DNA of 24,000 nucleotides, taken from Alkalimarinus coralli. GTDB taxonomy: Bacteria > Pseudomonadota > Gammaproteobacteria > Pseudomonadales > Oleiphilaceae. The position numbers were made by a program, and so were the translations under genes. The DNA lies in the NCBI RefSeq assembly GCF_023650515.1, contig NZ_CP096016.1, positions 652,513 through 676,512 on the forward strand, read 5' to 3'. Below are positions 1 to 24,000 of the stretch, piece after piece (position 1 is the stretch's first letter; the number at the start of each line of letters is the position of its first letter). The notes under the pieces were generated by a model, which saw nothing but the letters and a program-made list of their open reading frames with translations, was not told the DNA's origin and searched no databases.

Positions 1-229
1 TTGCTCGGCCATGCATGGGTAAATGGGTCAAATTCTCCCCATCGATTGATATTTTCCCTTTGTCGGCTTCGACCAAACCGACGATCATGTAAAAACATGT
101 GGTTTTCCCTGCACCGTTGGGGCCGAGTAAGCCAACAATTTCACCGCTTTGTATTGAGAGTGAGACGTCTTTGACGACTGATCGTTTTTTATAGCTTTTT
201 GCCAGGTTGTCGGCGCTTAACGTTTTCAT
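1..229 (-). CDS. lptB: LPS export ABC transporter ATP-binding protein LptB, N-terminal part; the gene continues beyond the window start
   Basis: The reverse complement of 1-229 translates to MKTLSADNLAKSYKKRSVVKDVSLSIQSGEIVGLLGPNGAGKTTCFYMIVGLVEADKGKISIDGENLTHLPMHGRA. It has a Walker A motif (GPNGAGKTT). The ATG at 229-227 overlaps the lptA stop by 1 nt (TAATG). Conserved lptC-lptA-lptB order. Confidence 0.9.
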   Translation of the reverse strand, partial: MKTLSADNLAKSYKKRSVVKDVSLSIQSGEIVGLLGPNGAGKTTCFYMIVGLVEADKGKISIDGENLTHLPMHGRA

Positions 230-783
230 TATTTTTCTTCGTCGGAATCTTTTTCAACTGGGTGGACAATAATTTCAACGCGCTGAGACTTCTCTTCTCC
301 ACCCTGAGCAGTGACTACGCGACTAACCGTGTTGTACTCGATTTTTTTGCCTCGAAACGTGTTCTTTCCCTGCTCAAGTTTTGCGTCGTCTATTAAAGTC
401 AGCTTTTCATTATTACGGGTATAGATAATGGTGTTGCCGTAAGCATGGGTGGGTAGCTCTTCTCCCTCTTGCTGGTCGGAGAATTCAGCTGGAGACCCAA
501 AGGCTTCAAGCTTTATCAAACCGCTTTTATCACTATAAATAATTACCTTGTCGGACTTCAGGATTGACTTTCCCTGGGTGATAACAACGTCTCCACTGTA
601 AATTGAACGGCCCTTTTTTTCGTCCAGCTCAGCTCGGTCAGATTGAATTTTTATAGGTTGGTTGCTGTTTGCTGTGAATGCACTTGCCTGAGTCGAGATC
701 AGAGTTGAAAGTGCCACTATTAAAGCAATCAGCTGTTTTTTAAAAGGTTTGCTATGATGGTAGGGCTTACTGTTATTGGGCAT
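229..783 (-). CDS. lptA: LPS transport periplasmic protein LptA
   Basis: Track ORF 229-813. I prefer the ATG at 783 (MPNNSKPYHHSKPFKKQLIALIVALSTLISTQASA signal peptide), which is preceded by GAGG 5 nt upstream. The 813 start is a TTG. OstA-like repetitive beta-strand sequence, positioned between lptC and lptB. Confidence 0.8.
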   Translation of the reverse strand: MPNNSKPYHHSKPFKKQLIALIVALSTLISTQASAFTANSNQPIKIQSDRAELDEKKGRSIYSGDVVITQGKSILKSDKVIIYSDKSGLIKLEAFGSPAEFSDQQEGEELPTHAYGNTIIYTRNNEKLTLIDDAKLEQGKNTFRGKKIEYNTVSRVVTAQGGEEKSQRVEIIVHPVEKDSDEEK

Positions 784-1336
784 AGTTGCCTCGTACGTTG
801 GAGGTAATTTCAATCTTTTTATCGTCGACCCAGGCGTTCATGCCTTCGCCTTCAAGGATGCTAACATTATCGCTAATGGTAACGGGTTGTTTTGTGGTAA
901 TAAAGCGTGATTTATTGAGCACAGTCAGGGATTCTGTTTTTAGTGTCCAGGGGGCTTTCAACTGCTCGTCTCTGATCATCGTTACATTATTGATGAGTTC
1001 CAGATTCTCCTCGGTCATTTTATATCTTCCATTGTCCGCTGTGAGTCTCAATGTTGTATTATCTTCCCGGTAAACCAGTAAATTGGGACTCTTTAGTAGT
1101 GCGATATTTTGGTCGGGGTAATGCTTGGCTTCACTGCTCTTCATTATGGACGAAACGTAGCCGTCAGCATCATATACCGTGTATTTTCCATTAACGATAA
1201 AAAAGTCAGGCTCTTCCTGTTCTGCATTGCTTGCTACAGGCACAATTTTATTGTCGCTGTTCTGCCAGACTATTAAGATCATGGCGAGAATTGAGATGAT
1301 TAGCAGGGAGTGCTTTTTGATTTTTTCGCTTTTCAC
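773..1336 (-). CDS. lptC: LPS export system protein LptC
   Basis: 187 aa with a single N-terminal TM helix (HSLLIISILAMILIVW) followed by a periplasmic beta-jellyroll-like sequence. Overlaps the lptA start by 11 nt. Lies immediately upstream of lptA-lptB. Confidence 0.75.
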   Translation of the reverse strand: MKSEKIKKHSLLIISILAMILIVWQNSDNKIVPVASNAEQEEPDFFIVNGKYTVYDADGYVSSIMKSSEAKHYPDQNIALLKSPNLLVYREDNTTLRLTADNGRYKMTEENLELINNVTMIRDEQLKAPWTLKTESLTVLNKSRFITTKQPVTISDNVSILEGEGMNAWVDDKKIEITSNVRGNYAQ

Positions 1337-1399
1337 GTTATCCCCGACCTCACTATTGTGTAAATACTGTTTCCATACGAGCCAATAATGCTGGCAGGC

Positions 1400-2374
1400 T
1401 TAAATAACACCGGCTTTGAGTAAATCGTGCATATTGAGTGCGCCAACAACTTTCTGCGACTTGTCTACCACGATAAGCCCGTTTATTTTGCTGTCTTCCA
1501 TAATCGCAAGCGCTTCTGCTGCAAGAATATCTGCTGAAATAGTCCGGCAGTTTGCCGTCATAACTTCATCTATACGGGTTTTATGGATATCGATTGCTTT
1601 GTCGATTGTTCTTCGAAGGTCGCCATCAGTAAACAGGCCGCAGAGCTTGCCGTTGTCATCGGTAATGGCTGTCATTCCGAGTCCTTTTTCCGAAATCTCA
1701 AGTAGGGCGTCGCTAAGTAATACGTTGTGGTTGACGGATGGAATTCTACTGCCCGTGTGCATAATGTCAGATACTTTCAGAAGCAGTCGTCTGCCCAAGC
1801 TTCCGCCAGGGTGTGAGAACGCGAAGTCTTCTGCACTAAAGCCTCGCGCCTCAAGCAGTGCAATTGCAAGTGCATCGCCCATTACCAGGGTGGCTGTAGT
1901 ACTGGATGTTGGGGCAAGGCCAAGGGGGCATGCCTCTAATTCGACGCTTACATCAAGGTTTGCATCCGCTTCAAGAGCAAGCGCTGAGGTGTTTGACCCG
2001 GTCATGCTGATAAGCGGGGCTTCCATTCTTTTTATCAGGGGCAGTATGGTGACCACCTCTGATGTGTTGCCAGAATTCGAAATGGCTATGACCACATCGT
2101 TTGCTGTTATCATGCCCAGGTCGCCATGGCTGGCTTCGCCAGGGTGAACAAAAAAGGAGGGGGTGCCCGTGCTCGCGAGAGTCGCGGCTATTTTTTTTCC
2201 AATATGACCTGACTTGCCCATGCCGGTTACAACGACGCGCCCCTTGCAATCAAGAAGGATTTGGCAGGCTTTGGCGAACGAGTTGTCGATGCGTCCAATT
2301 AGTAGTGATATTGCGTCTCTTTCAATTTCGACGGCGCGTTTTGCTGAGCTGATAAATTTAGCAGAGTCTACCAT
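1400..2374 (-). CDS. kdsD: Arabinose-5-phosphate isomerase KdsD (SIS domain plus tandem CBS)
   Basis: 324 aa. SIS-domain motif VVVTGMGKSGHIGKKIAATLASTGTPSFFVHPGEASHGDLG, with a CBS pair at the C-terminus. Conserved position between yrbG and lptC. Confidence 0.9.
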   Translation of the reverse strand: MVDSAKFISSAKRAVEIERDAISLLIGRIDNSFAKACQILLDCKGRVVVTGMGKSGHIGKKIAATLASTGTPSFFVHPGEASHGDLGMITANDVVIAISNSGNTSEVVTILPLIKRMEAPLISMTGSNTSALALEADANLDVSVELEACPLGLAPTSSTTATLVMGDALAIALLEARGFSAEDFAFSHPGGSLGRRLLLKVSDIMHTGSRIPSVNHNVLLSDALLEISEKGLGMTAITDDNGKLCGLFTDGDLRRTIDKAIDIHKTRIDEVMTANCRTISADILAAEALAIMEDSKINGLIVVDKSQKVVGALNMHDLLKAGVI

Positions 2375-2499
2375 TCTGTTATCCGATAGATGTATGAATA
2401 TGATGTATTAGTCAAAGTGTAACGCACTTTTAGTGTAAACGTTTAGTGCTGACTTTTTGTTAATAATATTTAATGGTTGATCTTGGTGCCTGCTTGTTG

Positions 2500-3453
2500 C
2501 TAGGCACCGAGTGATCGATATAGCAGTATTAGGTAAGCGACATAAATGGCTAGCATTCCACTGCCAAAGGAGCGTCCCAGTCGTCCTTTTTTCTGCATAA
2601 TGTAAGCAGCCGCAGCGAGTAGTAACGTAAGGGCTAACATAATGCTGTAATCACGCAATAGTACTTCGCTATCTAGCATAACGGGGTTTAACAGTGCTGG
2701 TATGGGGAGTACGGCGAGCAAGTTAAAGAGGTTGGAACCAATAATATTACCCAATGCAATATCGTGGTGCCCCTTTAATGCGCTGGCGACTGATGCCGCT
2801 AACTCTGGCAGGCTTGTTCCGATGGCGACAATGGTTAAACCGATAATCAGCTCACTGACTCCCAGCTCCCTGGCCACTCCGCTTGCCCCCCATACCAGTA
2901 GTTTCGAACTGGCTAACAGTAAGCCAAGACTAATGACGAGCTGAAGTATTGCTTTGGCGGTGCTGGTGGAAGGGATTTCATTAATCTCTTCAAGAATTTC
3001 AGGAGCATCCAGGTTGTTTCTCGTTAAGAAGTACATCGATATGGCAAGAATAACAATCATGATGATGCCATCCCATATGCCTAAATGATTATCAAGAAAC
3101 AGCAAGGTAACAAGCAGTGTCGCAGTGACCAGCACGGGAAACTCTCGCTTAAGCACTAGCGGTTTGAGCGGGATGGGGGAGACTAACGCAGTAATACCTA
3201 ATACAAGTGCGATGTTGGCTATGTTTGAGCCAATGGCGTTGCCGACTGCGAGGTTGCTAGCGTCCGACAGTGCCGCAGTACCGGAAACGATCATTTCTGG
3301 AGCAGATGTGCCAAAGGCCACTATTGTGAGGCCTATTAGCATGGGGGACATTCCAAGGTTGCGCGCCGTTGCTACGGAGCCATTAACAAAGCGGTCTGCA
3401 CTCCATACCAGTACGACTAACCCTGCAATGATGCCGGCAAAAAATAGAATCAT
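2500..3453 (-). CDS. yrbG: Ca2+/Na+ antiporter, CaCA family (YrbG-like)
   Basis: Polytopic membrane protein with two alpha-repeats (GTSAPE and GTSLPELAAS). I prefer the ATG at 3453 (MILFFAGIIAGLVVLVWSADRF), which aligns with the start of YrbG-type proteins. The track ORF extends to 3492. Same position as yrbG in E. coli, between mlaF and kdsD. Confidence 0.8.
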   Translation of the reverse strand: MILFFAGIIAGLVVLVWSADRFVNGSVATARNLGMSPMLIGLTIVAFGTSAPEMIVSGTAALSDASNLAVGNAIGSNIANIALVLGITALVSPIPLKPLVLKREFPVLVTATLLVTLLFLDNHLGIWDGIIMIVILAISMYFLTRNNLDAPEILEEINEIPSTSTAKAILQLVISLGLLLASSKLLVWGASGVARELGVSELIIGLTIVAIGTSLPELAASVASALKGHHDIALGNIIGSNLFNLLAVLPIPALLNPVMLDSEVLLRDYSIMLALTLLLAAAAYIMQKKGRLGRSFGSGMLAIYVAYLILLYRSLGA

Positions 3454-3743
3454 GAATTTCACTCTAACTAGGTGTATGAATAGCTCATGCAAAGACTGAA
3501 TCTTCAGTTGTGGCGTGAATTGTGCTGAACTTGGTGCGCCCTTGCAATGGCAAATTTTAAAAAAATCCTGATGGGCGTAAGATCCTTTGCTTTAATAGAT
3601 TGAAATATTTGATTAAATCATACGTTAGTTGATGTAGACTTCATCTCGCGCACAAATCTCTCTTATAGGGAAGGCCTTATGGAGGGGAGTAGCGCAATCT
3701 ATATCAGTTAACTATCGCATGTCGCAGGCCAGGATTAATTGTT

Positions 3744-4562
3744 GTGAGCAACTTGATCGAAATTAGGGGAATGTCCTTTTCTAGAGGCGAACGGCTTATA
3801 TTTAATGATATAGATGTTGATATCCCCAAGGGGAAAGTGACATCTATTATGGGGCCGAGTGGTACGGGTAAAACAACGTTGCTGCGTCTCATCGGAGCCC
3901 AGCTGAAACCACAAAAAGGAACGATTACCGTAGACGGTCAAAATCTTCTTAAGCTAAAAAGAAAGGATCTCTACCTCGCCCGTGAAAAAATAGGCATGTT
4001 GTTTCAAAGTGGTGCGCTATTCTCAGATTTAACGGTTTTCGAAAATGTCGCTTTTCCGCTAAGGGTGCACACTAAGTTGCCTGAAGATATGATTAGGGAC
4101 ATTGTGCTGATGAAATTGCAAGCGGTCGGGCTGAGGGGGGCTAGAGACTTGATGCCAGCCGAGCTTTCGGGTGGCATGACTCGTCGCATAGCGTTAGCTC
4201 GAACCATCGCTCTTGATCCGTCCTTAGTGATGTATGATGAGCCGTTTGCAGGTCAGGACCCCATCGCAATGGGGGTTCTGGTGCAGTTAATAAGGCTTTT
4301 AAATGATGCGCTAGGGATGACGAGTGTGCTCGTTTCGCATGACGTGGCTGAAGCGCTTAGCATTAGTGATCATGTTTGCATTATTTCCGATGGCAAAGTG
4401 ATCGGGCAGGGGGCACCCGGCCACTTGAAAGAGCACGGTTCCCCATTAGTGAAGCAGTTTTTACAAGGACTGCCTGACGGGCCGGTACCATTTCACTATC
4501 CCGCATCCGACTATCGTTCAGATTTATTGCCAGGGAGTGAACGTGCTCAATTATTTACGTAG
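3744..4562 (+). CDS. mlaF: Phospholipid ABC transporter ATP-binding protein MlaF
   Basis: 272 aa, GTG start. Walker [13 protein letters not shown] signature LSGGMTRR, Walker B LVMYDEP. First gene of the mlaFEDCB order. Confidence 0.9.
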
Positions 4563-5325
4563 GCTTGGTAGGCAGGCTATCCATACGGTTTCTGTTCTGG
4601 GACGCTCAGGTGTATTTCTGATGCAGTCGCTTGTGGGGGTTCCAAATTTCAGCAGTGGCTTTCCTTTGCTGATCAAGCAACTCTACTCTGTGGGTGTTTT
4701 ATCGCTGGTCATTATTGTTGTATCAGGGCTCTTTATTGGCATGGTGCTTGGGCTGCAAGGGTATAACATATTGGTTGATTATGGCTCCGAACAGGCTATA
4801 GGGCAGATGGTCGCCTTAACGTTGGTTAGGGAGCTAGGGCCTGTCGTTACGGGGCTCTTGTTTGCGGGGCGCGCAGGGTCGGCGCTGACAGCTGAGATAG
4901 GGCTTATGAAGGCCACCGAGCAGTTAACCAGTATGGAAATGATGGGGGTTGATCCGTTACGAAGGGTGATCGCACCTCGGTTGTGGGCCGGTTTTATTTC
5001 GATGCCTCTTTTGGCCATGATTTTCAGTGTGGTCGGTATATGGGGCGGAATGCTGGTTGGAGTGGACTGGTTAGGTGTTTATGAGGGCTCGTTTTGGGCT
5101 AATATGCAAGCATCTGTTAGCTTTCAGGATGACGTGTTAAATGGCGTGATAAAGAGTATTGTTTTTGGTTTTGTGTGTACATGGATTGCCGTTTTTCAAG
5201 GCTATGATTCAGTCCCTACATCTGAGGGAATTAGCGCGGCAACAACCAAAACGGTGGTTTATTCGTCTCTGGCTGTGCTGGGGCTGGATTTTGTGTTGAC
5301 TGCCATGATGTTTACGGCGTTATAG
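4537..5325 (+). CDS. mlaE: Phospholipid ABC transporter permease MlaE
   Basis: 262 aa polytopic membrane protein of the MlaE/Ttg2B type. The GTG start overlaps the end of mlaF; an alternative GTG lies at 4543. Confidence 0.9.
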
Positions 5326-5412
5326 CGCGTCGCAGTAAGGTAGCCGAAGGCGAGAGATTAAACGAACCCCGCTGTGAAGGGGGTGTTTGAAAGTTATAAT
5401 ATCGGAGTGAAT

Positions 5413-5862
5413 ATGTACAATCGGACAATAGAGATAGTGGTCGGGCTATTCATCATGCTAGGCATTGGTGCTTTGGCTGTGCTGGCTTTCCAGGTTAGCG
5501 GTCTTTCTGCAAAAATGGATTCAGAAACCTACAAGGTCTATGCGCAGTTTGATGATTTGGGCGGGTTGTCGGTCAGGGGGCGTGTTTCGATGGCTGGTGT
5601 AACCATTGGTAAAGTCAGCAATATTGAACTGGATAAAGAGTCATATATGGCGCTGGTTGAGATGGAACTTTATGGTTCTGTTGATAATTTGACGACAGAC
5701 AGCAATGCCGCTATCCAGACAGCTGGTTTGTTGGGTGAAAAGTACATTTCCATTAGTGTTGGAGCGGATGAAGAGTACCTTAAAGATGGCGACACGATAT
5801 TTGATACACAATCAGCATTGAATATCGAAAAACTAATTGGTACGTTTGCCTCTGGCAGGTAG
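5413..5862 (+). CDS. mlaD: Phospholipid transport MCE-domain protein MlaD
   Basis: Track ORF 5374-5862. I prefer the ATG at 5413 (MYNRTIEIVVGLFIMLGIGALAVLAF), which has GGAG 5 nt upstream. N-terminal TM anchor followed by an MCE domain. Confidence 0.85.
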   Translation: MYNRTIEIVVGLFIMLGIGALAVLAFQVSGLSAKMDSETYKVYAQFDDLGGLSVRGRVSMAGVTIGKVSNIELDKESYMALVEMELYGSVDNLTTDSNAAIQTAGLLGEKYISISVGADEEYLKDGDTIFDTQSALNIEKLIGTFASGR

Positions 5863-5927
5863 CAGTGAGCGCTGGATATAAAGGAATTTAAGGGAGAGAC
5901 TCCTTGCAATTAATAGGTGCAGATAGA

Positions 5928-6584
5928 ATGAAATTGAAGGTCGGTGGTTTTTTCCATAGCTGGTTAGTTATATTGGCGATGTTTATAAGTCCTTTCGCGT
6001 TGGCGGGTGGCGTAGAAGGAGAGGTGAAGCGAATTGTTGAAGAAAGTACAAACCAGTTAGTTGATAAGCTGAACCGTGAAAAATCGACTTATGAGGTTGA
6101 CCCTGAAAAGTTCTACAGCGAAATGGACGCCGCCTTGAGTGAGTTGGTCGACTTTAAACGCATAGCTGCGAGAGTAATGGGTAAAACAGCTCGAAAAGCG
6201 ACCAAAGAGCAAAGATCCAGTTTCCTCGCTTCATTTAAAAAGAGTTTGTATGTCGCGTATTCCAAAGCACTTGTAGAGAGTGGTGCGTTTGAAATAACCG
6301 TCGAAGGCGTTAAAGTTAACCCCAGAAGCGACAAAAAGGCCTCCGTTAACCTTGTTGTTACATCTGAGAGTGGTAATCAGTACCCTGTGGTTTATTCAAT
6401 GAACTACGGCAAAAATAAAAAATGGATGCTTGAGAATGTCATTGTTAATGGGGTTAATGTCGGGCTTGCCTTTAGAGACCGATTTAGCTTTGAGATGCGT
6501 AACCATCAGGGGAATATTGACAAGGTTATAGAAAACTGGACAGCTAAAATTGATATTAGCGACGATTCTGTTGCAACTCAGTAA
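5928..6584 (+). CDS. mlaC: Periplasmic phospholipid-binding protein MlaC (Ttg2D family)
   Basis: Track ORF 5904-6584 has a TTG start. The ATG at 5928 gives MKLKVGGFFHSWLVILAMFISPFALAGG, a signal peptide, with AGGTG 8 nt upstream. Position follows mlaD. Confidence 0.8.
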   Translation: MKLKVGGFFHSWLVILAMFISPFALAGGVEGEVKRIVEESTNQLVDKLNREKSTYEVDPEKFYSEMDAALSELVDFKRIAARVMGKTARKATKEQRSSFLASFKKSLYVAYSKALVESGAFEITVEGVKVNPRSDKKASVNLVVTSESGNQYPVVYSMNYGKNKKWMLENVIVNGVNVGLAFRDRFSFEMRNHQGNIDKVIENWTAKIDISDDSVATQ

Positions 6585-6682
6585 GGTGTGTTGAGCAAGG
6601 TTACAAACAAAGCAGTTCCTTGTTTAGCTGGTTCTGGATGGTGGTAAGTTGGAAGACGGTTTTGAATAGTGGGGAGCTATAA

Positions 6683-6994
6683 ATGGTTGCTGAAGTGAGT
6701 GTACAAGATGCAGGCATACTTGCTCTCTCAGGGGATGTGACATCGGACAATGTTGTTTCCATTCGGCGCAAGGGAGAGGATGCTATCGCTAAAATGCCGT
6801 CAAGCGCGATTGTTAACCTGGCCGGTTTGGGGGCGGCGAACACGCTTACCCTTTCGCTGCTATTGGCTTGGGTGAGGTGTGCCAGGCAGCAAAATATGGA
6901 ACTAACCATCGCCGAAAGTCCCGGCAAGCTCTTTGATATGGCCAGAGTGAGCGGCTTGGAGTTGGTGCTTCCATTTGAACCCTCCGGCAGTTGA
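6683..6994 (+). CDS. mlaB: STAS-domain protein MlaB
   Basis: 103 aa of anti-sigma-antagonist-like STAS size and pattern. Last gene of the mla cluster. The call rests mostly on synteny. Confidence 0.65.
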   Translation: MVAEVSVQDAGILALSGDVTSDNVVSIRRKGEDAIAKMPSSAIVNLAGLGAANTLTLSLLLAWVRCARQQNMELTIAESPGKLFDMARVSGLELVLPFEPSGS

Positions 6995-7167
6995 GTCGCA
7001 GATTCTTTCTTTTTGGCTTCTTTAGCGGACTGCTTTTGGGTATCATAGCCTATTTGCCTCGCGCAGGTGCGCGGGCAACAGGTTTGATTAGCTCGGTCAG
7101 CTAGCCGCTGAACTTGAGTTATGCCTCCGAACCTTTGAGATTAATGACAGTAGATAAAGGCTAAGAA

Positions 7168-8731
<1,564 letters not shown>

Positions 8732-8767
8732 CTATAGATACACAAATACAGGAATTGAGAGAGTTAC

Positions 8768-9397
8768 ATGAGCGATACGCTTACAATTGCTTTGTCTAAA
8801 GGCCGGATATTGAAAGAGACACTGCCGCTTATAGCCGCAGCCGGTATAGAACCATTGGAAGATATATCAAAAAGTAGAAAACTGATTTTTGATACCACCG
8901 ATAGCCGGGTTAAACTCATTATTATTAGAGCCACCGATGTTCCCACCTATGTACAATATGGCGGCGCAGATATGGGGGTTACTGGTAAAGATGTACTCAT
9001 GGAGCATGGGGCAGAAGGCCTATACGAGCCACTTGATCTGAAAATTTCTGAGTGTCGCTTGATGACGGCGGCCAAAAAAGAAGCCAAGCCAGTTAAAGGT
9101 AGATTAAAGGTTGCTACCAAATTTGTGAATTTGGCCAAACAGTATTACGCTCGACAGGGTATTCAGGCTGATATTATTAAACTTTACGGTGCCATGGAAC
9201 TCGCACCGATACTAGGGTTGGCTGATGAAATTGTAGATATTGTCGATACTGGCAATACACTAAAAGCTAACGGACTGGAGCCAAGAGAACTCATCCATAA
9301 TATCAGTTCGCGATTAGTGGTGAATCGAGCGTCCATGAAAATGAAGCATCATCATATTCAATCTATTATTGACCAATTGTCTGAGGCGGTTAGTTAA
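8768..9397 (+). CDS. hisG: ATP phosphoribosyltransferase, short form (HisG-S; expected to need HisZ encoded elsewhere)
   Basis: 209 aa. [22 protein letters not shown] and [14 protein letters not shown] motifs. Its length indicates the short form, which lacks the C-terminal regulatory domain. Confidence 0.9.
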
Positions 9398-9522
9398 TCT
9401 AACTGCCTTAGCATACCTCTACTCTAACTTTACATCATGCCTTAATTTTGATGGCCAGATGAGCTAACTGCTCTATTGTTATAAACCTTCTTGTAGGTGT
9501 TACGCCCGTGAATGACACAAAT

Positions 9523-10833
9523 ATGACTGCTGAAGTATCAATTACTCGTCTAACTTCATCGGATAAATGTTTCGGTGAACAGTTAAGTAACCTGTTAGCT
9601 TGGGATGAAGCTGCTGATCATAAAGTTCATGATGTTGTAAAAGAGATACTATCCCAGGTGAAGAGCCATGGTGACTCAGCCGTGCTTGATTATACCCGTC
9701 GATTTGATGGCGTCTTAGCTGCTGCTATGGATGAACTAGAAGTTTCTCGAGACAGGTTAGAAGAGGCTTTGGGTAAGATTTCAGCTGAGCAGAAATCTGC
9801 GCTGGAAACGGCCGCTGATCGTGTCCGCAGTTACCATGAAAAGCAGCAGCAAGCGTCATGGAGTTATACAGAATCTGACGGCACGGTTCTTGGTCAGCAG
9901 GTTGTTGCTATGGATCGAGTTGGGTTATATGTCCCGGGAGGGAAGGCAGCCTACCCCTCATCTGTCTTAATGAATGCAATTCCTGCAAAAGTTGCGGGTG
10001 TTGAAGAGCTAATCATGGTGGTTCCTACGCCAAAAGGCGAAGTCAATGAGTTGGTTTTAGCTGCCGCAGCTATTAGTGGTGTTGATAGGGTGTTTACTAT
10101 TGGTGGAGCCCAGGCTGTCGCTGCGTTGGCTTACGGCACAGAAAGCATTCCTGCGGTAGATAAGATTGTTGGCCCTGGTAACATATATGTTGCAACGGCA
10201 AAGCGCGAAGTGTTTGGGGTTGTTGGGATTGATATGATCGCAGGCCCTTCTGAGATTCTGGTTATTTGTGATGGGCAGACAGACCCGGACTGGATCGCAA
10301 TGGATCTTTTCTCTCAGGCAGAGCACGATGAAAACGCTCAGTCGATCTTGATTTCTGATGACAAAGACTACCTTGATCAAGTCGAACGCAGTGTTAATAA
10401 GTTGCTTCCAACTATGGAGCGGCAGGATATTATAAAGGTCTCAATAGAATCAAGGGCTGCTTTTATCGAGGTCAGTGATTTAGCGGACGCCGTCGATGTG
10501 AGCAACCGTATTGCACCTGAGCACTTGGAACTTTCAGTTGAAGACCCTGATGCTTTGCTGCCCGCTATACGTCATGCAGGGGCAATCTTTATGGGGCGCT
10601 ACACAGCTGAAGCGTTAGGAGACTACTGTGCTGGGCCTAATCATGTTCTGCCGACCTCTGGCACAGCACGTTTTTCTTCACCTTTAGGTGTTTATGATTT
10701 TCAAAAACGTTCTTCTATTATTAAATTCTCGGCTGACGGTGCGAGTGAGATGGGGAAGGTCGCTTCTGTGCTTGCAAGAGGTGAGGGGCTGACTGCGCAT
10801 GCCCGGTCTGCAGAGTATAGAATCAAGCCATAA
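9523..10833 (+). CDS. hisD: Histidinol dehydrogenase HisD
   Basis: Track ORF 9508-10833 starts at a GTG. The ATG at 9523 ([10 protein letters not shown]) matches the usual HisD N-terminus. Motifs [19 protein letters not shown] and [13 protein letters not shown] are present. Confidence 0.95.
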
Positions 10834-10840
10834 CTCAAGG

Positions 10841-11905
10841 TCAGTGAAAGGTCGCTACGCCTTTGGCGGGCGACCTTGTTGTAAGCTCTGCTGTTAACTC
10901 TATCAGTTTTCCTGAGCGATATAAGTCCAGGGAAACTTGTTGGCCAGGACGCATATCTGCGATGGTAAAAAGTGAATCTTGATAGTGATTGAGTGACTTC
11001 CCGTTAATTCTCAAGATTATGTCGCCTTGTTTCAGACCTGCCCTGTGAGCTGGGCTATCGGCCTCTACATCAATGACAACCAACCCGTTTGTATGTTGAA
11101 GGTTAAAAAAGGAGGCCGCTTCCTTGTTCAGTTGGTGAAGCCGAACACCCAAATACCCTCTGAGAACTTCCCCATTTTCCAGTATGTCTTTTTTTACCTT
11201 ATTGATCTGATTGATCGGAATGGCAAAGCTAATACCTTGAGCGCCGTCTGCTAGACTCAAGAACGCTGAATTTATGCCGATCAATTGGCCTTTTGCCGTT
11301 ATTAGTGCGCCCCCAGAGTTTCCTGGGTTTATCGCTGCATCAGTTTGAATGTATTGCTCAAAAGTCGCTAAGCCTAAATTTGAGCGGCCGATCGCACTGA
11401 CTATTCCTTGGGTGACTGATTGTCCAACACCGTATGGGTTTCCAATCGCGAGCACTATATCGCCGACCTCTGCTAATGTTACTGGCTGCTTAGGTATCGC
11501 GGGTAAATGATCCATGGATATTTTAAGAATTGCTATATCGCTTTCTCTGTCACTGCCTAGTAAAGTTGCAATGCCTTTCCTTCCATCCGTCAGTGTAATG
11601 GTGATTAAATTGGCATTGTGAATAACATGATGATTAGTGACTATATGCCCCTGCTTGTCGACAATGACTCCTGAACCTAAGCTTTTGTTCTCAGTTGATA
11701 TGTTAACGACTGCGGGAGATATCCTGCTTATTACAGGCGCGTATGATGTGGTACTGTAATCAGAGGAGGGGGATAACCTGGAGTATATCTCTTCCAGGAA
11801 ATAGAGCATTACGACGAGTAACCCGCCAATGACAATAGGCAGTATCCAGCGAGCCAGCTTTGCTACAGTTGTCGAAGGCTGTCTTTCAGGTAATAAGTTC
11901 CGCAC
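10841..11905 (-). CDS. DegS/AlgW-type periplasmic serine endoprotease (single PDZ, N-terminal membrane anchor)
   Basis: 354 aa, GTG start. TM anchor WILPIVIGGLLVVMLYFL. Trypsin-like triad contexts TNHHV, DIAILK and GNSGGAL, with one PDZ domain. Sits next to hisD, as algW does in Pseudomonas. Confidence 0.85.
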   Translation of the reverse strand: MRNLLPERQPSTTVAKLARWILPIVIGGLLVVMLYFLEEIYSRLSPSSDYSTTSYAPVISRISPAVVNISTENKSLGSGVIVDKQGHIVTNHHVIHNANLITITLTDGRKGIATLLGSDRESDIAILKISMDHLPAIPKQPVTLAEVGDIVLAIGNPYGVGQSVTQGIVSAIGRSNLGLATFEQYIQTDAAINPGNSGGALITAKGQLIGINSAFLSLADGAQGISFAIPINQINKVKKDILENGEVLRGYLGVRLHQLNKEAASFFNLQHTNGLVVIDVEADSPAHRAGLKQGDIILRINGKSLNHYQDSLFTIADMRPGQQVSLDLYRSGKLIELTAELTTRSPAKGVATFH

Positions 11906-12122
11906 TGAGTGAATATCCTGCTGATGGGGTTATGCGCAAATAGGCTTCCGCATTATGAATGGGCAGCCGTCGATAATATTGTTACGATAACATAAAATTG
12001 ATTCAGTATTGCTGGCACCCTTTAGCAGGCAATGCTCATTCTCGGGATTTGGCTATAGTGTAACTGTTGAGCAGTATGCTGAGATATTGCCCGTTATAAT
12101 TGGAATAACAGTGGAGTGAAGT

Positions 12123-12884
12123 GTGGCGACGTTAGAATCGGTTGTTAAGCAGGCAAATCAGTGGATGTTAGAGCGCCCCATATCTGACTATTGCCCCAAT
12201 GGGTTACAGGTAGAAGGAAGAGCAGAGGTCAAAAAAATAGTAACTGGCGTGACGGCGTGCCAAGCATTGGTTGACGAGGCTATTGCACGGGGGGCTGATT
12301 TGCTGCTAGTGCACCATGGGTATTTCTGGAAAGGTGAAGCTCCAAATATCGTCGGCATAAAAAAGGCACGACTAAAGGCGCTTCTTCAAAATGATATCAG
12401 CATGCTGGCATACCATCTTCCATTAGATGTACATCCGGAGTTAGGTAACAATGTTCAATTGGCTAAGCTGCTAGGGCTCACTGTGAGTGGTCCGCTGGAT
12501 GAAGGTGCTCGCCCAAGCATTGGTTTAGTTGGGCAGTTACAAGCTCCGTTGACGGTTAGCGAGTTTACTAACTTGTTGAATGAAAAACTAAATCGTGCTC
12601 CTCAAGTTATTTCAAATGATGACAAAAGCCTTATAAGACGAGTCGGTTGGTGTACGGGGGCCGCGCAAGGTTATATTGAGAAAGCGATAGCTGCTCAGGT
12701 AGATGCATATATCAGCGGGGAGATCTCAGAGCCTACCGTTCATGTGGCGAGGGAGAGCGGAGTACACTATTTTGCAGCGGGGCATCATGCCACTGAACGT
12801 TATGGGGTGATTGCGTTAGGTGATAAATTAGCTGAGGCGTTTAACATTGAGCATGAATTTGTCGATATAGATAACCCGGTTTAA
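12123..12884 (+). CDS. Nif3-family dinuclear metal centre protein (YbgI-like)
   Basis: 253 aa, GTG start. Motifs DLLLVHHGYFWKG, AYHLPLDVHPELGNN and AAGHHATERYG are typical of the Nif3/YbgI family. Confidence 0.8.
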   Translation: MATLESVVKQANQWMLERPISDYCPNGLQVEGRAEVKKIVTGVTACQALVDEAIARGADLLLVHHGYFWKGEAPNIVGIKKARLKALLQNDISMLAYHLPLDVHPELGNNVQLAKLLGLTVSGPLDEGARPSIGLVGQLQAPLTVSEFTNLLNEKLNRAPQVISNDDKSLIRRVGWCTGAAQGYIEKAIAAQVDAYISGEISEPTVHVARESGVHYFAAGHHATERYGVIALGDKLAEAFNIEHEFVDIDNPV

Positions 12885-12964
12885 CTGTATTTGTTATCGA
12901 AAGAACAGGGGTGGGCATCGCATTTAGGGCAAGGGACAATGTACAAGCATTTGATGTCCTGCAT

Positions 12965-13018
12965 GGCACTGTTCTTTTCTTTGGTGCTGTTCTTATCTTT
13001 GATGCTGTTCTCATCTAA
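12965..13018. repeat. Three imperfect tandem copies of an 18-bp unit
   Basis: The copies are GGCACTGTTCTTTTCTTT (12965-12982), GGTGCTGTTCTTATCTTT (12983-13000) and GATGCTGTTCTCATCTAA (13001-13018). Adjacent copies match at 15/18 and 14/18. They lie in the 155-bp spacer between the convergent Nif3 gene and zapG. Confidence 0.75.
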
Positions 13019-13039
13019 TACAGGTGTAATAACCCGGAA

Positions 13040-13516
13040 TTAGTCAGAGGCACCTTTTTCTTTTGGTTTGCCTTTTAGGCCAAACTCTTCGGACAGCGTT
13101 CCTTGTTCTTCGTTGGTTTTGGGGGCGTAATCCCTCGGTGGCTCAGCGTATATCTCTTCAATTTCTTCAAGCTTGCCATTTTCTTCTGAAGAATCTTTCG
13201 TGTTTTCAGTTGAAAGTTGTAATAGATTGTTTGCATTGTCTTCGCTGCAAAGTTCCGTTGCGCCCCGTGCTAAGTGATTATGTATTTCACGGTAATCTTC
13301 ATTTAACCGATTGATTAGTTGCGCAGTTTGCACAAAATGGTCGCTAACTTGAGCTTGGTAGCGCGTGTGTTTTTGTTGCAGTTCATCCATTTGTCTTTCT
13401 ACCCTTTTGCTGCGGCCACCGTCGTTCACTACCAGGCGATAAATCAATGCGCCAACGAGTGCACCAGACAGGAATGCAATAATGCCAATAGAGAGAAAAG
13501 TTTCCATTTCGTTCAT
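13040..13516 (-). CDS. zapG: YhcB/ZapG-family (DUF1043) inner-membrane protein
   Basis: 158 aa. N-terminal TM helix (FLSIGIIAFLSGALVGALIY), then a coiled-coil and an acidic tail. Divergent from zapE, as yhcB and yhcM are in E. coli. Confidence 0.7.
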   Translation of the reverse strand: MNEMETFLSIGIIAFLSGALVGALIYRLVVNDGGRSKRVERQMDELQQKHTRYQAQVSDHFVQTAQLINRLNEDYREIHNHLARGATELCSEDNANNLLQLSTENTKDSSEENGKLEEIEEIYAEPPRDYAPKTNEEQGTLSEEFGLKGKPKEKGASD

Positions 13517-13780
13517 CGTTATTTTACCTGAGTGTTTGATGTTGGCTAAATAAGTTGTGTCGCCTGGGGATTATTTTAGCTCAAACGTTTGGCCGATTGT
13601 TAGCTTTAATATTTAAGCCCTTATTTCAAGTGCGTGTGCTTAAATGTGAATATCAATAGTATAACTTGCATAAATGCGCGCTGGTGAAAGGTTTTAAGAT
13701 TGGCCTTTAACGGTGATAAAAGGCAAAATATGCGCCGCGAAACTCTGATTAGCCTTTTTTCAAGAAAGAGAATTACTGGA

Positions 13781-14890
13781 ATGCCTCATTTATCCCCAAT
13801 TGAACAATATCAACACGATTTGAAAAATAGTGGATTTATGCGCGACTCTGCGCAAGAAAATGCTATTAATCATCTTCAGGCGCTTTATGAAAAGCTGGTT
13901 GATGCGGAAAAAAACCAAAAGAAGGGGCGGTTTGCCAAGCTGGCGGCAAAGGTTCAGCGTAAAAAGGCTGCACCTATTAAAGGATTATATTTCTGGGGAG
14001 GGGTAGGTCGAGGAAAAACCTACTTAATGGATATATTTTTTGAGAGTTTGCCTTTTGATCGAAAAATGAGAGTGCACTTTCACCGTTTTATGCAGAGAGT
14101 TCACCATGAACTCGCTGAACTAGAAGGGCAGGCTAACCCATTGGTCGATGTTGCAAAACGTTTTAGTGATGAGGCTAGAGTTATCTGCTTTGATGAGTTT
14201 TTTGTTACAGATATTGGTGATGCAATGATTCTGGGTGGGTTAATGAAAGAGTTGTTTGCTAATGGTGTTTCACTGGTTTGTACATCGAATATAGTGCCCG
14301 ACGGTCTTTACAAGGATGGTTTGCAGCGAGCCCGATTCTTGCCAGCTATTGCATTAGTCAATGAGCACACAGATGTTGTAAATGTTGATGGCGGGACAGA
14401 TTACCGTTTGCGCTCACTTGAGCAAGCGGAGTTATATCATTTTCCATTGGATGATGGGGCAGATAAAAGCTTGGAAGAGAGTTATGGCAGCCTAGCCCTG
14501 GAAGCAGGTGTTCATGGTTTGGCGTTAGACGTTAATGGTCGCCAACTTACTGCCAGAAAGCACTCTGATGACGTTGTCTGGTTTGAGTTTAAAGAGCTGT
14601 GTGATGGGCCTAGGAGTCAAAACGACTACATTGAGCTTGCTCGAGAGTTTCATGCGGTTTTAGTAAGCAATGTGCCTGTGATGGGGGGAGATACCGATGA
14701 TCAGGCAAGACGTTTTATCAATATGATTGATGAGTTTTATGATCGAAATGTGAAAGTTATTATTTCGGCAGAAGCGCCTATTCACAAGCTCTACAGTGGT
14801 GGAAAGCTCAATTTCGAGTTTGAGCGAACTGAAAGCCGCTTACTTGAGATGCAATCTCATGAATATCTGGAAGCGCCACATAAGCCTTGA
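13781..14890 (+). CDS. zapE: Cell division protein ZapE (AFG1-like ATPase, YhcM)
   Basis: Track ORF 13700-14890 has a TTG start. The ATG at 13781 (MPHLSPIEQYQHDLK) matches the ZapE N-terminus. Walker A GGVGRGKTYLMD and Walker B VICFDEF. The stop TGA at 14888-14890 abuts the IS. Confidence 0.85.
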   Translation: MPHLSPIEQYQHDLKNSGFMRDSAQENAINHLQALYEKLVDAEKNQKKGRFAKLAAKVQRKKAAPIKGLYFWGGVGRGKTYLMDIFFESLPFDRKMRVHFHRFMQRVHHELAELEGQANPLVDVAKRFSDEARVICFDEFFVTDIGDAMILGGLMKELFANGVSLVCTSNIVPDGLYKDGLQRARFLPAIALVNEHTDVVNVDGGTDYRLRSLEQAELYHFPLDDGADKSLEESYGSLALEAGVHGLALDVNGRQLTARKHSDDVVWFEFKELCDGPRSQNDYIELAREFHAVLVSNVPVMGGDTDDQARRFINMIDEFYDRNVKVIISAEAPIHKLYSGGKLNFEFERTESRLLEMQSHEYLEAPHKP

Positions 14891-14909
14891 GTACAGTCGT
14901 ATCTCCTTC

Positions 14910-14921
14910 CATCACGGCTAC
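14910..14921. repeat. Left subterminal inverted repeat (IRL) of the IS
   Basis: CATCACGGCTAC is the exact reverse complement of 16531-16542. Confidence 0.8.
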
Positions 14922-15030
14922 AACTGCACATAAGCAATATAGGGTAATGGTATGGACCCGCTTACCAAACGGCTTCAAATGAGCCATGATGAGATTTGCA
15001 TATAACATCAACAGGTAAGGGGTCCACAAA

Positions 15031-16056
15031 ATGAATACTATCACCTATGGTTTGGATTTGGCCAAAAATATCTTTCACGTACATGCAGTCACAAGCAAGG
15101 GTGAGATTGAGATCAAGAAAAAGCTTCGCAGGAAAGAGGTGTTAGCTTTTTTCGCCAAGCGAGAGCCAGGGTTGATAGGCATGGAAGCGTGTGGCGGCTC
15201 TCATTACTGGGCGCGTGAGCTAACAAGGTTGGGTTATACCGCCCGATTAATGAGTCCACAGTTTGTTAAGCCCTATATTAAAGGAAATAAAAATGACGCT
15301 AATGACGCAGAAGGGATATGCGAAGCGGTAACACGACCCAATATGAGGTTTGTGGCGGTAAAAAGCAGCGCACAGCAAGATATATTAATGCTACACAGGG
15401 TGCGAACACAGAGGATCAAGCAGCGGACAGCACTCGCAAACCAGACGAGAGGTCTCTTAAGTGAATATGGGATTGTTATACCGATAGGTATCAGCAATGT
15501 TCGGAAGCATCTTATTGATATTCTGACTGATGCTGATGAAAAAAGGCTAAGTGAATTTGTACGGCCACATTTCAATAGTTTATATGAGGAGTTGCTTCAT
15601 ATTGACGGGTTGGTAAAAGAAATAGATGTAGCATTGAAAACCTATTTCAACACCAGTAAGGACTGTCAGCGGTTAGCAAGCTTGCCGGGGGTTAGTGTCA
15701 TTACAGCAACGGCATTAGTAGGATATTTAGGCGATGTCAGCAATTTCAATAATGGCAGGGAGTTGGCGGCCTACCTAGGCTTAGTGCCTAGACAGCATTC
15801 AACTGGAGGAAGAGAGCTTCTGCTTGGAATTAGTAAACGGGGAGACAGTTACCTTCGAACCCTTCTAATTCATGGCGCGAGGTCTGTACTGAAAGCAGCC
15901 TCAGAGAAGAAAGATAAAGATAGTCTTTGGTTAATGAACTTGCATGCTCGACGTGGTTACAATAAAGCCGCAGTAGGACAAGCTAACAAAACGGCTCGAC
16001 GTATTTGGGCTCTTTTATCAAACGAAACACAGTACGAGGTTAAACAAGCAGCATAG
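15031..16056 (+). CDS. IS110-family DEDD transposase/recombinase
   Basis: 341 aa. The N-terminal RuvC-like DEDD region has YGLDLAK, GMEACGG and NDANDAEGI. The C-terminal Transposase_20-type region reads LASLPGVSVITATALVGYLGDVSNFNNGRELAAYLGLVPRQHSTGGRELLLGISKRGDSYLR. An AAGGGG RBS lies upstream. Confidence 0.92.
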   Translation: MNTITYGLDLAKNIFHVHAVTSKGEIEIKKKLRRKEVLAFFAKREPGLIGMEACGGSHYWARELTRLGYTARLMSPQFVKPYIKGNKNDANDAEGICEAVTRPNMRFVAVKSSAQQDILMLHRVRTQRIKQRTALANQTRGLLSEYGIVIPIGISNVRKHLIDILTDADEKRLSEFVRPHFNSLYEELLHIDGLVKEIDVALKTYFNTSKDCQRLASLPGVSVITATALVGYLGDVSNFNNGRELAAYLGLVPRQHSTGGRELLLGISKRGDSYLRTLLIHGARSVLKAASEKKDKDSLWLMNLHARRGYNKAAVGQANKTARRIWALLSNETQYEVKQAA

Positions 16057-16200
16057 CTGCATGTCAATACACGGTTAAGAGGCAAGGAGTAAGAAGAGTA
16101 AACGGCAGGTTATCTTGCCACTAAATTGCAAAACAGATTCATCGAATGGTAAGACAGATAAGACCGTCTTCTGTGTCACCTGAGAAGCGCACGGGCTCTT

Positions 16201-16543
16201 AGAAGCCGATAGGGTGATGAGTACACTGGAAGAGCGGAATTCCATTGCGGCCGAAGAAAATAAACGTTCTTCACCTGTAGGCCGGATATATGCGAGCAGT
16301 CAATACCTAGAAGATCACTCACCGAATCTGGTTGCAATAAACAGCGGGTCCATATATGCGCTTGCGCACCATTGTATATCTGGGATATTTCGTAATCGTT
16401 GCGGCAACCGGTGCGCAAGCGCACCCTATAATTTAATTCCACATGTGTCAGTTAAGAGGCACTGCTTGCTGACTTGGATAAACCCTGATTCCGCTTTGCT
16501 GCACTAAGGCTGCCAGTGCTAACTAAGACGGTAGCCGTGATGA
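16201..16543 (+). ncRNA. Candidate IS1111-type guide RNA (bridge RNA / seekRNA) region in the 3' non-coding part of the IS; the transcript ends are unknown
   Basis: The region has no credible ORF. It contains a 12/12 copy of the predicted RE|LE junction (16214-16225), a 12-nt complement of the LE leader (16343-16354) and a perfect 14-bp stem (16357-16370 / 16410-16423). It also has an 18-nt segment (16483-16500) complementary to the right chromosomal flank (16544-16561; 16/18, one mismatch being G-U). The structure was read by eye, not modelled. Confidence 0.35.
16531..16542. repeat. Right subterminal inverted repeat (IRR) of the IS
   Basis: GTAGCCGTGATG is the exact reverse complement of 14910-14921. 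Confidence 0.8.
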
Positions 16544-16577
16544 AGCGAAGCGGAATCAAGGAAAGGCTCTATAATGG

Positions 16578-17762
16578 TTAGATCAATTCAATCGCCATAG
16601 CTGTCGCCTCGCCACCGCCAATACACAATGCTGCAACGCCGCGTTTTTTACCGTACTGCTTAAGTGCGTACATCAGTGTAACGAGAAGACGGGAACCTGT
16701 TGATCCTACCGGGTGCCCTTGTGCGCATGCTCCGCCGTGCACATTAACCTTTTGCGGGTCTAGTCCAAGCTCTTTGATAGGCATCATTGCGACCATTGCG
16801 AATGCTTCGTTGATTTCAAACAGGTCAACGTCGTCTTTGCTCCAGTTTGCTTTTTCCAGAACTTTTTCGATTGCACCAACGGGGGCGATAGTAAACTCTG
16901 ACGGGTGTTGGGATTGCGTGCTATGAGCAACAATGCGCGCTAGGGGTTTTAGCCCCTTGGCGTTAGCTTCAGACTCGCTCATTAGCACCAGTGCAGAGGC
17001 GCCATCAGAAATAGAAGAGGCGTTTGCGGCAGTAATCGTGCCGTCTTTTGCGAAAGCAGGACGGAGTGACGGAATCTTCTCAATATTAGCGTTATGCGGT
17101 TGTTCATCATCCTTAACTACGGTTTCACCTTTGCGGCTTTTAACGGTGATTGGGATGATCTCTTGCTCTAACGAGCCATCTTCAATTGCCTTTTGAGCAC
17201 GTTTCAGAGAGTTGATAGCATAGTCATCCATTTCTTCGCGGGTATATCCCTTCTGGCTGGCTACATCTTGGGCAAATGAGCCCATGAGTCGACCCGTTTC
17301 GGCATCTTCCAGCCCGTCCAGAAACATGTGATCCATCGCTTGATCGCCGTGCCCCATACGGTATCCTTTTCTAGCGTTAAGGAGTATGTAGGGCGCGTTA
17401 GACATACTTTCCATTCCGCCTGCGACCATGACGTTGTTGCTCCCTGCTTTTATAAGGTCGTGTGCAAGCATCGCAGCTTTCATGCCTGACCCGCAAAGCT
17501 TGTTGATGGTGGTGCAGCCCGTCGCGTCGGGCAGCCCGGCTTGTCTTGAAGCCTGGCGGGCAGGGCCTTGTTTCAGGCCTGCAGGCAATACGTTACCCAT
17601 TATGACTTCTTGAACATCTTCAGGTTTAATACCTGCTCTAAGAACAGCTTCTCTAATAGCGGTTGAACCTAGCTCTGTCGCGCTAATACTGCTTAGGCTT
17701 CCCTGAAACCCTCCCATTGGCGTTCTGGCACCACTTACAATTACAACGTTTTCTACCGACAT
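16578..17762 (-). CDS. Acetyl-CoA C-acetyltransferase (thiolase II family)
   Basis: 394 aa. MSVENVVIVSGARTPMGGFQGSL N-terminus, active-site Cys context INKLCGSGMKA and C-terminal GGACAQGHPVGSTGSR...LCIGGGEATAMAIE. Confidence 0.9.
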   Translation of the reverse strand: MSVENVVIVSGARTPMGGFQGSLSSISATELGSTAIREAVLRAGIKPEDVQEVIMGNVLPAGLKQGPARQASRQAGLPDATGCTTINKLCGSGMKAAMLAHDLIKAGSNNVMVAGGMESMSNAPYILLNARKGYRMGHGDQAMDHMFLDGLEDAETGRLMGSFAQDVASQKGYTREEMDDYAINSLKRAQKAIEDGSLEQEIIPITVKSRKGETVVKDDEQPHNANIEKIPSLRPAFAKDGTITAANASSISDGASALVLMSESEANAKGLKPLARIVAHSTQSQHPSEFTIAPVGAIEKVLEKANWSKDDVDLFEINEAFAMVAMMPIKELGLDPQKVNVHGGACAQGHPVGSTGSRLLVTLMYALKQYGKKRGVAALCIGGGEATAMAIELI

Positions 17763-18132
17763 ATCAAGGCCTCGTCCTGTCTATATATTGAACTGTTATC
17801 GAGTCATTCTAAAAAAGTGTATTTTACCTTTTTTGATGCAATAGCTGAAATGCATAATGCATAAACGCAACATAATTCTTAGGTTTCCCAGCTAACAGGC
17901 TGAAAAAAATCAGATTTAAAATTGGTTGAATCTTAAATTAGCGTCTATAGTTGCCTTAGGTTCCAAACACTGATTTTGAGTTTGTTAAATAGGTAATCAT
18001 ACCTAAATCATACTTTTGACTGATAAAAATCTGTATTTTGCTTAGCTATAGTGCGACAACTGATATAAAAGTTAGATTACTAAAACAAGTATTGCAGCGT
18101 ATCAAATAAAAATATTGACGGAGTAGCGTTCG

Positions 18133-19995
18133 ATGACAAAAAACACACAACGATGGCACAAACTGGCCAGGCTGCCATTAGCGGTAGCTGTGGCGGCTTC
18201 TGTGTCGACTCCAGCTAGTGCATTTCAATTTTATATGGGGGATGTAGAGGCGAGTTTCGATACTACGCTATCTGCAGGTGTGAGCTGGCGGGTTCAGGAT
18301 CGTGATAGCAGGCAGTTATCCCAGGGTAACCTGGCGCCATTAGGGTCAAACCCTTTTATTGGAACAACCACCGGTGCATCAACCAACAATTATGATGACG
18401 GGAATTGGAACTTTGATAAAGGCGATACGTACTCGAAGCGTGTTAAGGGAACCAGTGAATTATTGTTGAGCTATGAAAACTACGGCGGCTTTGTACGTGG
18501 CCGCTACTGGTATGACTTCCAGCTTAAAGACGAAGAGATGGCATTGGACGGGGCAGGTCAACGGCGCTCCTTAACCGCTGAGGGGGATAAAAATGCCTCT
18601 GGTGGTGAGCTACTGGATGCCTATGTTTGGGGGGATTTTGAGTTGGGCGAAATGCCTCTCAACATGCGTTTAGGCCGGCAGGTGATCAGCTGGGGTGAGA
18701 GCACATTTATTTTTAATGGTATCAATATCATTAACCCTGTTGATGTAGGAGCAATAAGAGCGCCGGGTGCCGAGGTTAAAGAAGCCTTATTACCGGTAAA
18801 CATGTTTTATTCCTCTCTTGGCGTGACTGAGAATGTAACGGTTGAAGGGTTTGTGCAGCTGGAGTGGGAAAAAACAGAAATTGAAGACTGCGGGACGTTT
18901 TTTTCGACGGCAGACTTTGCGTCAGATGGTTGTGGCCCTGTATTACTTGCAGGCCAGTTACCTGATGGCGTAGCGTATGATCAGGGGTTATATGCTGACC
19001 GTTTAGCTGATAATGAAGCAGACGACACCGATCAGTTTGGATTGGCAGTGCGCTGGTATGTGCCAGAGTTGAATGATACTGAGTTTGGTTTTTACTTTGT
19101 ACAGTACCATAGCCGAGTACCTCTGATTACGGGGGTTGTTGCTAACGATCCAAGTAGCGGTCTTGGTGGTGGTGGCACGGATCCATTCCCAGAGTACTTT
19201 ATGGATTATCCTGAAGGGATTCAGATGTATGGTGTTAGTTTTAATACCAGTACAGAGAGTGGCTATTCAATTGGAGGTGAAATAAGTTATAAAAAAGATC
19301 TCCCATTGCAATGGAACTCATTTGAATTGATTCACGGTGGCCTTGGTTCACCAAGCAGTTTGCTGTATCAAAGAGAGTTTGCGGAAGCAGGTGGCGATGT
19401 AAGTAAGCTATGGGGAGAAACCTTACCCGGGTATGACCTGTATGGGGTTTCACAGGCGCAGATGACCGTAATTAAATTCTTTGACCAGGTTGCTGGCGCT
19501 AGCCGATTGACGTTTGTCGGTGAAGTGGGGGGAACCTATGTTCACGGCCTAAAAGGCTCTAAAGATGCACGCTATGGAAGAGCGGGTACCTACGGTATTG
19601 GTGCATTTGATTTGTCCGGGACGCCTTGGGCTGCATTAGGCAGTTGTGAGTCTGGCGGGGTTCAAAACTTAAACCGGCTCAATTGTAATAACAGTGGTTA
19701 TACTACTTCATTTTCATGGGGTTATAGATTACGTACATCCCTTGATTACAATGATGTATTTGCCGGCGTAAACCTGACACCAACGTTATCGTGGTCTCAT
19801 GACGTGAGCGGTTATGCGCCTGAGCCAGGTGGCAACTTTATTCAAGGCCGCAAATCTGTTGGGCTATCTCTTAAGGCGGTTTATCTGAATCAGTACTCAG
19901 CCAATATCAGTTACACAAACTACTTTGGTGGCAAGCCTTATAACTTATTAAACGACCGGGACAACATCGCGCTAAGTGTTGCCTACTCATTCTAA
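18133..19995 (+). CDS. DUF1302-family secreted protein, probably an outer-membrane beta-barrel; function unknown
   Basis: 620 aa. Signal peptide ending ASA|FQF. Gly/aromatic-rich alternating sequence with a C-terminal ...IALSVAYSF, a terminal aromatic as in OMPs. I recognise the N-terminal FYMGDVEASFDTTLSAGVSWRVQDRD pattern as DUF1302. It is followed by its usual DUF1329 partner. Confidence 0.8.
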   Translation: MTKNTQRWHKLARLPLAVAVAASVSTPASAFQFYMGDVEASFDTTLSAGVSWRVQDRDSRQLSQGNLAPLGSNPFIGTTTGASTNNYDDGNWNFDKGDTYSKRVKGTSELLLSYENYGGFVRGRYWYDFQLKDEEMALDGAGQRRSLTAEGDKNASGGELLDAYVWGDFELGEMPLNMRLGRQVISWGESTFIFNGINIINPVDVGAIRAPGAEVKEALLPVNMFYSSLGVTENVTVEGFVQLEWEKTEIEDCGTFFSTADFASDGCGPVLLAGQLPDGVAYDQGLYADRLADNEADDTDQFGLAVRWYVPELNDTEFGFYFVQYHSRVPLITGVVANDPSSGLGGGGTDPFPEYFMDYPEGIQMYGVSFNTSTESGYSIGGEISYKKDLPLQWNSFELIHGGLGSPSSLLYQREFAEAGGDVSKLWGETLPGYDLYGVSQAQMTVIKFFDQVAGASRLTFVGEVGGTYVHGLKGSKDARYGRAGTYGIGAFDLSGTPWAALGSCESGGVQNLNRLNCNNSGYTTSFSWGYRLRTSLDYNDVFAGVNLTPTLSWSHDVSGYAPEPGGNFIQGRKSVGLSLKAVYLNQYSANISYTNYFGGKPYNLLNDRDNIALSVAYSF

Positions 19996-20033
19996 TAAAC
20001 AAGGTAACTGTTTCGGTTTAAAGAGGTTTATAA

Positions 20034-21398
20034 ATGAAACTAAGAAAAAGAATTTTAGCAGGTGGGGTTATTACGCTATCTTTGCTGGCATCTGCGGTGT
20101 CAGCGAAGGTATCAGAGTCTGAAGCGGCTAAACTAGGGGCTGAACTAACCCCTATTGGTGCTGAGAAAGCGGGTAATGCGGACGGCACTATCCCTGAATG
20201 GACTGGCGGATATACAAACGTGCCAGCGGGTTATGTGTCCGGTGACCGTCTTCCGAATCCATTCCCTGATGATCAACCCTTGTTTACCATCACTAAGGAT
20301 AATATGGATAAGTACAAGGATAATATGTCTCCCGGGCAGATTGCCATGATGACAAAATATCCCGACTATGTTCTTCCTGTTTACAAAACGCGCAGAACAG
20401 CCGCTTATCCTCAGGCGATTTATGATGGAGCAAAAGCAAACGCCACGACGGTCGAGATGGTAGAGGGAGGGAATGGCTTAACGCCATTTCAGGTGTCAGT
20501 ACCCTTTCCAATTCCTCAGAACGGGCTTGAGGTGATATGGAACCACATAACCCGGTATCGTGGCGGGTCGGTTCGTCGTACTATCGGTCAGGCAACGCCG
20601 CTGGCAAACGGTAACTACAGTATTGTCCAGTTTTTGGACGAGATTACCTGGCGTACTTCGTTACAAGACTACGACCCAAATACAGACCCTAACGTGCTTT
20701 TCTACTTTAAGCAGGTTATTCAGGCACCAACCCGTTTAGCAGGTAACGTGTTGCTAGCCCATGAAACGATTGACCAAGTAAAAGAGCCACGTCGTGCCTG
20801 GGTATATAACGCCGGTCAACGCCGGGTTAGACGCGCACCTCAGGTTGCCTATGATGGACCGGGAACCGCGTCAGATGGTCTTCGTACTTCTGATAATTTT
20901 GATATGTATAATGGTTCCCCGGATCGTTATAACTGGAATTTGGTGGGCAAAAAAGAGGCTTATATTCCTTACAACTCCTATAAGCTTGATTCGACTGATC
21001 TGAAATATGATCAAATAATTAAGCCAGGGCATATCAATCAGGATCTAACGCGTTATGAGTTACACCGTGTATGGGTGGTCGAAGCAACATTGAAAGAAGG
21101 GCAGAGACACATATACGCAAAACGTACGTTCTATATTGATGAGGATACATGGCAGGCGACGGTTATAGATCATTATGATGGTCGCGGCGAATTGTGGCGA
21201 GTCGCGGAAGCACATAATATGAGCTTCTATGGTGAGCTGGTGCCCTGGTATACGGTAGAGACTCTGTATGACTTATTGTCAGGCCGCTATTTGGTCAATG
21301 GCCTGAATAACGAACAAGACAAGAGTTATGTATTTAACTTAAAGAGGTCATCAAAGGACTATACGCCTGCAGCGTTAAGGCGAGCGGGTAAGCGATAG
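20034..21398 (+). CDS. DUF1329-family periplasmic/outer-membrane-associated protein (LolA-like fold family); function unknown
   Basis: 454 aa. Signal peptide MKLRKRILAGGVITLSLLASAVSA. ELTPIGAEKAGNADGTIPEWTGG is the characteristic DUF1329 N-terminal motif. The start is 39 nt after the DUF1302 gene. Confidence 0.8.
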   Translation: MKLRKRILAGGVITLSLLASAVSAKVSESEAAKLGAELTPIGAEKAGNADGTIPEWTGGYTNVPAGYVSGDRLPNPFPDDQPLFTITKDNMDKYKDNMSPGQIAMMTKYPDYVLPVYKTRRTAAYPQAIYDGAKANATTVEMVEGGNGLTPFQVSVPFPIPQNGLEVIWNHITRYRGGSVRRTIGQATPLANGNYSIVQFLDEITWRTSLQDYDPNTDPNVLFYFKQVIQAPTRLAGNVLLAHETIDQVKEPRRAWVYNAGQRRVRRAPQVAYDGPGTASDGLRTSDNFDMYNGSPDRYNWNLVGKKEAYIPYNSYKLDSTDLKYDQIIKPGHINQDLTRYELHRVWVVEATLKEGQRHIYAKRTFYIDEDTWQATVIDHYDGRGELWRVAEAHNMSFYGELVPWYTVETLYDLLSGRYLVNGLNNEQDKSYVFNLKRSSKDYTPAALRRAGKR

Positions 21399-21434
21399 TC
21401 ATAGCTAGCTAAAATAATCTATTTGTACCATTAC

Positions 21435-21465
21435 AGAGGGTGGAGAATATCCACCCTCTTTTTTT
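21435..21465 (+). terminator. Rho-independent terminator of the DUF1302-DUF1329 operon
   Basis: AGAGGGTGG (21435-21443) and CCACCCTCT (21451-21459) form a perfect 9-bp stem with a 7-nt loop, followed by a T-run at 21460-21465. Confidence 0.85.
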
Positions 21466-21545
21466 GCTTTTCGTCCTCTATTTGTATTAAATTAGACTCC
21501 CTTCCGGTCTAACGCCGGTTCAGATTACTCATCAATGGGGTTTGG

Positions 21546-24000
21546 GTGAAAGCAAGTTTCGGTAAAACATCTGCTGCGAATGATGAAGCTAGCGGATACA
21601 CTTCGAAATCGATAGATCAAATCATTAAAGGTGGCAATTCCCCGTCTGTGATCGGGCGGTCTTTCCTGCGTAAAAAAATTATTGCACCTGCTTTAAGTCC
21701 GCATTATACGCACCTCGACAGGCTGGATGGATATCTAGAGGGTATCAGAAACTCGCGATTGAGCATTTTATGTGCGCCAGCAGGTTATGGTAAAACATCT
21801 CTCCTTAGTCATTGGATTCAAAAAGACAAAGCCAACCTCCCTCAAATAGCGTGGTTGACCCTTGATGTTCGTGATAATGATATTGTAAGGCTATGTAGCT
21901 ACCTGTTAGAAAGTCTTTCTGATGTTTTATCCGAAGTAGTTAAAGAAGGGTTGTATTTGCAATTGGATGCATATGGGGGGCGTTGGAGTGAAGCCGCTTC
22001 TGAAAAAGTTGTTGTTCAATTAGTAGAGAAAATTGAGCTGTCTGACGCTCCGGTAAAAATTATTTTTGACAATTTTCAACATATTCAAGGTGGACAAGTT
22101 AAGGGGTTTGTTGATGCGTTGCTGGCTCATGCCCCTGCAAACTTGTCTATTGTTGTTATTTCAAGCCAGCCGACTGGTTTAGCTATCACCAAGTTTCGCT
22201 TAGAGCGGAATATTACTGAAATTGGAGTGAAAGAACTTCAACTTACAGAATCAGAAGCCATACGACTCTTAAATGCTCTGCTGCCTGAGTCGGTAGAGAC
22301 AGAAGTCATTCAGGAGCTGTCTCAACGTTGTGAAGGCTGGGGTGCAGGTCTCCACTTATTATCTATCGATTTGCAAAATAAAGATTTGGCGTCAGAGGTC
22401 GTATTGCCTGACTCTGTGGAGTATGTAAAAGAGTATTTCTTCAATGACGTTCTCTCCAGTCTGACGGGGCATGAATTAAACGGTCTTTGCCGACTAAGCG
22501 TTGTTGACTACTGGTGTTCTGATTTGTGCTCTCATTTATTGGGCCCCTCGGCAGGGGGGGAGTGGCTTAGAAATATGGCCCAGAAACTGGGGTTTATTGA
22601 GCAGCTCAATGATAAGGGCGTTTGGTACCGACCTCATCCTCTTCTTAAAGGGGTTTTGTTTGATGTCGAGAAACTGAAGGCTGATCGTTGTGCCATTTAT
22701 GAAGATATTTCGATCTGGTTTGAGTCTCGCGGCATGGTGTCTGATGCCATTGAGTATGCAATCAAATCAGAAAATAGTAACCGTGTTATGTCCCTGTTAG
22801 TTAAGTTGTCGAATGCCTCGCTGCTGGATCAAAACATGGCGACACTTCTCGGTATTCGTAAAAAGGTTCTGGAAAGTGGTCATGACGTAACCAACCGAAG
22901 AACTATCGTTTACCTTTGGACACTGATGGCTTGCTCCAGAATTGATGAAGCCCTCAATTATATTGAGCTCTTGCCGGATGATTTTGCAGTGCAAAACCCG
23001 GATATGGGAGCGGAACTGCTAGCCGTAAACGCCTATATTGCTAAAGCCCGTGGTGATGTTGAGCGGTCGTTTAACCTGGCCCGAGAGGCCCTGGCACGGT
23101 TAAGTGATGATAGAGTGGCTGTAAAAGTGATTTGCCAGCTGATTATTTCGAATAGCCATAGTTTGATGGGGCGGTTTGATGATGCCAAAAAAGCCAACCG
23201 CAAGGCCGTTGTTGTGGCTCGTGAGCATAATGATGTCAAGCTTGAAATGCTGGGCATGTATGACTCTGCAAGAATTGAGTTAGCCAGAGGTTATCTTAAT
23301 CGAGTGTCAACCCTGGTTAAGCAGGGCCTTGAATTAAACGGTGTGTCTATTAATGATCTGCACAATATTGCTGAAGGAAGGCTAAAGGTATATTGGGCGC
23401 TTGTTAAAATGCACCAAGGTAAACTCCTTGAGGCTGAGCGGATTGTAAATGTAGCCGCTCGAGAAGCAGAAAGAAGCAATGATATTGGCGCATTTTACTC
23501 TTATATAGTGAAAGCAGTTTTACACAAAGGGGCTGGGGATATTGATTTAGCATTTGGCATGATTGGCCGTGCTGAGCGGTTTATCCGCGTTTGGCAAATT
23601 GATGATGTGAGTTATACCTGTGCGTTAAACGTTGCAAAGGCTATGTTATGGATAGAGCAGGGTAACTTTGATCGCGCTTCGGTTGCTCTGGCTGAACTCA
23701 ACGAATATCATCAAGCGGGTTTGGTTGCAGATATGTTTCCACTTCTGCCTGGTTCTCGTGATTTGCTGGAAATTCGACTGCTAATCAAAACAGGTGAGAC
23801 GGTGAGAGCTCTTGAACAGTTAACCTCACTTCAGCGCATAGAAAAAAACCGGGCACCCAATAGTGTTACCTCTATTTATATTTTGATTTATCAGTCGATT
23901 TTATATAGTAAAGGACATAAGCCTGACCGAGCGCTAATGGCTATGCGAACGGCAATAAAAAAGGCTGAAATAGAAAATTGGTCTAGCCCATTTTGGGATC
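21546..24000 (+). CDS. Large ATP-binding LuxR-family regulator (LAL / MalT-like), N-terminal ~818 aa; the C-terminal HTH would lie beyond the window
   Basis: Not in the ORF track because there is no stop in the window. My hand translation of the frame with codon starts divisible by 3 is open from the stop at 21510-21512 to 24000, and the first start codon is the GTG at 21546. It reads VKASFGKTSAAND...RLDGYLEGIRNSRLSILCAPAGYGKTSLLSHWIQKD (Walker A), then ...QRCEGWGAGLHLLSI..., then a long TPR-like helical region. The minus-strand track ORFs at 22797-23479 are its antisense shadows. Confidence 0.8.
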   Translation, partial: MKASFGKTSAANDEASGYTSKSIDQIIKGGNSPSVIGRSFLRKKIIAPALSPHYTHLDRLDGYLEGIRNSRLSILCAPAGYGKTSLLSHWIQKDKANLPQIAWLTLDVRDNDIVRLCSYLLESLSDVLSEVVKEGLYLQLDAYGGRWSEAASEKVVVQLVEKIELSDAPVKIIFDNFQHIQGGQVKGFVDALLAHAPANLSIVVISSQPTGLAITKFRLERNITEIGVKELQLTESEAIRLLNALLPESVETEVIQELSQRCEGWGAGLHLLSIDLQNKDLASEVVLPDSVEYVKEYFFNDVLSSLTGHELNGLCRLSVVDYWCSDLCSHLLGPSAGGEWLRNMAQKLGFIEQLNDKGVWYRPHPLLKGVLFDVEKLKADRCAIYEDISIWFESRGMVSDAIEYAIKSENSNRVMSLLVKLSNASLLDQNMATLLGIRKKVLESGHDVTNRRTIVYLWTLMACSRIDEALNYIELLPDDFAVQNPDMGAELLAVNAYIAKARGDVERSFNLAREALARLSDDRVAVKVICQLIISNSHSLMGRFDDAKKANRKAVVVAREHNDVKLEMLGMYDSARIELARGYLNRVSTLVKQGLELNGVSINDLHNIAEGRLKVYWALVKMHQGKLLEAERIVNVAAREAERSNDIGAFYSYIVKAVLHKGAGDIDLAFGMIGRAERFIRVWQIDDVSYTCALNVAKAMLWIEQGNFDRASVALAELNEYHQAGLVADMFPLLPGSRDLLEIRLLIKTGETVRALEQLTSLQRIEKNRAPNSVTSIYILIYQSILYSKGHKPDRALMAMRTAIKKAEIENWSSPFWD

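What the first reader, a model, noticed from the sequence alone, without database searches (positions are those of the whole stretch)
16057..16543. 487-nt structured 3' non-coding region of an IS110/IS1111-family element: candidate guide (bridge/seek) RNA locus
The transposase gene ends at 16056, but the right inverted repeat is not reached until 16531. That leaves 487 nt with no credible ORF, longer than I would expect for a typical IS1111-family non-coding end.

The region is packed with sequence relationships to the element's own ends and to the chromosomal flank. Each is itemised as a separate finding below:
- A flank-complementary segment.
- A copy of the circle junction.
- A complement of the transposase leader.
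- A 14-bp stem.
- An 11-bp direct repeat.

In 2024, IS110-group elements were reported to encode a bispecific bridge RNA (IS621). IS1111-group elements were reported to encode a seekRNA from the non-coding region downstream of the transposase. In both, short segments match the target and the IS ends. The architecture here fits that class: DEDD recombinase, subterminal IRs and a downstream non-coding region.

The specific RNA, its boundaries and its guide assignment are not established for this element. The size and the junction-mimic arrangement look atypical.
Basis: partly seen in the sequence, partly recalled or inferred. Interest (0 to 1): 0.85.

Follow-up and report, generated by a model that had tools for sequence, protein, structure and literature searches.

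The report
Ordinary IS1111 guide-RNA gene, boundaries misdrawn

Summary
The window carries a 1412-bp IS1111-group element at 14946-16357. An IS-free allele from the same species, Alkalimarinus coralli (L114), reads ...ATAGGGT|GCGCTTGCGCACC... across the site. This fixes both ends to within one shared T and shows there is no target duplication.

The true subterminal repeats are 14951-14962 and 16343-16354. The 3' non-coding region is 301 nt (16057-16357); the family median is 281.5 nt.

This region encodes a conserved two-stem-loop RNA with its core at 16154-16304. [quoted passage not shown] Compensatory base-pair changes are strong.

Four RNA segments track each element's own flanks and ends across 68 relatives:
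- a top-strand target guide, AAGCGCAC (16185-16192)
- a bottom-strand target guide, ATAGGGTG (16209-16216)
- a left-end guide, TCCATT (16241-16246)
- a right-end guide with a flank extension, ATATAT+GCG (16286-16294)

The target is a REP-like palindrome.

They belong to an ancestral intergenic hairpin and a REP pair.

Verdict: a new member of a known kind. Expression was not tested.

The parts
14946..16357 (+). Complete IS1111-group insertion sequence, 1412 bp. The boundary is ambiguous by one shared T (14945 = 16357).
   Evidence: The empty-site allele L114 equals 14870-14945 joined to 16358 onward. The ends are conserved in 70 relatives. The size is typical; the family median is 1407 bp.
14939..14945 (+). 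Left half of the target, ATAGGGT (5' part of the interrupted REP-like unit).
   Evidence: Contiguous with 16358 onward in L114. Identical to the RNA B guide.
14951..14962 (+). Left subterminal inverted repeat, TATGGACCCGCT.
   Evidence: Perfect 12-bp IR with 16343-16354 (I5). The ATGGAC.../...GTCCAT core has the same geometry across the family.
15031..16056 (+). DEDD transposase / RNA-guided recombinase gene, 341 aa.
   Evidence: Pfam PF01548 and PF02371. NCBIfam NF033542 'IS110 family RNA-guided transposase', 323.6 bits against a cut-off of 140. D9, E52, D89, D92 and the GL-P----TG motif sit in invariant columns.
16057..16357 (+). True 3' non-coding region, 301 nt.
16154..16304 (+). Conserved core of the seek/bridge RNA (stem-loop 1, linker, stem-loop 2, 3' tail).
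   Evidence: CM R1 scores 151 bits here (this sequence was used to build R1). R1 has 88 + strand matches in 85 of 93 sources searched; all but two (L103:1-94, L096:449-595) lie downstream of tnp. It also hits IS5075 and IS5708. 90.8% of cells are paired against 69.6% when shuffled, and 490 double-change cells against 154.
16165..16236 (+). Stem-loop 1, the target-binding loop. Outer helix 16165-16176 / 16223-16236, CU/AG pairs 16180-81 / 16220-21, apical hairpin 16194-16197 / 16204-16207.
   Evidence: Pair map. All pairs of helices 3-5 show changes on both sides in relatives.
16185..16192 (+). T guide AAGCGCAC. Complementary to the top-strand target GT|GCGCTT (14944-45 plus 16358-63).
   Evidence: 8 of 10 in register in the window. 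Across the family, cognate 6.28/10 against non-cognate 3.21, 0 of 5000 permutations.
16209..16216 (+). B guide ATAGGGTG. Identical to the top strand ATAGGGT|G, so it would pair with the bottom strand.
   Evidence: 8 of 8 in the window. Across the family, 6.43/8 against 3.07, 0 of 5000. It overlaps the T-guide footprint by GTG.
16241..16246 (+). Left-end (donor) guide TCCATT. Complementary to the IS start AATGG (14946-14950).
   Evidence: Across the family, 4.53/5 against 4.06, 0 of 5000. Rare variants co-change: CTATC with AATAG, TCATC with AATGA. This is the weakest of the four guides.
16249..16283 (+). Stem-loop 2. GGCC/GGCC helix 16249-52 / 16280-83, with a variable inner hairpin GAAGAA 16253-58 / TTCTTC 16267-72.
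   Evidence: Helix 6 shows covariation, for example CG to AU in 29 sequences. The inner hairpin differs in sequence but is kept in relatives.
16286..16294 (+). Right-end (donor) guide ATATAT, equal to the last 6 nt of the IS, followed by GCG, equal to the first 3 nt of the right flank (a handshake-like extension).
   Evidence: Four variable RE positions: 3.93/4 against 2.70, 0 of 5000. Flank extension: 0.84/2 against 0.59, 2 of 5000.
16332..16337 (+). -35 box TTGCAA of the predicted circle-junction promoter. After a 17-nt spacer, the -10 TATAAT is formed by 16355-16357 plus 14946-14948.
   Evidence: Read from the sequence. 64 of 70 relatives have TTGnnn 16-18 nt upstream of a junction-spanning -10 (TATAAT in 30, TACAAT in 20).
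16343..16354 (+). Right subterminal inverted repeat, AGCGGGTCCATA.
   Evidence: I5. It lies 39 nt after the RNA core; across the family this distance is almost always 28-41 nt.
16358..16370 (+). Right half of the target, GCGCTTGCGCACC (the rest of the interrupted REP-like unit). Chromosomal.
   Evidence: L114. Joined to 14938-14945 it is a perfect 21-bp inverted copy of 16410-16430.
16410..16431 (+). Intact REP-like unit GGTGCGCAAGCGCACCCTATAA, partner of the interrupted one. Not part of the IS.
Evidence: I3.
16483..16561 (.). Imperfect hairpin next to the thiolase stop (16578, minus strand). Not part of the IS.
   Evidence: I1. A homologous hairpin is present in the IS-free relatives L115 and L116.

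Best explanation
The window holds an intact 1412-bp IS1111-group insertion sequence (14946-16357). It sits in one unit of a REP-like palindrome pair between zapE and a thiolase gene of Alkalimarinus coralli.

Its 301-nt 3' non-coding region encodes a seekRNA/bridge RNA on the same strand as the transposase gene. The conserved core of about 150 nt runs from 16154 to 16304.

Stem-loop 1 has an internal loop with two target guides. Its 5' side (AAGCGCAC) can pair with the top strand across the insertion point, GT|GCGCTT. Its 3' side (ATAGGGTG) has the top-strand sequence ATAGGGT|G and so can pair with the bottom strand. Their footprints overlap at the crossover.

Single-stranded segments flank stem-loop 2. 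TCCATT is complementary to the IS start AATGG. ATATAT copies the IS end and continues as GCG, which copies the right flank.

Inferred by analogy with ISEc11 and IS621, not shown here:
- The RNA binds the DEDD recombinase.
- The element excises as a circle whose RE|LE joint creates a TTGCAA-17-TATAAT promoter.
- The RNA aligns the circle junction with the REP target for insertion without target duplication.
For: Boundaries:
- The empty-site allele L114 matches exactly.
- Subterminal IRs are at 14951-62 / 16343-54.
- The end geometry is the same in 70 relatives.

RNA:
- A covariance model built from 12 relatives matches 85 of 93 sources searched on the + strand, in all but two matches downstream of the transposase gene.
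- It also matches IS5075 (48.9 bits), IS5708 (37.8 bits) and a Klebsiella plasmid IS (88 bits).
- 90.8% of cells are paired against 69.6% shuffled and 29-47% slid. 20 of 27 pairs show changes on both sides. Many G-U pairs fit the + strand.

Guides, cognate against non-cognate over 68 elements:
- T guide 6.28/10 against 3.21.
- B guide 6.43/8 against 3.07.
- RE guide 3.93/4 against 2.70.
- LE guide 4.53/5 against 4.06.
- All four reached 0 of 5000 permutations.
- Flank extension 0.84/2 against 0.59, 2 of 5000.
- Window values: 8/10, 8/8, 4/4, 4/5 and 2/2.

Agreement with the literature:
- The T guide lies 5' of the B guide and their footprints overlap in the target, as described for IS1111 seekRNAs (PMC11187229).
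- The 151-nt core is close to the 154-nt long seekRNA of ISEc11.
- The junction promoter is conserved in 64 of 70 relatives.
- NCBIfam names the protein an 'IS110 family RNA-guided transposase'.
Against: - There is no transcript, RNP or transposition evidence for this element.
- The RNA ends are unknown, and conservation continues at least about 35 nt upstream of 16154.
- No sigma-70-like promoter was found upstream on the + strand.
- Single-sequence folding is no better than shuffles (z = -0.06 and -0.33).
- No Rfam family reached threshold.
- The covariation alignment was fitted to the model.
- Evidence for the LE guide rests on few variants. The same bases can also pair with an upstream AATGG within the RNA.
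- Only one copy of this IS was seen for this species.
Confidence: 0.88

Rival explanations
1. The IS spans about 14910-16543 with IRs CATCACGGCTAC / GTAGCCGTGATG. It has an unusually long 487-nt non-coding region whose guide is 16483-16500, pairing with the right flank.
For: A perfect 12-bp IR exists. 16483-16500 is complementary to 16544-16561 (I1).
Against: - The IS-free allele L114 retains 14910-14945 and 16358-16561 contiguously.
- IS-free relatives L115 and L116 have the same hairpin arms about 20 nt apart.
- Homologous IS copies lose similarity exactly at 14946 and 16357.
- No relative has an NCR of 487 nt or more.
Confidence: 0.01
2. The conserved 3' region works as DNA (transposase-binding sites or end-recognition sequences) or as single-stranded DNA structure, not as an RNA.
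For: There is no expression data here. The donor-like segments ATATATGCG and AATGG/CCATT are DNA copies of the ends. In L063 the DNA that encodes the RE guide appears to have been used as a recombination site.
Against: - Compensatory changes keep helices intact while the sequence changes.
- Frequent G-U pairs are tolerated only on the + strand.
- The region is homologous to the NCR of IS1111 elements, including IS5075.
- In ISEc11, ISPa11 and ISKpn4 the NCR-derived RNA co-purifies with the transposase and complements in trans (PMC11187229).
Confidence: 0.05
3. The RNA is mainly a regulator of transposase expression (an antisense or sponge sRNA, as proposed for Ssr9/Asr9 of ISPpu9) and not a recombination guide.
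For: - RNA helix 5 (GGCU...AGCC) resembles a conserved hairpin in the tnp 5' leader at 14971-14985, and 16199-16213 is 80% complementary to 14965-14979 (I6).
- ISPpu9 carries a dispensable sRNA downstream of tnp (PMC12288879).
Against: - The leader hairpin and RNA helix 5 do not covary. In L013 the RNA has GGCA/TGCC while the leader has GGCT/AGCC.
- A regulator would not need loop bases that track each element's flanking target.
Confidence: 0.04

Closest known systems
IS1111-family seekRNAs of ISEc11, ISPa11, ISKpn4 and ISPst6 (Siddiquee et al. 2024, PMC11187229)
   Same: - DEDD transposase of 330-350 aa with a GL-P----S/TG motif.
- Subterminal IRs with short terminal extensions.
- The long NCR lies downstream of tnp.
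- The RNA has a top-strand match 5' of a bottom-strand match in a stem-loop, with footprints that overlap at the insertion point.
- No target duplication.
- A junction promoter.
- REP targeting, as in ISPa11.
- A core of about 150 nt, against a 154-nt long and an 82-nt short seekRNA.
   Different: - The protein is at most about 52% identical to any named element I could retrieve.
- The target sequence is different (ATAGGGT|GCGCTT).
- Nothing has been tested experimentally.
- I could not align it directly to the published seekRNA sequences. A copy annotated as ISShdy1 family (not shown here to be related to ISEc11) matched the model only weakly (12.5 bits).
IS621 bridge RNA (Durrant et al. 2024, PMC11208160; Hiraizumi et al. 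2024, PMC11208158; PMC13626964)
   Same: - Bispecific logic: one loop for the target and one region for the donor.
- Each reads the left half on one strand and the right half on the other.
- A shared core base between the donor end and the target.
- Donor-side bases that match the insertion product, like handshake guides.
   Different: - The RNA is encoded 3' of the recombinase gene, not in the left end.
- The strand order of the guides is reversed.
- The subterminal IRs are long.
- The donor segments flank a stem-loop (multiloop-like) rather than lining a simple internal loop.
- The shared core appears to be 1 nt plus a conserved G at +1, rather than the CT dinucleotide.
IS5075 / IS4321 (IS1111 family; they target the IRs of Tn21-family transposons)
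   Same: The same RNA family lies downstream of tnp by covariance model (48.9 bits, E = 1e-11). The end architecture is the same.
   Different: 39% protein identity. A different target.
ISPpu9 / ISPpu10 of Pseudomonas putida (PMC12288879)
   Same: IS110-family elements that insert at a fixed position in REP sequences, preferentially in REP pairs (BIMEs).
   Different: - ISPpu9 has A/B boxes, an antisense RNA and a hitch-hiking ssr9 MITE.
- ISPpu9 has no junction promoter.
- None of these features is seen here.

Membership tests
IS1111 group of the IS110 family | DEDD (RuvC-like) transposase with PF01548 and PF02371 domains, 330-350 aa. | tested here: met
   341 aa. PF01548 E = 3e-17 and PF02371 E = 3e-23. 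NF033542 at 323.6 bits. D9, E52, D89 and D92 are invariant.
IS1111 group of the IS110 family | C-terminal GL-P----S/TG motif. | tested here: met
   GLVPRQHSTG at aa 250-259. G250, V252, Q255, S257 and G259 are invariant and L251 and P253 nearly invariant in 20 homologues.
IS1111 group of the IS110 family | Subterminal inverted repeats with a few extra bases at each end. | tested here: met
   12-bp perfect IR at 14951-62 / 16343-54, with 5 nt (AATGG) outside on the left and 3 nt (TAT) on the right. If the shared T is assigned to the left end, 7 nt precede the ATGGAC core, as described for ISEc11.
IS1111 group of the IS110 family | The longer non-coding region lies downstream of tnp. | tested here: met
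   301 nt downstream against 85 nt upstream.
IS1111 group of the IS110 family | Site- and orientation-specific insertion without target duplication. | tested here: met
   Empty site L114 compared with the filled window shows no duplicated bases. Relatives at 80-90% identity sit at the same position of the same REP-like sequence.
IS1111 group of the IS110 family | A circular intermediate whose junction forms a promoter. | not testable with these tools
   Predicted only: TTGCAA-17 nt-TAT|AAT. The pattern is kept in 64 of 70 relatives.
seekRNA / bridge RNA | A conserved structured RNA encoded in the NCR. | tested here: met
   CM matches in 85 of 93 sources searched and in IS5075 and IS5708. Covariation in 20 of 27 pairs. 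Structure only; expression was not shown.
seekRNA / bridge RNA | [quoted passage not shown] | tested here: met
   16185-92 is complementary to GT|GCGCTT. 16209-16 is identical to ATAGGGT|G. They overlap at GTG.
seekRNA / bridge RNA | The guide bases change with the target in related elements (natural reprogramming). | tested here: met
   Cognate against non-cognate scores for 68 elements, 0 of 5000 permutations for the T and B guides.
seekRNA / bridge RNA | Donor-end recognition by the same RNA. | tested here: met
   RE guide 3.93/4 against 2.70 (0 of 5000). LE guide 4.53/5 against 4.06 (0 of 5000), with a small effect and few variants.
seekRNA / bridge RNA | The RNA is made, binds the transposase and is required for circle formation and insertion. 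| not testable with these tools
   No expression or biochemical data. No promoter-like site was found upstream.
Rfam curated RNA families | A match at the gathering score to any family. | tested here: not met
   0 matches at gathering. Only chance-level hits at E up to 10.
REP/BIME target | A short imperfect palindrome repeated in intergenic regions, often in inverted pairs. | tested here: inconclusive
   One inverted pair here (the interrupted unit plus 16410-16431). The same or similar units flank related IS copies in other genomes (L017, L029, L002-L004). Genome-wide copy number was not available.

The most novel reading that the evidence does not exclude
The donor side of this clade's RNA may do more than is described for IS1111 seekRNAs.

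- The RNA carries both a copy of the IS start (AATGG, 16145-49) and its complement (CCATT, 16242-46). In the few family variants seen, these change together with the left end.
- The right-end guide runs 1-3 nt into the right flank.

This could mean a left-end-mimic helix that opens on donor binding, acting as a switch. It could also mean built-in recognition of the integrated right junction that sets the balance between excision and insertion.

The tandem duplication in L063 hints that the DNA encoding the right-end guide can itself act as a pseudo-end.
Probability: 0.15. Interest if true: 0.5.

Novelty: new member of a known kind. Interest (0 to 1): 0.3.

Why it matters
This is mostly a corrective result. 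An apparently oversized, "junction-mimicking" non-coding region turns out to be a standard IS1111 element plus neighbouring REP and hairpin sequence.

It still has modest value:
- It is a cleanly delimited, apparently intact RNA-guided recombinase with its guide RNA and its exact target, and filled and empty alleles exist in one species.
- The 68-element comparison gives a register-level map of four guide segments and a conserved junction promoter for this IS1111 clade. That map could help annotate IS ends, which ISfinder often records wrongly for this family according to PMC11187229, and help choose orthologues for engineering.

Tried and rejected
- **Rfam.** Scans at gathering and permissive thresholds found nothing relevant.
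- **Single-sequence folding.** Folds of the NCR were no better than shuffles, so they were uninformative.
- **Exact-sequence look-up of the transposase.** Not on record.
- **Internal sigma-70 promoter for the RNA.** None was found at the tool's threshold. The conserved TTGCAA/TTGCGA upstream of the core (16128-33) looked like a -35 box. In most relatives it is one arm of a GATTGC...GCAATC hairpin, so I do not call it a promoter.
- **"Complement of the transposase leader".** 14965-79 is 80% complementary to 16199-213. Both regions contain GGCT/AGCC hairpins, but they do not covary (L013), so I treat the match as a by-product.
- **11-bp direct repeat (16074 / 16451).** It is real. One copy is in the poorly conserved 5' part of the NCR; it differs in L017 and L018 and is absent in L029. 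The other copy is chromosomal. About 0.4 such repeats are expected by chance in 1.9 kb, so I treat it as chance.
- **12-bp IR as IS ends or MITE ends.** Rejected by L114, L115 and L116.
- **Fixed-register test of the upstream AATGG copy against the left end.** Not significant (201 of 5000) because the offset varies.
- **ISShdy1 copy on an E. coli plasmid.** It matched the model only weakly and I could not find its ends.

Full report
**1. What is at the coordinates**

The ORF 15031-16056 (+) encodes a 341-aa protein with the DEDD_Tnp_IS110 and Transposase_20 domains. NCBIfam places it in NF033542, "IS110 family RNA-guided transposase", at 323.6 bits against a cut-off of 140. The neighbours are zapE (AFG1-like ATPase, ending at 14890, + strand) and a thiolase gene (stop at 16578, - strand).

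The same repeat scan also shows a second perfect 12-bp IR, TATGGACCCGCT / AGCGGGTCCATA, at 14951-62 / 16343-54.

**2. Where the element really ends**

Homologous elements from Oleiphilus and other gammaproteobacterial genomes and metagenomes are 42-90% identical at the protein level. They are similar to the window only from ...AATGGTATGGACCC... to ...GGGTCCATATAT, and each has different flanks.

ZapE is 100% identical to that of Alkalimarinus coralli. A short assembly from that species (L114) carries the same zapE followed by ...AAGCAATATAGGGTGCGCTTGCGCACCATTG.... This equals window 14870-14945 joined directly to 16358-16561, with one SNP.

- The IS is therefore 14946-16357, 1412 bp.
- There is no target duplication.
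- The boundary is ambiguous by one shared T (14945 = 16357).
- The NCR is 301 nt and the IS is 1412 bp. In 68 relatives the medians are 281.5 nt (IQR 269-302, maximum 477) and 1407 bp. Nothing about the size is atypical.

**3.

Joining the flanks gives TATAGGGTGCGCTTGCGCACC. This is a perfect inverted copy of 16410-16430 (GGTGCGCAAGCGCACCCTATA). The IS therefore sits in one unit of a REP-like inverted pair, and the "14-bp stem" is that pair.

Related species with 90% identical ZapE (L115, L116) have only about 82-95 nt between zapE and the thiolase gene. That spacer is one hairpin, CATCAAGGCTAC...GTAGCCGTGATGAAGCGAAGCGGAATCAAGG. In A. coralli they are separated by about 190 nt of REP-containing DNA, and in this strain also by the IS. 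The "flank-complementary segment" 16483-16500 belongs to the same chromosomal hairpin.

**4. The RNA**

I aligned the NCR cores of 12 relatives (A2) and derived a consensus structure from the alignment. I then built covariance model R1 from it.

- R1 gives 88 matches on the + strand in 85 of 93 sources searched; all but two (L103:1-94, L096:449-595) lie downstream of tnp.
- It also matches IS5075 (48.9 bits), IS5708 (37.8 bits) and a Klebsiella plasmid IS (88 bits), and matches an ISShdy1-family copy weakly.
- On the 87 distinct sequences, 90.8% of cells are paired. The figure is 69.6% in column shuffles and 29-47% when partners are slid.
- 490 cells have both sides changed, against 154 expected. 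Every pair of the long helix of stem-loop 1 and of its apical hairpin shows double changes.
- Caveats: the alignment was fitted to the model, and the window's own sequence was used to build it.

In window coordinates, stem-loop 1 is 16165-16236. It has an internal loop and an apical hairpin at 16194-97 / 16204-07. Stem-loop 2 is 16249-16283.

**5. Guides**

I located each relative's ends from the conserved geometry ([flank]|AATGGN-ATGGAC... and ...GTCCAT-NNNN|[flank]). I then compared RNA segments in fixed register with their own flanks and with the flanks of other elements (68 elements).

| Segment | Relation to DNA | Cognate | Non-cognate | Permutations reaching observed |
|---|---|---|---|---|
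| 5' side of the loop (T guide) | reverse complement of the last 2 left-flank nt plus the first 8 right-flank nt | 6.28/10 | 3.21 | 0 of 5000 |
| 3' side of the loop (B guide) | equals the last 7 left-flank nt plus 1 | 6.43/8 | 3.07 | 0 of 5000 |
| Segment 3' of stem-loop 2 (RE guide) | copies the last IS bases | 3.93/4 | 2.70 | 0 of 5000 |
| Extension of the RE guide | continues into the right flank | 0.84/2 | 0.59 | 2 of 5000 |
| Segment 5' of stem-loop 2 (LE guide) | complementary to the IS start | 4.53/5 | 4.06 | 0 of 5000 |

In the window these segments are:
- AAGCGCAC at 16185-92
- ATAGGGTG at 16209-16
- ATATAT+GCG at 16286-94
- TCCATT at 16241-46

The T guide precedes the B guide and their footprints overlap. 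This is what Siddiquee et al. describe for IS1111 seekRNAs. The flank extension resembles the handshake guides of IS621.

**6. Junction promoter**

Joining 16357 to 14946 gives TTGCAA (16332-37), a 17-nt spacer, then TAT|AAT. Of 70 relatives, 64 keep TTGnnn 16-18 nt upstream of a junction-spanning -10 hexamer. This matches the Pjunc known for ISEc11 (PMC11187229).

**7. Mechanism, and what is shown or inferred**

Shown here:
- the element's ends and its target
- conserved RNA-type structure
- covariation of four segments with target and ends

Inferred from ISEc11 and IS621:
- transcription and processing of the RNA
- binding to the recombinase
- circle formation
- RNA-guided strand exchange

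**8. Comparison and novelty**

All sequence-testable defining features of the IS1111 group and of seekRNA/bridge RNAs are met. Expression and function are untestable here. No Rfam family matches.

The element is a new member of a known kind: at most 52% protein identity to the named or annotated elements retrieved, and a new REP-type target. The coordinates, the size argument and the guide assignment were not.

**9. Things that led nowhere**

- Single-sequence folds.
- The promoter scan.
- The TTGCAA upstream of the core as a possible promoter.
- The leader/RNA complementarity.
- The 11-bp repeat.

Noticed in passing
L114 against window 14946-16357: Filled and empty alleles of the same site exist in Alkalimarinus coralli (ZapE 100% identical). 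The insertion is therefore polymorphic and probably recent.
   Followed up: yes
window 14891-14945 and 16358-16577; L115:3638-3760; L116:3590-3700: A. coralli has about 190 nt more than related species between zapE and the thiolase gene. The extra DNA includes a REP pair. Window 16477-16561 looks like a second, diverged copy of the zapE 3' end plus the intergenic hairpin (AAACCCTGATTCC...). This suggests an older duplication or insertion at this spot.
   Followed up: partly
L063:1380-1540: There is a tandem duplication of about 76 bp at the IS 3' end. It runs from the DNA encoding the right-end guide (GGATGTAC|GGG) to the real right end (CCATGTAC|GGG). It looks as if the internal end-mimic had been used as a recombination site.
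   Followed up: partly
window 14971-14985: Hairpin GGCTTCAAATGAGCC in the transposase 5' leader. It is conserved in relatives down to 47% protein identity. Its GGCT/AGCC stem is the same as RNA helix 5 (16194-16207), but the two do not covary. Function unknown.
   Followed up: partly
window 16103-16119: Hairpin GGCAGG-TTAT-CTTGCC shortly after the tnp stop. It has compensatory changes in relatives (L029 has GACAGG/TTTGTC). It may be a processing or termination signal upstream of the RNA core.
   Followed up: partly
window 16145-16149 and 16242-16246: AATGG upstream of stem-loop 1 can pair with CCATT downstream of it, and both correspond to the first 5 nt of the IS. In the few family variants all three change together (GATAG/CTATC/AATAG and GATGA/TCATC/AATGA). 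Conservation of the RNA region extends at least 35 nt upstream of the model start.
   Followed up: partly
family-wide (L001-L109), target position +1 and -1: The first base of the right flank is G in nearly all elements. The last base of the left flank equals the last base of the IS (T, C or A). This suggests a 1-nt shared core plus a fixed G, unlike the CT core of IS621.
   Followed up: partly
window 16214-16507 (+) and 16176-16442 (-): ORFs of 97 and 88 aa run across the IS/chromosome boundary. The 97-aa + strand ORF, the only one tested, has no Pfam match. They are artefacts of the junction, not genes.
   Followed up: partly

What the first reader, a model, noticed from the sequence alone, without database searches (positions are those of the whole stretch)
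16201..16253. Internal mimic of the predicted circle junction (right end joined to left end) inside the non-coding region
GTGATGAGTACA (16214-16225) equals the last 7 nt of the proposed right end (GTGATGA, 16537-16543) fused to the first 5 nt of the proposed left end (GTACA, 14891-14895). It can equally be read as overlapping the left flank TGAGTACA (14888-14895) through the shared TGA.

The similarity extends in both directions:
- GAAGCCGATAGG-GTGATGA (16202-16220) aligns with TAAGACGGTAGCCGTGATGA (16524-16543). That is 15 matches over 20 columns, with one gap.
- TTCCATTGCGGCC (16240-16252) aligns with TTCCATCACGGCT (14907-14919, which includes IRL). That is 10/13, and all three differences are transitions.
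- The spacing from GTACA to this block is similar: 19 nt here against 16 nt at the left end.

The non-coding region therefore contains a degenerate IRR-TGA-LE-IRL cassette, which looks like the excised-circle junction.

There are two possible readings:
- It is a donor-recognition module of the guide RNA.
- It is a relic of a tandem or composite structure: a 1,330-bp IS at 14891-16220 followed by a 323-bp transposase-less derivative at 16221-16543.

A contiguous top-strand copy is not what the published IS621 donor-binding loop looks like, so the first reading is uncertain.
Basis: seen in the sequence. Interest (0 to 1): 0.7.

Follow-up and report, generated by a model that had tools for sequence, protein, structure and literature searches.

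The report
Guide RNA of a REP-targeting IS1111 element

Summary
Comparison with 36 distinct related elements puts the insertion sequence at 14946-16357, not 14891-16543. It lies inside a REP palindrome, TATAGGGT^GCGCTTGCGCACC, and an intact copy of that REP sits at 16410-16431.

The cassette 16201-16253 is 100% identical in relatives whose flanks are unrelated. [quoted passage not shown] - 16209-16216 (ATAGGGTG) copies the target top strand across the insertion point.
- 16185-16192 (AAGCGCAC) is complementary to that same site.
- 16241-16246 (TCCATT) is complementary to the first bases of the true left end.

All three covary with flanks or ends across the family.

It is also out of register with the real crossover, and its GTACA half is partly base-paired in a helix. 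No tandem or composite structure exists here.

Verdict: a new member of the known IS1111 seekRNA/bridge-RNA kind.

The parts
14946..16357 (+). The insertion sequence proper (1,412 bp; the boundary is ambiguous by 1 nt because T precedes both joints). It runs AATGGTATGGACCC...GGGTCCATATAT.
   Evidence: Ends and sub-terminal repeats sit at the same positions in 36 distinct relatives. The flanks of relatives differ beyond the REP halves.
14938..14945 (+). Left half of the interrupted REP target (TATAGGGT).
   Evidence: Together with 16358-16370 it is 21/22 identical to the reverse complement of the intact REP at 16410-16431. The same arrangement is seen in L002, L003, L076 and L078.
16358..16370 (+). 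Right half of the interrupted REP target (GCGCTTGCGCACC).
   Evidence: It pairs with 16410-16423 as a REP doublet (I3).
16410..16431 (+). Intact REP in the opposite orientation (GGTGCGCAAGCGCACCCTATAA); effectively an empty-site paralogue.
   Evidence: The same 22-mer occurs in the flank of the relative L076.
14951..14962 (+). True left sub-terminal inverted repeat (TATGGACCCGCT).
   Evidence: 12/12 with 16343-16354 (I6). It sits about 80 nt before the ATG in nearly every relative where it could be located (71-89 nt).
16343..16354 (+). True right sub-terminal inverted repeat (AGCGGGTCCATA).
   Evidence: I6. It usually sits 41-52 nt after the GGATATATG motif across the family, and further away in a few relatives.
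15031..16056 (+). DEDD transposase of 341 aa.
   Evidence: PF01548 and PF02371. There are thousands of homologues; the closest is 90% identical.
16125..16338 (+). Guide RNA gene (seekRNA / bridge-RNA type), with a closing stem 16125-16140 x 16324-16338.
   Evidence: The core 16153-16308 scores 130.5 bits, E 2e-34, with a model built from 54 homologues. Over 24 pairs, 98.1% are paired; covariation is 0.281 against 0.099 in shuffles, 0 of 500 as high. The closing stem appears in the single-sequence fold.
16185..16192 (+). Target guide complementary to the top strand (AAGCGCAC pairs with GT|GCGCTT across the insertion point).
   Evidence: Its reverse complement matches the last 2 nt of the left flank plus the first 6 nt of the right flank at 8/8 here. 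Across 33 loci the mean is 6.33/8 against 4.49 for permuted pairings, 0 of 5000 as high; 22 distinct guides.
16194..16207 (+). Small apical hairpin of the target loop (GGCT...AGCC).
   Evidence: pair 48/56 shows 18 compensatory changes.
16209..16216 (+). Target guide copying the top strand (ATAGGGTG = last 7 nt of the left flank plus first nt of the right flank).
   Evidence: The variable position agrees with the left flank in 36 of 37 loci, over three states G/T/A.
16222..16233 (+). 3' strand of the helix that closes the target loop (pairs with 16167-16176).
   Evidence: All 6 core pairs show compensatory changes. The extension ACAC x GTGT was predicted on the 8-sequence alignment.
16241..16246 (+). 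Donor guide complementary to the first 6 nt of the true left end (TCCATT against AATGGT, 5/6).
   Evidence: Family mean 5.0/6 against 4.19 permuted, 0 of 5000 as high. Position 5 agrees in 34 of 35 loci.
16249..16283 (+). Second-loop stem GGCC x GGCC enclosing a variable hairpin (16253-16258 x 16267-16272).
   Evidence: The hairpin shows compensatory changes visible in the alignments.
16284..16292 (+). GGATATATG: a top-strand copy of the right end (ATATAT) plus the first flank base; invariant in the family.
   Evidence: The 4 nt after ATATAT match the right flank slightly better than permuted pairings (2.27 against 1.99). The role is inferred.
16332..16337 (+). TTGCAA: the -35 box of the promoter that joining the true ends would create (N17, then TAT from 16355-16357 plus AAT from 14946-14948).
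   Evidence: A -35-like box followed after 16-17 nt by TATAAT or TATGAT is predicted in 32 of 36 distinct relatives, and by a one-base variant of the -10 in the other four. No + strand promoter is found in the integrated element.
16483..16561 (+). Separate palindromic spacer element; not part of the insertion sequence.
   Evidence: I1 (32-nt arms, 78% complementary). The IS-free spacer folds with z = -6.4.
14891..14937 (+).
   Evidence: No match in any related locus.

Best explanation
Window 14946-16357 is an IS1111-group insertion sequence in Alkalimarinus coralli. It is inserted, without target duplication, into one REP of an inverted REP pair in the zapE-thiolase spacer.

Its 301-bp region downstream of the transposase gene encodes a structured guide RNA (about 16125-16338) with two internal loops.

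Loop 1 is the target loop, closed by helix 16167-16176 x 16222-16233:
- 16185-16192 pairs with the target top strand.
- 16209-16216 pairs with the target bottom strand.
- The two guides overlap at the insertion point T|G of TATAGGGT|GCGCTT.

Loop 2 is the presumed donor loop:
- 16241-16246 is complementary to the first bases of the left end.
- GGATATATG copies the right end.

Basis of each step:
- Shown here: the element boundaries, the conserved RNA structure, and the covariation of the guides with flanks and ends.
- Inferred from ISEc11, ISPa11 and IS621 work: the RNA binds the transposase and guides recombination between the circle junction (CCATATAT|AATGG, which would create a TTGCAA-N17-TATAAT promoter) and the REP.
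For: Family assignment:
- Pfam DEDD_Tnp_IS110 plus Transposase_20.

Boundaries:
- Oleiphilus copies share only the segment equal to window 14939-16370.
- The closest relative, L076, has the same REP halves but unrelated DNA beyond them.
- The sub-terminal repeat position is conserved across the relatives where it could be located.
- An intact REP paralogue lies at 16410-16431.
- A junction promoter is predicted in all 36 distinct relatives.

RNA:
- The cassette is invariant in close relatives although the transposase gene is only about 75% identical at nucleotide level.
- 54-sequence alignment and consensus structure.
- 98.1% of pair cells are paired; covariation 0.281 against 0.099 in shuffles (0 of 500) and 0.035-0.10 in slid controls.
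- The covariance model gives a single hit of 130.5 bits.

Guides:
- Bottom-strand guide variable position agrees in 36 of 37 loci; top-strand guide 6.33/8 against 4.49 permuted, 0 of 5000.
- Donor guide 5.0/6 against 4.19 permuted, 0 of 5000.

Agreement with published IS1111 seekRNAs (PMC11187229):
- The order, with the top-strand match 5' of the bottom-strand match and the two overlapping in the target.
- The RNA lies downstream of the transposase gene.
- The promoter forms at the circle junction.
Against: - No expression, RNA-protein binding or transposition data exist for this element.
- The donor-loop assignment rests largely on two clades, so there are few independent events, and on invariant motifs that cannot covary.
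- In the window the donor guide matches the left end at only 5/6.
- The 5 nt after the bottom-strand guide (ATGAG) have no assigned role here.
- Other copies in the A. coralli genome could not be inspected, so the ends rest on relatives and on the REP paralogue, not on same-genome copies.
- The 1.4% shuffle frequency for 'mimic plus TGA repeat' is low, although post hoc.
Confidence: 0.88

Rival explanations
1. The element spans 14891-16543, is bounded by a TGA core and the 12-bp repeats 14910-14921 / 16531-16542, and 16214-16225 is a donor-binding copy of its circle junction GTGATGA|GTACA.
For: - The 12/12 inverted repeat exists (I5).
- TGA is present at both borders, and the 12-mer is identical to the joined borders.
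- 'Mimic plus direct repeat' occurs in only 28 of 2000 shuffles.
Against: - The cassette is identical in relatives that lack these borders.
- The family-wide sub-terminal repeats and ends lie at 14951/16354 and 14946/16357.
- The RNA guides match the inner flanks, not CCTTGA|AGCGAA.
- The proposed junction point 16220|16221 is 5 nt away from the family's crossover position 16215|16216.
- Most of the GTACA half (ACA, 16223-16225) is base-paired in the closing helix.
- 16543 lies within an arm of hairpin 16483-16561.
- The outer sequences are absent from all related loci.
Confidence: 0.03
2. The region is a relic of a tandem or composite structure: a 1,330-bp IS (14891-16220) followed by a 323-bp transposase-less derivative (16221-16543).
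For:
- A real tandem repeat of the guide-RNA-plus-right-end module is seen in one relative, L062, so such structures can arise in this family.
Against: - The conserved RNA and its helices span 16220/16221 without a break in 54 homologues.
- The covariance model finds no second copy in 16371-16600.
- Similarity between the non-coding region and the flanks is at shuffle level.
- Nothing in the window or in any relative ends at 16220.
Confidence: 0.01
3. The inner IS is as described, but the surrounding 241 bp of palindromic spacer (14891-14945 plus 16358-16543) is itself a mobile REP cluster or MITE. It would have entered at TGA before the IS arrived, and its resemblance to the RNA would be coincidental.
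For: - The 12/12 outer repeat is unlikely by chance within a spacer of about 275 nt (own estimate).
- The same spacer in A. alittae and A. sediminis is unrelated in sequence and carries other palindromes, so there is turnover at this site.
- A public read-assembly contig breaks at window 16532, as would happen at a repeat boundary.
Against: - No second copy of the outer sequences occurs in the 24-kb window or in any fetched locus.
- The repeats are asymmetrically placed, 19 nt and 1 nt from the TGA.
- The right repeat is better explained as part of the local hairpin 16483-16561.
Confidence: 0.25

Closest known systems
IS1111-family elements with a 3' seekRNA (ISEc11, ISPa11, ISKpn4, ISPst6; Siddiquee et al. 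2024, PMC11187229)
   Same: - DEDD transposase of 330-350 aa.
- Sub-terminal inverted repeats.
- Long non-coding region downstream of the transposase gene that encodes the guide RNA.
- Two short guide segments matching opposite strands of the target and overlapping at the insertion point, with the top-strand match 5' of the bottom-strand match.
- No target duplication.
- Promoter formed by joining the ends.
- ISPa11 also targets a REP.
   Different: - Different RNA sequence family, with no Rfam model.
- Different REP target: (G/A)TAGGxT^G..., 7 nt into the REP.
- A 5-6-nt left-end extension, against the 7 nt described for ISEc11.
- Nothing has been tested experimentally here.
IS621 / IS110-group bridge RNA (Durrant et al. 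2024, PMC11208160; Hiraizumi et al. 2024, PMC11208158)
   Same: - A two-loop RNA in which each loop holds one segment copying and one segment complementing the DNA top strand around a shared crossover.
- One loop for the target and one for the donor.
- IS621 also inserts into REPs.
   Different: - The RNA is at the right end, not the left.
- The order of the guide strands within a loop is reversed.
- The sub-terminal repeats are long (12 bp against 2-3 bp).
- No clear shared core dinucleotide could be defined (GT on the target side, AT on the donor side).
REP/BIME-targeting IS110-family elements of Pseudomonas (ISPpu9, ISPpu10; PMC12288879; Tobes and Pareja 2006, as cited there)
   Same: Site-specific insertion at a fixed position within a REP, preferentially in inverted REP pairs.
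   Different: - ISPpu9 belongs to the IS110 group and lacks terminal repeats.
- Its small-RNA module (ssr9) is separately mobile.
- No separately mobile module was found at this locus.

Membership tests
IS1111 group of the IS110 family | DEDD (RuvC-like) N-terminal domain plus the Transposase_20 C-terminal domain; protein of 330-350 aa. | tested here: met
   PF01548 (E 3e-17) and PF02371 (E 3e-23); 341 aa.
IS1111 group of the IS110 family | Sub-terminal inverted repeats of 7-17 bp. | tested here: met
   12/12 repeats at 14951-14962 and 16343-16354, lying 5 and 3 nt inside the ends (I6). The position is conserved across relatives.
IS1111 group of the IS110 family | The longer non-coding region lies downstream of the transposase gene. 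| tested here: met
   301 bp downstream (16057-16357) against 85 bp upstream (14946-15030).
IS1111 group of the IS110 family | Site-specific insertion without target-site duplication. | tested here: met
   The flanks rejoin to a REP that is 21/22 identical to the intact REP at 16410-16431. Close relatives (L002, L003, L076, L078) are inserted at the same position in REP-like palindromes, and more distant ones share the (G/A)TAGGxT left flank.
IS1111 group of the IS110 family | A circular intermediate whose junction forms a promoter. | not testable with these tools
   In silico only. Joining the ends gives TTGCAA-N17-TATAAT, and the arrangement is predicted in 36 of 36 relatives. No circle was observed.
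seekRNA / bridge RNA | A conserved structured RNA with internal loops, encoded in the long non-coding region. | tested here: met
   54 homologues, 24 pairs, 98.1% paired, covariation above all 500 shuffles and all slid controls.
seekRNA / bridge RNA | Two guide segments matching opposite strands of the target, overlapping at the insertion point and covarying with the target. | tested here: met
   16185-16192 and 16209-16216; 36 of 37 loci agree, and 6.33/8 against 4.49 permuted, 0 of 5000.
seekRNA / bridge RNA | Segments matching the donor ends (donor-binding loop). | tested here: inconclusive
   16241-16246 complements left-end positions 1-6 (5.0/6 against 4.19 permuted), but the variation is mainly between two clades. 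The right-end copy GGATATATG is invariant, so it cannot covary.
seekRNA / bridge RNA | The RNA is expressed, binds the transposase and is required for circle formation and insertion. | not testable with these tools
   Needs RNA-seq, co-purification and transposition assays.
Rfam RNA families | A match to a curated covariance model. | tested here: not met
   No hit at gathering thresholds in the window. Only a chance snoRNA hit, E 0.66, in 14880-16600.

The most novel reading that the evidence does not exclude
The identity between the conserved RNA stretch GTGATGAGTACA and the joined outer borders (GTGATGA|...|GTACA, both next to TGA) is not chance. On this reading, the element's recombinase and RNA once recombined a pseudo-site GTGATGA/GTACA with CCTTGA/AGCG by off-register or 'half-match' recombination. 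That would have relocated the whole 1.65-kb REP-flanked segment as an expanded unit.
Probability: 0.03. Interest if true: 0.6.

Novelty: new member of a known kind. Interest (0 to 1): 0.25.

Why it matters
The scientific gain is modest. The window holds a previously undescribed REP-targeting IS1111-type element. Its relatives, from marine, soil and other metagenomes, carry at least 22 naturally reprogrammed top-strand guide variants. That gives a ready comparative data set for the guide rules of IS1111-type RNAs: two 8-nt guides overlapping by 3 nt at the crossover, and a left-end-complementary segment in the second loop. These RNAs are less well characterised than IS621.

There is also a practical lesson for element annotation. 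When an insertion sequence lands in a repeat cluster, the nearby palindromes supply convincing but false 'terminal repeats' and 'junction' matches. Boundaries must come from comparison of copies.

Tried and rejected
- Rfam, at gathering and relaxed thresholds: no family.
- Plasmid collection, blastn of the whole element: only distant transposase hits and no informative copy.
- Exact look-up of the window's transposase to find same-genome copies: not on record. The A. coralli genome contigs were not returned for the thiolase either, so same-genome copies could not be compared.
- Search for an empty site in A. alittae and A. sediminis: the spacer is unrelated there, so there is no direct empty site.
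- The left-end minus-strand hairpin 14964-14985 as a mimic of the RNA's apical hairpin (model hit E 0.9): rejected. Its stem does not covary with the RNA's hairpin in the other clade.
- A handshake-guide reading of ATGAG (16217-16221): in the sister clade the RNA GAT.AG matches that clade's left end GATGAG at 5/6, but in the window's clade the left end is AATGGT. Left unassigned.
- The variable loop 16273-16279: no relation to flanks was seen by eye; this was not quantified.

Full report
**What is at the site**

The window region between a zapE/AFG1-type ATPase gene (13700-14890, +) and a thiolase gene (16578-17762, -) holds a 341-aa ORF (15031-16056, +) with the two Pfam domains of IS110/IS1111 transposases. 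The thiolase is 100% identical to that of Alkalimarinus coralli.

**Where the element really ends**

- *Oleiphilus copies.* A genome-collection scan with the transposase found relatives. Four copies in one Oleiphilus MAG (79% amino-acid identity) share only a 1,437-bp segment, which corresponds to window 14939-16370. Their flanks differ completely outside it.
- *Sub-terminal repeats.* A metagenome scan with two invariant RNA motifs gave 59 more loci, of which 13 were spurious. In the loci with enough flank, the inverted repeat sits 71-89 nt (mostly about 80) before the ATG and usually 41-52 nt after the GGATATATG motif. In the window this pair is 14951-14962 / 16343-16354 (12/12, I6).
- *REP target.* The first 7 nt (ATAGGGT) and last 13 nt (GCGCTTGCGCACC) of the shared segment belong to the target, not to the element. 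Joined, TATAGGGT + GCGCTTGCGCACC is 21/22 identical to the reverse complement of an intact palindromic repeat at 16410-16431 (GGTGCGCAAGCGCACCCTATAA).
- *Relatives at the same site.* The Oleiphilus copies sit in that organism's version of the repeat (GGTGCGCATGGCGCACCCTATAAAGG). The closest relatives (L076 at 90% and L078 at 82% amino-acid identity) sit in ..TATAGGGT|...|GCGCTTGCGCACC and ..TTTAGGGT|...|GCGCTCGCGCACC, with unrelated DNA beyond.
- *Conclusion.* The element is 14946-16357 (AATGGT ATGGACCC ... GGGTCCAT ATAT), give or take 1 nt. It is inserted without duplication into one REP of an inverted REP pair.
- *Junction promoter.* Joining these ends creates a perfect -10 hexamer from 3 nt of each end (TAT|AAT), with TTGCAA 17 nt upstream. 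A -35-like box followed after 16-17 nt by TATAAT or TATGAT is predicted in 32 of 36 distinct relatives, and by a one-base variant of the -10 in the other four. The integrated element has no + strand sigma-70-like promoter. This matches the junction promoter described for ISEc11 (PMC11187229).

**What the cassette is**

The region 16120-16320 is nearly invariant between the window and the Oleiphilus elements, although the elements as a whole are only about 75% identical in nucleotide sequence.

A 54-sequence alignment gives a consensus structure. In it, 98.1% of pair cells are standard pairs. The covariation score is 0.281, against 0.099 in shuffles (0 of 500 as high) and 0.035-0.10 when partners are slid. 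A covariance model built from the alignment hits the window once, at 16153-16308 (130.5 bits), and nowhere else. Rfam has no such family.

The RNA (about 16125-16338, with the closing stem) has two internal loops.

*Loop 1* is closed by helix 16167-16176 x 16222-16233 and capped by hairpin 16194-16207.
- Its 5' side holds AAGCGCAC (16185-16192), the reverse complement of GT|GCGCTT, which is the target across the insertion point.
- Its 3' side holds ATAGGGTG (16209-16216), a top-strand copy of ATAGGGT|G.
- Both guides covary with the flanks. The variable base of the second guide agrees with the left flank in 36 of 37 loci (G, T or A). The first guide's reverse complement matches its own junction at 6.33/8, against 4.49 for permuted pairings (0 of 5000), over 22 distinct guide sequences.
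- Order and overlap are as reported for IS1111 seekRNAs: the top-strand match lies 5' of the bottom-strand match (PMC11187229).

*Loop 2* is closed by GC 16234-16235 x GC 16296-16297, with stems 16244-16246 x 16285-16287 and 16249-16252 x 16280-16283 and a variable hairpin.
- It holds TCCATT (16241-16246), complementary to the left end AATGGT (5/6). Across the family this is 5.0/6 against 4.19 permuted, 0 of 5000.
- It also holds GGATATATG, which copies the right end ATATAT.
- I take loop 2 to be the donor loop. That is an inference, because most of the variation is between two clades.

So 16201-16253 comprises the 3' strand of the apical hairpin, one target guide, five unassigned bases, the closing helix, and one donor guide.

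- The cassette is conserved where the outer borders are absent.
- The proposed joint (16220|16221) is 5 nt downstream of the position that corresponds to the crossover in the guide (16215|16216).
- Most of the GTACA half (ACA, 16223-16225) is paired in the closing helix.
- 16543 lies inside an arm of a separate hairpin, 16483-16561 (I1). With the element removed, the spacer folds into that hairpin plus the REP doublet, z = -6.4.
- With free breakpoints, a 12-nt junction mimic turns up in 57% of shuffled flanks. Adding the TGA repeat gives 1.4%, which is post hoc.
- Local alignment of the non-coding region to the flanks is at shuffle level.
- The tandem/composite reading fails because the RNA and its helices run unbroken across 16220/16221 and no second RNA copy exists.

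**What the outer DNA is**

It is most likely native, fast-turning-over palindromic spacer DNA.
- A. alittae and A. sediminis have unrelated spacers of 161 and 127 bp with their own palindromes at this position.
- A public read-assembly contig breaks at window 16532, as would be expected near a repeat boundary.
- Whether the outer 241 bp is itself a mobile REP cluster could not be tested, because other parts of the A. coralli genome were not retrievable.

**Comparison with known systems**

The element meets the sequence-level criteria of the IS1111 group, and its RNA meets those of a seekRNA / bridge RNA (see the membership table). Function remains inferred from ISEc11, ISPa11 and ISKpn4 (PMC11187229) and from IS621 (PMC11208160, PMC11208158, PMC13626964).

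It is a new member of a known kind. Insertion of IS110-family elements into REP pairs is well documented (PMC12288879).

Noticed in passing
L062, reverse-complement orientation, about 1257-1567: The module [guide RNA + right sub-terminal repeat + CCATATAT] occurs twice in direct tandem. The second copy starts right after the first right end. The site before the first copy (GAGGAT|GGGAAA) resembles that element's own target (TAGGTT|GGGTAA). This suggests self-insertion into a pseudo-target in its own non-coding region.
   Followed up: partly
window 16483-16561: An imperfect 32-nt-arm hairpin next to the thiolase stop. A public read-assembly contig (L079) breaks at 16532, which hints that this is a repeated element.
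   Followed up: partly
window 14952-15030: The left-end leader has a hairpin, 14969-14985 (GGCTTC..GAGCC), with compensatory variants in relatives (GGCGTC..GCGCC, GGCATC..GTGCC). The left repeat (14952-14966) is complementary to GGTAAGGGGTCCAC (15013-15026), just before the ATG. This could occlude the ribosome-binding site in the junction-promoter transcript.
   Followed up: partly
L046, left junction (reverse-complement coordinates about 765-790): The left junction reads GTAGGGT-GCG-TATGGAC. The usual first 5 nt of the left end (AATGG) are replaced by GCG, which is also the start of that copy's right flank. This may be a shifted or aberrant recombination joint.
   Followed up: no
L001 about 1535-1666: This relative (80% amino-acid identity) loses homology right after the guide RNA, at the equivalent of window 16322, and has no right repeat. 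It is a truncated or interrupted copy.
   Followed up: no
L080 3686-3846 and L081 3686-3812: The same thiolase-zapE spacer in A. alittae and A. sediminis holds different long palindromes (e.g. CGCCAAAGTGAC...CACTTTGGCG). This spacer appears to be a hotspot for turnover of REP-like elements.
   Followed up: partly
window 16104-16119: A small hairpin, GGCAGG-TTAT-CTTGCC, lies between the transposase stop codon and the guide RNA. L076 has GGCAAGCTATCTTGCC at the same place.
   Followed up: no
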